The notes beneath the pieces are model-generated. The model made no database searches, was not told the origin of the DNA, and saw only the letters and a program-made list of their open reading frames with translations. The translations under genes and the position numbers were made by a program. DNA of 64,000 bases, from contig CBFFRQ010000013.1 in NCBI GenBank assembly GCA_965644315.1, positions 558,001-622,000 on the forward strand, in the 5' to 3' direction. The stretch's first letter is position 1, and each line of letters begins with the position of its first letter. This document shows positions 1 to 64,000 of the stretch, piece by piece. The stretch is from Caecitellus pseudoparvulus (taxonomy: Eukaryota; Protista; Bigyra: Bicosoecida).

Positions 1-1
1 T

Positions 2-1066
2 GGCTTACAAAGCGGGGCCCGTGCGATGCCCAGTGGGTCCATGACGACAGCGTGCACCACTGCCGCAGCCCCTGGCACCCCCCCCACGCCGGCCCCCCCC
101 ACCACGCCGGATGAACCTGGCTTGCGGTGCTTGGCGCTGGTTCGAAGGGAGGAGGATGGTGCCTCTGTGGCCTTTTCTTCCGCTTCCAAATCTTGGGCAC
201 GCAGCGGCAGCCTTGGCTCCCTGGTGGGGGGTGGGGAGGACACCCTCGCGCCTGGTGCACCCACCGCCACCCGAGCAGCCAGCACAACTCATGTTGAGCA
301 CTACTTGCACGCATCTGGGCTGTCAGGGGGTGGCATGGAGCCCCTGCACCGCCGGGGAACGCACTCAGCTGAAGTGTCGGGCTGGCGTGGCAGCGGATTC
401 GCTTCTGGGCCGTTGCCCACGCCTGGCGAACCAGGCGTATCGACGTGGTCAGCACCAAGCCCTGTGGTGCATGGTGGTGGCTGGGTCGCGGGGAGGGGTG
501 GCAGTGTAGGCTTTGATTCGGGCGGTTGGGCTGGCGATGGCGAGTCGGTGGGTTCCCACGCCTCCTCCTTTGCCCCTGCGCCGGCATCGCTACCTGGAGG
601 CTCTGGTGGCTACGATGGGGGAGAGCGCACTGCTGAGGATGCCGCATCCCGTGCGATCAGCGCCAGCAGCGCCGCAAGCTCAACAAGGCGCCGCCGTGAC
701 AAGCGGCACCGTCACGACGGGGAAGACGGGGCGGGCTTTGTGGAGGAGTACATTGGAGCGGACTGCGCCACGACGCTGCGCACAGCATCTGGTGGCTCTG
801 CTCGGTCCTTGGCATCTGAGGATGGCTCCAAGCGCCGTGTCGTGGCGATATCCGCTCATGCTCCGCTCTTGGGCACCAACTGGCCTACCCCTCCACCCAC
901 CAGTGCACAGTCCAAGCACACACATGATGTGGGCAGCATGATGCCACCTTCCATCACCTTGGAGAGTCACGTGGCAGCGCAGGCACGCCAAGCCTCCTCC
1001 TCGAAGCCACTCACCGCAGCCCAGACAGCTGCTGCGTGGCACGTGCAACAAGGTGGAGGCCACTGA
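2..1066 (+). CDS. 3' end of an upstream gene; low-complexity Gly/Ser/Ala-rich protein
   Basis: Frame is open from the window edge to TGA at 1064-1066; no recognisable domain. Confidence 0.35.
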   Translation, partial: GLQSGARAMPSGSMTTACTTAAAPGTPPTPAPPTTPDEPGLRCLALVRREEDGASVAFSSASKSWARSGSLGSLVGGGEDTLAPGAPTATRAASTTHVEHYLHASGLSGGGMEPLHRRGTHSAEVSGWRGSGFASGPLPTPGEPGVSTWSAPSPVVHGGGWVAGRGGSVGFDSGGWAGDGESVGSHASSFAPAPASLPGGSGGYDGGERTAEDAASRAISASSAASSTRRRRDKRHRHDGEDGAGFVEEYIGADCATTLRTASGGSARSLASEDGSKRRVVAISAHAPLLGTNWPTPPPTSAQSKHTHDVGSMMPPSITLESHVAAQARQASSSKPLTAAQTAAAWHVQQGGGH

Positions 1067-1139
1067 GGCCGCCACGCAAAATGCAGCAAGCCCTCGACGA
1101 GCTGGCCCTGAAGTGGTTGTGCGCTTGGCGGGTGTTGAC

Positions 1140-4073
1140 ATGCGGCGCAAACACGTGCGCTTGTCTGGCCCAGGCAAGCGCTCCGTTGCCTGTGGCACGC
1201 GTGTGCTGGCAGCAGTGGTGCTGGTGCTGGCGTGTGGCTGGCTATGGACGGTGTTCTCGCACCTCTCCATCACAAATGGTGCTGAGGACCAGGAACATAG
1301 GGGGGGTGGCATAATCAGCTTACAAGGCGCAAGAACGACGGGTGGCGGCGGGGGACAAGCACCAAATGGTAAGGCTTGCGGATTTGCGGTATTTGACGCA
1401 GCCTCCCCTTCAAGACCATGACGACCGCCGTGCTTCTGCCCAGGTGGTCTACAGCACACGGGCCCCGTCAGTATAGACTCAAGTGATGATGTGGTGGTGC
1501 AGCCCCACGTCCCAGGCCAAGCTCACAAAGTTCCTGCCACAACCCACGTCACAAAACTGCAGGATTTGCCGGCAGCTGAAGCCAGCAACATGGACTGGTT
1601 GGCGAAGGGCCGGTGGCTGGTGCAGCAGAATGCTGGCCTCCTTGCCGCTGCTCAGTCGCGGCCGCTCGAGAGTATTACGCTCGTGACCGTCCTCCTTGAC
1701 CTTGGGCGTGACAAGCTTGGAGGCGGCTTCAAGCGCACGTTCACGGAGTACATCAACCGCATGAAGGCGTTCGTCTCCTACGACCTGCCCAAGGTGATGT
1801 TCCTGGATGCAAATTACATGGATGACTTCAAGCCGCTTTTGGACACGTCCCCCTCCCCCGTGCACGTCATCCCCATCACCAAGGAGGAGGTGAAGGCCGC
1901 CTTTAAAGGCTGGGATGCCCTGCAAGCCATCCGCACGAACCCTGACTGGGCCAACCGACAGGCCTGGCTGGCGCAGTCCCCCCAGGCCACCATGGAATAC
2001 TACAATCCGTTGGTGATGTCCAAGGTGCGGTTGGCGCGGCAGGCAGCTGAGCTGAACCCCTTCCACACAGACGCCTTTCTGTTTGTGGACGCCGGGCACC
2101 TGTGCAACGATCCAGCATCTTTCTCCAAGGCCCACGTGCCGTTCATGGCAGACAACCTCATGAACAAGGGTATGCTTGTGACGTTCTTTGACTACGTCCC
2201 TTCGTCGTACAACGGAGAAGTGCACGGGTTCGAGGCTGCCGCGTTTCAGAAGTACATAGGCGATACGCAGCTGCCGCTGCGGGTCGGGCGTGGCGGAGTC
2301 TTCGGCGGGCGCCCCGAGCATCTTGCAGTTGCTGAAGAGCTGTTCGAACTCATCAAAGCAGAAACACTGGCTGCGGGATACTTGGGCACGGAAGAGAACT
2401 ACTTCTCCATCCTCGACTACCGCTTTCACGGAGTTGTTCAGCGCTTCGACAACGGAGAGGGTGGGAACTGTGCCGTATTCAACTACGTCCGATCGCCGCC
2501 ACGTGACCCTGAGAAGTTCGGGTACCGCCTGCGGGGCGCAACATGTGACCCAGATTGGAAGGCGCTCTCTGCTCGAGGCCAGCCGTCCTGCACGGACAGC
2601 CAAGGCTCACAATGCCCACCGGAGGTTGACCCCAAGTATCTAGACGACGCCCCGCAGCAGTGGACGTGTCATGAGCCTGACAAGTACTTCTGCACTGTTG
2701 CCTGCGAATCAGGCAAGGGTATGGATGGCGTCAAATGGTTCGCCAACCAATGCGGCACTGCACCATCCCAACCTTGCGCTGCACCTGAAGGTGGGGGGGA
2801 TGTTGTGGACAAGCACGTGGAAGAAGACCAGCAAGCTCAGCTCTTGGCTGGCTACGACGACCCAGGGCCTGAAGATGGCATCGACTTGCGGGGGCTGGTG
2901 TGCGGCCGGAAGCCTGACGGCGCAGTGCGGTGCCGCACCAATGACCCCTTTGACGCAGAGGAGTGCCCGCCCAGCATCACGCCAGACAGCTTAACTGCAG
3001 CTCAGCACATGCATCTCTGCCAGCCCAAGGTGAAGAGCCACTTTTGCACCGTCACATGCAACCCACTCTCCAGCACCGGGACGTGGCATCCCCATGACAT
3101 TGCATGGTGCAAGGCAAACCCTGGCTCTTGCCCCCCCATGCCACGGCGCATCCCCAAGGATCAGTGGAGCCTGGGCGACCTCCCAGCTTCGTCAGCTCCC
3201 GTGCGGGTGTGCAATCGGCGCGCCGCCAGCACTGCAGCCGGGGTGGGAGCTCTCCGCGGAGGTGGTCCGCACAAGGAGGCGCATGTGGTGCCTGAGCTCA
3301 GCATTGGTATGCTCGTGTACGGCAGTCGGGAGCTGCAGACATTGGAAGGCACGCTGCAGTCGTACGAGAAGAATGGTCTGCTGAGCGGGGTATCGGAGTT
3401 CATGGTGTGGATGAACAAGCGGGATGCTCGGCTGAACGATCTGCTCGCACCCTGGGCCGCCCGCTTCCCCGCCATCCGCCTCATGGGCAACGCAGAGAAT
3501 CATGGCATCGTGCTGGCCTTCAATTGGATGGCGGGCAATGCGTCATCGCCTTTCTTCTTGTTTTTGGAGAAGGACTTTCGCATGATTGAGCCGTGGGACT
3601 GCGGCTATGAGCGGCTCGCAGCTGGAGTGCAGCTGCTGAAAGATGGCACGGCACATGCAGTGCGATACCGCCATAGGTGGCGAGCTGGGAGTCCGAACTG
3701 GGCAAAGACCATGTTCAAAGGCCAAGAGAACCGGGTATTCAAGCAGCAGCCGAACCTCTTCTGCAACCACTTTCACTGGCTGGAACACCCCGAACGCCGC
3801 TGGCCTGACAAGATCTGGTTCTGTGCGAAGCAGCCTTATTTCTACTGCAGTGACTCCGAATTCTGCAACTGGACGAACAACCCAACCATGATTTCCACTG
3901 CATGGTGGAAGCGTGAGTATGTGGAAAAATTTTCTTCCTTCCAGCACCACAGTCCGTACAAGGACATCGAGTTCTACATGAACTGGGAACCCCACGCGTG
4001 GAATGACAGGAAGTGGATTGTAGCACAGGGGGATGGATTGTTCAGGCACGAAGATTACATGAAGTGGGGCTGA
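1140..4073 (+). CDS. Type II membrane glycosyltransferase-like protein: HtrL/YibB domain + 2 Cys-rich modules + GT-A (GT2-like) domain
   Basis: ATG 1140 followed by a TM segment (VLAAVVLVLACGWLWTVF). A 75-nt in-frame intron at 1369-1443 (GTAAGG...CCCAG) joins it to ORF 1491-4073. HtrL-like motifs ITLVTVLLDLGR...YYNPLVMSKV...NPFHTDAFLFVDAG; C-terminal FLFLEKDF is DxD-like. Confidence 0.72.
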
Positions 4074-4251
4074 TTTGGGCCCCTTGCACACGCATGTGCC
4101 GCTTGCAATCCACAGCTTGGGCGCTCTGCAGCAGTCGCGCGCGCCTATATTGCACGAGGCCTATCCATACGAACTCACCCCCAGCCCGCTGACTTGGCAC
4201 ACACGCCGTGCATTCTTCGGTGCTTGTTGCCCGCGCCCAAGCCAGGCCGGC

Positions 4252-4656
4252 ATGGGAAAGGCAGCGCTCGGTTCGTCGGCTCACCGAACCATGGTGCTGA
4301 GCTTGTACAGAACACTGCTTCGAGTGAGCCAGGACACACCCTGTTTTGTGGCGGTTTAATGACACACTTCTTTGACCTCCCGCCGCCCAGGAAGCCAGTC
4401 GCATGCCCACAAAGCCGAGCCGGGAGCTCGTTGCTGGCAAGGTTCGAACTGAATTCCGCACACACGCGAGCTCAGTGAACCAGGAGCACGTGGACTTCTT
4501 GCTCCAGTACGGCCATGTGAGCCTGGATGAAGTACGAGAGCATGTGAGTCCGTAACGACCGGCCCTGCCCATGCCTCAGCAACCGACAGTGCGCTGGCTT
4601 TGACGCAGAGGCGTGCTGCGATGCGGAACTTGAGCCAAGGCCTGGACCTGTATTGA
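4252..4656 (+). CDS. Mitochondrial LYR-motif (Complex1_LYR) protein, 3 exons
   Basis: VLSLYRTLLR|EASRMP...VRTEFR motif; introns 4324-4390 and 4544-4608 (GTGAG...CAG) give an open frame ending at TGA 4654-4656. Confidence 0.72.
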
Positions 4657-5573
4657 GCGCGCCCAAGCTGACCCCCTTGTGTTTCCGGGGCGAGTGCTGA
4701 CCTTTCTTCATAGAGTGTGGTACTCCTGCCGTTGGAGCGAGCCTCCACGCTCTCGTGCGTAACCACCACCGCCGCAAGAGAGTCGTGATGAGGTCCACGG
4801 CAGAGCAGTCCAATGTTGTGCCGCAAGGTGCTCCCTTTTCCGGCATGGTAATGGGCAGGCTCATGAAATAGCTTGATGTGGCCCGGTATCGTTTGGCGCC
4901 CTGCGCTTCCCTGGCTTCTGTGCGTGGCAATCTTGCCCTTGCCAGGTGCCTCACAGTCCCGCACCAGCCAGACGGTGCGGCTTTTGAAGCAAAACATACC
5001 TCCACACGGAATCCCCATGGCGGCGCTGAACGCCCATGTGCTTCCATGCTCCGTATTTTCCCCTTTCAATTCACTAGCACGCCCGCAGGACTTCGCTGGT
5101 CCTCTCTCCGCCTCGGAGTCAGAGCTGTCGCGCAGCGACAGCCGCAGCGCACCGGAGTGACGCGCCTGCACATCTCCCACCGTGAGAAAGCTGCCCACAA
5201 GCAGTGCGTGCCTTCAGTGTCCACAGCCCTCCTTGTGAAACTTGAGATCTCTAGCTTGTCTGTGAGTGTGCCTGGCTCCCGAGTGCTGCGGGTCGTTCTG
5301 TCCACTGCACACTTGCGGCAAGCATGCGCTGCCAGGCGTCCCCACGGATGCCTACGCTGGCTCCTGGCCTCGACCGCCCTGTTTGATAGTCAGCTTGTAG
5401 ATTGCTTTGCGTATGAGTCGCGTCTGGGGCAGGGGTTCGGCGGCAGCCCAGGCTTTGTGTGCCGCGTTTCGCCTCCACGCTTGGCACGGGGGAAACGCCG
5501 CACGCTGCCTCCTGACGGTCGACCCTCGCAGGGCTGAGAGAAGCGCGGAGCAGATTCGAGCCCACACCGTAGC

Positions 5574-7919
5574 ATGGCAACACAGAGTATGGCTGCCACT
5601 GCCCAAGCAGCAGCCGTGCACTCGATGGCTCTGCCATCCACCAGGCGGCCGCCATCAAAGCCCACACAGGCCCAGCTCCTGGAGTCAGCTGTGAAGGTGG
5701 GAAGGGCGGCTGCTGCGCTTCGCCAGCGAAAAGCCTCTGGACACATCGCCCTCGGAACGTCTGCTGACCCTTCCTCTGAGGAACCACGGCCACCTGCCTT
5801 GACTAGCACTGCAGCCAGCACGGCAGCGTGCTCGCCAGCCTCTACGGAAGGAGCAGCTGCGCAGGAAACAGCCGTTCCTGCACCACACAGTTTGCTGCCA
5901 ACCGTGTATGCAGGAGTGCATATGGTTTCCCCTGGCGGTGGGGATGGCGTGAGCCAGCAGTGGCTGGTGTCAGGCCCCCAGGAGGGGGGTACACCCCAGG
6001 TCGGTCGGTACACCTGCCTGCAGCAGGCAACTCAGGCCGCTTGCAGAGCTCATGTGAGTGGTGAGGATTTGCCTTGTTTTATTCGTGACCTCCCCGGACA
6101 GTCAAAAGAGAATCCCGCGGAGGGGACCGCAGGCTCAGGCTTTGAGGCGGCCCTGGCGCAGGCGCTGGACTCGACCGACGAGGAAGCAAGCCCTGGGAGT
6201 GACCATGCACTGGAAACGTATGTAGCTGCAAGGGAGCACGCAGAAGCCAGTGCTCGGAATGCTGCAGAGGCATTCCCGAACTGGCAGGCTGATGTGCTGT
6301 ACCTTGCCCGCCCAACGGGGGACATCATGAGCCCACCGCCTGTCTCAACGACCAGCACCGCCCCAGGGACCATTCCCCGCACGTCTTTGTCTCATGTTGG
6401 TGCAGTTGCAACTGCTGCTGTGGCTTCTTCCTCTTGCCTTCCCACGCCGACCACACTGCTGCCGAGTGGGACGCCGCTGGACTCGAGTGCCCCTGAGGGC
6501 TACATCCGCAGCGGCCCCTCGGACGCACCAGAGGAGCTGCCTGGCACCCCTCCCGGTGACGTGCAGACAAGCATTGTGTGGGGACAACCTCCCCCGAAGC
6601 CCCTGCCGGCCGGTGCCCCACATCACTTCCAGCCTCCGACCCTGTCAAAGATGGAGCGAGCTGCGTGGTTGGTACCTAGCGCGCCTCAAGCCTTGCACCC
6701 GGACTTTGCATACATAATTTCTGGCTTGTCAAGCCACCCCTTGCGCCGTTTGGCTGAAGAGCGTCCACGAGATCGCGCTGAGCTCATGGCAATGGCTGCG
6801 CAAGCAGACGCGCTTAATGAAGCTGCGGTGCTGCCAGGCCGTGCCACTGTAGAGAGCCTGGGTGTCGCCAAGCGCTCCAGTGTTGCAGTGAACCTCGCAG
6901 CTTCACACCGTGGTGCAGGGGAAAGTGCCCTGCTCCCAGTGTCGCTGATCCCGTGGCATGGGCTGTCCGGCCCATCCCACCGGCAGACTCGTCCGCCGGC
7001 CTCCCACACTGACGAAGGCGACGTTATTGTGTCATGGTTCAGCAAGAACCCCCGCCCCTCCCAGTCATCCAACAAAGACACGAAGAGCAGTCGGATTGCA
7101 AAGCTTCTGGCCGGTCTGAAAAACCGGGGGCCCCCGCCATCTGCTTATGCTGCAGCTGAATGGCTGAGCGGGGGCAGCGTCAAGCGCCCACGTAGTGCCT
7201 TGCCGACCAAGACTACAAGCCAAGCTAAACGACCTCGAACTGCCTGGCAAGACTATGATCGAGAGCCTGAGATTTTGCCTCGGTCCATGGGAGTCACGAT
7301 GGATCGAACAGTGCGAGTTTCGGGCTCCTCGGCCCTTGCAGGCACAAACACCAGCGCAACGTCTGCTACCAGCGCAAGTGAAGGCGCCCCGGTGGTCGTT
7401 ACCGTGTCAAACCTTCCTGAGCGCATGCCTCGCCACATTGCAGAGGCAGAGGACCGCACAGCTGCCTATGCAGTCGCCCTCGCTGGCAGCACGCGCCGAA
7501 AGCGACGCCCAAAGCGGGTCTTTGTCCACTCCATGGCAGTCGCTGACCTTGACGTTTCAGTGCAGACCGATGAGCAAGGGGTGGAGCATGTGGTGTTCGG
7601 TGTGCCAAAGGACTACTTGAACGTTCGCGAGGAGACAGGTGGAGGGGGCACCCGCAGCCGGTTGGCCAGAGATGTCGTGCTCGCCTTGAAGCGCTGGATG
7701 ATGCGGCCAGAGAACTGGCGCCACCCCTACCCAGACGAAGCGACTCGCACAGAGCTTGCCAAGGACTTGGGGCTCACTGAAGCCCAGGTCTGCAACTGGT
7801 TCCGGAATGAGCGCAAGCGGTTGTGGCTACCAATGTCTCGTCGAGCAAAGGCTGCTGTGCAAGCTATGCGCCGTTCAGGCCACGAAGAAGACGCACGCAG
7901 CGATGCTTCTGATGCCTAG
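5574..7919 (+). CDS. TALE-class homeodomain transcription factor (Homeobox_KN)
   Basis: C-terminal LKRWMMRPENWRHPYPDEATRTELAKDLGLTEAQVCNWFRNERKR (PYP loop and WFxNxR helix 3); long disordered N-terminus; start uncertain. Confidence 0.85.
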   Translation: MATQSMAATAQAAAVHSMALPSTRRPPSKPTQAQLLESAVKVGRAAAALRQRKASGHIALGTSADPSSEEPRPPALTSTAASTAACSPASTEGAAAQETAVPAPHSLLPTVYAGVHMVSPGGGDGVSQQWLVSGPQEGGTPQVGRYTCLQQATQAACRAHVSGEDLPCFIRDLPGQSKENPAEGTAGSGFEAALAQALDSTDEEASPGSDHALETYVAAREHAEASARNAAEAFPNWQADVLYLARPTGDIMSPPPVSTTSTAPGTIPRTSLSHVGAVATAAVASSSCLPTPTTLLPSGTPLDSSAPEGYIRSGPSDAPEELPGTPPGDVQTSIVWGQPPPKPLPAGAPHHFQPPTLSKMERAAWLVPSAPQALHPDFAYIISGLSSHPLRRLAEERPRDRAELMAMAAQADALNEAAVLPGRATVESLGVAKRSSVAVNLAASHRGAGESALLPVSLIPWHGLSGPSHRQTRPPASHTDEGDVIVSWFSKNPRPSQSSNKDTKSSRIAKLLAGLKNRGPPPSAYAAAEWLSGGSVKRPRSALPTKTTSQAKRPRTAWQDYDREPEILPRSMGVTMDRTVRVSGSSALAGTNTSATSATSASEGAPVVVTVSNLPERMPRHIAEAEDRTAAYAVALAGSTRRKRRPKRVFVHSMAVADLDVSVQTDEQGVEHVVFGVPKDYLNVREETGGGGTRSRLARDVVLALKRWMMRPENWRHPYPDEATRTELAKDLGLTEAQVCNWFRNERKRLWLPMSRRAKAAVQAMRRSGHEEDARSDASDA

Positions 7920-8634
7920 TTGCTTGTGGGAGACTTTCTCTTCCCCGCCTGGAGCGGAAGGTTCGCTGCAGGCGCTGCGCTGTGTGAGGCCACCACAGTT
8001 GCTGTTGGGTGCAGTGGCAATGCCCGTGCAATTCACAACCTCACACTGAGCGCTTCGGCCACAGCTCAAACTCTCTTGGTTGTCAGTCATATCTTTGTTG
8101 AGTGCTGTTTACAGCAGCACCCGATCCAGCGGCAGCTCATGGGCTTGCCGTGGACAGTGGCAGCAGTTGAACTCAACTTCCCCCTCTCGTACTGCATCTG
8201 GTCGAGTCGCAAGCAACAGCCGCGAAGGTTTTCTGGGTCTCTTTGTGCGCATCGACCCTGATCCAAGCGTGGCGCGCTGCTGGAGCAGACCCACGCTCCG
8301 AGGCAGCCCGGTGAGTGCGATGCCTCCTTACCGGTTCCCCGGTGCTGCCTGGACAAGTTCCGCATTGCCAGCGGTGCACGCCTACGACTTGAGCTGCGCA
8401 CCGTGCGAAGATAGCATTCGTGCAACCCCTTGCGAGCATGAATGTGTTGTGCCAATGTTGTGTTCCGATGGCGGGAAGAGCTTTGCTGGCTATGGTGTGG
8501 CGAGCCTGCCAGCAGCCATTGCACTGCCGCTTGCGAGGCACGTCGCTGCTGCCTTGCGTTTCGCAGCAAAGAACCTCAAGGGTCTCCTCCCGCGAAATTG
8601 CACCCTGTCCAGCAGAGCTGCGCGTTCTATAAGC

Positions 8635-11454
8635 ATGAAGTACATTCCCTGCTCTTCCGCTGGGTATGAATCTGCAGGACGCCGCTGCAGCCGAGTGCTG
8701 CGTGGCATTGTGTTTGCGTGGCTCCTGCTGCACTGCAGTTGCATCACACCACTCCACGACCCCGCTCCCATTCCCCTGGTGCCTTTGCTGAACGGCAGGG
8801 TGCTTGAGCAGGCAAGTAAGCTGAACTCTACTGACGGTCTCCTCCTGCACCGCCTTGGTCGGCTGGGTGCGGATGTGGTGCCCGAGGTTGCCATTGGCCT
8901 GCCGTCGTACACTTGCTCTACAGGAGAAGCTGACTGCGGAGCGGTAATTCTTGTCATGCTGACAAGAGGCCCGACCTCCAGCAAGCCAGTGCTAGCCCGT
9001 CGAGTTGTCACGCTGGCTCCAGACCTCCCAGGATCCGTCCTCTTCAAACAGGCGGGCGCGAACCTGGGAGCTTGCATGGCATTCGTTGGAGAAGTTGACA
9101 ATGACCCTTCCACGACAGAGTACGCAATCGGCATGCCAGGCGCAACGCTGAGTGGTGTTCAGACAGGGGGATACATGTTGATTGGCCTCAGTGACACGGC
9201 GGAAGTTGCGCACTCCAACGTAATCGGCCCAGCGAATGGCACAACACAAAGCTCTGCGAGCTCGTTCGGGTCCGGAGATCGCCTTGGAGCATCCATCGTT
9301 GCGCTGGGAGATACAACTAACTTGGGTGCACCAGAGATAGCTGTGGGTGCGCCTAGATGGGGAGCAGATGATGGGGGGGGGCTCTTTGTCTTTTCGATGT
9401 ACATGTCCAGCAACAACAATATTGAGACAGCTGGTCTTAATCTAGCTGTAACACGCACCACCCCTGTGGGGCTTGGGGACATTCCTGCTGGAGCACACTT
9501 CGGAGCGTCCATGGCATTCTTCGTGGACGTGTCTGCGGCTGCATGCGGAGGCACGCTGTTCGTGTCAGCCCCAGGCTATACGGGAGCAGCGACAGCAGAC
9601 GGCGCCGTCTTTGTCATCACCTTGGACGACACATTGACTGCTTTGGGCATCACCACTATCTCCACACTTGAAACAAACTGGGCGCCGTACTCTGAGGCCC
9701 AAGGGGGCCTGCGTCTGGCGGACTTGGCCACGGACTTAGATGGGGATGCGTTCCCAGAACTGCTCATGCACTCGCCCAGCAGCCTTTCCGGAGCAGGATC
9801 GTTTTTTGTTGGCGGTGTCCAGTCTGGCTTCTCCCCTAAGGTCACGACTCGCATAGACTCGTCGGTCGTCTCAGCCTTGCCAGGCGGGTCCAGCCACTTC
9901 GGAGCGGCCGTATACTTGTCGGCCACGGGCGCAGAGGCGCCTGGAGGCCGGCCCATGATCCTGTGGGGCTCTGTCAACCCACCTCAGCTTTGGACAGCTG
10001 CCCTTGATATTTCTCCTAATCAAGACTCGTGGAGGAGCATTCCTTTCACCGAGGACGGGCGCTGTGACGTTGCTTCTCGCGCAGGAGTGTCAACGTTGAC
10101 CATGACGCACCTGTTTCTTGCACCCCAAGCTCCACCTGTCCTAGCCAGTCATGGAATTGCTGTTTCTCGAAGCTTCTGCCAGTATCCATACAACGCGGAG
10201 AACAGAACTACGTTGCTCGCTCTCGGGTCACCAGCGTCGCATGTGAACAACCAAGGAGGAACGGTCCACTTGTTCAACTTTGAGGTGCGAACTATGTCCA
10301 CGCACGATCAAGTGTCGGGCTTTGTGCTTCATGCAACCTCAGGTTCCATTGCACTTGGAACTGGCTGGTTCTTTGGCTACGATTTGGCGGTAGTTGGTGA
10401 CATTGACGAAGACGGCGTGGACGACCTGGCAGTGGGTGCCCCGGGCAGGGCGCACACCCTCCAAGCACAGAGAACTCTGAACTCTGGTCGCGTAGTGCTG
10501 CTCTTCCTGAGACCGGATGGCAGCTTGGATTCTTCGACAATCCTGCCCCCCACGACGGCCCCCGAGAGCTTCGGCTCTGGGGTCACTTCAATCGGGAACT
10601 TGGACAGCTTCCTGGCGCCGGACATTGCCGTTGGCAGCCCGGAGCATTCGACTGTAGACGGCCACGGTGCCGTGACAGTGTTCCTCTTTGAGCCCTCTCG
10701 CATCTCTCCAATGATCAACCATACAGTCATCACCTTTGGCTCTGCTGGTCTGCCAGACAAGTCGACTGTGCTTGGTGGCCTGAACTCCGAAGCTATTTAT
10801 TTTGGTGAAGGTCTGGCATGGCTGCAAGCCGATATGGAAGGTGCTGGCACGCAGCATACCATTGCAGTGGGAGCTCCAGGCTTTGATTCCAGCAAAGGAG
10901 CAATCATCTTCCTGCACCTCACACCCGAAATGCTCGTCTCCGGCTTTCACGTGCTTTCTTCAACGTCAGCGACGCCCAGCGGCACAACCTTGTCATGGGC
11001 GAGCAACGACGGGTGTACTGTTCGGGCGGCAGCTGGGACCTTTCCGCCATTGGCAAGGGATCCCCTGTCGCCGGACACTCACATGCTGCACTTGCCTGTC
11101 AGCTGCAAGCATGGCGTTGACTTGCTCACCATTGGCCACTCTGGCTTCAACGCAGGCACAAATGGCCTTTTGCACTTCGATACTCTGGGGAATGGAACAG
11201 GGGGCTTCGCGCCTGTCCCAGCTTCCAGTTCACAGAATGAGCACATGACCATGGCGTTCTTGTGGAATGAAACCAGCCGCCATGGCCCACGTGCCGCATT
11301 GCTCACGGGGCACCCAATCGAGTTAGCTGATGACTACGGGGGCTTCACGGTGCGAGGTTTCTCGCCCATCCCTGGAAACCTGCCTTGGGCTCAGTACACT
11401 CCAGGGTATGAAGCCTCGCTGCCCAAGCAGCGATGCGCATTCAGCGAGGCTTAG
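8635..11454 (+). CDS. 5' half of a giant FG-GAP (integrin-alpha-like beta-propeller) receptor gene, cut by the transposon insertion
   Basis: ATG 8635 precedes a signal-peptide-like segment (VLRGIVFAWLLLHCSC); FG-GAP/Ca-binding motifs such as GDIDEDGVDDLAVGAPG and DLDGDAFPELL. The TAG at 11452-11454 is formed by the TSD plus the first TIR base. Confidence 0.85.
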   Translation: MKYIPCSSAGYESAGRRCSRVLRGIVFAWLLLHCSCITPLHDPAPIPLVPLLNGRVLEQASKLNSTDGLLLHRLGRLGADVVPEVAIGLPSYTCSTGEADCGAVILVMLTRGPTSSKPVLARRVVTLAPDLPGSVLFKQAGANLGACMAFVGEVDNDPSTTEYAIGMPGATLSGVQTGGYMLIGLSDTAEVAHSNVIGPANGTTQSSASSFGSGDRLGASIVALGDTTNLGAPEIAVGAPRWGADDGGGLFVFSMYMSSNNNIETAGLNLAVTRTTPVGLGDIPAGAHFGASMAFFVDVSAAACGGTLFVSAPGYTGAATADGAVFVITLDDTLTALGITTISTLETNWAPYSEAQGGLRLADLATDLDGDAFPELLMHSPSSLSGAGSFFVGGVQSGFSPKVTTRIDSSVVSALPGGSSHFGAAVYLSATGAEAPGGRPMILWGSVNPPQLWTAALDISPNQDSWRSIPFTEDGRCDVASRAGVSTLTMTHLFLAPQAPPVLASHGIAVSRSFCQYPYNAENRTTLLALGSPASHVNNQGGTVHLFNFEVRTMSTHDQVSGFVLHATSGSIALGTGWFFGYDLAVVGDIDEDGVDDLAVGAPGRAHTLQAQRTLNSGRVVLLFLRPDGSLDSSTILPPTTAPESFGSGVTSIGNLDSFLAPDIAVGSPEHSTVDGHGAVTVFLFEPSRISPMINHTVITFGSAGLPDKSTVLGGLNSEAIYFGEGLAWLQADMEGAGTQHTIAVGAPGFDSSKGAIIFLHLTPEMLVSGFHVLSSTSATPSGTTLSWASNDGCTVRAAAGTFPPLARDPLSPDTHMLHLPVSCKHGVDLLTIGHSGFNAGTNGLLHFDTLGNGTGGFAPVPASSSQNEHMTMAFLWNETSRHGPRAALLTGHPIELADDYGGFTVRGFSPIPGNLPWAQYTPGYEASLPKQRCAFSEA

Positions 11455-11476
11455 GCTTGCCGGCACGAGGGGGGTT
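11451..11476 (+). repeat. Left TSD (TTA, 11451-11453) and left TIR (GGCTTGCCGGCACGAGGGGGGTT, 11454-11476)
   Basis: The TIR is the exact reverse complement of 15143-15165. Confidence 0.96.
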
Positions 11477-11633
11477 ATTGCCGCTGTATGTGGGCCCTCG
11501 GCACGCATGGTGCGTGTGGTAGAGCGCATTGTATCAATGCAGTTCATGCGGCGCTCACTTGCACTTGAAAATCAAAGAACCTGATAACTGAGCGAGCTTG
11601 CGTTGGTGCGTCCGTCTCTCGCTTGATACAGGG

Positions 11634-13184
11634 ATGGCGGCTGCACGCCCTCGCCGCCGCAACGCGGCTGAAACTCCACCAGATGCGGACCGGCCTGCTG
11701 CAGCGTGGGACGTGTCCAGCAGTGTAGCACGATCCCAGCGGATGTTCCTCACCGAGATGTTTCGGGATGGGGTGTTCACTCGCCTGTACGACCTTCGCCC
11801 GACTGATGGCAGCTCCTCGGCTGTGGACGTGCTGCGCCATGTTGTGGAGAAGATGCGTGAGGCTGGTGCGGTTCGACTGGACGGCACCACGTGGACGGCA
11901 CCAAAGGATGCTCAAGTGCTTCGTGAATTCTACTCGTGGGCGCAGGCTGGAGCGGGAACTGGCAAGAAGTACAAGCCCCAGGTGCGTGTGTGTGTGGGCG
12001 GGCCACAGCTATTCCCGCTCACTCCGCCCTGCAATGCCGGTGCGCAGCGCTTCTTCTCGGCAAGCATCGACGTCCACAAGGCCTTCAACATGTCGGGGAG
12101 CACACCACCAGTTGGCCTCGTGGTATGCGTCGCCCCACAGAACGCCGTTGTCCTGGCTGACGACGTCGAGGGTGGAGTGGCTGCTGGTGTGCCTGAGAGG
12201 CTCACCGAGGAGCAGGATAGGCTCCGGAGAGAGTGCAACCTGCCTCTTCTCGCAGAGCTGGGCGCCACCCGAGGAACGGGGAACGTTCACCTCATCAAGC
12301 GGCTTGCGTGGCGGATCGAGAGGCACTACGGCGGACTCATCGTCGCCGTGCCAGTGGGCGTGCTGAGCATGTACGCGACCGAGCCCTCCGTCAAGAGAGA
12401 GAGTGCACCTGGCAAGCTCCCACCATGGCTATCAGTGGCCTCATACACGGACATGTACAGCACGCACCTTCTTCTCGGCCACTCGAATCCGTCGCGATGC
12501 TTCAGCGCACGCAGATGACACGCCGGTGGCTGCTGCCCAGGAAGCCGCGACAGTGGCGTCCAGCACGTCATGGCAGCTGCGCACGCCAGCAGCCATGGAG
12601 GACAGTGAAGGCGAGTTTGAGGAAGCTACGCCGTCGGATGACGATGCTGCCTCAACCGCGTCCCGCCGCACATCTGTGAGTCGAAGTGCTCCAAGGGCCA
12701 AGAGCAAGGGCACCAAGCGCAAGCGGCAGGGCAAAGTGGGAGGGCGGCCGCCGTCAGACGCCACGCTGCGGAAGCAGCGGTACCAGCTGGACGAAGCGCG
12801 CCAAGAATTCTTGGGCGCCTTGACCTCTTCCATTGACCGCGCCCAAGGTAGGGCAGTCGCTGCGCCACCTCCGGCTCCCGCTCCCGTTCCTGCTCCTGCT
12901 CCTGCTCCAAGTTCCCATGTTGATACGTCCGACGCCTATGAGAGGGTTGCCCAGCGCCTGGGCTACTGGCAAATGATGTTCCACGATGACGTGACGCGGC
13001 GGTGATGGAGCTGCTTCCTGCGGCTGCGGCTACTCTGGACAGCATGCAGGCTGCCGCTCAGCCCTTGCCGTTCAGGGTGCGTGGCACCCCTGCTGCTCCT
13101 ATGGATGACTTGGGAAAAGAAAAACGGTACGCCATCATGATGCTGCAGACGATCATTGCTTTGAGGCAGAGCGGGGGGGCTTGA
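11634..13184 (+). pseudogene. Harbinger companion (divergent Myb/SANT trihelix-like DNA-binding) gene, spliced, apparently frameshifted near 13000
   Basis: HVVEKMREAG...KDAQVLREFYSW resembles trihelix helices 2-3. Introns 11982-12047 and 12403/12412-12514. An acidic/basic NLS-like linker (KGTKRKRQ) is followed by a helical C-terminus that continues in another frame (13002-13184). Confidence 0.6.
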
Positions 13185-13257
13185 GGTGGGGAGAGGTCCG
13201 TTGTGGCCACCCTGCAGAAGCAGGTAGTACAAGCACTTGCACTCACACCCACAAAGC

Positions 13258-14782
13258 CTACAGTCGTGTCAGCACTTCTTGTGACACCCTACGCAACACC
13301 GCGAAGCCTGCCTGCGTGTGCTTGCGGTGGTGCTGATGCATGCCCTGCAGGCCCTCCCGTGCGCTCGTCTGCTCCTCCATAGTGGCCGCCAGCATCGCAC
13401 CTCGCCGCTCTCGGAAGCTCATGTGGTCGATCTGCTCGGCCTTGGTGAACAACTGCGCAGGAGTAACGTCACCGTTGCGCAATGCAGCGTTGTGCAGCAC
13501 TGCTGCCGCAATGCTGTACTGTGCTTGCGCACAGCCTGCAAGCTGTGCCACTGGGCATACTGTCGGACGCGACACAACACCTGCCACTGTGACTTCAGAA
13601 TGCCAAACAGTTGTTCGACGACAACCCTTTGGGAGCAAAAGACCTTGTTGAATCGAAGTTGCTCCTGGGTGACGTCACCTGTCTGGCGCCGGCTCCATGG
13701 CGTCAGCAGCCATGTGCGGCACGGGAACCCTGCATCGCCCAGCAAGAAGGCTCCCTCGGGGATGAATGGCTGGCCGCCCTCCTGTGCTCGCCATAAGGCA
13801 GACTCTTGAAGCACCCCGCTGTCCTGACGCGCCCCAGCGTCGCCCACCCGCCAGGATAGGATACGCCATCCAGCTGTGCACACAGCTTGAACGTGCACTG
13901 TGAACTGGGCATCCCGGTCGATGGCGCCCATCCTCTCACCCTTCGGCAGCTTGACATCCAGGTGAGTATCATCTATTGCCCCGATGGCGCCGAACATGCG
14001 TCCCCGACTGGCCGCATAGAACTCCATAGCAATGTCGTTCCACTCCTCCGCCTCCAGGCTGGTTGGCCACCCGAGGTACTCGGGCACGCCCACCACGCCC
14101 AGGCACGCCACGACTCGTTTGACCACTCGCCACAGCGTCCGCGGACTCACTCCCACTTGTCGCTGCATCGTCCTCTCCGACGACGCGGACGCCATGAACA
14201 GCAGCGTTGTCGCCAGCTCCTCCCTTGTGGTCAGCGCGAAGCGTGAGTTCCCGTTCCCACCAGAAGGTGCTGCAGCTGCAGCACCACCGTCCAGTACCAC
14301 ATCGCCGTCATGATCACCGGCATCATCATCCCTTCCCGTACCTTCAACGGCGCGTGCTGCAGCCTCCAGGGCCTCCCACTTGTGGTCCGCGCTGCGCGGC
14401 AATGCCCGGCAACGCCACACCGCAGACTCAACCAGCCCATGGACCTGCTCAAATGTACCACGGGACACACGAAAGTGAGCCTTGAAGTCTTGGTCACTGA
14501 GAGTGGGAAGGTGACGGCGAAGCCATGCTCCCGCAGGCGACAATGCAGGCGCAGGGGCAGCAACACCAATGTCAGACCTCCTCCTCGTCACCAAGCAGGC
14601 CAAGCGGATCTATACCGACCGCAGCAGCCACAATCACCGTTCTGACTCGTGCTGGCAGGCTGTCGATGGGAAGGATGCCACCTGTGGGAGGCAGGGACAC
14701 CGTGCGTGAGTTGCGATGCAGGCGCGTTTCGCGTTGCAACTCCACACCACGCACCGAGCGCCACGTCTAGTTGCGCAGCCAT
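13258..14782 (-). pseudogene. PIF/Harbinger (HARBI1-like, DDE_Tnp_4) transposase with two frameshifts
   Basis: FKAHFRVSRGTF, GAIDDTH (canonical DGTH), QDSGV, LLGDAGF, RVVVEQLFGILK. The conserved IAAAVLHN lies in another frame (shift near 13545). ATG 14782, intron 14682-14754, and a +1 shift near 14577. Confidence 0.9.
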
Positions 14783-15142
14783 CACCACGCCAACCGCACT
14801 TCCTGGCAAGAATCCAGTTCATTTACGGTGCGGGCAATTCTCTGGCGAATAGGTGACTATGGTGTGCGGCTGGGTGGAGAACTAGAATTGGGTGAAGTTG
14901 GCGCTGTGATCAACGTATCAGCCCTTCTGCAGCCTGTCAGGCGGCCAGCCCGTGAGACCCACAGCGCAGCCCTCGCCCTCGATTCGGCCTTCCCATGAAG
15001 TCAGAAGGGACACAGACTCCATTTTCAATTCATCCACATTGTACTTCAACAAGCCAGCGCCCCCCAGTCCTACATGGCGGCCATAGCTGCGTGCACCGAA
15101 TACTTTCGTGCGTGTGTGGGTGGGCCAGCGTTTCATTCCCGA

Positions 15143-15168
15143 AACCCCCCTCGTGCCGGCAAGCCTTA
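15143..15168 (-). repeat. Right TIR (15143-15165) and right TSD (TTA, 15166-15168)
   Basis: AACCCCCCTCGTGCCGGCAAGCC followed by TTA. Confidence 0.96.
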
Positions 15169-18100
15169 CTTGCACCCCCGCACGGGAGACTTTTCCACCA
15201 CAGCGGGTGAGTACGCTTCAACGCGAGAGGTGGGACGTGCCTTGCTTCCATTGGACCTTCGGTGTGATGGGGACAGTGAGCTGTTTATTGGGGCACCAGG
15301 AAGTGAGTTTAGCCATGCAAGTTGCACGGGAACAAAGGCATATGGCTCAGTTTGGCTGGCAGGCATACCTGATGCTCCAGGGCAGTTTTCACCTGTCCTG
15401 AAGGAAGGGATCGCAGGGTCCCTCCTTCCCCCTCCAGGAATATGCCAACGAGAGTTGCAGACTTGTGGTTCCTCCTTGACCATAATTGGTGACGTTGACA
15501 AGGACGGACTCAAAGACTTGGCTTTCGGCTGCGGGTCGGACAGCTTCCCCTCTGCGTCAGGAGAAGGCGTCATGACTGCGCGCGTGCACTACGATGGGCA
15601 CCTCAGCATGATTGCGTTCATCGAAAACACGTTCGGGACTTTGCTGCCGAGTGAAATATCATCCATGACACAATACACCAGCGGCTTTGGATTGTCCGTG
15701 GCAGGATTCCAGGAGGATATCGACGGCGATGGGCACTTGGACATGCTGACAGGCGCGCCATTCGCCGACAGTGGCAAAGGCGTCGCGTTAGTCATGTTGC
15801 TTTCTCATGGGCAGTACTCCAGTTCGGTTGTGCTCAAAAGCGGACACCGTGGCGTCCCAGCGCTTGACCTTGGCAGCCAACTAGCTTGGGGGCTGGCACC
15901 GCTCGGAGATGTGAACGGCGATGGGCTGAGGAATGACTTTGCGGCTTCCTGCCCTGGACACGCCGAGTCTTCCATTCTGCTTGGGTGGCTGAACAGTACA
16001 GTGTTCGTGCAGGATGCCACGTTTCTCAGCATGACCAGCATGGGAACCGATGGGCCTCAGTTCAGCCTGCGGCTCGAACAGGGCATGGCAAGCCACCTTC
16101 ATGTGCATGGTGGAGGCGTCGCCCCCGACCTGAACGGGGACGGCGTTCCTGATTTGTTCATGTCCAACCTGATGGACCGCAGGAGTGAGGCAAGCCCCTT
16201 TGAAGTGGGGGCTGCTTTCATCGTGTACATGAACTCAGACTACTCCATGCGAAGCTTTGAAGTGGTGCGCCCAACCCTCAAAACCACAAGTACTGCAAGT
16301 CCCAACATATTTAGCGGCCTGAGCAGCGGAACAGGGCCTTTGTTCTGGGGTAATTTGGCGCTCATGGGCGATTCCGAAGGTGACGGCTCCCTCTCCATGT
16401 ACATTTCAGCATGGGGAGATGTGGACACGAGTTCCACGGCAACAGGCTCCCTGACACGGCTTGAGTGGCAGCCCCCTGCAACCTACTTGGGAAGAGGTGT
16501 CCGGGCGTTTGCCCAGAAAGAGGTCGGCCACGCCACGTGTATCTTGCAGGACTTTGAGGAGCTGAACCCAGTCTTGGACCCGAGCTTGGCAGCGCTGAGC
16601 GCTTTTGCGGGCGGAGGCACGGATGATGAGCGATTCGGCGAAGCCTTCACGCCAATCGGTGACGTTGATCACAACGGAGTCGTGGACATCTTGGTAGGTT
16701 CCCCGACATTCAATCACGCCAGCGAAGAGAAAGGTGCCGTGACCATCTTGCACATGCGAAATGACCTCACAGTCAAAGAAGCTGCTCGAATCGACCCTTT
16801 GACTACCACTGCATGGGCTGACCTTGCTTTGGGTGGCTCCCCAATGGCCAAGTGCTCCCAAGGCATGGCTTGGGCTGGAGATCTGAATGACGATGGGTAT
16901 GGGGAGATCGTCGTTGGCTGCCCGAGCACTGCTTCCAATTTCGTTGGAGGGGGTGCTATTCTTTCCCTGGATGCAGCGGGGGCTCTTGGCAGTATTTTCG
17001 AGCTGCGAGTGGATGTGACGCCGAACGTGGACTCCTCTGACTTCCTGTACCCCAGTCGAGCATTGACCGGACTCGAACAACTTGGCTACTCAGTTGCGGT
17101 GCTAAATGACGGCTGGCCGGATAGTAGCCGGGCTGTTATACTCATGGGGATGCCGTACGCAAGCGCGACAAGCTCCTATATCGAAGTCGGCGGCGTGGCA
17201 CTTTTCCTTTTCGACAAGTCGACCATGAGCGTCGTGGAGTCGAACATGTTTGGTGATTTGCATCCGGGCTCGATCGTTTTGTCAAACTACGCTCACTTTG
17301 GCCACGCAGTGTCGGCGATTGGCGACTTGGACAATGACGGAGAAGCGAGAGAGATTACAGTTTGCACACACGACAGCGATGTGGAAACAGATGTGTACTT
17401 GATAGAGCTAGAGGATGACATGGACTGGACGTCAAGAGCCACCGTCGAGCAGGTCAAGCGAATCTCAGCCGCTACGGATGTTGATGACCAAGGCACTGGA
17501 CCCTGGGTGGGATGGCCACACTATCGGACAACCTCCGAAGGTTTTGGCATCGATGGCAGCAGCGCGTCTTTGCTGACGCAAGGAGATGCAGATGCCCGAT
17601 GGCTGCTGTTCGGCTCTGCGTGGGCAGTGGGTGGCTCCCAAGAGGGAGCGCTGTTCGTAATGACCATGAGGCCACGCACAGTAAACGATGCAACCTTTCA
17701 CAGATTCCACCACATCCCAGCCGACTATGCAGGCGCTGTGGAAGTCTTCAACTTCAACATGGCTCGAACCTGGAGAACTGCCGTTCTTGGCGACCTGAAC
17801 GGCGACGGCACCTTGGAAGTGGGCTTTGGCTCAGGCAACGCCGACTTTGGAGGTGTTAACAATGTCGGCCACCTGTTCATTGCTTCTTTGGATTTGCAGG
17901 GTGAGCTTGCCCCAAAGACTTCCTTCATCACTTCTGCAACCCCAACGCCGACATCAACCCCAACTTCCTCCGTGTCCTCAACTCCCACGAAGTCACCCAC
18001 CTCCACTCCTACAGCAAGCATGACTACGACCCAAACCCCAACGCAAACGTCAACAGCGACTCCATCATCAACGCCCACGCAGTCTGAGACACCCTCTCCC

Positions 18101-21100
18101 TCTGCCACCAGCAGTGGATCCAGCACTCCAACAGGGACCGTGACGCAAACGTCTACGCCCTCTCGCACAAGCACACAATCATCTACTTCCACGCCGAGCT
18201 CGACGGGAACGGCCACGCCTTCCCCCAGCGTCACTAGGACGCCATCACGCTCAGCTTCCCCCACTCAGAGCGGCTCAGGCACCCCTTCCACAACCGCCAC
18301 TGAGACACCAAGCCCTTCTCCAACTCGTACTAGCTCAAGCTCGTCAACAGCCACCAGCACTCCGACCCCCTCGACCACTGCCACGGCTACAACTTCTCCT
18401 ACTGGCACATCCAGTGGCACCGTCACAGGCACAGCAACTCGCAGTGCCACGCAGAGTTCCACTCCGTCGGTGACCGCCAGTGGCACCGTCACAGGCACAG
18501 CAACTCGCAGTTCCACTCCGTCGGTGACAGCCACAGCTAGTGCTTCCGCAACTGTGTCCGGATCAGGGACTCCATCCAACACGCCAAGTCTGTCTGCCGG
18601 TGCATCCCCCAGCGGCTCATCTTCAGGAACGGCATCGAGGTCTGTGACGCCTTCCCCGTCAGCTACCAGCACGCTCACGCCTCCTTCTTCTCCGTCTGCA
18701 AGCGTGACTGGAACCGCAACTTCGTCTGTGTCTGCCAGTGGCACCCCATCCTCATCATCATCAGCCACGCAATCAACCACCGGCACACCCTCTCCTTCTG
18801 TCACAAGCAGTCCCTCACACTCGGCCACAGCTTCACGGTCGCCGACTGCTTCAAGCTCGGTATCAGGCACCTCATCTCGCTCCCCCACTCCCTCCATGAC
18901 TGCAACTTCGAGTATGAGTATGACAGCAAGCAGGACTGCGTCAGCTTCCCTAGGAGTCTCGCCCAGCGGCACCTCTTCTGCAACAAAGTCTGCAACCGCA
19001 ACTTCAACGTTCTCGCCGACTGTCACAGCATCGCTCACTGCAACGCCAAGTGGGAGTGGCACCGAAACCCCTTCAGGAAGCCCACAAGCCACAACAAGCA
19101 CATCCCCCTCTTCTTCGCCTTCTGAAAGCGGAACACGAGCAGCCTCGCCTTTGCCGACTTCAGATCCCACTCCTTCGCCCTCCGCATCCGTGACACCTAG
19201 CAGTTCACCAATCGGCACAGCCACAGCTACAGCCACCGCTTCAGCCACAAGATCTGTATCCCCAACCACAACGTGCAGCTCCAGCCCATCTCAGACGAAA
19301 TCCGCAAGTGTCACACCTTCGGCTTCAAAGGCAGCTACGGCCACTGCCGTGGCTGCTCCAGACAGCCTTGGGGGCGAATTAGGCTCTGATGTTTGGTTCA
19401 TTGAGGTGCTTCCCAGTTCAGTTGCACCTGTGCGCCTTCAGCCTGCTGTGGATGGCAAGAGATGGAAAGTGCAGTCGTTGACACTCCGAATCGGGGTACA
19501 CCAAGATGGCTGGATAGCTGGAGTCCGAGCCATGCAATCTGCGTCGTCAAAGGCGTCCTTGAGCGCTGCGGCTGTCCCACCGCAAAGTTGGAACAGTGCA
19601 GCCTTGGCAGCCTTGCAATCAGAAGTGCAGGATTCTCAGCAGCAGCCCGAGACAGTTCCGGTTGTTTCGATCGCCGGCTCCTCGTCGTCCGGGATGATGA
19701 GTACGAATGGGACTGTCATTGCCGAGCGGCTGCAACTCAACGTAAGCTTGCGAAACGCTGAGGCACCAACCCCGGGGGTTCACTTATTTGAATTGCTTGT
19801 GTACAAACAAACTTCAGGTGTCCAGCTCACAAAGGTTGTCGTCCCAGTTCTTCTTGCTGTGCCACAGCTCGGGGTCTCCCCTAACTCTGTCCGACATTTG
19901 GTCCGGCCAGCCGACAGCAGCATGACCTCAGACTCTCGAACGCGACTCTCCATCGCCAACTCAGGAAATGCTGCCTTGTCTTGGTCTGCGCAGCTGCTTG
20001 AGGCACCGTGCTGGCTTGCCTTGTTGCCTGTTCAAGGCCAGACGGCCTGTGGCTCTGGACCATCCGATGCCTGCGTGCGGGGCACGCTGCCTGCAGATTT
20101 CACTGACAGCTTGATTCTATCCATAAATACGCACCTGCTGCAGGCGGGGCAACATCAAGCAGATGTGCAAATAGATTCCTCGGCCGGACACATGACTGTT
20201 CCCGTGGTGGTTGTTGTTACCGCCGTCTCCGTGTGCCCGTCTGAGCTCCGAATTACGGGGCTGGCACCGCCATCATCAATGCGCCTCGGCGAATCGCAGC
20301 TTGACGTGCATGCGTCTGTGGCCATATCGAATGTTGGAGAAGCCCCGCTTCGCGTGCTGAGCGTGCATGGAATCTCTGCTACACCCGATGAGGTGGCATC
20401 TGCGTTGCAACCAAGCCTTGAAGTGTGCGGCTCACGTGGCAACGGATCAAGCACGATCGAAACAGCCCTGAGAGAATTGACTGCGGTGTCTGGAAAGCCT
20501 GATTGGCTATTTGGGATTGTGAGCACACCTGGATCGGCGATTGATGCCGATGTGCAAAGCAGTGCTGCTTCGGCCGCTAACGTGCTAGTGCTTGAGAATA
20601 GCCGAGATATCATGGTCGGATCTACAGGTGAGCTTAACCTTGGCATCCGACAGAACGTGAGTACCAGTCTTGGGCGGTCTCTGGGGTCGGTGTCGGCTTC
20701 TGTCGTCGTGCTTCTCCTGGATTTGGCGCGCAATTCCACCGAAGCCCGAGTGGTGAGCGTTGAGCTTGAGAGTGTGGCGGGGTCGCACTCCGCTGCTACA
20801 TCCCTTGTAGTCCTGACCTCGAACCAGCTCAGTGCTGCCCAGCGGCCGCTCATTACAGACCAAACAGCCACACTGGTTGGCTCTGCTGCCACACGCGTTG
20901 CGCTTGTGGCACTCAAGGACGCTTTAGGCCGCCCTCGGCCTGCAGGACACGACGCACTCAACGCTCTGCTTAGCAATGATGAAGGAGATGCCTTGCACCA
21001 ACCATGCGCGCCATATGATACCCTTGCACTTGGCCTCACGCGTGGGCAAGTACGAGCTTTTGAGCTTCAACACGAAGCTGCAACTCAGGTTCTGCAGAGC

Positions 21101-24100
21101 CTTGATAGATCGATGCCCCACTTGGACACACTGACTGCCCATTTGGAGGGTGGAGGATCTCTGCATTCTGTCCACGTTGAAGCTCAGAACAGCAGACCGA
21201 TGACTTTTGTGGTGCAGGCGGAGTCTATTCCCATTTCGAGGGGGCTTCACGCGGCTTCGCCAATCAGTGCAGTGTTGACTGGAGACACGCGGTGTCGGGG
21301 AAACGCAGGGTATGCAGTTCCTGGCGCGCTGGATTTGTCGAAAGTTGGTCTTGGGCCAGGGGAGCTTCTTCCCATCTCACAGGGTGCTTCATCTCTCCGC
21401 CGGCGCCTTGTCCCTTCACGCTTGGTTGCCCGGGTCATCACGGAGCCCGCGAATTGCAGCGCGCCAAACACAGTGCAGGACCCAGCCAATGGCTTGACTT
21501 GCACCTGTTGGCCTGGGTACGCCAGGGACCCTGAAGTGCCGGCCGCAGACGTGACGTCAGAGACTCTCCGGTGCCTTGCCTGCCCTGCGGGCACTGCGCG
21601 CCGAGGTGGCACACTGCGCAGCCTGGAGGAAGAAGGTGCCTGCTCACCTTGCCCTGACGGTACCTTTTCCTTGGCAGGATGGCACTCATGTGCCAGCTGT
21701 CCGCGCCACATGCAGTGTGCTGGGGGCTTGGTGTTTGTGGCAGCGGGACACGCTCTACTGGACGCAGCGAGTGCCTCTGCATTCGCGCGCGGACTGGTGG
21801 ATACGCACGCGGGTACGGGCTCGGGCAGCGGGCTTGATCCAGTGGCGGATGCACAGGGTCTTGCTCAACCCCCGCCAGTTGACTTCACGGCAAAAGCCAC
21901 TCGTTGCCCCAACCCGTTTGCTTGCACAGTGGGCGGGCAGATCAATGTTTCGGCGGCCACGGGTGTGTTGCGCAGGACGACCTGTGCCCCTGGACATGAT
22001 GCAGCTTCAGACCTCTGCGCAGATTGTCTGCCTGGCTTTGAACATGACCCACCTGCGGCAGGCTCGTCAGGGGCATGCACGATCTGCCCGACGCAGAGCG
22101 CCGCAGCGTCCAAAGTGGCAATGCTTGTGTTGGTCTCAGTCAGTGTGTATGTACTGGTGCTAGTTTCGTGGTTCCATCCGAAACATGGCCCTGGCTTGCT
22201 CCCCCCCGCACTCATTGTGTTCCAGAAGCGAGGAAGCATGGATGTCAAAGAGGCGCGAAGCACGCGCTTTCGGCGGGCCTCTTTGGCATCTCAGCGGCGC
22301 CCCTCAGCAGTTGCCATTGATGCTACCAACCCGATGCTCAGCGGGTCTTCGAGGCCTCGTTCCAAACAGGACAGCATGGAAAGGTCCCACCAGTTGTTCA
22401 TCCACCCCGCATCGCCGGGCCTCTTGTGGAGCGTCGCGGGGCCACACATGCAAGTGACGAAGCGGGAAAGTGCACAAATCCTCGAGCCACAAGTGCGCAT
22501 GAGAGTTCGTGGAGGCGCTCCGAAGTGGGTTTTGTCTTGGGACAGCGTGAATCGTGAAGTCCCAACAGGTCCATACCACGCCCTGTACGATTCCATGATC
22601 CAAACCGGCAGGAGAGAAATGCCTTTGCCCTTTGTGCCAGCTGCACCGCCCCCCATGGACGCTGCGCTGCGAACTTTCTCGGGTGTGGCCTTGTTCATGT
22701 TCCTACAACTGTCTGCTCGTCTCGCCGAAACGCGCTTGGGAACCAATGCGTACAGCAGTTCCACCAGCGCTGTCCCACACATGGCAGCGCTCTTTCCGAT
22801 CAGTTCCCTGGATGCTGCATGCCTCTTTGGGGGTGCTCTCCGGGGCTACTCTCGATTCACTGCAGGGATCGTCATGGCTTTCGCCGCCATCCCCGCTGCA
22901 GCTCTCATTGCTGTCATTGCGGGGGGCATACTGTGTCTGCTACGCTCGGCCCCAGCACGGGCCGAGAAGGCCCTCGGCAAGCGGACTGATCCGCGCTCGC
23001 GACGGGCCTCCGTCCCGGGTGCATCCTTGAAAACCGTCACACAGTCGTGGCTGGCCTCGTTGGAGGCGCCAGAACAGCCCAGTGTTGCCCATCTCGTGCT
23101 AGCTGCATTGGCTCTCCTGCTGCCTGGAGTGTTGCCTGAGTCCATTAGCATTATGACAACGGCAGTGCTGAACACAACGCCCAACGGCAGGGGAGGCACA
23201 AACTTGCTCTCTGACTTCTCGCGACCAATTGGATCCACCGAACACGCGGCGTACGTTGCTGCTGCACTATCAACCAGCTTGCTGCTTGTGTGCTTGCCCG
23301 TGGCTGGCGTCGTCACCTGCCACAGCGTCTGTTCGGGTGAAATGAGTCGCAGGGCGATGAGACAGGTTGCCTTGGTCGGAGGGGGGGCCAGCTCCCAGGC
23401 ACCCTTCCCCCCATCGAGCTTCTGGCAAGCTGGCAAGACACACGTCTGCTCCTCCGTTGTTGTTGGCTCGGCATGGCGTGTTGGAGGGCTGCTTTGGGGC
23501 TGGGTGCGTCCGACAGCCTGGTGGTGGCACCTGCTGGTCTTCGCCATGTCTTGTTGCCTGGCCCTTGTACAAGGTTCTGTGAACAGCATTTGGGGCCGCA
23601 TGTACGTTGCAGACCTGGTGCTGCTCACTCTGTGGCTGTTGTTCGAGTGGATCCGGCCTTACGCATCTCACAGAGTCGTGGGCGCGCCGCGCTTCATTGC
23701 ACCGCACGCCCCACGCCTTGTTCTGCCGCCCCATTTGCTGGTGAGCTCCATAGACAGCCGTTCCGAAGCACCTGCGCCCGAGCCATCGTCCATTGAGCCT
23801 GGAGTCCACGCAGCAGGACAGCGGGCAGCCCGTGCCTTGTTGGGAGTTGAGGCACGCTTGCGAACTCGTTTGGCCAGGCTGCTCCTCGTCTTGCTTGCCC
23901 TGCAGGCGGGCTTGGCACACATGGCATTTGTGTGGCAGCTTTCCCTCTTTGCAGGCCCGGCAGGGTCGGCAGATGCGGCAGAAGCAACAGGGACTCCGCC
24001 AGGGAGTCTGCAGGATTCCCTCATTGGGAGTGCTTCGCCCGAGTCGCTCCGCGCGGCAGTCTTCGCATTCTCATGGCTGCACTGGATTGCGCTGTGGGTT

Positions 24101-25003
24101 GGCATCATTTCTTGCTTTGCAATGATGCTTCCAGCGCAAGCCCGAGCTTTGGTTCTGCACGGACTGGCTGGCCTGGGCTCTGCAGCGTTCTGGATTTCAG
24201 GGGGAATGATGGACATGGTGGACCAGTCCACCCTGCGCCAAAAACAGCGGCGCATGCGCACTGCTTCCATGGCAGTTCGAGACGATTCACGCAAGGAAGT
24301 CAAACCCCTCTCAGGACAGGAAGCCATCCCAGAAAGGGCCCAACCACGCCCTGGGGTTACACCGCGCACCCGCCGCAGGAGCTCCATTCACATGAGCAAC
24401 CCCATGCTGTCTGCCAAACCTTCGCAGACTGGTGCTGGAGGAGGTGAACATTCCCTTGGCGAGATCAGTGACCCAGAAGGACAGAGCGAGCCAGGAAGGA
24501 AAGCAGGTGTTGATGGGAAAGTGCAGGGAGAGAATCCCGCGTTCAAGCACCGGGCCGCCCTGGCCACGCGAGGCAGACTCACAACGCTTGCCATGCAAGA
24601 GCTACCACAGCAGGCCCACGCCAATCCCAAGGATTACCAACAGCGCGCTGCAAAGAGCGCTCGCAAACTCATCCGACCGTCTTTGTTTTTCGGACAGCGC
24701 ATTTCGTTCGCGGGAGCCGTCGGTGGGGCTCGACACAAGCCTCGAACAGGCAGCACGTCGTCCATGCCAAGCCTGGACGGAGCTGTGGTGCCTGTCTTCA
24801 ACCCCATGCTGCAGGCCCGATCTGGCAGTGTTCGCAGCGTGGGTGTCGCCAGTTTGCTCCGTGCCAGCAATGCCCGTGCAGCAAGCACTGTCAATTCGGC
24901 AGCTCCTCGCAGAGCGCACTCCTCCAGTACACGATCTCGTCTCCGAACGGCCAAAATGGGTCTGGGCTCTCGAAGAGCTCAACACCGGCGACCCCAGCTA
25001 TGA
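15167..25003 (+). CDS. 3' half of the giant receptor: FG-GAP propellers, Ser/Thr/Pro mucin stalk, Ig/BACON-like domains, Cys-rich (GCC2/TNFR-like) repeats, multipass (about 7) TM region, cytoplasmic tail
   Basis: Uninterrupted ORF with motifs DVDKDGLKDLAFG, DIDGDGHLDMLTGAP, DLNGDGVPDL, DLNDDGYGEIVVGCP; CLACPAGT and CSPCPDGTFS...CASCP; several hydrophobic helices after about 22110. Confidence 0.88.
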   Translation, partial: YLHPRTGDFSTTAGEYASTREVGRALLPLDLRCDGDSELFIGAPGSEFSHASCTGTKAYGSVWLAGIPDAPGQFSPVLKEGIAGSLLPPPGICQRELQTCGSSLTIIGDVDKDGLKDLAFGCGSDSFPSASGEGVMTARVHYDGHLSMIAFIENTFGTLLPSEISSMTQYTSGFGLSVAGFQEDIDGDGHLDMLTGAPFADSGKGVALVMLLSHGQYSSSVVLKSGHRGVPALDLGSQLAWGLAPLGDVNGDGLRNDFAASCPGHAESSILLGWLNSTVFVQDATFLSMTSMGTDGPQFSLRLEQGMASHLHVHGGGVAPDLNGDGVPDLFMSNLMDRRSEASPFEVGAAFIVYMNSDYSMRSFEVVRPTLKTTSTASPNIFSGLSSGTGPLFWGNLALMGDSEGDGSLSMYISAWGDVDTSSTATGSLTRLEWQPPATYLGRGVRAFAQKEVGHATCILQDFEELNPVLDPSLAALSAFAGGGTDDERFGEAFTPIGDVDHNGVVDILVGSPTFNHASEEKGAVTILHMRNDLTVKEAARIDPLTTTAWADLALGGSPMAKCSQGMAWAGDLNDDGYGEIVVGCPSTASNFVGGGAILSLDAAGALGSIFELRVDVTPNVDSSDFLYPSRALTGLEQLGYSVAVLNDGWPDSSRAVILMGMPYASATSSYIEVGGVALFLFDKSTMSVVESNMFGDLHPGSIVLSNYAHFGHAVSAIGDLDNDGEAREITVCTHDSDVETDVYLIELEDDMDWTSRATVEQVKRISAATDVDDQGTGPWVGWPHYRTTSEGFGIDGSSASLLTQGDADARWLLFGSAWAVGGSQEGALFVMTMRPRTVNDATFHRFHHIPADYAGAVEVFNFNMARTWRTAVLGDLNGDGTLEVGFGSGNADFGGVNNVGHLFIASLDLQGELAPKTSFITSATPTPTSTPTSSVSSTPTKSPTSTPTASMTTTQTPTQTSTATPSSTPTQSETPSPSATSSGSSTPTGTVTQTSTPSRTSTQSSTSTPSSTGTATPSPSVTRTPSRSASPTQSGSGTPSTTATETPSPSPTRTSSSSSTATSTPTPSTTATATTSPTGTSSGTVTGTATRSATQSSTPSVTASGTVTGTATRSSTPSVTATASASATVSGSGTPSNTPSLSAGASPSGSSSGTASRSVTPSPSATSTLTPPSSPSASVTGTATSSVSASGTPSSSSSATQSTTGTPSPSVTSSPSHSATASRSPTASSSVSGTSSRSPTPSMTATSSMSMTASRTASASLGVSPSGTSSATKSATATSTFSPTVTASLTATPSGSGTETPSGSPQATTSTSPSSSPSESGTRAASPLPTSDPTPSPSASVTPSSSPIGTATATATASATRSVSPTTTCSSSPSQTKSASVTPSASKAATATAVAAPDSLGGELGSDVWFIEVLPSSVAPVRLQPAVDGKRWKVQSLTLRIGVHQDGWIAGVRAMQSASSKASLSAAAVPPQSWNSAALAALQSEVQDSQQQPETVPVVSIAGSSSSGMMSTNGTVIAERLQLNVSLRNAEAPTPGVHLFELLVYKQTSGVQLTKVVVPVLLAVPQLGVSPNSVRHLVRPADSSMTSDSRTRLSIANSGNAALSWSAQLLEAPCWLALLPVQGQTACGSGPSDACVRGTLPADFTDSLILSINTHLLQAGQHQADVQIDSSAGHMTVPVVVVVTAVSVCPSELRITGLAPPSSMRLGESQLDVHASVAISNVGEAPLRVLSVHGISATPDEVASALQPSLEVCGSRGNGSSTIETALRELTAVSGKPDWLFGIVSTPGSAIDADVQSSAASAANVLVLENSRDIMVGSTGELNLGIRQNVSTSLGRSLGSVSASVVVLLLDLARNSTEARVVSVELESVAGSHSAATSLVVLTSNQLSAAQRPLITDQTATLVGSAATRVALVALKDALGRPRPAGHDALNALLSNDEGDALHQPCAPYDTLALGLTRGQVRAFELQHEAATQVLQSLDRSMPHLDTLTAHLEGGGSLHSVHVEAQNSRPMTFVVQAESIPISRGLHAASPISAVLTGDTRCRGNAGYAVPGALDLSKVGLGPGELLPISQGASSLRRRLVPSRLVARVITEPANCSAPNTVQDPANGLTCTCWPGYARDPEVPAADVTSETLRCLACPAGTARRGGTLRSLEEEGACSPCPDGTFSLAGWHSCASCPRHMQCAGGLVFVAAGHALLDAASASAFARGLVDTHAGTGSGSGLDPVADAQGLAQPPPVDFTAKATRCPNPFACTVGGQINVSAATGVLRRTTCAPGHDAASDLCADCLPGFEHDPPAAGSSGACTICPTQSAAASKVAMLVLVSVSVYVLVLVSWFHPKHGPGLLPPALIVFQKRGSMDVKEARSTRFRRASLASQRRPSAVAIDATNPMLSGSSRPRSKQDSMERSHQLFIHPASPGLLWSVAGPHMQVTKRESAQILEPQVRMRVRGGAPKWVLSWDSVNREVPTGPYHALYDSMIQTGRREMPLPFVPAAPPPMDAALRTFSGVALFMFLQLSARLAETRLGTNAYSSSTSAVPHMAALFPISSLDAACLFGGALRGYSRFTAGIVMAFAAIPAAALIAVIAGGILCLLRSAPARAEKALGKRTDPRSRRASVPGASLKTVTQSWLASLEAPEQPSVAHLVLAALALLLPGVLPESISIMTTAVLNTTPNGRGGTNLLSDFSRPIGSTEHAAYVAAALSTSLLLVCLPVAGVVTCHSVCSGEMSRRAMRQVALVGGGASSQAPFPPSSFWQAGKTHVCSSVVVGSAWRVGGLLWGWVRPTAWWWHLLVFAMSCCLALVQGSVNSIWGRMYVADLVLLTLWLLFEWIRPYASHRVVGAPRFIAPHAPRLVLPPHLLVSSIDSRSEAPAPEPSSIEPGVHAAGQRAARALLGVEARLRTRLARLLLVLLALQAGLAHMAFVWQLSLFAGPAGSADAAEATGTPPGSLQDSLIGSASPESLRAAVFAFSWLHWIALWVGIISCFAMMLPAQARALVLHGLAGLGSAAFWISGGMMDMVDQSTLRQKQRRMRTASMAVRDDSRKEVKPLSGQEAIPERAQPRPGVTPRTRRRSSIHMSNPMLSAKPSQTGAGGGEHSLGEISDPEGQSEPGRKAGVDGKVQGENPAFKHRAALATRGRLTTLAMQELPQQAHANPKDYQQRAAKSARKLIRPSLFFGQRISFAGAVGGARHKPRTGSTSSMPSLDGAVVPVFNPMLQARSGSVRSVGVASLLRASNARAASTVNSAAPRRAHSSSTRSRLRTAKMGLGSRRAQHRRPQL
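17930..19350 (+). repeat. Mucin-like S/T/P low-complexity coding repeat (TPSxSxT type)
   Basis: About 470 codons dominated by Ser/Thr/Pro/Ala; includes a near-exact local duplication at 18411-18530. Confidence 0.9.
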
Positions 25004-25251
25004 GCAGTGAGCTATTGCAGTATCTCGTCGCCGCGTCTGGCCTGAAGCAGCCCTCTCAATTCACCCGTGCTCTCGCAAAAATGAACCCGCACATATCCCT
25101 TCATCGCTAGCTAGTCGCACTTGTGCACGAGAAAAACCCTCCAGCAACCCGCAGATCGACGTGTGTTGCTCAAGAGCACCCGATCTGCCCCCAATTTCCG
25201 CAGGCAATCAACTCCTGACTTCATTGCCTTCGCAGACCCGCCCTGAACGCC

Positions 25252-25687
25252 ATGGCAGACGACAAGAACCAAGGTGGAAGCACATGCTGTGCAAGCAAAG
25301 CCTCGTGGAACTCTTGGTGCGTCGCGGGTACAGCAAGTGCCCTCATTGGCCGCGTATTTCGCTGACGCGGAGGAGTACCTGTTTCGCACTCAACTTCACG
25401 AGGCTCTGTGGCACAGGGGGCTGTATACGAACGAAGCCGACCCCCGCATTTTCGTTCCCAAGCAAAACCCATGGATGGGCTGGACGGTCAACATGGGTGA
25501 GTCTCGGCGCGAGCGCCAGCGTGCGCCATTCACCCCGGCCCACCACGCCGAACCGCACGCCACTTGTCTGTCCACGCCGGCAGGCCACCCATGGGGCATG
25601 CCAACTCTGGGCGCCATGATCGCCGCTCCTTTACTCGTGGCTGCAGGCGCCTTTGTCGCGAACAAGTACAGACAGCCCAAGTTGTGA
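25252..25687 (+). CDS. Small membrane protein with a DUF5808-like motif
   Basis: LYTNEADPRIFVPKQNPWMGWTVNMG|HPWG after removing in-frame intron 25497-25583, then a TM helix; probable first intron 25274-25337. Confidence 0.7.
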
Positions 25688-25783
25688 TGTGATGGCTTTC
25701 ACGACTCACCCAACCCGAAGCAACCCGAACCAAGCTGAGCCAATGCAAGCCGCAACCTGAACTGCAGCATAAGAAGCAGGGTG

Positions 25784-26365
25784 TCAAGTGGCACTCCTTG
25801 CTGGCGCCGGAGCCTTGGCGGCCCCACCAGCAACGCAAGCTTGGTCGGCAGTGTCCCTTTGCTCCTGCGGTTGCAGGTGGGAATGCAAAGCCGCCAGCCG
25901 CAGGAGGATGTCTGGTGATGACACCTCGTCGACCTCTACACCCCTAGCTGACAGCTGTGCAACCCCTTCGCACTGGACAAAAGTGTCGGGCTCGCGCTGC
26001 GCCAACACGACGCGTGCGATTCCCGCTTTCAGCAGACGGCTTGTGCACGGTTCGTTTCCAGACAGGCGCGTCGAACATGGCTCCATAGTGCTGTACATGG
26101 TGCCTCCGGCTGCACACTCCTTTCCGTGGGTGGCCTCCGCCTTCATCAGGGCGCACTGCTCAGCGTGGGTATTGCCTGGCAACTCGCGGCTGAAGCCAGA
26201 GGCCAGCACGTCGCCGCTCTTGTTCAGGAGCACTGCGCCCACGCTGAATGCCGATGGCGTTGCTTCACACCTCTCAGCCTCTGCCACTGCTTTGAGCATA
26301 AAGGACTCATCTTTCTTCCGCTGTTGTTCAGCTTTGGATAGCTCAAGCATTGAATCCGATGCCAT
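25784..26365 (-). CDS. Zinc-dependent pyrimidine deaminase of riboflavin synthesis (RibD N-domain / Rib2 DRAP-deaminase type)
   Basis: AFSVGAVL...GFSRELPGNTHAEQCAL...YSTMEPCS...PC (HxE and PCx8C zinc motif). Confidence 0.82.
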   Translation of the reverse strand: MASDSMLELSKAEQQRKKDESFMLKAVAEAERCEATPSAFSVGAVLLNKSGDVLASGFSRELPGNTHAEQCALMKAEATHGKECAAGGTMYSTMEPCSTRLSGNEPCTSRLLKAGIARVVLAQREPDTFVQCEGVAQLSARGVEVDEVSSPDILLRLAALHSHLQPQEQRDTADQACVAGGAAKAPAPARSAT

Positions 26366-26772
26366 GGGAGCAGGCGAATTCCGCAGCGGCGGGCAAGGCG
26401 CTCTCCAGCACGAAGCCCGCTGCCGCTTCTGGCGCAGCTAGCAGACTTTCTGCGAAAAGGATTGCCTCTGAGGGGGGGGGGAGTGGGGCGTTCGTTGCGT
26501 TTTGATTTCCAAGCGTGCCCCTGTCGAGCCTTGGGCATTCACTCCTGTGCCAGCCTCCCCACGTTTCGCACGAAAGGATAAATCATCGAGAGCAGGTGGT
26601 ATATGCAACCCAAGAAAGCTTGTTATCACCCGTGATTTGCACAGTTGTGAGCACACCCAGCAAGAGCTCCCAAAGTAGTGCCGGCATCAAGCGCAGATCC
26701 CACCCCGGGTGGATGGCATCTATGCCCACAGACAAGCAAGGTTCACGCGGTTGGCACGAGAAACTGCCTAAC

Positions 26773-29739
26773 ATGCCATTGGTAAGTTCATCCCTGCGCT
26801 TGCTTGCTTCGCGGCGCGCCTGTGGCTGTGTGCCACGTGACGGCAGCACGAGGGCGAAACCTTGGCGTTTCAATCACCGTCCACCCCGCCCTTCCTTGGC
26901 AGCCACTCCTCACCAAGGCTGCCGCGGGTGGCATGGTGGGTGTCATGCTCTACATGCTCTTTGTTCCGTCTGCCGTCTTTGCGGAAGCTCCTGGGAAGCT
27001 GTACCATGATGGCTGGGTGCCATACACAATGGAAATCGATGGTCCACAAGCTGGCACCGTGTCTCTTTGTAAACTGGACCACGACTCGCACGCGCGGCAG
27101 CCCGATCGAATCCCCATGTTCAGAGACCTGGCCAAGGCTAGCCATTGCAAGACGCAACACAGAGACGTCCCGTTGGCAGAGTTTCGCTCAGCCATGCGGG
27201 CCCTGCTAGATGAAGCAGGAGCCGACCAAAGCGAAGCTGATGGGCCCTTCCCGCACCCGATTCCGACAGGCTTCGTCTTTCATGAAGCACGCGTCGGCTC
27301 AACTCTGGTCGCGAACATGCTGGCTTCGTCTAAAATCAATGCTGTGTACGCAGAGAGCACCCCTCCAGTCCAGGTGCTGGGGTCCACCGCGCTCAACGCT
27401 GAGGAGCGCATCCGACTGCTTCAGGAAGTCTTTGCGGCGATGTCACGCGTGCCAGGGCGCAAGCATACCTTCTACAAGTTCCAATCGGCTCTGAGCACTA
27501 AGCCACAACAACTTCTGCAGGCTTTCCCTAACGTTCCATGGGTCTTTCTCTACCGTCACCCTACGGAGGTCATGGCATCCATGTTCCAGACTCTGAGCCA
27601 CCCAGACCAGCTCTCTGGCGGGGGGCCTTGCGTTCGTCACAGAGACAACCCTGCCCCCTTTGTCAAGCAGCTGCTGGCTGTTGACGGGAAAACCGGCCTC
27701 ACCGCAACCAAGCCGCAGTTTTGTGCGGCTCACCTCGCTCACATTTGCAAAGTGATGCACGACGCCCTGGAAGCCCCAAACTCCATGGGCATTCCCATGG
27801 ACTACCGCCTTCTTCCTGGAGTCGTCCCAGCCATTGTTCGAGAGCACTTTAAGCTGCCGCTGAGTGACCCAGACGAAGCGCGCATGCTGGATACGTCCAC
27901 ACAGTACAGCAAAGCACGTGGAAGCCGCGGGGGGGGCTTTGAATCTGATGCCGAAAAGAAGCGCCAAAGCGTACCTGAGGATGTGGAGCGTTGGTCCCAT
28001 GCGTACTTATTCGACGCCTACCACTCCTTGGCCTCCATGACAAAGACCAAGGTGGCCTTCCTGACCAAGGAGCAGAAAGACGATCTGCAGGGTGCCATGG
28101 ACGCAATCGCTGCCAAAGGACCGCCTCGGCGACGCTCTTTGCTGCCCCTCACGGATGAAGCTGACGCCCACCATTCCCAGCAGGCCTTGGCTGCAGGCGC
28201 CACTTTCTTGGCAGCGTGGCGGAGCCTGAGGGAAGATATGGTAAATGAAGGCAAGGCGGAAGCCTTCAACGCCACCAAGCGTGCCGCAGAAGCCGCACGC
28301 CAATCCCTTGCACGCAGGGATAGGCGGCACCTGGCGACAGTACCGCCTGGCATTGACCCGGCCACATGGCCAGAGGGCTTCCAAAACCCGCCTCCCAACA
28401 GCCCAGGAGTTGCAGTGGAGAGCACGCCCATCGGACGACCGCCGCCAGGATACCCCCAATCATTCCCCCTTGTGGACATGCTGCGTGACTGGGATGCTGA
28501 CGACGTGTGGGTGCCGAAGAACTACGGCAAGTACGCATCCTTGAAGACGTTCGACTTCACGAAAGACCTAGCAGAGGCCACCCTGTACCGCGAAATGGAG
28601 GTACCCTTCGTCATCCGCAATGTGCCGGCCCTGCAGGCAGCTGTCAAGAAGTGGTCAGACGAAGGGTACTTGAAGCAGGCCTTTGGGAGCAAGAAAAAGA
28701 TGGTTGAGCATTCGAAGGACAACCACCACATGTTCTACGCGAGAGGGCGCAAGCGCCACGACCCGAACTGGAAGCCGCCAACAGGTGCGCATGCCCGCCA
28801 GACCCCACCTTTTTGCTCCCTGCCTGCGACTCCTGCGCACGCGTTTTGCCCCTTTCGCAGAGGATATTTTCATCTCCTTCTCAGACTGGCTTGACAAGGC
28901 CAAGAAGCTGGGCGCTCAAATCCGCAACGGCGAAGTCATCAACAATCAGACGGACCACTACTACTTCCGTGTGTCTAGTGCAGAGCGTCTGCCAGACGGC
29001 AAGCCTGCCAAGGGTCGCCACAGCGACTTGTTTGACAACCCATTTATTGGCAAGGACCTCAGCATGTTCGATCGAGACCAGCCTTTCTTCATCGTGGACG
29101 GCAGCGAGCAGCGCGGCATCCACTGCCGCTTCGGCATGGAAGGTGTCATGGCGGAGTGCCACTACGATTCGGGCAGGAACTTTGTCGCTCTCATGCGGGG
29201 CATGAAAAGGTACATCCTCTCTTCCCCTGACGAATGCCCAAACCTGGACATGTACATGAAGGGGCCGTCAGCGAGGCACACCAAAGGCAACTGGGGAGAC
29301 ATTGACTATGCCAAGGCGAAATTGGCCAAAGCTTCAGCAATGGAGGCCATCTTGCAGGCTGGGGATATGCTGTACATCCCAAGCGGCTGGTTCCATCACG
29401 TGCGTCGCGCTGTGCCCTGCCACACAGCTCACGCCTGCCCCTCCTGTCGCCCAGCCATGCCTTCACATGGTGCCCCCACTTCTTCCGCAGATCATCAGCA
29501 TGACGCTGAACTACCAGTGCAACACCCGCTCAGGGAACCCCGCCATTTGGCAGGAAGAGATTTCCTCGTGTGGTTTCCGCCTTGGCTCGCCCGAGAAGGA
29601 TTACGAAGCCAGGCATCAAGCACGCCTGGAAGCTGCACAGGCTGAGTACGAAGCCACACACAAGGCGCCCGTGCATCCAGCTGACAAGGTGCCTGCGAAT
29701 GCTGGCCAACCGGTGGGGCTGCGTGGTGGGAACGCTTGA
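26773..29739 (+). CDS. Secretory-pathway protein: sulfotransferase-like P-loop domain + JmjC/cupin_8 2OG-Fe(II) oxygenase
   Basis: Introns 26782-26902, 28785-28860 and 29400-29490 give one open frame. N-terminal signal/TM; GFVFHEARVGSTLVANML and WVFLYRHPTEVMAS (PAPS-binding-like); ECHYD...LYIPSGWFHHI (HxD...H). Confidence 0.82.
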
Positions 29740-29798
29740 GAGTGGGGCGCCTCTTGATGCTGAATGCATTCGACTTGTGGCCGCAGCGCATGCATTCA

Positions 29799-32700
29799 TC
29801 AACGGGTCTCCTGGAAGTCTACATGGGAAAGGAAGGCAGTGTAGTGGATGAGGTCTGGGCCTCGGCGGGAGGTGAACGTGTCTGCCAGAAGGGTGATCTC
29901 TGCGGGGGTAAGCTTTAACCCCCGCTCCGTGTTCAGCACCATCTCGAACTTGGGGCGCGACACGACCCCGTGCCGGACCCTGTCGAACTCTTGGAATCGT
30001 GCCTTCAAGTTCTGGCGCTGCCCTACCACCTTGGCTCGAACAACAGCCACGAGGGCTGCAGCCTCTCCGGACAGCTGCCCTTCCCCGCCTACATCCCGGG
30101 TGACCTCAAAGCGGGACAGCGTCGCTTCGGGTGCCCGCTCCAAGTGCTCCGCGCCACCGTCAATGGCTTGCAATAGGTGCTTGGTCGCAATGTGTGTAGC
30201 GTCCGCTGCCCACTCGTACTCTGCGTGCAGTGTCGTCAGTTGCTCAGGGGAGAGGTGAATGCCAGCGTCCTTGACTGCAGATGCAAACTTGCCCATGGAA
30301 ATGTGCCCCTTGCGCAAGGGGTCAAAATCTCGAAGGTGCTCACCCAGCCGCAAGCCCCGCGTGACGCAGGCTTCCTTCAGGGCGCGCATGACCTCTGCCA
30401 CAGGCGGCAACTCGGCTTCACACATGCCTAGCGCTGCTAGACGCCCCGAAACGGTGAGAGGACCCGTGATCCCGCCCAGTTCTTTGCGCATGGTCGCACT
30501 GGGCGACGCAGTGGCGGCTGCAGCAGTTGACCCCAGCGCCGAGTGGGCACCAGACAAGCGCGGCTGCTCCAGGCGCCCCATCGTGAGCAAGGCGTCCAAG
30601 GTGCTGTCTGAGTTCACTCTGCCATCCACTGGTGGAGGCACAGAAGTGGCAGACATCTGAGTGCCTGCATGTGGGTCCACCGCTGCCATGAACCAGCGGT
30701 AGGACACCTCGAGCAGGTCCCTGGCAGGGGTGGCGAAGGCTCGGCCGATGAGCCGGCGCTGGTCCTCTGAGAGCGGGATGTTCATGCTCGTCAAGGCACG
30801 GGCAAATTGGTTGAAGGGCAGGTACCCCCGCCGGGTGCGGTCAAAGTCCTGAAACACGGGCTTCATGTTCAGGCGCTTGGCAGCTACGAACGCGGCAACA
30901 CCCTGCAACACACTGCGCAGTTCCTGCTCCTCTTGGGCGGACACACGCCTGCCGCCAGCGGTGTCAAAGGAACTGTCTTCGGCACGGGACAGCCCAACAG
31001 CTGAGGCTCCTGCAGCCCCAAGCCGCCTGGATTCCCGCAAGGACACTGGGAGGCCCTCCAATGATTCCGTTATCGCTGCTGAGTGAGCGGCGTGCCCGTG
31101 GACATCAAAGTCTGGGTGCCGCTCGAGGCCTGGTGCAGCCCCAAACACGGCCTCCACATCCTCCACAAGCTTGGTCCACCGCACCATGGGTGCGCCTGCA
31201 GCGTCCAGCACACTTGGCTCCGCGTATGCTGAGGCAAGAGCCGCATGCTCCGGTGGAGTCAAGGAGAGTCCCGCTGCAGAGAGGCCTGTCTCCAACTGGT
31301 GTGCCGTGATGCGTCCCTCTCGCAGGCGGTCGGGGCCCCGGAGGAACTCTGCAAGCCGGATGCGGTTTGCTTTGACGGCAGCCTTGATGCGGAACACGAC
31401 TTGGCGAGCATCGGCGTCGTCGTATGTGAGCGTTGGCGCCTTGGCCGTCACAATCATGGCTTCCTTGGAAAACACATTCACACCCCGCGCGGCATCAGAT
31501 GGATCTACCGCTTCTTTGAATGCTCGCCAGCATACCTGCGTGTTCTTGGACCCTGTGCCGCGGAATTTCCGGACCAGCAACTGCTGCACGTGCGGGTCAG
31601 GCGGCACCAGCGCCGTGGAGGCTAAAACTCGCAGAAACCGCCCCTCGGACACGTGCTCCTCATTGGAGCGGTCAAAGTCCTTGAACATGTTCACCAGCTC
31701 GATGCGGCGGGAGGCGACCTTGGCTCGCATGGCATCCAGCAGTGGCCCTAGTTCCCGCTCCTCTGCCGGGGAGAGCGTCCGAAGTGTGCGCAGCGGCCTG
31801 GACGCAACGCTGCGTGCCCGGGTGTCGAGAGTAGCTGTGGGCGCAGACTCCAGGCCTTTGACTGTAAAGGCCTTGTCGAGCTCCTCGCAAAAGGAGGGGT
31901 AGTGCACCTGGTCGTTGGCGGACTCCCAAAACAGCGCTGTCACCGCTTGACGTGCACCGATGCCGAGACCCGTGAAGTCGAAATTTGCCGCGTGGAGCCC
32001 ACGTAAAAACTGCTCCTTGGTCACATACCCCTTGTGTAGCGGATCAAAGTCCAGGAAGAAGTCCCTTGCCCGAATGCGGCGAGTGGCGGCCTGACGAATG
32101 AGAGCATCCAGGACAGCTTGTGCATCTGCAGTGCTGGCAGCCCGTTCAGCACCCACGTGGCCCTGCAGGGATGCCGTGGAGTGAGAGCCATCAGTCGGCA
32201 CAACAGACACAGGAGACACCGTCGTGTCGAAAGCTCGGTAGTTCACGTCAGCGGCATCCTGAGTCGCGAACGCAGTTGCGATGAGCTCAGCTTCGGATGG
32301 CGACAGCTTGGGGAACAAGCCCAACAGCTCCCTCAAAAAGGACGGGCGAGAAATGTACCCCCACCCAGTCTTGTCCCAGTCCTTGAAGTTCGCCTTGGGA
32401 ATGAGCCCTCGAAGCTGCACTTGCCTGGCACAATGCTCCAGCGCTGTCTCCAAGGCCACCCGTTGCTCTGCAGACAGCTGCGCTGAGCCCCAAGGGCGAA
32501 GAGAGGCTTTGCCTTCAAGGGGGTCTGGCATGGGGTGGTCTGGCCTGCGCTCCAGCCCAGAGTGGCCGAACACCGTGTCCATCTCCCTGCAAAACAGCGC
32601 ATAGTCAAACAGGCCCTTGCCATCCGTGAAGCGCCCGAGAGCCTGCTCATCGGAGGGAGACATGTGAATCTTCATGAGATCCAAAGCGCGACTTGCTTGT

Positions 32701-33004
32701 TCCACGGTGATGCGCTTGTTGCCGATCTTGTCGAAACTCTGAGCAGGGCGGAGCGTGAAGGCAGGAGTGCAAGGCGTGTCAAATTCCGCAGTGAAGCACT
32801 CTTGCCCAGTCTCGTTCAACGCACGGAGAACCACGTGTCCATCCGAACCCGCATCTCCTTCAGTCGCAGTTGCACCTTCTCTTTAAGCTCTTGGACCGCC
32901 TCGTCGCTGGCCCATGTCGATGCAGCCATGTCGACCTGCGCCCAGTCGGGGGCCGATGTGTCATCGCGAAGCTCGAAGTGCTGCGAGGCTTGCCTTCCAA
33001 GCAT
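29799..33004 (-). CDS. Multi-EF-hand protein (EFCAB6-like / flagellar type)
   Basis: Repeated F-x-D-F-D-x-x-x-x-G motifs (FKDWDKTGWG, FLDFDPLHKG, FQDFDRTRRG, FQEFDRVRHG); intron 32739-32824 links to ATG 33004. Confidence 0.82.
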
Positions 33005-33392
33005 GGCTTGCCTCGAAGGCTTGAAGCAAACACACACCAGTACTGTTCAAAACCAAGCACTCACCGAATGATGCGCTGCTGGGAACACGTTGGCAAGCTG
33101 GCCAACTGGAGGAGCAGTCGCAGCCAGCTGGCCCGCCTCCTCACGGTGCAGTGGCACGCAGCACGTCAGCAGCGCTATGGCCTTCACAAACACGATTCAG
33201 TCAGTTGGATGGGGTTGGTTGGTAGTTAATTTTACTTGCGGGGACTGGAAGTGCCGCAGCCAATGCGGGCTGACTGCTGGCAGCTCCTTGCGACGATAGG
33301 CAAGTGAGTGTGATGGAGCTGTCAAGACACCCTGCATTGGCTGCAAGGCCTTCATAGCGTAAGGAAATGACGTTCTCCAAGCAAGCTTCCGA

Positions 33393-34049
33393 TTAGGTAT
33401 GCCCTGAGAGTGAGGGCTTCCCAGCGCCCTGACCTGCTGCTTCTTCGCTTTCCGCGTCCACGTTGTACTTCGCGAACAGGTTCTCTGGGTGGCTCATGGC
33501 TTTAAACTCCAAATTGTTGTTGCTGGGGTCCTTGAAGAACATTGTATATTGCTCCCCTGGTTGTCCCTTGAAGCGGAGGTGAGGAGGGATGACGAATGTG
33601 ACACCCGCTGTAGTGAGCCGCTCCGCCAACGAGTGAAAAGCTTCAGCGGACAAAGCTGCTCCAAAATGAGCCACAGGAACCTCGTCGCCATCAACTGGAT
33701 TGACATAGTCAACTCCTCTGTATTCGCTGCCAACCTGCGGTGGTTGCGGGACATGGTTTGTGTGCAAAAGCCACTGAGTCGAAGGAATGCTGCGTCCCCC
33801 TCACGAAGTGGCAGACGAGCTGGTGTCCAAAGAAATCGTAATCCTGCCATTTGGCACTACTTCTGCCTTCCCTGCACCCCAGAATCCCCCCGTAAAAGCC
33901 CTTTGCTGTCAAGCAAGAAGCAGAGAGGTATGCTGCAATGCGGAAATCGAAACAGACACCCAATGCACCTCACCAGCTTCCAGGTCGTGCACCGGAATCG
34001 CGAGATGAAAAGGGGGCACTGCAGACGAGACAGGTGCTGCTTCTGCCAT
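33393..34049 (-). CDS. VOC-family glyoxalase / extradiol dioxygenase-like protein, 3 exons
   Basis: PFHLAIPVHDLEA|AKGFYGGILGCREGRSSAKWQDYDFFGHQLVCHF|...VPVAHFG...GEQYTMFFKDPSNNNLEFKA. Confidence 0.88.
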
Positions 34050-34553
34050 GCTTGCTCTCATACACTCAGCTTCAGTGCTCGCTCAGATTGCAGCCCTATG
34101 TTGCACTGGCAGCTGAGAGTGCGGGTGCAGAAAGCCTATTTTGGGAGAGTTCGCTACGACTTCAGCTATCTGATCAACCATCAGGGCAAGTAGTGGGCAG
34201 TGCTATGAGGGTGCGCTCAATTTGAGGTGTGCGGAAAAGTGACAAGGGTGACTGGCCACACGACTGGTTATCACAAGACACTCTTTAGTTATCACGTAAC
34301 AAACACTGGTCGGGCAAAAGTGTCCCGATGCTTCGAGCGCAGACACATATTCCTTCCCACCCCCCGCAGCTTGCAGACACTTGGCATCCCCCACACATTC
34401 CTTGTTACTCCTGACTAGCTCGTCGATGAGCTTCCTCATTGCAGCCGGTTGCGGAGCAGACGTTTCACGTGCGTTTCGATTCTTTTCCAACGCTCGCGGA
34501 TAGGACAGGCAGCCGCGACAGGAGCGGCATCTGGTTGTCGGAAACAGAGAAAA

Positions 34554-37500
34554 ATGGATGAACTTGTCATTTCTTCCGGAAATAGGGTGGAGCTTAGACG
34601 TGAGGGTGGTGTGTATCGCTCATGGACCCTTCCAACGGCAGTTCGGCAAGCGCACTTTGCACGGCTTGTCGGGACCGACGGGGAAGTGGCATGGCACGTC
34701 GTGCTCTTACTGGGGGACTCAAAACTCCTGATTGATGACATGCACGGATCCCAGCAGGAAGTTGCCGCGCCCTTTCCCGTTCGATGCGTGTTGCCGCTGC
34801 ACTGCGGAGTGCTAGTCTTTGGCTTCAGCAGAGGTGAGCTGGACATTCACTGGCGTTTGCCGCATCGTGCAGCTGGAAACTCACGGCATATCTCCTCGGC
34901 GCCGCAGAATCAGTCTTAGTGCTGCACCATGTTCTGGAGTCGATGGAGGCGTGTTCCTGCCTTGACTTGGCCCAGTTGGACACTGGGGTCCCTGCAGCGC
35001 CCCTGTCTCTTCATTCGCGAGTGCCTGTGACTGCCCTCGGAAGCTCTCGCCTGCTCGTGCTGTTCGACACTGACCGAAGTGTGCACGAGCTTTGGTATCT
35101 TCTTCACTCTCCCTCCTGCCCTGGGCTCTGCTCGGAGAGTCTCCTACATAGCCATGGCAGTGAGAGCGGTGCACCGAGTCTTTCAGTTGCAAGCCCGTTG
35201 GCGCTGCCCAGTACAGCTCGCAAGCGCAGTCGGGCGAGCTTTGGGAGTGATGGATTGACTGCCACGCCTCCTTCTGGCTCAATGGGCCCTGAGCGCTTTG
35301 CAGGTCTGCCTGGCAAGCCGGGAAGCAGTCACGCGGGAGGGCAGCGCATCCTTGGCTTGCTCAGTGCAGTGCGTGACGAAGCCGCTGCAGAAGAAGGGGC
35401 AGCGCCCCACCCTACCCACGACAGCAGCACTATTGTTGACCGCCTAGTGGCGCCAGCCTGCCTGGTACGTGTCGTCCCAAACCTGCTGCAGGGTGTTGAA
35501 CAGCCTTCAAGCCCAGCCGCGGCAGCTACGCTCGTGGCATCCCCCACTGCGACGGGCATGTGGGGGGCTCCCCAAGCTACTCGCCTAAGCACGTGTGGCG
35601 TGGGGGTTCTTCTGGGTTGGAAGGCTCCTCAGTGGTGTGCTGGTGTCCACTTGAAGCATGTGCCACCAGTTGTCGGCGTTGGCGCCGGCAAGCAAGGCTC
35701 AGCGAGGACGCTTTTGGAACTGCAAGCCGCATTACACGTAGCTGTGGGCGACATCAGCTCAAAGCCACTCCCGCCCCCTGCTCTGACCTGGTCATCTCAG
35801 CTGCACGCGGCCCAAGGGCTGTGCCTGCCTGGCCTTCCACTCCTTGCACACTGCAGCGAGGTGCTGAGCAGCTCCGTCTCGACCATCGAGAGGAGTGAGA
35901 AGGACATGGCCCACCTTGGAGCCTTCCACAGCTTGATTGCCATTGACAGGCCTCTTTGGCCGTTTGGATGTTCCTTTCCTTCTGCCGGGCCCCTCTCCAC
36001 CTTGCTCAGCCGGCTTGCGCCTTGCTCTGCAGCGGACACGGGTGCCGGTGAACCTCTCAACGGGCTCTTGCGACACCAGCTCAGCCGAGGCTGGGACGAT
36101 AGCGAGACACACCGTGAATTTTTGCTCAGCAGTGAAACGTTTCTTCTGCTTCCCGTGGTGGCAGACCCCACGTCTCTGCTTTTCACAGCGGTGCTCCCTG
36201 ACCTGTGCCCCGCTGCGGAGGTGGTGCAAGTGTTGCTCGAGGGTGTTTCTCGACACGAGCACACAGACTTCATTGACTGCGTGGTGCATGCAAGGGACAC
36301 AGCAAGCTCGCCCGGCTCAGGCCCTCTTGCTGTTGATGTTGGCGCTCTGCCAAGAGCTCCAGTTTCCCTAAAAGTTGCCACTGCAGCCGCGCGCTTCGTG
36401 CGAGGATCCCTTACAGAGCCTATCCGTACCGAGGAGAGTGCTTCTGCTGCGCTATCACGCGTGGCTGCCTCTGTTTTGCGGCTTTTCCAGCTTGCTTGCG
36501 AAGGGGCGACAAGGGGCACGCCCCTCGCGGCGGCTGGCGCTCTGGTGGTGCTTTTGTCTGATGTCCAAACACTGCCTCCGGTGCTTCAGGCCGGAGTCAT
36601 CCAGGCCAATACCTTGCTGGGAGAAAAAGCAAGCATGCTTCCCGCTTCGCCGAGTGCACTTCTGTGCCTCGGCACGTTTGGTGGTCCCGCCCCGCTAGAA
36701 GTGCAGCCACTGCACCCGCTTGCCGCTGAGCGGGTTCGCCGTGGTGTACTGCTAGCTTTGAATGTTGCCCAAGGCCGCAACGTGGGAGCGCTCGGCAACT
36801 CTCTAGGGCAGTCTTGTGTGCTCTTCCCGCTTCCATTGCTTCCAGTTGCAGCTGCCTTGCTGGCTGGATCCCGGCCAAGCTGGCCCCAACGCCTTGGCGT
36901 TCCACTTTCCGTGGCTCTATTTGCGCAAACCCACAATGGCAGTGTGGGGGAGATTGATTGGGACGAATGTGGTCTGCAGCGTGCATCGGGTGCGATACGT
37001 GACTTTTACGCGAGTATTGCGAGCGCCTGCGACCTGGTAGATGTGGCGGCAACCCTGCGAAGTGCCTCCACAAGCAGGCCATCCAAAGTGTGTCACACAG
37101 CCGGGGAGCTGCTCCAAGCTCTGGGCCTAAGCATGCCCCACCAAACAGACCTCAGAGCCATTTTGGACAGCGAATTACTGCCTCCTCCCTTGACAGGGGC
37201 ATGGCTCGGTGAAAGTCATGTACTTGGCACGAGTCTGCATCGTCAAGAGGGTGGGCAAGGCGAGCACACTGCGAGGCGTGCCCCTTTGGATGCTTTCCAA
37301 GATGACCTCGCAGACGTTCCTGCACTGCTTGCTACCGCCGGGAGCTGTGGATCTGCTCCAGATACCAGCTGGAGTCTGGGGGATTTGGATGGGCTGGTCG
37401 GTTTGTGCGTCAAAGCCGCCGAACTCTATCCGGCTGACCGGCGATTCGAGCACGTCGCCCAAGCGCTGCAATCGTCCCGCATGCAGCATCTTTTGCAGCA

Positions 37501-40255
37501 CCCCAGCTTTACCAGCGGGACAGACCATGCCCGCATTAAGGCTGTGCAGGTGCACGTGTTCAGGCTTGCTATTCGCACACTCATGTCCAGCCTGGGGCGG
37601 GGTGGCCTTACCCTGGGAAGCACCTTCATTGATGCGGGTCATCTGTTTCCCACACCACCAGTCACTGTCGCTGTGCGCCAAGGTCCCGGCGGTGCTGTGG
37701 TGAACATGGATATTCGGGGGATTGTGCAGGCGAGGCAAGATGCGCTGGACCTGGCTCTGTTTCACAACGGTGTAGCAGCCGGCCTCCGTGCCGCAGCGAG
37801 GAGCCGACTGCCAGGAGGGCAAGCGGCTTTGCGGTCATGGGTGCGTGCACACCAGCCATCAACTCCCACTGCAGGTCATGGTGGCCTCCTGCTCGGCTTC
37901 GGGCTGCAGGGTCTCCTCTCTTGCCTGCGGCTGCCTGACCTGTTTCAAGTTCTGCGAGAGGGGCATCCTGAAACTAGCATCGGTGCACTTTTGGGCCTAG
38001 CAGCTTCTCACTTTGGCACGGCGAACGCTTCAGTCAGTAAGGCACTGACACTTCACCTCCCACACGCACTACCATCGGGAGCCGCAGATTTCGCCTTGTC
38101 CCCGTCCCTGCAAGCGTCGTCCATTGTTGGTCTTGGGTTGCTGTACGCTGGTACACAGCAGAAACTGGTAGCCGAGTTCGCCCTGCGCGAAGTAACTGCT
38201 TCCCCGGCAGCGGATGCCTTTGCGGATGCACCCCCTGCAAGTCAGCGGTGCGACGAGGCGTACGCGCTAGCTGCTGGTTGGACTCTGGGCATGGTGCATG
38301 CCAGTACACCACGTGTCGCTGGAGGATTGAGTGAGCAGGAAAGAGCTGCTTCAGACAGCTTGCTGCAATCTCTGCTGCCGAGCCTTGCTGGACAAGCCCT
38401 CGCCCAAGCCTCGACTCGTTCAGAAAGTGCCGGCTCGAACGTAGCTGGGCAAGCCAGCCGCCAGCCAGAGGTGTCGCGCGATCTGCGTACGGCCGACCCT
38501 TCTCGTACAGTTCCGGCCTCCGTAACTGCCATTGCGTTGGCGTTTCTTGGCACTCACAGCTCAGCTGCTGCTTCTGCTCTCGCGCTGCCGTCCACACTCT
38601 CAAGGCTTGATGCGCTGCGCCCGGACTACATCCTGATGCGGGTGGCTGCTCGCAGCCTTGTACTGTGGGGATCAGTGGAGCCTTCCGTCGCATGGGTGCT
38701 AAATCAAGTCCCTGGCATCGTGCTCAGTGCTGTTCACGCTGGCCTCGCAAGTGCTCAAGCCAGTGGGGGCACACAAGACTTGCTTGGTCAACTTGCTGCA
38801 TTGATGGCGGGTGGAGAGCAAGCCCAACCACCTTCCAGTAGACCCTCTGATATGACAGGCGCAACTGCCTCCGCGCAGGTTTCTTCAGGGGAGGTGGGCC
38901 TTGAGCATTGTGTTTCTGGAGGAACATCTTCTCCTGCTCGGCACATGCTGCCAGAAAGCGCCTGGCGCGCACTCGACGCACTTGCTGTGAACCAGATTCA
39001 TGTCTCTTGCCTCGCCGGTGCCTGTTGGGCCTTGGGCATGCGGTTCGCGGGTACAATCAATCCCGCTGCAAAGCAGACCTTGCTGCATTTCCTCCGGCTA
39101 TTCTTGGCCATGCAGGCCAGTGGGAGCCCGGCAGCTTTCGACCCTGTTGTGGCTTCTATGGGGGGCGTTGAGGTTCTTGCAAACCCGGGTCAAAACGCAC
39201 TGAACTGCACCACGGCCAGCTTCTTAGCGCCCGATACCCACACACTTACCAACGCCATCTCGACCACTTGCTGCGCTCTAGGCATGGTCATGGCGGGCTC
39301 CATGGATGAGGACTGCCTTCGGACTGTGCTGCTCGTGCGAAAAAGCTGTTCCGAAGTAGTCGCGTCCGGGTCCCACGCAGCGTGCAGCTTGGCACTGGGG
39401 TGGCTGGGGATCGGAGGGGGTCGTGCCTCCTTCCGGCGTGACCCCGCCTCCGTAGGCTGCCTGTGGCTGGCCTCGTTCCCTGCCTGGCCTCGCGACCAGG
39501 CGGATAACTGCCTGCACCACCAAGCATGGCGACACTTGTATGCACTCGCCACACAGCAGCGGACTTTACGCGTACTGAGTGCCAGCACACACAAGGCAGT
39601 GCCTTGCAAAGTGCGGGTGCAATTGCAGCCAGAGGCACGAGCGGAACTGGGCCTGGGCTCATCATTGTCCATGCTCCTGGAGGCTCCCTGCATCCTTCCA
39701 GATCCTTCCCTCATTTCGAGCTTGCAAGCTATGGGTTCTGGATGGCTCGGGCGAGAATGGTCAGCGGCGACAATGCTGTGCCACAGCCGAGAATCAAGGC
39801 TGCCTCATGGGCTCACGGTGTTCGTTCCTGCAGAAGGACCTGCCCCCTGTCGGGAATGGAGTGGACTCAAGGCAGCCCTGAATTGTGCACCAGCCATGCT
39901 CCCAATAGCTCGAAGACTAGTTGCCGCAGTTGCCAAGAACAGCTCCACAGAAGTGGGCCAGTGGTTGCACTCCGTGAATGCGCTTGCGGTGTCGCGCGTG
40001 CGAGCTCTCGCTGTGGCAGCATTGGCTGAGCTGAAACAAGGACTCTCAGGGCACAGCGTCGGAATGCCGCACGCCACTGAACTTGCCCAATGGATCGAGC
40101 CGTGCCTACTCTCAGACCTGCTTTCTTTAGCGACGCCTGGCCAGCTAGAGGACTGGCACACCCTGTCACAGTGGGCTTCTCAGTTGGAGGATCCCAGAGG
40201 CATGCGCATCCACAACTCTGCGCGAAGCGTAGTAGCTTTGGTTGGAGCAGGGTGA
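34554..40255 (+). CDS. APC1: Anaphase-promoting complex subunit 1
   Basis: DRRFEHVAQALQSS, LFHNGVAAGLR, PC repeats (HGGLLLGFGLQG, LGLGLLYAGT-like, ALGMRFAGT, LGMVMAGS) and QAWRHLYALA; intron 34834-34907. Confidence 0.88.
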
Positions 40256-40291
40256 TCTGGCATTGTAGAATGCAACCTGAACAAGCCTGCA

Positions 40292-43200
40292 CTAGTCTCC
40301 CTCCTCTTCCTCGCACAGCCGCGCAGCAAGTTCCTCGGCGACCTTCGACGCAGTCCAGCGTTCCGCAGGGTCGGCCGCAGTGCAGTTGTGCACAAGGGGC
40401 AAGACCCACTCAGGAGCATCACAGTCTTCCGGGTACTCCAACTTCCAACCCTCCTGGAAGACGTTGTAGTACTTGGCGCTGGGAATGCTTTGCGTGGGAA
40501 TGTTGATGCGGCGGTGAGCATCCCGTGGAGCGAACAACTCGAAAATGAGCACTCCCAGTGAGAAAACATCAGCAGGGTATGAATAGGGATCGCCGTACGC
40601 CACCTCGGGGGCTTTATACCCCATAGTTCCAATCTCAGTCGTTGCAAAGTGCCCAGCGTCTCCCTCCAACACGCGAGAGGTGCCCAAGTCACCCAACTTC
40701 GCCCTGAGTCGGCCCCGTCCCGGGCCAAGCAGCACATTGTGTGACTTGATGTCGCGATGCATCCAATGGTGCCTGTGCAAGTGTGCGACACCTTCGGCAC
40801 AGTCGCAGGCCAGGGCCAGGCGTTGCTTTGTGTCCAGACGCTCAGGGTCCCGCAGCGCACTGAAAACCGTACCTTGCGGCATCAACTCGTATACTATGGC
40901 CAAACCAGGGTATGTACAGGCTCCGATGAGTCGAACGACGTTCTCATGCGGAGGCAGCGCCCTGAAGGCTGCGATTTCAGTCTTGAAATCTGCGAGGAGC
41001 TTTGGTGGCGGCTGTGCGGCAATGTAGTTGAAGCGCTTGACAGCCACCTCCACACCAGGGTCTTCGATAAAGCGTGCCCCACTAGGGGCCAGTCCTTGCT
41101 CTCGGCCGTCGCCACCCTCGCCACTGGCTGCAGCTGCCACAGCCGAGGCAGGCACCGTTGCCTCCTCTGCGGCCGGGGTGACCCACAGTGCCCGATACAC
41201 GGTGGCAGTCTTCCCAGACCCCAGCTCGTTCTTTAGGTGCAGTTCGTTCATGTGCAGTTCTAGGTAGCTCTCTTCTTCCTCAATTTGCGCTGCTTTAGCG
41301 GACAGAGTGGATGCCACCTCTACAGCATCGCCGGCGCTCAAGCTATCGTCGCCGTCAAGCGATGACAGAGCCTCGCTCATCGCGCTGTCATCGCGAGATG
41401 CAGAATCCAGCGCGTCCGTCCAGACCGCTGCAGGCGTCCGTTTCAACTTGGCCCTCCCTCGAGCAAGGGCTGCTGCAAAAGAGCTCGGGGCCTGTCGCAA
41501 AGGTCCCCTTGGTTTCACGTCTTGCTCTTCAAGTGCCGTGCCAGCCTTTGGGACACTGCTTTCGCGAACAGGGGTCTTTCGCAAATGCCCCTTCTTCAGC
41601 TTCTTGACTGCAGACAAAATGTTCTTGTGCTGCGTCCGCATTGCCTCCCTCCGCATGGCTTCAGCTCGCTGCACGTCTTGTTCTCGAGCCTCTTGCACGC
41701 TGCTGATAACAGCTGACATCGTCTCTGACGCAGACTGCTGCCTTCGAAGGGCCCCTGCCCGTGGACTACTTGGTGCAGGACCTGCTGAAGACTCAATTGC
41801 GGATACAAGCACTCGAGGAGTCGAAGAAGGGGGCGACTGCATCGCTGCAGCTACGGGCGATCCTGGCGTGGCCATGTGCTGCACCGCAGGAAAAGCCACT
41901 GGCAGCTCCTCGACATGTTTGCTAGAGGATCTGCGTACTAGAAGACCCCCGTGGGTGTCAGCAGGAGTGGGCAGCAGGTGTGCAACACTTTCATCCACAA
42001 CCTGAACAAACAACGTGTCGCCTTGCTGGGCAAAGTCAACAACGCTCAGTTCATCGTCTGTTACTTCCACAACCAGATCACTGGGACCTTGGGTTGGTGG
42101 CGCGTGGGGGTTGTGCTTGGACTCGGCATGCCAATCCCCGCCAGCAGTTTGAGGGGACGTAAGTACTGAAGTCACCGTCGCCCTGCGAGCAGCATGTCGA
42201 GTATCATCGGAACTCTTCGCGGCAGAGGACCTGGCTGCAGGTCCACCTGACGCTTGGAGGGGCAATGCACTACTGCTGTGGAATCTCCGCAAGGTGAAAA
42301 TGCGTTGACTTGCGGGAGGGATGGACAGCTGTTGCTGGATGTCACGGCGAAGTACCCCAAGTGTGTACCCTTCCGGCACCTCCAGTTGCACACGTCGCAC
42401 CCAAAGCGCTGAAGCAGCGCTTCCCACGCTGTCCCCCCGCTGCAGCCCTTTCGCTGAATCGAGAAGGGCTGCAGCTGGGATCACTTCCAGAGACACTGTC
42501 AAATTGTGCGAGTTCATCACTGGCTTGATACTGGAAAGCACCTCCTTCACTGTCAGCTCTGCCAGAGAGCCGATTGTTAAGTGCACATGGTGTGGAAAGA
42601 ATGAAGACACCGCACGTCGATGGTGGAGCATCGTGCTCACTGACGCCGACGGGGGGTTCCAAGTGATCAACACAAACGCGGCCGTGGCGTCTTTCTTGCT
42701 TGCATAAGTGCTACGAGCCTCTGGGGTAGGGCCTGCTCGTAAGGACTTTGACGCTGCACGGCTTGCAGCCAGAGCCGTGTGCCGTCGCCGTTTGAGGGGC
42801 TCAGATTCCTGCCGAAGGTGTGCTCCCTGCCGCGTCACGTCAGCCGGGGGAGTCGGCTGCACACGGCGGTTGAACCGGAAGTACATGTACACTGGATCAT
42901 CTACATCCTCCCTCGCGAAGGGAAATACCCCTGTTGTCCGCAGTGGGTCTGGCATCAGCGCCGTCAAGGCATCAGCACCAGAGGCAAGCAGCTGCAAAGA
43001 GTTGCCCTCTCTTCCACCGAGCGAGCCCCCTAGCCCAACCACCATCCAATTGATGCAGGAGGTGTGCTTGTGAATGGCGTTGAAGGCATCTTGAACAGCT
43101 GAGTCAGATGTGCCCAAGCTACCTCGAGGAAGCCGGAGACTCCCTCTGCTGCGGCCGCCCCTGCGAGCTTCAGGCGCCGCGGCGTTCGCTGCGGCAGCGG

Positions 43201-44039
43201 CAGTGACAGGCGGGGGAGGGGCCACACGGGTAGTTCGCGAGCTTGCAGCTCCACCGCTTTCTTCATCACGGCATGCCAGGCGGGACTTTACTTCCTGCAC
43301 GGCACCACCTTGTGCGACCAGCTGTGAGCCAACTTTGTCTTGTTGGTGGGTGTGCTTCTCCAGCCAAGCTTCCTGCACCTTCCTCGGAGATATCTCCTCC
43401 ACCGCATGGGTGGTCCAACAATGCGAAATCGAGCACGAATGGGCTGCAGCCGACAATGCAGTCCGTACAGCCAAGCCCCTTGTCATGGCTTGCACAGATG
43501 GTCCACCTCCTACCTGCGCAGGACGGAGGCAAGTGGCCTCTTGCGTAGAGCTTGGATCAAGCCACTTCAAGCCTGCTCGCGCACGTAGGTCACAAGTCCT
43601 CGAATACAACCAGGTCCACGGAGAGACCCTGGCGGTGTCAGCACTTGCAACAGGACTGCGAGTCCGGAACAGAGATTGCAGTGCTTGCCAACGGCGGAGG
43701 GCCTCCAGCGCCAGCAGCACTTACCGTGCTGGACATCGCCAGGGATAATACTGCCTTGTACTTCAGATAGGGCACCAGAAGATGCTTGAATGTCAAGTTT
43801 TCCCACCTGTGGCTTGCAGCAGAGGTTCATTCAACCGAAGGGTGTCCAGGCAGCGTTGCGGTGCTGCGGAGAATGCAGCTGTGAGGGGGCGCACCTCAGG
43901 ACCGCCAATAACTGCGAAAGCATGCGAAGGAGGCTCAGTTGCACCGGTGAAACACGACCCACTGAGCTTACTTACTTGCGAACCCTTCTCCACTCCCTAT
44001 TCTCTCAATTGCGGCACGTAGTACGTGCTCAGCGTCCAT
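40292..44039 (-). CDS. TKL-type protein kinase with two N-terminal ADF-H (coactosin-like) domains, a ubiquitin-like domain and two WH2 motifs
   Basis: Exons 44039-43976, 43911-43895, 43806-43725, 43655-43585 and 43513-40292; all introns GT-AG and phase-compatible (about 1,151 aa). Kinase motifs LGSGKTATVY, VAVK, HRDIKSHNVLL, DLG, GTMGYKAPE, DVFSLG. Confidence 0.85.
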
Positions 44040-44596
44040 GCCAAGAGGTGATCACCACGCCTTGTGCGAGGACCTCGTATGGCAGCTTTCAACGTCCCCC
44101 GAAACTGGGCCACGTGCCAACTTGCAGCATCACATGCTCTTCATGGACGCTTTTCACCTGGTGTGACATTTGCCAGGAGTAGGTTGGAGTTTGACAAGGC
44201 CCAGGCAGTGCACCTTGCATTGTGAGCCTCAAGGCAGGAGCGGCAGACACCATGATTCATTTTACACTCATCACCTGTTCCAGTACGCCCCCGTGTAGCC
44301 CGCGCGAGTGGTGGCTTGCCGCAGTCTTCTTGAGCCTGTGCAGCACACGCCTCAGCTCTGCACCACAGTTCGTTGGGCCGCACCTTTCGATTTTCGGGGA
44401 ATCTTTCGAAGCGGCAAGCGCCCCTCCAACCAGTGACCGAGAAGTCTTATACAGATTCTCGTTCCTTGTACGTGAAAGGAAACGAGGCGCTGCAGTGCGC
44501 CATTGTTCCTGCCGACACAAGAAGTGCGGCTTTTGCACCAACCAACTCGCAAGCGCACCCCCCCCAATACGTGGCGCAGCGACGAACCGCGGCACC

Positions 44597-46318
44597 ATGT
44601 CTCTATTTGGACCAGGAGGCTCGAGTGGCGGGACCAGTGGTGGTCTGTTGGGTGCTGGCGGTGGCGGTAGCCTGCTGGGCGGAGGCACATCAGCGCCAGC
44701 ACCGGCGCCTGCAGCAGGGGGTAGCCTGCTGGGCGGGGGCACATCGGCACCGGCACCGGCGCCTGCAGCAGGTGGTGGTCTGTTGGGTGCTGGCGGTGGC
44801 GGTAGCCTGCTGGGCGGAGGCACATCGGCGCCGGTGCTGGCGCCTGCAGCAGGGGGCAGCCTGCTGGGCGGGGGCACATCGGCACCGGCACCGGCGCCTG
44901 CAGCAGGTGGTGGTCTGTTGGGTGCTGGCGGTGGCGGTAGCCTGCTGGGCGGAGGCACATCAGCGCCAGCACCGGCGCCTGCAGCAGGTGGTGGTCTGTT
45001 GGGTGCTGGCGGTGGCGGTAGCCTGCTGGGCGGAGGCACATCAGCGCCAGCACCGGCGCCTGCAGCAGGGGGCAGCCTGCTGGGCGGGGGCACATCGGCA
45101 CCGGCACCGGCGCCTGCAGCAGGTGGTGGTCTCTTGGGCGCAGGCACATCAGCGCCAGCACCGGCGCCTGCAGCAGGGGGCAGCCTGCTGGGCGGGGGCA
45201 CATCGGCACCGGCACCGGCGCCTGCAGCAGGTGGTGGTCTGTTGGGTGCTGGCGGTGGCGGTAGCCTGCTGGGCGGAGGCACATCAGCGCCAGCACCGGC
45301 GCCTGCAGCAGGGGGTAGCCTGCTGGGCGGAGGCACATCAGCGCCAGCACCGGCGCCTGCAGCAGGGGGTAGCCTGCTGGGCGGGGGCACATCAGCGCCA
45401 GCACCGGCGCCTGCAGCAGGGGGTAGCCTGCTGGGCGGGGGCACATCGGCACCGGCACCGGCGCCTGCAGCAGGGGGCAGCCTGCTGGGCGGAGGCACAT
45501 CGGCACCGGCACCGGCGCCTGCAGCAGGGGGCAGCCTGCTGGGCGGGGGCACATCGGCACCGGCACCGGCGCCTGCAGCAGGGGGCAGCCTGCTGGGCGG
45601 GGGCACATCGGCACCGGCACCGGCGCCTGCAGCAGGGGGCGGATTGTTGGCACAGGCCCAAGCAGGAGGCACATCTGCCAATGGTGGCACTGCTGTTGGG
45701 GCACCTGAGGTTGGCCAAGCCCCGAGTATCTCAAGCCAGCGTGTGTCTGAACTCTTCAGGCGTTGGAGCAGTCAGCTGGAGGAGCACAAGTCCACGTTCG
45801 TGAGCCAAGCCGAGCAAATTGCTGGATGGGATGCAGACATGCGCAGCCACCACAAGGCCCTGCTTTCTTTGGCATCGGAAGTGCACGAGCTTCAAGACGA
45901 AGAGTCCAAGCAAGACCAGCGCTTGGAGGCAGTATCCTCACACTTGGACGATATTGACCAGAGCTTGGACATTTTGCGACAGAACGTGTCCGACCTGATG
46001 CGGCAGTCCGGGAATCGGGAGGGGGCTTTGTCCATGCGTTCAGCTGATTCGGCTCGCACTCACTACTATCAGCTGGCAGGCGAAGTATCTTCCCAGCTGC
46101 ATGATGCAGAGCAGCAGCTGGAGGTGCTGACCAGCCAAATGGCACAACTGGGTCAAGCTCAGAGCCAAGGTGCAACAGAAGCGATCAGGAGGACCGTCGA
46201 AGCGCACATGCGCACCATGCAGTGGATCGACGACACGGTAGGGGTGCTCAACGCTGAGGCTGACGCTGTCGGCCTGCAGCTTCAGCAGTTTGGCGTGGGT
46301 GGCAGCCGTTCTCAGTGA
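44597..46318 (+). CDS. NUP62: Nucleoporin Nup62/Nsp1 homologue with LLG repeats instead of FG repeats
   Basis: Nsp1_C-like coiled coil (VSELFRRWSSQLEEHKSTFVSQAEQIAGWD...ADSARTHYYQLA...EAHMRTMQWID); N-terminal MSLFG followed by the repeat domain. Confidence 0.82.
   Translation: MSLFGPGGSSGGTSGGLLGAGGGGSLLGGGTSAPAPAPAAGGSLLGGGTSAPAPAPAAGGGLLGAGGGGSLLGGGTSAPVLAPAAGGSLLGGGTSAPAPAPAAGGGLLGAGGGGSLLGGGTSAPAPAPAAGGGLLGAGGGGSLLGGGTSAPAPAPAAGGSLLGGGTSAPAPAPAAGGGLLGAGTSAPAPAPAAGGSLLGGGTSAPAPAPAAGGGLLGAGGGGSLLGGGTSAPAPAPAAGGSLLGGGTSAPAPAPAAGGSLLGGGTSAPAPAPAAGGSLLGGGTSAPAPAPAAGGSLLGGGTSAPAPAPAAGGSLLGGGTSAPAPAPAAGGSLLGGGTSAPAPAPAAGGGLLAQAQAGGTSANGGTAVGAPEVGQAPSISSQRVSELFRRWSSQLEEHKSTFVSQAEQIAGWDADMRSHHKALLSLASEVHELQDEESKQDQRLEAVSSHLDDIDQSLDILRQNVSDLMRQSGNREGALSMRSADSARTHYYQLAGEVSSQLHDAEQQLEVLTSQMAQLGQAQSQGATEAIRRTVEAHMRTMQWIDDTVGVLNAEADAVGLQLQQFGVGGSRSQ
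44638..45650 (+). repeat. Coding tandem repeat: 54-bp unit (GGSLLGGGTSAPAPAPAA) with optional 27-bp unit (GGLLGAGGG)
   Basis: Near-identical nucleotide repeats encoding 21 LLG motifs. Confidence 0.95.
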
Positions 46319-46886
46319 GAGTCGGGCGCCCCCAATGCCACCAAAAATGAAACGGCAACACGTCACGAGTGCGGACTCTTTTACGGACTTGCATGCTTAT
46401 TCTGCAGCTATTTCCTTGAGGATCGCGTGTTCCCTGCGCATTCAACTTACGTGCCACATAAAGCCTCTCCAGCACGCTCAAGCCTTCGACTACCTTGAGA
46501 ATTCTCACCGAGACCAGGGCATTTCCTGCAGCTAATTAAGATTCTACGTTGTCTGACACGTTGTCTCTCGACGACACCCTTTCGATTCGTGCCAGGGCCC
46601 GGGGTGCTGGCAAGAGAAGTGGGGGTTTCGGGCTGAAACGCAAGCTGCAGCCATGCATGCTCGACGCGGGCGCCTGAGAGAGCAAGGGAAGGGCAAGCCA
46701 ACTGGCACGTCTAAATCCAAGACTGGGTGTAGTACACGTCCGTTTGGGGATACACCAGGCTTGCAAAGGGGAGCAGCAGGTGGTGTTCTTCTCACGCAAC
46801 TTGGAGCGGATCAGCCAAGCCAGACAGCAAAGCCTGCCAAGGCTACATGGGGGGCTGCAAAGGCGAGTTCCACAGGAAGTCTGGGT

Positions 46887-49800
46887 ATGGGTGGGAAGGC
46901 AAGAGTGAAGAAGTCTCTGAAAGCTGTTCAGGCGGCTCAGGCCAGCGCAGGTGCGCCGAAACCTCAGCAGCCCGGATCACGACGACTTGCAAGGCCATCA
47001 GTGAAGGCTGCGTCGACCACTCCCTCTGTGCCGGTTCCCGCTCAGCGCTTCCGTGGCACTGTGAAGAGAATCATGGAGGCGAAAGGGTTCGGGTTCATTG
47101 ACCAGGAACTCGATGGCCCTGATATCTTTTTCCGCCTGTCTGACAGCATCGTGACCAACCTCCGTGAGGGTATGTTGGTTTCCTTCCAGGTGGTCACAGA
47201 AAGCTCTGGACGGCAGCGGGCGAGTGACATTCGACGAGCAGAGCGCTCTGCTCGGGCGATGACTTCCGCCGCGGGTCCTACGGCAGGTTCCGGCAGTAGA
47301 CACGCTGGACATTCCGGTGCCCGGCGCCGGCGTCGGCCAGATAGAACGTGTGGCCCAGCACTCTCGCTTGGCAGCGGGCCGAAAGGTGGCGCTGCATCTG
47401 TGGAGCCACCTACAACCACCTCAGGCCCAGCAGTAAAGCTTGAGCGTGATGAGGCCCCAGGTGGTGCATGGCTGTCGGGGGACGTGGTGACGTGCCTCAG
47501 GTCGGGGGAGGGGCTCATCAAGCCTCCAGGAAGCCGTGATGCGACAAGGCGTGCGTGGTTTTCATCAAGCATCGGTCGTTCTGTTGAGAATCTTGACACT
47601 GGCATGTCAGTTCAGTACCGCATCGTGCCGGGGCGAACGCGAACAGTCGGATCGAGGGAAGAGCTGTGCTACGTGGTGTCACACATGCGAGTTGCAGGGG
47701 ACGAGGAAGGAGAGCCCCCCGCCGGCAACGCGGCAATTGGGCGTGTTTTACAGCGGTTGAGTAAGGGATTCAACCAAGAAAAGCTAGCCATGACCGAGGC
47801 ACCTCCACCTCCGCATGCTAAGGCCGGCATGGGCGATGCGAAGGCTGCTTCCTTGTGCAAACTGCGGGACGGCGATGTCACTGCCGCCGAAGCCCTGCTG
47901 GCAAGCATCATCGACGATCCAGACAAGGCAGTGCTGGAGCGCTCCAACTTGGGCGGTCTGATGAACAGGCCAGACCTCCTTGCTGCTCCAAGCGTGCAGG
48001 ACAGCCTGCTGTGCTTGCTCGCGACGAAGGAGGCTCGCGGTCGCGTGGAGTCCAGGTGCGCGCATGTGTACGACCAACTGAAGCTATCTGCATTCTTTTT
48101 AGATCCTTCGCATTTGCGAGCTCATGTCGCCGCATTCGGCTTACGGCCAGTCCCAGATGACGCTTCATTGCATCCTGCCGATGAGCCAGCGACAAGGTGC
48201 GGTAAGGTGCTTCACCACATTGCTGCTGACTCAACCGTTAGAGTAGCGAATATCATGCCTCTCATTGTGGCGTTGCGAGGTTTTGTGCGCTGCATGGTTC
48301 CTGGACCCAGCAAAGCACTCTTGCAAGCGGTTTCAGCTGCCTCAGCACGTCTCGAGCGAAGGACTGGCACTCCCTTGTCCCCCCTGACCGCACCAGTTTC
48401 GGGTGAAGCCCCCCCTTCCATTTCCTTGACACAAGCCCAGCCGCAACTTGAGGCAATACCCCATGCAGGCTCAGTCGGGGAGGTGGTGCAGCCCACCGCC
48501 GACGGATTTCGACAAGCCGCCTTGGCATGGGCCCGTGTTGCGTTGCCGTGCTTGCCCAGCGGCACGCCTAATGACCCGCTGTGGGACCCTGCTACCGACT
48601 TTAGGTCGCTGTCTGTGTTTCCTAGCGCAGCAGAGGTCTTGACTTCTGAGCAGCCACCACTCACGGCGCTGAAGGTTCAGGGAGCATACGACAGCCCGCA
48701 AGAGTACTTGGACGCACACTTCAGACTTTTGCGGGAGGACTGCGTGGCGCCTCTGCGCGCCGGTATTGCTGTTTACCTGAACGACAAAGCGCGAGAGGTG
48801 ATCGTCCGGGCGCAGTACAAGTACGCCAAGGCACACTCCCTTCCATTGCACCAGCTGCCCCCGCCTCCGCCTCCGCTGCCGCCCAGTCGAGATGTGAATG
48901 TGTATCCCCACGTCAAGTTGGTTGGGCTTGTGCCCTCCTTTTCAAAGCTTGTGTACCGCATTCAGCTTCCGGTTCAGGCAGCTACAGCTGATATTGATTG
49001 GCATCGCTCAAAGCGTCTCATGTACGGTAGCCTCCTTCTGCTCTCGGCGAATGACTTTGGTTTTTGCCCTCTGCCTGGTCCGGACGGCGGTGCAGTCAGC
49101 CAGGCCACCCTCCTTTGGGCAACCGTGCAGAACAGGGACCCAGACTTGATGTCGTCTCGGCGCCAGCTGGACATCGCATTCCCGGATGGGTACGAGCCTC
49201 GCTTGCACACCCTGCTGCAACGGTGCGTGCAGGAGGCTGGAGGTGATGCAGAAGAGGCGGAGTCACTCCCAGAACCTACAGCGCTGCACTTCACTGTTGT
49301 GGAAAGCGCGGCGACATACTTTGAGGCGTACCGGCACACCCTTCGTGCCTTGCAGTGTGTAGATGTTGATGCGTTCGGCACGAATACCCTGTTTGATGGG
49401 CTCCTACGTCCACCTCGTGTTGTCCTGCCCCCAGCCTACCTGACACCTCACCTGAGCTACCCAGAGCGCTGCTCGTGGGCTCATGCCGCGGCTGCCGCTC
49501 TTCAGCCTGCAAGCGCTACCATTCAGACTGGGGCTGGCAGTGTTCGCCCGGAAGCCTGGCAGCCGCTCAGCGGGGCACCGGACGCGTACCCGCACCCGCC
49601 ACCGGCCAACCCATTGCTGGCTCTCAAGTTTCCCGACGCATACCGGTTCCCAAGCCTTGTACCACAGCTGAAGGAACAGACTGGTCAGCATTGGCTTCGT
49701 GTGCTGCGGAGCAAATGGCCACTTGCCCCTGATGGCGAGGCTGAAAGCGGCCCAGGCAAGGCACCAGTGTCCCTGGACGCCTCCCAACTGTCAGCCTTCC

Positions 49801-52121
49801 AACAGTCGCTGACGCGCGAATTGGCTCTTGTGCAGGGCCCGCCAGGCACAGGTAAGACATTTGTAGGCTTGAAAGTTGTGCGTGCGCTCCTGGACAACGT
49901 TGTTCCGCGCTTGAGCGCCCGCCCCATCCTCGTCGTGTGCTTCACCAACCACGCGCTGGATCAGTTTATGTCTGGCATTCTTGAAGTAACGACGAACGTT
50001 GTGCGCATCGGCTCGCGATCCAAGGAAGCGCGGCTGGCTCCGTACAACCTGAAGGAGATGGTGGCCCAACGCTTGCAACAGCACCAAGCAGCGTCCCGGA
50101 CAGCTGCTCATGCAGCGGACGCGGCGGCGGCTGCCAAGTCCGTGCAAGCAGCCTCTGCAGCGGCTTCAGCAACCCTGATGCATGCCCACCGGCGCATCAA
50201 GAGGCAGCTCTGGGACTTGCGGGATCAGATCTTCGATGCAGCGGTTGGCATGGGCTCCCGTGTGATGAGTCGAGCTGACACAGCTGATGCTGCCCTGAGC
50301 TACCAGTTCAAATCACTGTGGGAGGGCTACACGCCACCTGATATTGACGGAGAGTCTGATGATGAAGCATTTATTGAGGCTCACGAAGAGGCAGAGTATG
50401 AGCACTTGGTTGAGTGGCTCGGCGCTGACCCTCTTGTGGTTACGGACGGCCCGGAGGGCGCAGAGGCAGCGGCTTCAGTCATCGACGGGCATCTGGCCAC
50501 CCAGGCAGCCGTAGAGGAGGCGAACGCGCGCCTTGAATCAACCGCCGCTGCTGTGCTGCGTCCCATGCTGCCACGCCAGCATGCAAAGAGCGCTCCGAGC
50601 CCCTTGCTTGCACTTGGCGGGGGTCTGCCGACATCTATGGCTGCTTCTGACCAGGACAGATTCGTTTTGTCGGCACTCGGGCCTGAGAATGCCCCGAGTG
50701 CGTCAGGGGCAACGGAAGATGACGATGAGGAGGAAGTGCAGCGCATTCAAGACGACCGCATCGTTGGAGACGCGGCACCCACAAGCCAGCCGGCAGCTGG
50801 CCAGCTACCATCCACTGCCAGAAGGCAGAGCGCACCGCAGGGGTTGCAGAGAAAAGAGCTCACTCCGGCACCGATTTTCCCGCCACCCCTTCCGCTGAAT
50901 GACAGGCGGGGCCTTGAGGTTGGGAGCGAGCGAGGCGCGGCCTCGAGACATGAACCGAAGGCGGCTGGAATCCGCATGCTGCCACCCCTGCAGCTCGAAG
51001 AGGTAGAAGACGTTTGGGCCCTGCCACTGCACGAGCGTCAGCGCCTTTACCGCGTTTGGGTGTGGAGGCGATTCCGTACGAGCCAGCATGCCTTGGCTGA
51101 CTTGTGCCAGCGTTTCGCAAGGGTACAGAAGCAGCTGGAGGCCTTCACCCAGAGCATCCAGCTTGATATTTTAGGAAGGGCTTCAGTGATTGGCATGACA
51201 ACCACCGCAACAGCCAAGTACCAGGGCCTGATTCACGCCTTGAAGCCGGAGGTTGTCATCGTGGAGGAGGCGGCAGAGGTGTTGGAGAGCCACTTGGTCA
51301 CGGCCCTCACTTCCGCGACCAAGCACATGGTGTTGATTGGAGACCACCAGCAGCTTCGACCAGGAACTGCCGTGCATGCATTGGCAAAGGATAAGCACCT
51401 AGAAGTGTCACTGTTTGAGCGCTTGGTGCTCAATGGAGTGCCTCATGTAACGCTGCAGCGTCAGCGCCGAATGCGGCCTGAGGTATCTCGGCTCATAACC
51501 CCCCTGTACCCTGCTTTGCGAGACCACCCAGTCGTCATGGGCTCTGGCCGGCCGCACGTTCAAGGAATGGCTGCTGACGTCTTCTTTTTTTCGCACACTT
51601 TCCGGGAGGACACATCCGGCTCTTCCAGCAGCAAGCGCAACACCAGGGAGGCTGTCATGGTCGCGAAGCTTGCGGGGTACTTGCTATCCCAAGGGCACAG
51701 CCCTGAGAGCATCACGGTGCTGGCTGCATACGTCGGGCAGCTGATGCTGCTGAAGCGCTTGCTCCAGGAAGCCGGAGCAGGGGCCGTGCGAGCGACGACG
51801 GTGGATAACTACCAGGGAGAAGAAGCCGACATCATTCTCCTGTCCCTCGTGCGCTCAAACAGCCACGGCGCTATCGGCTTCCTTGCCGAGGACAACCGTG
51901 CGTGTGTCGCACTGTCCCGTGCCAGGCGTGGCATGTACATGTTTGGGGACGGGGAGATGCTCAGAGCCCGATCGCGGTTTTGGGAGACTGTCATGGACAG
52001 GCTCACGGGCGCATCGCAGTGCGGGCCCTCCCTCCCCCTGGCCCCAGGCTGGGACGGAAACGCAGCTGAGGGTGGCGCACCACCCGTGTGGTGGGTCACT
52101 GACGCTTCCCACTTCCCATGA
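46887..52121 (+). CDS. ZNFX1/Hrr1-like SF1 (UPF1-like) RNA helicase with N-terminal cold-shock domain(s)
   Basis: CSD motif FRGTVKRIMEAKGFGFI...DIFF; ZNFX1-type motifs YLDAHFRLLREDCVAPLRAGI and DWHRSKRLMYGSLLLLS; QGPPGTGKT, VEEAAEVLE, IGDHQQLRP, TVDNYQGEE, VALSRAR. Start uncertain. Confidence 0.85.
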   Translation: MGGKARVKKSLKAVQAAQASAGAPKPQQPGSRRLARPSVKAASTTPSVPVPAQRFRGTVKRIMEAKGFGFIDQELDGPDIFFRLSDSIVTNLREGMLVSFQVVTESSGRQRASDIRRAERSARAMTSAAGPTAGSGSRHAGHSGARRRRRPDRTCGPALSLGSGPKGGAASVEPPTTTSGPAVKLERDEAPGGAWLSGDVVTCLRSGEGLIKPPGSRDATRRAWFSSSIGRSVENLDTGMSVQYRIVPGRTRTVGSREELCYVVSHMRVAGDEEGEPPAGNAAIGRVLQRLSKGFNQEKLAMTEAPPPPHAKAGMGDAKAASLCKLRDGDVTAAEALLASIIDDPDKAVLERSNLGGLMNRPDLLAAPSVQDSLLCLLATKEARGRVESRCAHVYDQLKLSAFFLDPSHLRAHVAAFGLRPVPDDASLHPADEPATRCGKVLHHIAADSTVRVANIMPLIVALRGFVRCMVPGPSKALLQAVSAASARLERRTGTPLSPLTAPVSGEAPPSISLTQAQPQLEAIPHAGSVGEVVQPTADGFRQAALAWARVALPCLPSGTPNDPLWDPATDFRSLSVFPSAAEVLTSEQPPLTALKVQGAYDSPQEYLDAHFRLLREDCVAPLRAGIAVYLNDKAREVIVRAQYKYAKAHSLPLHQLPPPPPPLPPSRDVNVYPHVKLVGLVPSFSKLVYRIQLPVQAATADIDWHRSKRLMYGSLLLLSANDFGFCPLPGPDGGAVSQATLLWATVQNRDPDLMSSRRQLDIAFPDGYEPRLHTLLQRCVQEAGGDAEEAESLPEPTALHFTVVESAATYFEAYRHTLRALQCVDVDAFGTNTLFDGLLRPPRVVLPPAYLTPHLSYPERCSWAHAAAAALQPASATIQTGAGSVRPEAWQPLSGAPDAYPHPPPANPLLALKFPDAYRFPSLVPQLKEQTGQHWLRVLRSKWPLAPDGEAESGPGKAPVSLDASQLSAFQQSLTRELALVQGPPGTGKTFVGLKVVRALLDNVVPRLSARPILVVCFTNHALDQFMSGILEVTTNVVRIGSRSKEARLAPYNLKEMVAQRLQQHQAASRTAAHAADAAAAAKSVQAASAAASATLMHAHRRIKRQLWDLRDQIFDAAVGMGSRVMSRADTADAALSYQFKSLWEGYTPPDIDGESDDEAFIEAHEEAEYEHLVEWLGADPLVVTDGPEGAEAAASVIDGHLATQAAVEEANARLESTAAAVLRPMLPRQHAKSAPSPLLALGGGLPTSMAASDQDRFVLSALGPENAPSASGATEDDDEEEVQRIQDDRIVGDAAPTSQPAAGQLPSTARRQSAPQGLQRKELTPAPIFPPPLPLNDRRGLEVGSERGAASRHEPKAAGIRMLPPLQLEEVEDVWALPLHERQRLYRVWVWRRFRTSQHALADLCQRFARVQKQLEAFTQSIQLDILGRASVIGMTTTATAKYQGLIHALKPEVVIVEEAAEVLESHLVTALTSATKHMVLIGDHQQLRPGTAVHALAKDKHLEVSLFERLVLNGVPHVTLQRQRRMRPEVSRLITPLYPALRDHPVVMGSGRPHVQGMAADVFFFSHTFREDTSGSSSSKRNTREAVMVAKLAGYLLSQGHSPESITVLAAYVGQLMLLKRLLQEAGAGAVRATTVDNYQGEEADIILLSLVRSNSHGAIGFLAEDNRACVALSRARRGMYMFGDGEMLRARSRFWETVMDRLTGASQCGPSLPLAPGWDGNAAEGGAPPVWWVTDASHFP

Positions 52122-52190
52122 ACTTGTGGCAGTCTGCACTTGTAAATGCATTTAGCCTGGCCACACAGAGGCCAGGAGAGCCCGCTCCGC

Positions 52191-54796
52191 TCAGAAGGGG
52201 GCAGACATGACGTTGTACTCAACCAGCAGCGTGAGCAACACGAAGACGAAGTACAGAGCAAACATGGTGTACCCCAGAGTCCGTGACATCTTCCAACCAA
52301 ACAACGCTATGCTAGCAATGACAAGGATTAGCATGAGGAACAGCAGGAAGAGGCTAAAGAGCAGGCTTTCGGATGTGACGATTTGAGGTGCTCCACCCCG
52401 GGCAGCCGAGTTCAGGAGCCAAGGCAGCGGCAGGCCAACCAGCACATCGAAGATGTTCGACCCAATGGAAGAAGACACTGCCATATCACCTGCGCCCTGC
52501 CGAGCGACGATGACTGACGAAAGCAAGTCTGGTACCGACGTGCCCGCGGCCAGGAAGGTAAGACCCATGACAGGGTCAGGGATACCAATGGCCTTTCCAA
52601 ATGTGGTGGCCCACCAAACCATCAAATACGAGGCTATGGCAATCCAAATGATGCTCATGAAGAATGTCAGGGGATACCAGTTCCGCCAAGCCTCCTTGCG
52701 GCAGTCTGGGACAGTGAACGCGAAGAGGAAGACAAGCGGCGCCGAGATGATCCAGAACGCCTGCACCGCCCAGTGTGCGCCGTGGGGGTAGTCTCTGCGA
52801 AAGGCGGGCGCGTGCGGGAGGTGGGTGCAGTGCTGTGGACGTGCCCGATGAGGGCAGGTTCGCCATGTGCACCCTCGAGGTGTCGCACGCACGTAAGGTC
52901 TTTCTCATCCTCTTCTTCCTCTACTTCTTCTACACTCTCAGCACCCAAGTCAAAGTCAACGGATGGCTTCCCGCTGCGAGTCTCCACTACCTCAGTGTCG
53001 GATACGGGCACCACTCGAGCGGAGGTGCGCGACGCGCTGCTCGGCTGGGCTCCGCCGCTTGAACTGGAGGCGACTGGCACCACTGCCGTCTCAGAAGGAG
53101 ATGAGGCATCCTCACTGCCAACACTCTCGCTGGCATCGTCCACTGCTCTCCAAGCAGTCGCAACGCCTGTATCAGGGGCATTGCTTGCAGAGCTGGCAGT
53201 GCCATCGCCACTGGGCGTTGGTTCGTCCGCCCCACCGCCTCTTGGGGCCGCGCCAGGTGCTGGCGAGGCATCCGACTGCTTGCGCTTGGCAGCCATCATC
53301 GCCATGGCGACGTCCGCTGCACCGCCACTGGATGGGCGGCGAGGGGGTAGGCTTTCTTCCTCTGAAGCAGCCTTGGCTTCTCCCAGGCGCAGTCCATGCA
53401 GGACCGCCTCGGGCGAGACGGGCGTGGGTGACGCAGCTCGCAGCTCCTTGATGCGTCCGGCCACCAATTGGCCTGCTCGCCTGAAGCGACCGTCGCGGTG
53501 CTTGATGGGCCCTAGTCCAGCCGGGTCCACATTCGTCAGCAGCATGTGAAGCACGCCTGCCTGGAATGTGATCTGGTCCCGACGCTGCCCGACTCCTCCA
53601 GCTTCAGCCGTCGTGTGCTGCAGGTCCGACTCGAGCTCAGACGTCGTCACACCGGCCTCTACTGCTGCTGTGTGCAGGTCTTCGCTGGTGGCGGTGGCGG
53701 GCAGGCTCATGGAGGCTTTAGAAGCCAGGCGAGGCATTCGTAGCACTGAGTGGCGTACCCACGAGTGCAGAGACTCGTTGTATGCCATCAGCAGCACATA
53801 CAAGAAGTAGAGCATGAAGAGCACAAGGCTCTCCCACCACTCCATCTTTCCATCAAGAAAAAATCCGAAGAGGACAAGCAGGGACACAGTGTAAAACGTG
53901 GAGTCTCGGAACAGCGGCCACCAAGTCAACGCCAGCACTTCCCTGCTGAAGATGGCACACATGCCGATGACGAACAGGACATTGAACACGGCCGAGCCGA
54001 CAATGGTGCCGAATCCAACATTTGACACTGAAATGAACACACCGATGAAAGAGGTGAACAGCTCAGGTGCAGAGCCGCCAGCGGCCATGAACGTCGCACC
54101 TGCACCAAAGCATGGGCGGCTGCGTGCAGATTCCCCGGTTCAGCCGCGCTTGGGAAGGGTCCGGCGCCACCCCACTCACCAGCGACATCGTCAGACACTT
54201 GCAAGCGCTCGACGATTTCCTCCAAGGAAGGCACGAAGAACTCGTCTGCAGGGGTGAGGTTTGGTGTGGCACGAATGAATGGTGACGGGCGTACGGTGCC
54301 TGCCACGAACCAACGATGATAGCGAGGGCGAGGAACATGTACACCATCCCAATTAGGTGCAAGATGAACGCCCCATTGCGCTGCTGCTCCTCGCTGAAGA
54401 CGTCTGGTGGAATCAGGGCATCCAGCTTCCGGTGAGTGGAAACGCTGCCACCAGCTGCGTTGATGCCGGGTGGTTCAGGGTGCCCGCTGGGAAGTTGTGC
54501 CACGTTCGCGGAAAGGTCTGGAATGAAAAGAGAGTAAGAGCCTTCGTGCGTCCGATGCATCGGGGAAGCAGAGTGAGAGCATCACAAATGGCGCCCTTCC
54601 GAGAGGCAGCGACATGCCGCACAGCGACCATGCACTCACTTTCACTTCCTTCGACTTGCGCTTGCTCAAGGGCAGGAGCCAAGAACTGAGGTGCTGGGGC
54701 ATATCCCAGTAGCAGAGCAAAGGCGTAGCCACCAAGGAGAGCTCCAACAGTCCATGGCAGCCTCCGGTGCCGGCGGCCCTGTCTTGCTGTCACCAT
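52191..54796 (-). CDS. K+-dependent Na+/Ca2+ exchanger (NCKX/SLC24 family), multi-exon
   Basis: Alpha repeats DVA|[17 protein letters not shown] and [18 protein letters not shown]...[15 protein letters not shown]; large cytosolic loop. Confidence 0.92.
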
Positions 54797-55063
54797 GTTA
54801 GCAAAACTGGCCCTCCCCGCAATCGTTGGCGAGAAGAATGGAAAGCTTGGGGCCTGAAGCAAGCAGCTCCTGAGCGAGTCAGTCGCCAGCCCACAGCGTG
54901 GTTGCAGCGCGCAGTTTGCATCTGAATTGGGATTGCCCGGGAGTTGCTGCACGGTGGGTGGCGTGGGGCCAGTGGGGGAATGGAAAGGCTTCACCTTCTT
55001 CCTGGGCTTGCAAGTGAGGTGCCAGCGCACACGGCAGCCACATGATGCCTTTGCTATGGCTCT

Positions 55064-56093
55064 CTACCGGGCCTGGCGGCTAGCCTCCCGTGAGCCATCC
55101 TGACGCAAGCCTGTCAAGTCTTCAACCTTCGTTGTCACGCGTTTGTGTCTGGCTGGCTTGGCGGCGGCACGGACGAAGTCTTCCCAAGAGGCAGCTTGTA
55201 CCTGAAACTGCCCTGCTAAAGCGGACACTACGGCTGCATGAAAGTCTTCGGGCGAGGCAACGTGACGACTAAGTGTGGTGAGGAACGCATCGTGCGGTCG
55301 TCCAGCGCGGTACGCTGGCATGGTTGGGGGCATCCGCAGGCAATCCATGTTCTCCGGGTTCATGTCCCAGAGGAAAGATGTGTGGTGCACCCACCGTCCC
55401 TTGGAGATCGCTGTGATGGTGAGGATGGGTGAGTGTTGCAGGTGGTGAGCGTGGCCTGCGAGCCACATGCGTGGGCGGCAGCGCCCACACGTACCCTGGG
55501 CATTGCCCCCAAACTTGAGATCACCAAAGCAGTAATCCACGTCATTTAGTAAGAAAGAACCCGCTGAACTGGGAGCGCAGGCTTCGAAGGCTGGCTTGTA
55601 CACGGCCCCTTCTGTCCATGCCATGATGTCCCGCGCGAAGGGCTTGCAAGGCACGTCACTCTGGAAACACAGGCAGGGCACGAGGCTTCCATGCCCCACT
55701 TCCCCACTTCGTCTACACTCAGAAACTGGCGCAACTCACAGCATTCATGATGAGGCTGGTGAAGAGGGTGTTGTGGTCCACGATGACCGTGCCTCCGCCG
55801 GTAAACCGCCGCAGCACGGGAACTCTTCGCCGCCGGGCCTTGGCAAGATTCACAACTTGGTGTGGCTTGGCAGAGATGCCCATCACAATCTGAGGTGGCG
55901 CAGTGCCCTGGAACTGCAGAAGCCTGTGCCGACATGCAGGGGTTGTTGAGTTCCAAGCAGCATCAGCAGACAGCTGCTGGCGAGCGCACCAATTGTCTGT
56001 ACATGCACGCATGACGGCCTCTTCACAAAGCAGAGCTTCATGGATGTTTCTGCGCCCTGCCTGCACGAGGCGCAGCACAGGGAGAGCAGCCAT
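55064..56093 (-). CDS. Lipoate-protein ligase A-like protein (BPL_LplA_LipB), multi-exon
   Basis: IVMGISAKP, RRFTGGGTVIVD, KFGGNAQ, HHTSFLWD and YRAGRPHDAFL spread over frames separated by GT-AG introns. Confidence 0.85.
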
Positions 56094-56377
56094 GGCCGCC
56101 AACGCTGGCTGGAGCGGAAACTGGTTCGAAGCCCCCCACTCTCCACGGGCGCACCTCGCTGGGCGTGGCACAATCTGGCTGCCAGGCAGTCACAGCCGCG
56201 CGACCACACGGAGGGTACGGTGAATCCAAGCTCATCTGCTCATTCGACTCGCTCAGTGGCGGGATTGTGGTCGCGCACCTGCTTCTGTGCATGGCTGTGA
56301 CGAGAGGAAGCAGATTCGTTCACAACTTGCGCTGGGGTACAGGGCGCCGTCGCACTCAGCGCTGGCTTCACTGCTCC

Positions 56378-58783
56378 ATGGCGGCCGAGGCACGTGGGCC
56401 CAGCCTGCAGAGCATCGCCGAGGCAACAACTGCGTGGTCATCAGCCTTCAATCGAAGCATCAAAGAGAGGTATGCGTTGTTGCAGCGAAGTCTGGAGGTG
56501 ACGGGGGCCACCCTCTCAGCGCTGCCCAAGGTGGACTACATGTCGCTGCGCAATGCCATCCTGCTGATTGAGCAGCATAACGCTTTGTTGCCGCCCTGGA
56601 CGCCCCAAGTGCTGAAGGTGCGGAAATCGGTGGCAGCGAGCTTGCGGTGCGGGGTACCTGCCGGCCTGTCGCCTGTCGCAGACCCTCTCGGAAAAACACC
56701 GCAATCAAGTGATTGAGGATGGGTGTCACTACATGCAGCTATCCGAAGCAGCATATGGCTGGCGGGGTGCGCTGGCCATGGGCATGCTGGGTGGGACGGA
56801 CTCCGGCGCGTCGGCTCTTTCTGGCGTGCTGGGCAGCGTCATGTCTGGGGACAAGGCCGCCTTCGCTCATAGGGCAGGCGTACAGGTGGACTCTATTCTA
56901 TACAGGTCTGTGGATAGCGAGCTGCAGGAGCCCCATCACTGGCTGGTAGTGGACCACGAGCGCCGCGAGCTGGTGTTGAGTACGTGGACCACGAGTGCGA
57001 GCTTGCCGGCTGCCCACCTGCACAGGACCCTCACCACACGCCGCCTTACACAGCATGCCGTGGCACCATCAACGTTGATGATGCCGTCATGGACCTCACA
57101 GCCACTGCCGCGCCGTTCCTGCGCGGCCAGGCCCATGAAGGCATGGCTGCTGCAGCACACAAGTTGCACGCTTCTTGCTTCTCGGGGGACCGCCTGAACC
57201 TCCCTGGGCGCCTGGAGAGCCTGCCCGGCTACGGATTGGTGCTGACTGGGCACAGCCTGGGAGGCAGCGTCGCTGTGCTGCTTACCATGCTGCTGCTGCA
57301 CCACCGGCACGAGATGGAGGCGGCGTTGCCGCCGAGACACCATGCACACGTCCCTCTGCACGGCGTGCCCATTCGCTGCGTCGCCTTTGGGATGGCGCCA
57401 GTGTACTCATCCAGGTCGCCCTTGCCGCCTGGCACGCACCAGGCTATCACAGCCTTCGTCAATGGGGACGACATCGTCTGCCGCCTCTCGGTGCGCTCGT
57501 TCAATCGGTACATGCGACTGGCCGGCGCAGTGGCGGCTGCCGCGCCCACCCTGGCGGAGTCCATCAGCGCTAGCATGATGATGAAGGAGACACGCTCGCC
57601 AGCCGAGGTCATCCAAGCGGGTTTGCGCAGCGCTACGCAGCACCCTGACGTTGAGGACGAGCCAGAACTGCACATCCCTGGCCACATCGTCTTCGTGCGG
57701 GGGCTCGCCAAGCCCACGCCCAGCATCACCGACACGCTCACTCGCATGAGCACTTCTGCGGAATGGGTGGAACCCATGGGGCGCAGCTTCACAGCCGTGC
57801 AAGAGCGTGTGCTGGGTGGGCTCTCTGCACTGTGGACGCAAGCGTCGCCACCGCCCACTGACGGCGACAAGACCGCGGCCGTCTCGGGCCCTGCTGGCAC
57901 CCCAAGCGAGGACACCTCCGGATTGGCCTCCCCACCAGCTGCTGCAGCCCCAACATTGCAGGGCCAAGCTGCAGCTGAGGGCTGCACGGACGCGCTGCGA
58001 GGGCTGGGCCGAGTCACAGCCGCGTTGCTCGACACGCCCATCCCCACCCGTGCCCAGCCGGAACCTGTGGCAGCCACGACCACGCTGCTGCCAGACCACG
58101 ACACGTACGCCAGTGTGGACTTTCGGCTTATGCATTGGCGGGAATTGACAGACATGGTGCCGCTGGCTGGCACCTTCCGAGTGCACCTGCCACACCAGTA
58201 CCGTAAGGTGCTCGCAGCCCTGCGGTCCGCAGCAGCGCTTCGGGCAAAGGGAAGGCACAGTCCAGCCGCAGCTCATGACGAGCATAGTAGTACCGAACCC
58301 AGTGAGGGCATGGAGAGCTCCAGCACCCCTCCAACAACCCCCCCCCCGCCCAGGGCCAACCCGTATGTGGCAGGGGGCGCAACCACCAATAGCGCTGCCA
58401 CAGTGCCGCCACCGCGTCTGCCCCCAAGCGAAGACGTGTCTCAACCGCGGACGCCAGGGGGGCGGCCGGACAAGCACGCAGCAGGCCGCAGTCGTGAGCG
58501 CGTCACGATCCGTCAAGGTGGTGTGCAGTTTTGCCGTCGTGCCGGCGAAGAGCTGCCTCTCATGGGGCCGTGCTCGGGGGTCGTGAGCGTGGCAGTGGCC
58601 GGGCTGGTACACCGAACTCCGCGCTGCACTCCCACACCTAGACAGGCTGTGGGTGGTGACGGCGAGGCTTTGCCAGGGCCGGCACGGGAGGCTGATGCTG
58701 CCGCAGTTCCAACAGCGCCAAGCGTGCTCTCAGTGCCCTCCGAGGTTGTAGGTGTGCTGGCGGGGGGTGAGAAGTCTTCTTGA
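56378..58783 (+). CDS. Class 3 lipase (DAG-lipase-like), multi-exon
   Basis: LVVDHERRELVLS|RGT...D, AHEGM, LVLTGHSLGG (GxSxG), FVNGDDIVCRLS and HLPHQY. Confidence 0.85.
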
Positions 58784-58800
58784 CACAAAGCGTCACATTT

Positions 58801-59049
58801 TCACGCTCGTTCCTCCTGGGATGGCCGCTGGATTTCTTGGGGCGCTTGTCCGCTGTGAAGCGCTTTGATGTCTTGCTGTAGCTTGGCTACCTTCTCTTCT
58901 GACAGCTGAGGCAGTCGTTCATCGGGGCGCAAGAGGGCATGCATGGCGATTTGCCCAGCGTACAACCCCACAATACCGGCTCCCCAGAATGCAGCGTAGT
59001 GCGAGGGCTTGTTCAGGCCAAGGTTCAGCTTGAAGAGCCGGGGAATCAT
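58801..59049 (-). CDS. Single-TM microprotein resembling BRAWNIN/UQCC6 (complex III assembly)
   Basis: 82 aa; TM followed by AGQIAMHALLRPDERLP, similar to the AGAEVVHRYYRPDLTIP motif recalled for BRAWNIN. Confidence 0.55.
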   Translation of the reverse strand: MIPRLFKLNLGLNKPSHYAAFWGAGIVGLYAGQIAMHALLRPDERLPQLSEEKVAKLQQDIKALHSGQAPQEIQRPSQEERA

Positions 59050-59404
59050 GTTGCGGAAATCGCTTCCAACGCGCAGCTGGTGGCGGCTTCTCCTTGCTTC
59101 CCACAGGTGATATTTGAAAAGGCAACTCATTAGGTGATACCTATGCTAGTTAGCAAAACTGTGGGGTTCATTTCATGCAGTGTTTTGAAGGCGGTGGGGA
59201 GCGGGGCAGCATGCACCCATCCTTTGCACTGTGGTCCAAAGCTTGCCCCATCAAGTTTGGAGGGAGAGCCCATGCCTCGGACATACACACACATGGATTC
59301 AGCAGCCAGGAGGAATACCGTAGAAGATGCCAATCTCAGGCGGTGGGGTCGCGATGCCGCGTGTCCAGAGAAGGGTACACTTGTACAAACAACAAACAGC
59401 AGGA

Positions 59405-60415
59405 TCAGATCCGGGCACATTTGGACAGAGAGAGCTGGTAAGAAAGAAAGGCACGGCAGTGCACATTTAGCCATACCTGTGACTCTCGTTGAACAGGGGC
59501 GAGCAGGGGACGGAAGCGGCGCAACTGTGCTCTGCCAGGCACCTCCTCAGCCCACACCCAGCCAGGGACATGTACCCTGGAACCAGCTGCCATGGCTTGA
59601 GCACAACCTGAAAGCAGCCCACATGCTCACACGGAGGCTGCAAAGTGAGCACCAGGGTGCCGCCAGGCCCCTGAGGAATCTGCCCACAAGCGCATTCAGC
59701 GCCAACAGGGCCTTGAATGCATATCCTGCCACCTCAAGGCACTAAAAACACGTGCCTATACCTGTTCATCACAACGCTGGCGAGCCATGGCCTGCAATGT
59801 CCTGTTGACTCACTTGTGGGAGCAGCGTGAGAAGGGTATGTTTGAGTGGGGCGCCTTCTGGGCTGCCGAACAGCAAGACTGCTGCAAGTACAATCAGGAG
59901 CAGTGCAAAGGCCTGAAACACCGGACCAAAGCAGATTTGCTGCAGCGGCTGCCACACCGGCGGGCCTTCTGATAGCCGCTTGGGCGTTTGCTCAGATTGC
60001 ACATCTGAGCCAGAGCTTGTGGGGCTCCTTGACTGCAGCTCGCGATCAGCAGCTGAAGGAAAAGTGAACACTTCTGGGACAGCACTATTCCTATTTGTAG
60101 CCTTTACTGGCGAGGTGAGGTCAGCCTCTTGTTGCCTGGGAGTGTGGGGGCGTGTGTGGTGACTGGCGGGGTGCGGAAACTGGAGCTGAGCTGAGCGCAC
60201 ACACACAGCAACTCCAGGGCCACAAGCTTCGTGACTCTGTCCACGTCAGCCAAAGAGAGCTGCATGAATCCTTTATTGAATGCCAGGGCACAGGCTGTTG
60301 CCAACGAGAGCTCTGTGTCGTGTTCCTCAAGCGCAGCTCGCAGGCAGAGCTGGAATTGCTCGGCATCGGCGCTGTGACCTGCTGCCGCAACACGCGAGCC
60401 GTCGGCGACAGCCAT
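59405..60415 (-). CDS. Hypothetical spliced membrane protein
   Basis: Short ORF segments with splice signals and hydrophobic helices (VFQAFALLLIVLAAVLLF); no family recognised. Confidence 0.35.
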
Positions 60416-60666
60416 CCTGACCTGGACACTGGGAAGGTGGATAGCAACATGAGTTCATGCTGAGCATGACTTGGGCTGAGGGGCGCCGCACGTTTGTGTT
60501 GTGTGGTGGCCCTGAAATTGACCGAAAGCTGCTGCTTGGCCGTGTCCTCTTAGGCTCGGGCGCTTGCGAAGGTAGTTGAGAGCAGGGTCTCTGCATTGCG
60601 ACTGCTTGCCTGCAGCCAATACAGTGTACGTGCACACGTGCATGGAAGACGTGCTCCCAAGGCGCC

Positions 60667-63600
60667 TCACTTGCCATCCCCGCCGCCTTGCCCGGTACTC
60701 TTGCCGCTGGGGCCCCTCGGCATGGCGATGGTGTGCCGGCGCCGGCTGGGTGAGCTCGAGCGCACTGAGGACTCACCTCCTTCCGCCTCCTCACCACCTC
60801 CTGAAGTTGCCGCTTGTGCCGCAGGTTTCTCCTCGGATGGGGGGGAGGCGGCGGCGCTAGAGGGTGGCCGTGAGGCCACAGAGTGGCTTTTCGCCCTGGC
60901 CAGAGCGGTGGCTTGGCGCGACACGGCTGCCTGCGCCACTTCCTGTGCTGCCACGAGGGACTTCCACCGCTCCACGTTGTCGTTTAGCTGCTGCAGCACC
61001 GGCTCAAGCTCCGAGAAAATGCCTGCCGCTGCTGAAAAGAGCGGCTTGATGACGAACGTGGAGAAGCCAACTTGGGACTTGGCGAAGGCGAGGGGGGGCT
61101 GCAGGCCATCCATGAAGGGCGCGAAGGGCAGCCCTGCCTCCTTCTCGGCAGCCACCTGGTTTGTGAACTCCTGCGTGATTGCCAGTGCCCACTTCCTGAC
61201 GTTGGCAAAGTCCGGCATGGCGGGGTTGTCAACGTCGGCGCAGTGCACGATGATGTCTGTGGGCCAGAAGGCTGGCGCCTTCTCGGCATCTTCACCACAC
61301 CAGTACTCCAACGGCTCAGCAGGCATCTGCTTCATGAAGTTCACCATGGTCATGTGGTGGGCCATGTCCGTGTTCAGGATGCAGGACACTGCCCTTGAGC
61401 GGAACGCCCGCAGGAGACCTGGTTCGGCCGTGGGGAACAGGGCCGTACTGGGCTCTCGCAGGATGAGCTGGAACATGACCGCCGCGTGGTGATTCTCCAG
61501 CACGCTCTTGTCATTGTACCGCACAGCCAGGGGGGACAGGGAGTTGATGGCGTACTGGTTGTTCATGCCGGGGTGGTCCACGTCGTGGCACAGCCCGCCC
61601 AGCAAGGCAGCCAGCCTGTCCACCGGCTGCAGCACGGCCTTGCACACGCCGTACGTCTCCACGGCCAAGAAGACGTTCTGCATCACAGACACTGCGTGGT
61701 ACCAGTTGTGGTAAGGGTTGTCTCGGTACAGGTGGCTGACAGCGGAGATGAAGGAGGCCAGCGCAGCCTGGGGCACGTGCAAGGATGGAGCCAGGTCCCC
61801 GTGCAGCAGCATGTCCACTGCAAACTGCTGCAGCTCCGCCTTGTCGTAGTCAAAGGCGTTGAAGGACCAGCTGGTCAAGGACTCGTAGGATTCAGCCCGG
61901 CCCGTGAGGGTGGGGGGCAAGGCAGGTGTGGCAGCCAGCGCTGCTGCAACCAGCTCAGGCGGCAAGGCAGTCCACTCGTACACGCCATCCTGCAGGTCAA
62001 AGTCAGCCAGAGTAGCCCCCTGCTCCCCCTGCAGCAGCCCTAAGTGGGCGCTGTCTGGGCTGCTGCCGCGAGACAGGTGGGACTTGGCGCTGCCCCGACG
62101 AGTTCGCCGGGCCCCGGACGTAACACTGCCAGGGCCGGTGGTGGGAATGGCCGGCAGGGACGAGCCTGCTGTGCTGACCGAGCCGTCCGACTTGCGGCGA
62201 GTGCGGCGGAACGAGCCCAGGGAAAGAGATCCCATGCCTTCTCCGCCATGCTCTGCCTGCACGTCCTGACGAGGCGACTGCTGCCGTTTGTAGGGGGAGG
62301 TGGGCGGACTGGCGAGGCCAGAGCCCACGCGTGGTGGCATGCTGCGCCTCTTGCCTGTCGGGCTGCCTCGACCTCGCGGGCTGGCCGCGCCGCCACCCCC
62401 TGTGGACCTGCCATCTGCTGACGAGCCAGGCGCTTGCTGCAGGTGGATGCTGCCTCGCGGCTTGGCGGTTTGCTCCCCGCCGGCGCTGTCGTCCCCACTG
62501 CTGCCCTTGCCAGGCACGCCAGCTGCTTCCGCCCTGAAGCGAGCCAGCGCAGCAGCTACGTCTCCCTCGCCCTCCCGCAGTGTGTCCAGGTTGTTTCCGG
62601 AGCGCACTGGGCCCAACAGGCCCGTCGTACGGCCCACAGCAGTGAAGGACCCCCGAGGGCGCCGCGCCATGCTCGCCCGCCGCACGCCCGCGCCACCCTG
62701 CGATGACGTCTCGAAGTCGTCCATGCTGCGCCGGGTGCCGACAAAGGGAGCAGCGGCATACCCACCCCCTGAAGAGTACATGCCCAGCAAGGACTTCATG
62801 TTCTTATTGTCACCGCCCTCGCTCTCCGTCTCGGCGAGCTTGCGCTCATACAGCGCAGACAGGCCGTGCTTGGAGATGAGTGTGTGCACTTCCGTGGCCA
62901 AGGCTTCGATGAGGCGGACGTCTTCTTGTGTGAATGGGCTGCCGTCAGACTTGTTCACCAACTGCACCACACCAACAGGCTTCTTCTTGGCCACAGGTGC
63001 CGGCACGCCGGCGCTGCGATCGCGGCTGGAGGTGCTGGTGTTCGAAGGAGATGGACCTCCGCCAGCGGCCGTCACACTGCGTCGCTGTGCCCTGAGAATG
63101 GGCACTGCCAGCAGCGTCCGGGAGCGGAAATGCGCCGCGACGTCGGCGTGCTTGTCGAAAGAAGCGTGCTTCCAGGCATCCTTGACGACCTGCGGGCCAA
63201 CCAGTGTGCCAGCTGCAAGAGCGCCCGCGATGTCGGCGCCCAGGGCGACTTCAGACGAGGAAAATTCGCCGTCCACATCGGCCACGCTACTGACTGTGCG
63301 GCGGTGGCTAGCACGGCGCCCAGATGAGCTGGTGGGGGAGCTGCCGGAGGCTGCGCCACTGCCACCTGTCACACCTGAAATGCCGGTAAGCAGCAGGGGC
63401 TGACCAGGGGGGCCAGATGGGCGATGAGCCGCAATGCCAGCTGCCATGACAGGGCTCAGGCTGGGGGAGGAGGGCACCTGTCCGCCTGCCCCGTCTGATT
63501 GTGCCCGCGCCAGGGCTCCCGCCGCCCCCTCCTCGGCAGAAAAGGTGCGCCCCTGCAGGTTTTGGTTCATCTCATCCACGAGGAAGAAGGTCACTTTCTG

Positions 63601-64000
63601 GGCAGGCAGCATGACGAACACCTGGCGCAGCAGCTCGTCCAGCACTGACCAGAAGGTCTTGCTGGTGACGTCGGCTGTGACCAGCTTCACGACTCGTGTG
63701 AAGGCCATGGTGCGGGCAGTGGCAGACTGGGCTGCGCGCAGCAAGGCAGCTTTCTCCAACACCACGCCGGCCGTGTCCGTGATGTGCTGCATGGTGGCAA
63801 TGTCATCGTCCCCGAAGGCCAGCACGGCCCGCTGCGCGGCCCTGGAGGTGGAGGGGCCCAGTTTGTTGATGGCTTGAATCACGGCCACAACACGTCCAGA
63901 GCGGTCTGCCACTGGCATGCACAGCAGGGACTGCGTGCGGTACCCCGTTCGCTTGTCCATGGCGGGATCAAACCGCGCGTCTTGGGCGACATCAGGGATG
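60667..64000 (-). CDS. Class I cyclic-nucleotide phosphodiesterase with GAF domains (5' end outside the window)
   Basis: GAF motifs DKRTGYRTQSLLCMP...QAINK and VVQLVNKSDGSPFTQED; catalytic YHNWYHA, HDVDHPG, LENHH, TDMAHH, HCADV, QVGF. Confidence 0.93.
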   Translation of the reverse strand, partial: IPDVAQDARFDPAMDKRTGYRTQSLLCMPVADRSGRVVAVIQAINKLGPSTSRAAQRAVLAFGDDDIATMQHITDTAGVVLEKAALLRAAQSATARTMAFTRVVKLVTADVTSKTFWSVLDELLRQVFVMLPAQKVTFFLVDEMNQNLQGRTFSAEEGAAGALARAQSDGAGGQVPSSPSLSPVMAAGIAAHRPSGPPGQPLLLTGISGVTGGSGAASGSSPTSSSGRRASHRRTVSSVADVDGEFSSSEVALGADIAGALAAGTLVGPQVVKDAWKHASFDKHADVAAHFRSRTLLAVPILRAQRRSVTAAGGGPSPSNTSTSSRDRSAGVPAPVAKKKPVGVVQLVNKSDGSPFTQEDVRLIEALATEVHTLISKHGLSALYERKLAETESEGGDNKNMKSLLGMYSSGGGYAAAPFVGTRRSMDDFETSSQGGAGVRRASMARRPRGSFTAVGRTTGLLGPVRSGNNLDTLREGEGDVAAALARFRAEAAGVPGKGSSGDDSAGGEQTAKPRGSIHLQQAPGSSADGRSTGGGGAASPRGRGSPTGKRRSMPPRVGSGLASPPTSPYKRQQSPRQDVQAEHGGEGMGSLSLGSFRRTRRKSDGSVSTAGSSLPAIPTTGPGSVTSGARRTRRGSAKSHLSRGSSPDSAHLGLLQGEQGATLADFDLQDGVYEWTALPPELVAAALAATPALPPTLTGRAESYESLTSWSFNAFDYDKAELQQFAVDMLLHGDLAPSLHVPQAALASFISAVSHLYRDNPYHNWYHAVSVMQNVFLAVETYGVCKAVLQPVDRLAALLGGLCHDVDHPGMNNQYAINSLSPLAVRYNDKSVLENHHAAVMFQLILREPSTALFPTAEPGLLRAFRSRAVSCILNTDMAHHMTMVNFMKQMPAEPLEYWCGEDAEKAPAFWPTDIIVHCADVDNPAMPDFANVRKWALAITQEFTNQVAAEKEAGLPFAPFMDGLQPPLAFAKSQVGFSTFVIKPLFSAAAGIFSELEPVLQQLNDNVERWKSLVAAQEVAQAAVSRQATALARAKSHSVASRPPSSAAASPPSEEKPAAQAATSGGGEEAEGGESSVRSSSPSRRRHTIAMPRGPSGKSTGQGGGDGK

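Follow-up and report, generated by a model that had tools for sequence, protein, structure and literature searches.

Cells read their pool of free actin through RPEL-motif proteins, and pathogens use actin as a cofactor (YopO, ExoY). LIMK and TESK are TKL kinases that phosphorylate ADF/cofilin, and an endogenous kinase with both WH2 and ADF-H modules is not known to us. Twinfilin combines two ADF-H domains with a capping-protein-binding tail in about 350 aa, and class III myosins unite a kinase with actin-binding elements in one polypeptide. A bacterial precedent is Yersinia YopO/YpkA, a kinase reported to be activated by G-actin and to employ actin as a bait (PMC5209680).

The locus presented here comes from the marine protist Caecitellus pseudoparvulus (contig CBFFRQ010000013.1); coordinates are positions within the window, the whole stretch of 64,000 nt that was analysed, and all features lie on the minus strand. 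We think it rather likely that the gene encodes a 1,151-residue, five-exon, probably active TKL/TK-like Ser/Thr kinase with predicted actin-binding parts in its N-terminal region. Three components are well supported: the kinase itself, the arrangement of exons and one motif of the actin-binding type. Actin binding itself, actin control of the kinase activity and the substrates are what we infer beyond them.

Gene structure and conservation

The gene extends over positions 40292-44039, with an ATG at 44039. Exon 1 (43976-44039, 64 nt) encodes MDAEHVLRAAIERIGSGEGFA plus 1 nt, and exon 2 is a micro-exon of 17 nt (43895-43911), which contributes IIGGPE including a split codon. Exon 3 (43725-43806, 82 nt) encodes VGKLDIQASSGALSEVQGSIIPGDVQH and exon 4 (43585-43655, 71 nt) encodes LLQVLTPPGSLRGPGCIRGLVTY. 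The frame of exon 5 (40292-43513) is open and contains 3,219 coding nt before the stop codon, which give 1,073 residues of the 1,151 aa in the whole spliced protein. The introns measure 64, 88, 69 and 71 nt, all four have GT..AG borders, and the phases close.

Orthologues L003 and L015 possess exons of 70, 17, 82 and 71 nt, with phases as here and GT..AG introns of differing lengths; exons 2-4 (17/82/71 nt) have the same size and phase in three taxa. Their exon 1, 70 nt long and in the same phase, starts with MDA/MDT and is followed by a GTAAGT donor. Counterparts of the micro-exon, again 17 nt and in the same phase, are located at 873-889 in L003 (VLAPGE) and at 948-964 in L015 (VVAPGE), and the micro-exon is bordered by AG and GT in all three sequences. 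Exon 3 has 82 nt in both (NGKL...VQH). Exon 4 has 71 nt in both and differs between them at 14 nucleotides, all of them synonymous, with 0 amino-acid changes. Altogether, the codons that differ between L003 and L015 comprise 56 synonymous changes and 22 non-synonymous ones, and the exons of the N-terminal domain are under purifying selection. The splice model is supported by this cross-species comparison, and we take the five-exon gene to be real. The initial annotation had given its coordinates, four introns and a micro-exon in phase; the coordinates proved correct, and the splicing is supported by the exons conserved in L003 and L015; the peptides quoted there were all found (INWMVVG, YMYFRF, FVLITWNP, AELTVKEV, ILSAVKKLKKGHLRKT, FAAALARGRAKLKRT, HRDIKSHN and DLG). 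For gene finders that work on compact protist genomes, the conserved 17-nt micro-exon makes a useful test.

L003 and L015 are distant metagenomic orthologues, ~45% identical. Orthologue frames are continuous over about 1,200 aa, and the gene order Nup62 - kinase - APC1 is retained on related contigs. In the orthologue alignment, conserved domain blocks (35-62% identical, almost without gaps) alternate with linkers and inserts that are 9-20% identical and rich in gaps. The possibility that the inserts are unspliced introns was rejected, because each of the three orthologues reads through them in frame, and because they far exceed the 52-88 nt of introns in this gene. Among 1.84 billion representative proteins searched, the non-kinase part was matched only by orthologues of the same protein. 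No paralogues were found in the same genome, a six-frame Pfam scan of the whole genome passed over the locus, and a literature search found no ADF-H/WH2-kinase fusion. In these searches the domain combination appeared nowhere outside a narrow clade, and the protein is lineage-restricted; the earlier remark that no described protein has such a combination agrees with the protein and literature searches, which revealed none beyond the orthologues.

Domain composition

The kinase domain (40328-41242) is recognised by both superfamily profiles, PF00069/PF07714, above their curated cut-offs (Pkinase 126.2 bits, E 2e-36, cut-off 31.7; PK_Tyr_Ser-Thr 122.9 bits, E 1.8e-35, cut-off 23.1). The catalytic motifs AVK, FKTEI, HRDIKSHN, GDLGTS and YKAPE are present, and an insert of ~40 aa follows the Gly-rich loop. 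None of the catalytic residues (K, E, HRD, N, DLG, APE) differs in the orthologue, and the first impression of an intact-looking kinase with DLG is confirmed. At E 1e-19 to 1e-27, both TK (EGFR, Kit, Abl) and TKL kinases (CERK1, CTR1, B-Raf) are among the best PDB matches, and no special likeness to LIMK or TESK was seen among them. We conclude that the domain is probably a Ser/Thr kinase of TKL/TK-like type, predicted to be active.

Two WH2-like motifs, 47 residues apart, are placed ~60-110 residues before the catalytic domain and upstream of a conserved pre-kinase helix. The first one (41573-41620) is ILSAVKKLKKGHLRKT, for which the other orthologues have LMSTIKKLKGFKMTKG and LMNTIKKLKGMKLGKV, and it aligns across them as an island free of gaps; the second (41435-41479) is FAAALARGRAKLKRT, and VLASQLRLKRASLRKI in orthologues. 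Both are conserved islands within a variable linker. A WH2 regular expression, devised after the motifs had been seen, matches these two sites and no others in 23,704 residues of the window's long open frames; in 2,000 shuffles it gave 0 cases of two nearby matches. Pfam WH2 (PF02205) matched neither motif at E up to 10 when isolated segments were searched. Short motifs often slip past HMMER filters.

Co-folding with actin had been proposed in the initial annotation as a check. In complex prediction with the organism's own actin, the second motif reached an ipSAE of 0.78 compared with 0.00 for the best control. Of 78 solved complexes 51 attain this mark, and of 108 mismatched pairs 2 do; the complex test is uncalibrated for peptides, and its score may be inflated if the predictor remembers WH2-actin complexes already solved. 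The runs share 53% or more of their contacts, and the pLDDT of the partner is 60 or higher. The modelled contacts (actin residues 26-31, 145-150, 169-170 and 343-353) correspond to the canonical barbed-face cleft of actin subdomains 1/3 plus residues 26-31, with Leu14 of the motif near 145-150 and 347-351 and Leu21 near 26-28 and 343-347. The model shows likeness, short of proven binding. What had been read as two WH2 motifs is a conserved pair, of which the second could be modelled in the actin cleft; a Pfam WH2 match is missing. Their basic stretches could alternatively be nuclear-localisation or calmodulin-binding motifs.

A divergent second ADF-H domain was proposed at 42509-43108. Its C-terminal half (42509-42688) matches Cofilin_ADF (PF00241) with 20.6 bits (E 3.7e-4; gathering cut-off 22.4). 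The scores in orthologues are 20.0 bits (P0002) and 24.6 bits (L015), the latter being the sole one above the cut-off. Cofilin_ADF is the only Pfam family that matches the C-terminal-half pieces, in 3 of 3 orthologues and always at positions 62-124 of the 125 in the profile. The N-terminal half (42860-43108) has a plausible by-eye alignment to ADF-H and no Pfam match, so that a match over the whole domain (~125 positions) is not obtained; a variable insert of ~57 aa (42689-42859) separates the two halves. AlphaFold reached pLDDT 31.7 for this domain with the ubiquitin-like region (396 aa, 4 sequences) and 38.3 for the domain alone (221 aa, 3 sequences), and in the low-confidence model the C-terminal half is built as strand, helix, strand, helix, which fits ADF-H. 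Comparison with four cofilins by hhalign aligned 10 columns only (E 0.055; FVLITWNPP with LVLIKWCPD), and the cofilin exon, used as query for ADF-H family building, yielded 4 proteins only. Orthologue profiles found no ADF-H chain in the PDB, and the ESM Atlas gave no usable match for this domain or for P0002 residues 140-425. A conserved SLRLP...(T/A)SD stretch stands ahead of the first helix. The residues before the conserved Met-Leu are Ser/Thr/Val/Asn, not basic; we take these positions to be those of the basic actin-contact residues of cofilin. Basic residues of the cofilin type are likewise absent from GMF. These data lend weak support to the ADF-H identity: the earlier assignment holds near the cut-off for the C-terminal half, whereas the N-terminal half is unmatched and AlphaFold did not give a confident fold.

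The candidate first ADF-H is a conserved N-terminal domain of ~125 aa spread over five exons (43376-44039). Its exon 5 part has no Pfam match, and hhalign gave nothing significant when this part was compared with the second ADF-H, with cofilins and with the genome's own ADF-H piece L012. The label "twinfilin-like" for the candidate tandem was a by-eye reading. The ubiquitin-like (beta-grasp) candidate (41966-42409) is split by a variable insert of ~66 aa, and its conserved blocks are 53-60% identical. Pfam ubiquitin scores 13 bits here (E 0.093; cut-off 25.4) and E 0.11 in L015, the related families UN_NPL4, Ubiquitin_2 and OTU1_UBXL, which match L015, give E 0.06-0.23, PDB ubiquitin chains are matched by the orthologue profile at E 0.3-0.8, and the structure model is of low confidence. 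The split ubiquitin-like domain of the initial annotation thus retains its conserved blocks and its ubiquitin-family matches, but those matches are weak (E about 0.1) and so is their support for this identity.

Possible function

The predicted order of domains is the N-terminal ~125 aa, the divergent ADF-H, the ubiquitin-like candidate, a conserved helix, two WH2-like motifs and the kinase. We suggest that the protein is a lineage-restricted, probably actin-binding TKL-type kinase. Most likely, the WH2 motifs, perhaps with the ADF-H module, would anchor it on monomeric actin or at the barbed ends of filaments. Such docking would place or gate the kinase at sites of actin turnover, where it might phosphorylate proteins on the same actin. 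The protein might even, as had been speculated, couple G/F-actin status to phosphorylation.

A stricter version of this scheme is an actin-gated kinase, in which G-actin held by the WH2 pair next to the N-lobe, together with the ADF-H, would switch the kinase on or off, actin being a bait for substrates. The position of the motifs directly upstream of the conserved pre-kinase helix and the catalytic domain is consistent with it, as is the predicted placement of the second motif in the actin cleft, and a precedent of an actin-activated kinase with actin as bait is published (PMC5209680). Nevertheless, simple localisation accounts for the same data and there is no sequence relation to YopO, and we consider strict gating unlikely, albeit with a real chance of being correct. 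Its full form, a eukaryote's own G-actin-gated kinase whose WH2 pair and ADF-H bind monomers that switch the TKL kinase and present substrates, seems improbable to us.

It is likewise doubtful that we deal with a generic lineage-specific TKL kinase whose N-terminus is unrelated to actin, the Cofilin_ADF half-match and the WH2-like helices being products of chance or convergence. Such a reading would explain why every non-kinase Pfam match in the window sequence is below cut-off, why orthologue profiles match no ADF-H structure and why AlphaFold (pLDDT 31.7/38.3) left the fold without confirmation; further, the KKLKK and KLKR clusters look like nuclear-localisation signals. It has difficulty, however, with Cofilin_ADF appearing at the same profile region in three orthologues (one above cut-off), with the canonical contacts and score of the actin model (0.78 vs 0.00), and with the conservation of both WH2-like motifs as islands in a variable linker. 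Finally, it is very improbable that the ADF-H-like domain serves the kinase as an internal substrate or as a pseudosubstrate, autoinhibitory or docking, rather than as an actin binder (compare cofilin for LIMK/TESK): like LIMK and TESK, the kinase is TKL-like, the second ADF-H seems to be without basic actin-contact residues, and the conserved SLRLP...(T/A)SD stretch precedes its first helix, but the kinase is not specially close to LIMK/TESK (EGFR, Kit, CERK1, CTR1 and Abl head its PDB matches) and the WH2 motifs would be left unexplained.

Taken together, we prefer the kinase docked on actin by its WH2 motifs. The initial reading as a whole survives in its splicing, kinase, WH2-like pair and unmatched architecture, while its second ADF-H and ubiquitin-like domain turned out weakly supported. 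If the protein binds actin, it would be a compact system in which to study how cytoskeletal state is converted into phosphorylation. The ADF-H and WH2 repertoires also gain a domain combination that is new to them.

Comparison with known systems

The likeness to twinfilin consists in the possible tandem of ADF-H-like modules, and the by-eye strand/helix pattern of the second one is also cofilin-like. Against the roughly 350 aa of twinfilin, the present protein has 1,151 aa and ends with a C-terminal kinase; a ubiquitin-like domain and WH2 motifs are added as well. Its second ADF-H carries an insert of 57-90 aa and is without basic residues before Met-Leu, the twinfilin tail is not seen, and profile support exists for one ADF-H only. 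The protein is not a member of the twinfilin family.

LIMK and TESK share with it a TKL-like catalytic domain and a tie to the ADF-H/actin system. Their LIM and PDZ domains are absent here, many TK/TKL kinases are as close to this kinase as LIMK is, and one polypeptide chain holds both the ADF-H and the kinase. Class III myosins similarly join both functions, but their actin binder is the motor domain plus tail motifs and their kinase is STE20-like and N-terminal; homology is confined to the kinase fold. WH2 proteins (WASP/WIP, thymosin beta-4, Spire, Cobl) have in common with our motifs an amphipathic helix and, after it, an LKKT/V-like motif, and Spire and Cobl also the tandem layout. In our case, the linkers exceed the textbook spacing by 1-2 residues, a kinase is attached, and the Pfam WH2 match is lacking.

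YopO/YpkA is an injected bacterial effector that contacts actin via its kinase and GDI domains, without WH2 or ADF-H, and no sequence relation between it and our protein was seen. The likeness, a kinase physically joined to monomeric actin, is a functional analogy, with actin binding predicted on our side. If the G-actin-gated reading is true, the protein would be an endogenous counterpart of YopO, in which the free-actin pool is read out directly as phosphorylation.

Gene structure and distribution

The kinase gene (minus strand, 40292-44039) consists of five exons in our model. Exon 1 (64 nt) begins with the ATG at 44039 and is followed by exons of 17, 82 and 71 nt, in that order, and by the terminal exon 5 (40292-43513, 3,222 nt with the stop codon). 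All four introns (64, 88, 69 and 71 nt) are bounded by GT..AG, and the predicted spliced product has 1,151 residues. Every peptide quoted in the initial annotation was found at its place in the window. The in-phase arrangement of four small upstream exons, as proposed there, recurs in two distant metagenomic orthologous loci, L003 and L015, where the same exons (70/17/82/71 nt, phases as in the window gene) lie 5´ of the long frames and are separated by GT..AG introns of 52-62 nt. The micro-exon has 17 nt in all three taxa and encodes IIGGPE, VLAPGE or VVAPGE. Between L003 and L015, the five exon pieces differ by 56 synonymous and 22 non-synonymous codon changes, exon 4 having 14 nucleotide differences with no amino-acid change; the introns are of unequal lengths and align at only ~55-60%. 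This comparative sequence evidence is strong, and we regard the five-exon model as very probably correct. The long variable stretches within the probable second ADF-H domain and the candidate ubiquitin-like domain (UBL) might be taken for unspliced introns; we reject this because they are open in frame in 3/3 orthologues and several times longer than the introns of the gene.

The kinase is a lineage-restricted multi-domain protein. When its 740 non-kinase residues were searched against 1.84 billion representative proteins, the only two matches were P0001, a 99% identical metagenomic copy, and P0002, a metagenomic orthologue of 1,197 aa that is 47% identical over the whole length (MAFFT); no further protein matched this region, and no paralogue of it was found in the organism's own genome. 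L015, the third orthologue, came from a metagenome scan and encodes a protein close to P0002; at the DNA level, their contigs show no similarity by megablast. APC1 adjoins the P0002 gene as it adjoins the window kinase gene, and in L003 and L015 the Gly-rich repeat of neighbouring Nup62 is present upstream on the reverse strand.

APC1 (plus strand, stop ending at 40255) is convergent with the kinase gene (stop at 40292-40294), and likewise in loci L001 and L003. The two stop codons are ~37 bp apart, therefore the 3´ UTRs must overlap.

Kinase domain

Two Pfam profiles match the domain, Pkinase with E 2e-36 and PK_Tyr_Ser-Thr with E 1.8e-35. The description of an intact-looking kinase with DLG holds: the protein has, and shares unchanged with the orthologue, the beta-3 Lys, alpha-C Glu, HRD(IKSHN), DLG and APE. 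In TKL kinases, for example TGF-beta receptors, DLG often replaces DFG. It is no argument against activity. The best solved relatives are tyrosine kinases (EGFR, Kit, Abl) mixed with TKL kinases (CERK1, CTR1, B-Raf); the domain is not particularly close to LIMK or TESK. Its HRDxKxxN loop suggests a putative Ser/Thr enzyme of TKL type.

Candidate ADF-H and ubiquitin-like domains

Tandem ADF-H domains had been claimed. The second (42509-43108) has Cofilin_ADF as the sole Pfam match of its 210-aa segment (E 3.7e-4, 20.6 bits, cut-off 22.4). The same profile positions, 62-124 of 125, are matched in P0002 (20.0 bits) and, above cut-off, in L015 (24.6 bits). These matches cover the C-terminal half; the N-terminal half, separated from it by a variable insert of 57-90 residues, has no Pfam match. 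As a lead only, all elements align by eye with those of cofilin and twinfilin, namely helix 1 (SD.A...AFN..H), two strands, LMPDP turn, PVYMYFRFN, FVLITWNPP, long helix, strand and last helix. In the PDB, no ADF-H chain was retrieved with orthologue profiles. An hhalign comparison with four cofilins aligned the FVLITWNPP strand alone, and AlphaFold models from 3-4 sequences reached only pLDDT 31.7 and 38.3. Taken together, we think it likely that this domain has the ADF-H fold. That it binds actin as cofilin does is less likely than the fold itself; the residues before the conserved Met-Leu, which we take to be the basic actin-contact positions of cofilin, are here Ser/Thr/Val/Asn. A GMF-like partner, e.g. 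Arp2/3, is possible.

The proposed first ADF-H extends over all five exons and was searched exon by exon, as single pieces. At this module, exon 5 on its own has no Pfam match in any orthologue, and its hhalign comparison with the second ADF-H, cofilins and one ADF-H piece from the same genome was not significant. The region, ~125 residues long, is a conserved coding domain and a candidate ADF-H by pattern reading alone; after it comes a strongly conserved motif, WL.(K/E)H.HQ.D.V.

Directly before the second ADF-H (43120-43140, residues ~125-131), an invariant SLRLP follows Arg-rich residues (RSRGSLRLP in the window protein, RRPVSSLRLP in orthologues). The motif might serve as a site for basophilic phosphorylation or for docking.

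The split UBL (41966-42409) was proposed as well, and its two conserved halves (53-60% identity) do lie on either side of a variable 66-residue insert, but family matches are weak. Those of the N-terminal block (V.RVQLE.PEGYTLG.LR.DI..QL.IP...QR.F.LR.F) are exclusively to beta-grasp families: Pfam ubiquitin gives E 0.093 in the window and E 0.11 in L015, which is also weakly matched by UN_NPL4, Ubiquitin_2 and OTU1_UBXL. PDB ubiquitin chains give E 0.3-0.8. From these sequence matches a UBL is plausible and somewhat favoured, not established.

A six-frame Cofilin_ADF scan of the organism's genome gave four ordinary ADF-H loci (contigs C67, C69, C57 and C34), none with two adjacent ADF-H domains; a canonical twinfilin may thus be absent. 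The cofilin exon at C69:738840-739469 is 99% identical to P0003, a GenBank protein from a 2.6-kb contig that is labelled 'COF1, partial [Symbiodinium sp. KB8]', and 84% identical to an MMETSP transcript; this protist, or one closely related to it, may have contaminated the Symbiodinium record. At C57:681213-681380 and downstream, an ADF-H C-terminal half runs in the same open frame into ~17 tandem EEATPA repeats, an unusual acidic tail for an ADF-H protein.

WH2 motifs and actin

Two WH2 motifs had been read in the linker, WH2-1 (41573-41620; window ILSAVKKLKKGHLRKT, L003 LMSTIKKLKGFKMTKG, L015 LMNTIKKLKGMKLGKV) and WH2-2 (41435-41479; window FAAALARGRAKLKRT, L003 VLASQLRLKRASLRKI, L015 ALASQLRLQRASLRKI). 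Both are gap-free islands within a gapped linker of 16-20% identity, and the second is modelled in the actin cleft, but Pfam WH2 matches neither. A WH2-like regular expression, biased in that it was composed after the motifs were seen, matches only these two sites in the long open frames of the window (23,704 residues), and two nearby matches occurred in 0/2,000 shuffles.

The suggested co-folding with actin was run for WH2-2, as a 34-residue piece with P0055, a full-length actin (377 aa) identical to the actin exon of this genome. The predicted complex has ipSAE 0.78 vs 0.00 for the best of three controls; the mark used is reached by 51/78 solved complexes and 2/108 mismatched pairs. The test is uncalibrated for peptides, and a predictor trained on solved WH2-actin complexes may pass it for that reason. 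The runs share at least 53% of contacts, with a partner pLDDT of 60 or more. The modelled peptide, anchored by Leu14 and Leu21, lies in the cleft formed by actin subdomains 1 and 3, with contacts to residues 145-150, 169-170 and 343-353, and also touches residues 26-31. This is the canonical WH2 pose. The model shows likeness to WH2, not binding.

Cafeteria actin is 88% identical to that of this organism, a value not diagnostic of affiliation. Two JGI metagenome actin matches, P0078 and P0079 (~90% identical to the organism's actin), carry an N-terminal ubiquitin domain (PF00240 + PF00022) and are ubiquitin-actin fusions from uncultured protists.

Comparison with known systems

The protein combines known parts in a new way. 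The evidence is good for one predicted actin-binding motif of WH2 type, moderate for a single divergent ADF-H and weak for the UBL, and the N-terminal domain is a candidate ADF-H. The initial annotation is largely borne out in its observation and partly in its interpretation, actin sensing by the kinase being an attractive candidate mechanism. Its view that the combination is undescribed agrees with our full-text literature search, which found neither ADF-H nor WH2 fused to a kinase, and with the restriction of non-kinase matches to orthologues in the protein set searched. Among the papers listed by the literature search, the nearest functional analogue is Yersinia YopO, which is reported to be activated by G-actin and to use actin as bait (PMC5209680).

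Follow-up and report, generated by a model that had tools for sequence, protein, structure and literature searches.

The phenylalanine of FG repeats is treated as universal, gluing the nuclear pore barrier together and being gripped by transport receptors. In the described proteins closest to the one reported here, Nup62 of vertebrates and Nsp1 of yeast, the N-terminal repeat domain, disordered and of low complexity, carries FG or FxFG motifs (Phe 4-9%) and precedes a C-terminal anchor, and the spacers of the Nsp1 FxFG repeats are highly charged. For Nup98, Ng et al. 2023 (PMC9918544) listed the prevalence of GLFG and a density of one FG in every 12 residues among the features that all eukaryotic clades conserve, and argued that FG domains and receptors have co-evolved. 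The same authors found that a Phe-free phase, GLLG//L, built from a 52x12 Nup98 variant, forms and can be selective, excluding mCherry and admitting engineered FG-philic GFPs in vitro; thus, a leucine-based selective phase is physically possible. Plain GLLG 12-mers failed to phase-separate, extra spacer Leu being required, while shorter spacers gave more cohesion, and the GLLG//L phase kept out vertebrate importin-beta, transportin and Xpo1 almost entirely. A natural departure from GLFG is reported in Tetrahymena, where micronuclear Nup98 paralogues reportedly carry NIFN repeats linked to altered transport selectivity. We found no description of Leu/Met nuclear pore repeats in nature in the literature that could be searched.

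The window (the whole 64,000-nucleotide stretch of DNA that was analysed) contains a gene for which the initial annotation had proposed an almost FG-free Nup62, offering as alternatives a leucine-based permeability barrier or a functionally relaxed protein. Our analysis favors the first and contradicts the second. We consider it likely that the locus encodes a single, expressed and selectively maintained Nup62 orthologue that is a component of a cohesive barrier built on Leu and Met in one lineage, where the function is inferred from sequence without localisation, cohesion or receptor-binding data. The features of the locus are as follows.

44287..44467, + strand: 5' UTR exon, minimum extent seen (a run X15 contig lies on 44287-44467 and resumes at 44580)
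44468..44579, + strand: 5' UTR intron, 112 nt, GT..AG (44467 joined to 44580 in one metatranscriptomic contig; ends verified in the sequence)
44597..46318, + strand: coding sequence of the Nup62/Nsp1 orthologue, 573 aa plus stop, by translation
44597..45688, + strand: uncharged repeat domain rich in Gly/Ala/Pro/Leu, aa 1-364, with 21 LLG, 1 LLA and 1 FG, by motif and composition counts
44637..45640, + strand: tandem array of 54-bp (GGTSAPAPAPAAGGSLLG) and 27-bp (AGGGGSLLG) units, by Tandem Repeats Finder
45689..46315, + strand: C-terminal coiled-coil anchor domain, aa 365-573, by phmmer against the PDB
45719..46009, + strand: match to Pfam Nsp1_C (PF05064), aa 375-471, from the scan of the own genome (G000:C13:603719-604009)

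The protein belongs to the Nup62/Nsp1 family, as established by the Nsp1_C profile and by homology to solved structures. Nsp1_C scored 46.3 bits with the whole protein, 48.9 bits with the C-terminal piece and 51 bits in the own-genome scan, against a Pfam gathering cut-off of 24.1 bits, and a protein atlas confirmed the assignment again. When the anchor was searched against the PDB with phmmer, 7tdz, 5ijn, 5cws and 5c3l were matched at E values of 1e-14 to 4e-10. Residues 6-194 of the 209-residue anchor aligned to PDB chains, with homology extending over ~190 residues, the best match being 7tdz Nup62 (E 1e-14), with human p62 in 5ijn at 1.8e-14 and Chaetomium Nsp1 in 5cws at 2e-10. The anchor has 366 homologues in a library of 1.84 billion proteins.

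The repeat domain departs from these homologues in its motif. All 21 LLG motifs stand in a GLFG/SLFG context (15 SLLG and 6 GLLG), followed by a terminal GLLA, and consecutive motifs among these 22 are spaced by 18 residues in 15 cases, by 9 in five and by 14 in one. The codons at the Phe-equivalent position are CTG (15) and TTG (6). Only four Phe residues occur in the entire protein and only two FG dipeptides, MSLFG (aa 4-5) and QQFG (aa 565-566), the latter outside the repeat domain. The first ~364 residues are built from G, A, P, L, S and T with occasional Q, M, F, V and N, without a single D, E, K or R, in contrast to the Nsp1 spacers. The underlying array has periods of 54, 81 (54+27) and 135 bp, among others, with matches of 83-97%, and agreement reaches 97% among the last seven 54-bp units. 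Thus, the motif counts, the single FG of the repeat domain, the uncharged spacers, the CTG/TTG codons, the near-identity of the 54/27-bp units and the coiled-coil C-terminus, all read by the initial annotation from the letters alone, held, the motif count exactly and the C-terminus by the HMM check given above; it also stated correctly that one C-to-U edit would not turn these codons back into Phe.

Set beside 85 full-length homologues, the N-terminal domain is of typical length (364 aa; median 358), whereas its Phe content of 0.3% is the lowest (median 6.2%, minimum 1.2%), its content of charged residues (0%) is likewise the lowest, its Leu content is the second highest and its Gly content reaches 33% against a maximum of 23%. 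Its hydrophobic-carbon index of 54, compared with a median of 81, is the second lowest unless Ala and Pro are counted. None of the ~100 listed Nup62 homologues of at least 300 aa contains more than two LLG motifs, and the repeat pattern lies well outside what chance would produce. The Pfam Nucleoporin_FG family (PF13634) was not among the 25 families returned for the protein at E up to 1, and the locus is absent from the PF13634 matches of the genome. With one FG in 364 aa the domain does not meet the criterion of multiple FG motifs for FG nucleoporins, and it does meet that of charge-depleted, low-complexity spacers with regular hydrophobic motifs.

A profile search identified this locus as the sole Nsp1_C locus of the 30.6-Mb assembly, and no second Nup62, FG-rich or other, was found there. 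RNA libraries contain sequence from the gene, spliced at GT..AG in one contig; further contigs span 44923-45033 plus other repeat and C-terminal pieces, this evidence consisting of contigs assembled from environmental libraries and not of culture reads. The start codon is set by the spliced contig together with an upstream in-frame stop, after which no upstream ATG occurs in the spliced frame, the exons having been joined in silico and translated over a short length only to seek such an ATG. In a comparison with environmental contigs (query of 2,801 letters), all ten differences were synonymous, four of them within the repeats, from which we conclude that the gene is under purifying selection. 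Contigs from marine metagenomes and metatranscriptomes agree with both flanks and with internal units at ≥95% identity, and the composition of the locus is like that of the rest of the window. The initial annotation would have been refuted by a C-terminus other than Nsp1_C, or by a normal FG-rich Nup62 alongside an unexpressed copy at this locus; both possibilities were examined and neither was met.

Two relatives share the unusual repeat. Their anchor domains are 54-58% identical to that of the window and 74% identical to each other, and both keep the SLLGGGTSAPAPAPA repeat unit, the closest relative being a 187-aa gene call. Their repeats retain GG[SG]LLGGGTSAPAPAPA with synonymous codon changes in a unit that is a 17-mer and not an 18-mer, such that the units compared across the three taxa differ only synonymously or by a one-residue change in length. 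Decoding was examined by alignment of the actin of the genome: of 24 Leu codons, all but one of them CTG, 22 align to Leu, TTC aligns to Phe at 10 of 11 positions and ATG aligns to Met, with TTG not sampled. CTG is therefore decoded in the standard way, as Leu.

The initial annotation had asked whether other nucleoporins also use LG; the replacement proves to be genome-wide and to involve Met as well, which goes beyond what had been claimed. The Nup98-96 gene, identified by PF04096 (35-42 bits) and PF12110 (52 bits), retains the architecture of described Nup98 proteins, with repeats, a GLEBS-like ELRLEDY segment, further repeats, the autoproteolytic domain and Nup96, and its ~560-aa repeat domain is strongly depleted in charge. 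This domain nevertheless holds 30 GLMG and 19 GLLG motifs and no GLFG, spaced mostly by 7-10 residues as opposed to 12, and no GLFG paralogue of Nup98 was found in the genome. It differs in this from the Tetrahymena NIFN proteins, in which Phe is kept, only one of two nuclei is affected and GLFG paralogues are present. The partners of Nup62 in the channel trimer are Nup54/Nup57 and Nup58/Nup49, and for the former a Nup54-like gene (G000:C30) is a candidate, which carries 19 GLLG and no FG; its match to PF13874 (26.7 bits, E 6e-6) falls under the 30.5-bit Pfam cut-off, so the Nup54 assignment is only probable. For this gene and for importin-beta1, each exon of the spliced models was searched separately. 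Counted genome-wide with a two-motif DNA pattern, tandem G-L-x-G pairs (x being Leu, Met, Phe, Ile or Val) gave 217 hits compared with 29 for the control; when x in the first motif had to be Phe, the hits fell to 6 compared with 3. GLFG arrays are thus essentially absent from the genome, and the switch from Phe to Leu or Met extends over Nup62, Nup98-96, the Nup54-like gene and further repeat proteins. Residual FG persists in a protein of contig C68, where 9 SLFG alternate with 12 SLLG, and as a few motifs in proteins of contigs C40 and C18. Low-complexity repeats outside the pore retain Phe, for example as DPFG and GLFG, and the Phe content of other proteins is ordinary (2.2-4.8%).

The FG pockets of importin-beta and NTF2 had also been named as places to look. 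Importin-beta1 was missed by the IBN_N scan of the genome, which returned CAS, CRM1, transportin and three other karyopherins, and was located via PF25574. Its FG-pocket residues are changed at otherwise conserved positions: E214, a Glu in 10 of 10 homologues, is Q; I218, an Ile in all ten, is V; and Y255, aromatic in all ten, is H. Tyr and Glu occupy the I263 and T175 positions, respectively, and F217 is variable among the ten homologues anyway. These comparisons rest on alignments of ~25% identity to ten homologues of mostly unknown taxonomy, the HEAT-5 exon, which has no PDB match alone, was placed solely by multiple alignment, and no binding data are available. A search with PF02136 gave no NTF2 candidate in the genome, a search that a small, intron-split gene would escape.

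In the mechanism that we propose, the coiled coil would anchor Nup62 in the central channel, a location inferred by homology, and its ~22 Leu-Leu-Gly motifs would stand where other eukaryotes present Phe-Gly. The Leu/Met motifs may supply the inter-repeat cohesion and receptor contacts that Phe gives elsewhere, both of which are inferred, as is any phase behavior. In Nup98 the weaker hydrophobicity would seemingly be offset by the denser motifs (7-10 residues versus one per 12), and the transport receptors may have co-adapted. The engineered GLLG//L construct resembles these domains in placing Leu for Phe in a GLFG-type motif between uncharged spacers; it is laboratory-made, whereas the motifs of this genome arose in nature, use Met as well, are denser in Nup98 and occur alongside the receptors of the organism itself. 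A bolder reading, toward which we lean with some reserve, is that a clade of free-living protists from the sea rebuilt the selective phase of its pore on Leu-Gly and Met-Gly while its receptors co-evolved, with Y255 and E214, elsewhere invariant, no longer present in importin-beta1. Several points limit the inference of a Leu/Met barrier: no experiment bears on pore location, on LG/MG cohesion or on receptor binding; the residual FG motifs of the C68, C40 and C18 proteins could possibly carry receptor binding; plain GLLG 12-mers do not phase-separate (PMC9918544); and the hydrophobic-carbon index of the Nup62 domain is low unless Ala and Pro are counted.

The strongest competitor of this barrier is tolerated drift, in which GC-biased mutation would have changed TTY (Phe) to codons for Leu where the repeats are under weak constraint, leaving the LG and MG domains as inert, flexible filler and selective transport dependent on the FG that remains in other nucleoporins. 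In its favor are the ~60% G+C of the genome, the persistence of FG elsewhere, such as the nine SLFG of the C68 protein, the low hydrophobicity index of the Nup62 domain and the in vitro failure of plain GLLG repeats (PMC9918544). We nevertheless regard it as unlikely. The LL repeat peptide is conserved in three taxa while the folded domain fell to 54-58% identity, Nup98 uses Met, whose ATG codon is not favored by GC pressure, and it packs its motifs more tightly than the reported one per 12, which resembles compensation. Phe is moreover kept in other low-complexity repeats (DPFG, GLFG, non-pore proteins), and Nup62 still shows the absence of charge that is typical of cohesive domains. A relaxed, decaying Nup62 copy with functionless repeats would fit the single FG of the repeat domain, but it is largely refuted and remains very improbable, as the gene is the only Nup62, has an intact reading frame, occurs in RNA with its 5' UTR spliced and shows only synonymous differences from environmental contigs, relatives keep the repeat, and Nup98 and the Nup54-like gene show the switch too.

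That Phe is really present, by recoding of CTG, TTG and ATG or by editing of the mRNA, is all but ruled out: the actin alignment supports standard CTG, TTC and ATG (TTG aside), three unrelated codons would all need recoding, and the Leu codons of the genome recur in RNA-library contigs from the repeat and C-terminal parts, which differ only synonymously. No evidence for recoding or editing to Phe was found. Neither recoding nor decay therefore explains the repeats, given a single-copy gene found in RNA with synonymous differences, relatives that keep the unit and CTG read as Leu. An assembly artefact or contamination, whether a collapsed or mis-joined repeat or foreign DNA, draws some support from short-read contigs that break within the array and from a repeat copy number that is not independently verified. 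We hold it to be highly improbable, since independent contigs match flanks and internal units at ≥95%, the composition is uniform with the window, and nucleoporin genes on other contigs show similar motif chemistry.

If the bolder reading is correct, no earlier case of a nuclear pore barrier without aromatic residues would be known from nature. The engineered GLLG//L phase would then have a natural counterpart, and the universality stated for GLFG in Nup98 would have a counter-example. Should Phe indeed have been swapped for Leu or Met in Nup62, Nup98 and the probable Nup54, aromaticity would not be required in vivo. Natural sequences with their matched native receptors would allow tests of cohesion against hydrophobicity and motif spacing, and the lineage would help to ask how FG pockets co-evolve with their ligands and why evolution almost never leaves Phe. 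Motif-based searches for FG nucleoporins would miss the pore proteins of such lineages.

The genome gave no match to the LHC family, which weakly suggests a heterotroph. Long minus-strand and off-frame open reading frames across the Nup62 array were rejected as genes, being mirror images of the repeats.

The open reading frame at window positions 44597-46318 (+) is intact over 573 codons and encodes a real, expressed and conserved Nup62 in which Leu-Leu-Gly replaces Phe-Gly. By script count the repeat domain contains 21 LLG motifs (15 SLLG and 6 GLLG) plus a terminal GLLA, and its only FG is that of MSLFG at residues 4-5; the second FG of the protein lies close to the C-terminus, at residues 565-566. 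The Leu codon at the Phe-equivalent site is CTG in 15 motifs and TTG in 6. Residues 1-364 carry no charge and are nearly all Gly, Ala, Pro, Leu, Ser and Thr, and Tandem Repeats Finder resolved 54-bp and 27+54-bp periodicities, with a 97% match across the final seven 54-bp units. The motif counts, lone repeat-domain FG, CTG/TTG codons and 54/27-bp units claimed by the initial annotation thus all held, as did its Nsp1/Nup62 coiled coil: Pfam Nsp1_C matches residues 375-471 at 46.3 bits (cut-off 24.1), and residues 6-194 of the C-terminal 209 match solved Nup62/Nsp1 chains (Xenopus 7tdz, human 5ijn, Chaetomium 5cws) with E values of 1e-14 to 2e-10. The same C-terminus has 366 protein matches in a 1.84-billion-protein library. 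The genome assembly (G000; 30.6 Mb, 215 contigs) holds one Nsp1_C locus, this one, and a search of it with the protein's own C-terminus found only itself and no second copy; we therefore regard the gene as the sole Nup62 orthologue of the organism, without the canonical paralogue that the initial annotation had left possible. Its neighbors are as follows.

Window 40295-43720, minus strand: 5' neighbor, a protein of 1142 aa whose kinase domain is C-terminal
Window 46653-52118, plus strand: 3' neighbor, a ZNFX1/AAA_11/AAA_12 helicase of 1822 aa that carries a cold-shock domain at its N-terminal end

The array is also overlapped by long ORFs (460-477 aa) in other frames and on the minus strand (44257-45803); we rejected these as genes, since they are the repeat translated in other frames.

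A contig from a marine metatranscriptomic library covers 44287-44467 and resumes at 44580; the 112 nt that it leaves out begin with GT and end with AG. Such splicing cannot derive from DNA, which shows that the gene is transcribed, and its transcript processed, under natural conditions. The spliced frame meets a stop ahead of the ATG at 44597 with no ATG in between, which places the intron in the 5' UTR and upholds the start codon proposed earlier. Contigs in two RNA-Seq metatranscriptomes cover 44923-45033, 45669-46073 and 46082-46269; as assembled contigs, they yield neither expression level nor transcript ends. All 10 differences between the window and environmental contigs over Nup62 are synonymous (4 in the repeats, 6 in the coiled coil), and because none falls on a motif Leu codon the contigs give no hint of editing.

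Most of the ~100 listed Nup62 homologues of ≥300 aa have 8-29 FG, and none has more than 2 LLG. Compared with the 85 homologues whose N-domain exceeds 200 aa, the Nup62 N-domain is lowest in Phe (0.3%; median 6.2%, minimum 1.2%), lowest in charged residues (0%) and second highest in Leu (12.6%), the only homologue above it resembling an off-frame gene call. It is also less hydrophobic than theirs (index 54, median 81), except when the abundant Ala and Pro are included. Seven other proteins of the genome have ordinary Phe contents of 2.2-4.8%.

CTG decoding, which the initial annotation had questioned, was assessed by alignment of the organism's actin to a solved actin. The aligned stretch has 24 Leu codons (CTG in 23 cases), of which 22 align with Leu and the remaining two with Met and Thr; TTC aligns with Phe in 10 of 11 cases, and ATG with Met. 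CTG is thus read as Leu; TTG is absent from the actin stretch and so lies outside this sample. Two environmental relatives, L018 (a 958-bp JGI contig encoding protein P0001) and L022 (part of a JGI contig of 11 kb), share 58% and 54% coiled-coil identity with the window Nup62, respectively, and 74% with each other. Upstream of the coiled coil both carry GG[SG]LLGGGTSAPAPAPA-type repeats, whose DNA differs from that of the window at synonymous sites and in unit length (17-mer versus 18-mer) with the peptide retained. The repeat peptide is therefore more conserved than the folded domain, which argues for selection on the repeat together with concerted evolution inside each array.

The motif change extends across the genome, and that in Nup62 is part of a lineage-wide loss of Phe from central nucleoporin repeats. 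The loci concerned, with other repeat proteins of the genome, are these.

L017:2898-8783 (contig C20), minus strand: Nup98-96, with two repeat blocks, autoproteolytic domain and Nup96 domain
L019:2022-2963 and L019:1240-2070 (C30), minus strand: Nup54-like gene, a GLLG exon and a helical exon in another frame matching PF13874
L042:1-1962 (C18:91208-93169), plus strand: open frame of at least 654 aa without Pfam match, ending in ten GGLLGGGSSGTGGGVS repeats
L014 (C68:822001-832000), minus strand: 1442-aa open frame with a C-terminal array
L013 (C64:110001-119000), minus strand: 780-aa open frame with eight SVDPFGAPAPAPAPAA and several ADPFGSLGSASP repeats
L016 (C43:126001-136000), plus strand: HEAT protein in which 5 LFG motifs (GLFG, SLFG or PLFG) form a short patch

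Nup98-96 (PF04096 35-42 bits; Nup96, PF12110, 52 bits) may be the strongest single example of Phe loss. Its repeat domain of ~560 aa holds 30 LMG (GLMG), 19 LLG (GLLG) and no LFG (GLFG), with few charged residues and motifs mostly 7-10 residues apart; a GLEBS-like ELRLEDY segment separates the two blocks. The Nup54-like gene, whose PF13874 match of 26.7 bits falls short of the cut-off, has one exon with 19 GLLG and no FG, and an intron or frame change near L019 2022-2070. The possibility, raised earlier, that Nup98 and Nup54 also use LG is thereby borne out, for Nup54 with that reservation. Additional GGLLGG arrays occur at protein ends on C18 and C40, and the C68 protein, whose N-terminal region we take by eye, without Pfam, to be lamin-tail-like, strictly alternates 12 SLLG and 9 SLFG in a 38-residue unit. 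A Nucleoporin_FG Pfam scan of the genome gave a top single match of only 28.7 bits. In a DNA pattern census of two G-L-x-G motifs 6-36 nt apart (x = Leu, Met, Phe, Ile or Val), we counted 217 pairs versus 29 in the reversed-pattern control; with Phe at x of the first motif, 6 versus 3. Phe is not shunned by repeats overall: the C64 DPFG-repeat protein shows that it is tolerated within Ala/Pro-rich repeats (as a guess, its motifs are of endocytic DPF type and not pore repeats), and the patch in the C43 protein, which we take to be ECM29-like without a Pfam run, is among the few genuine LFG clusters.

An engineered precedent exists in Nup98 (Ng et al. 2023, PMC9918544). There, changing GLFG to GLLG in 12-mer repeats ends condensation, restoring hydrophobicity (GLLG//L) returns a dense phase, and cohesion rises with shorter spacers. 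The Phe-free GLLG//L phase keeps mCherry out and lets engineered FG-philic GFPs in, but essentially excludes vertebrate importin-β, transportin and Xpo1 and lowers NTF2 entry 50-fold, which the authors read as co-evolution of FG domain and receptor pocket. According to their list of conserved features, Nup98 repeat domains of all eukaryotic clades are ~500-700 residues long and charge-depleted, carry one FG every 12 residues and have GLFG as a prevalent motif. The Caecitellus Nup98 retains the length and charge depletion but has Met/Leu for Phe and denser motifs; a rough count inferred from composition gives ~100 hydrophobic side-chain carbons per 100 residues versus ~92 for an idealised GLFG 12-mer. 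From those results and the composition of Nup98 and Nup62 we propose that an aliphatic, Leu/Met-based cohesive meshwork would replace the Phe-based one, to which Nup62 would contribute a long, Gly-rich, dileucine-studded domain. We consider this barrier likely, with cohesion, pore location and receptor binding all inferred.

Karyopherins in the genome include CRM1, transportin and CAS. The importin-β1 orthologue is intron-split (L066, C94:93346-97473; PF25574 120.9 bits; PDB matches to Kap95 and human importin-β). We mapped the FxFG-site residues listed by Bednenko et al. 2003 (PMC2172684) by alignment to human 1f59 and to homologues, of which 10 were used over the main exon and 8 over the HEAT-5 exon.

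FxFG-site residues of importin-β1 (human residue: Caecitellus; homologues)
L174: L; L 8/8
T175: E; T 7/8
I178: V; I or V
E214: Q; E 10/10
F217: I; variable (Y, M or V)
I218: V; I 10/10
C223: F; C 8/10
E224: K; E 6/10
Y255: H; aromatic 10/10
I263: Y; L or I 9/10

According to Bednenko et al. (PMC2172684), the Gly of FxFG forms a hydrogen bond with E214 and the first Phe of the motif is stacked on by Y255; both Y255A and E214A weaken Nup62 binding. Loss of E214 and of the aromatic at Y255 is consistent with possible co-adaptation; given ~25% identity and a small, mostly untyped homologue sample, this is a lead and not proof. NTF2 docks on Nup62-type repeats. A six-frame scan of the genome found no NTF2-domain (PF02136) candidate, although a small intron-split gene could escape it.

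The most serious alternative is neutral GC-driven drift, with the residual FG motifs doing the work. We consider it unlikely, as it leaves unexplained the Met in the motifs, the conservation of the repeat peptide and the denser Nup98 spacing. A relaxed or decaying Nup62, the other reading offered by the initial annotation, fails: decay is contradicted by the repeat peptide kept in L018 and L022 and by the wholly synonymous contig differences, making it very unlikely. The leucine-based barrier is the reading retained, its function inferred. Recoding or mRNA editing that restores Phe is contradicted by the actin decoding and by contigs unchanged at motif Leu codons; it is practically ruled out as the source of the motif Leu, with the caveat that actin does not sample TTG. 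That the array is an assembly artefact is contradicted by direct results and highly improbable.

The literature searched, mostly without subscription journals, held no natural Phe-free, FG-less, GLLG/GLMG or LG/MG nucleoporin, only engineering papers from the Görlich laboratory; a prior description of natural Leu/Met nucleoporin repeats remains possible. No light-harvesting (LHC, PF00504) candidate appeared in a six-frame scan of the genome, and on that absence the organism is probably heterotrophic. Marine metagenomes contain 58-63% of the window's sampled words, from which we infer that it is marine.
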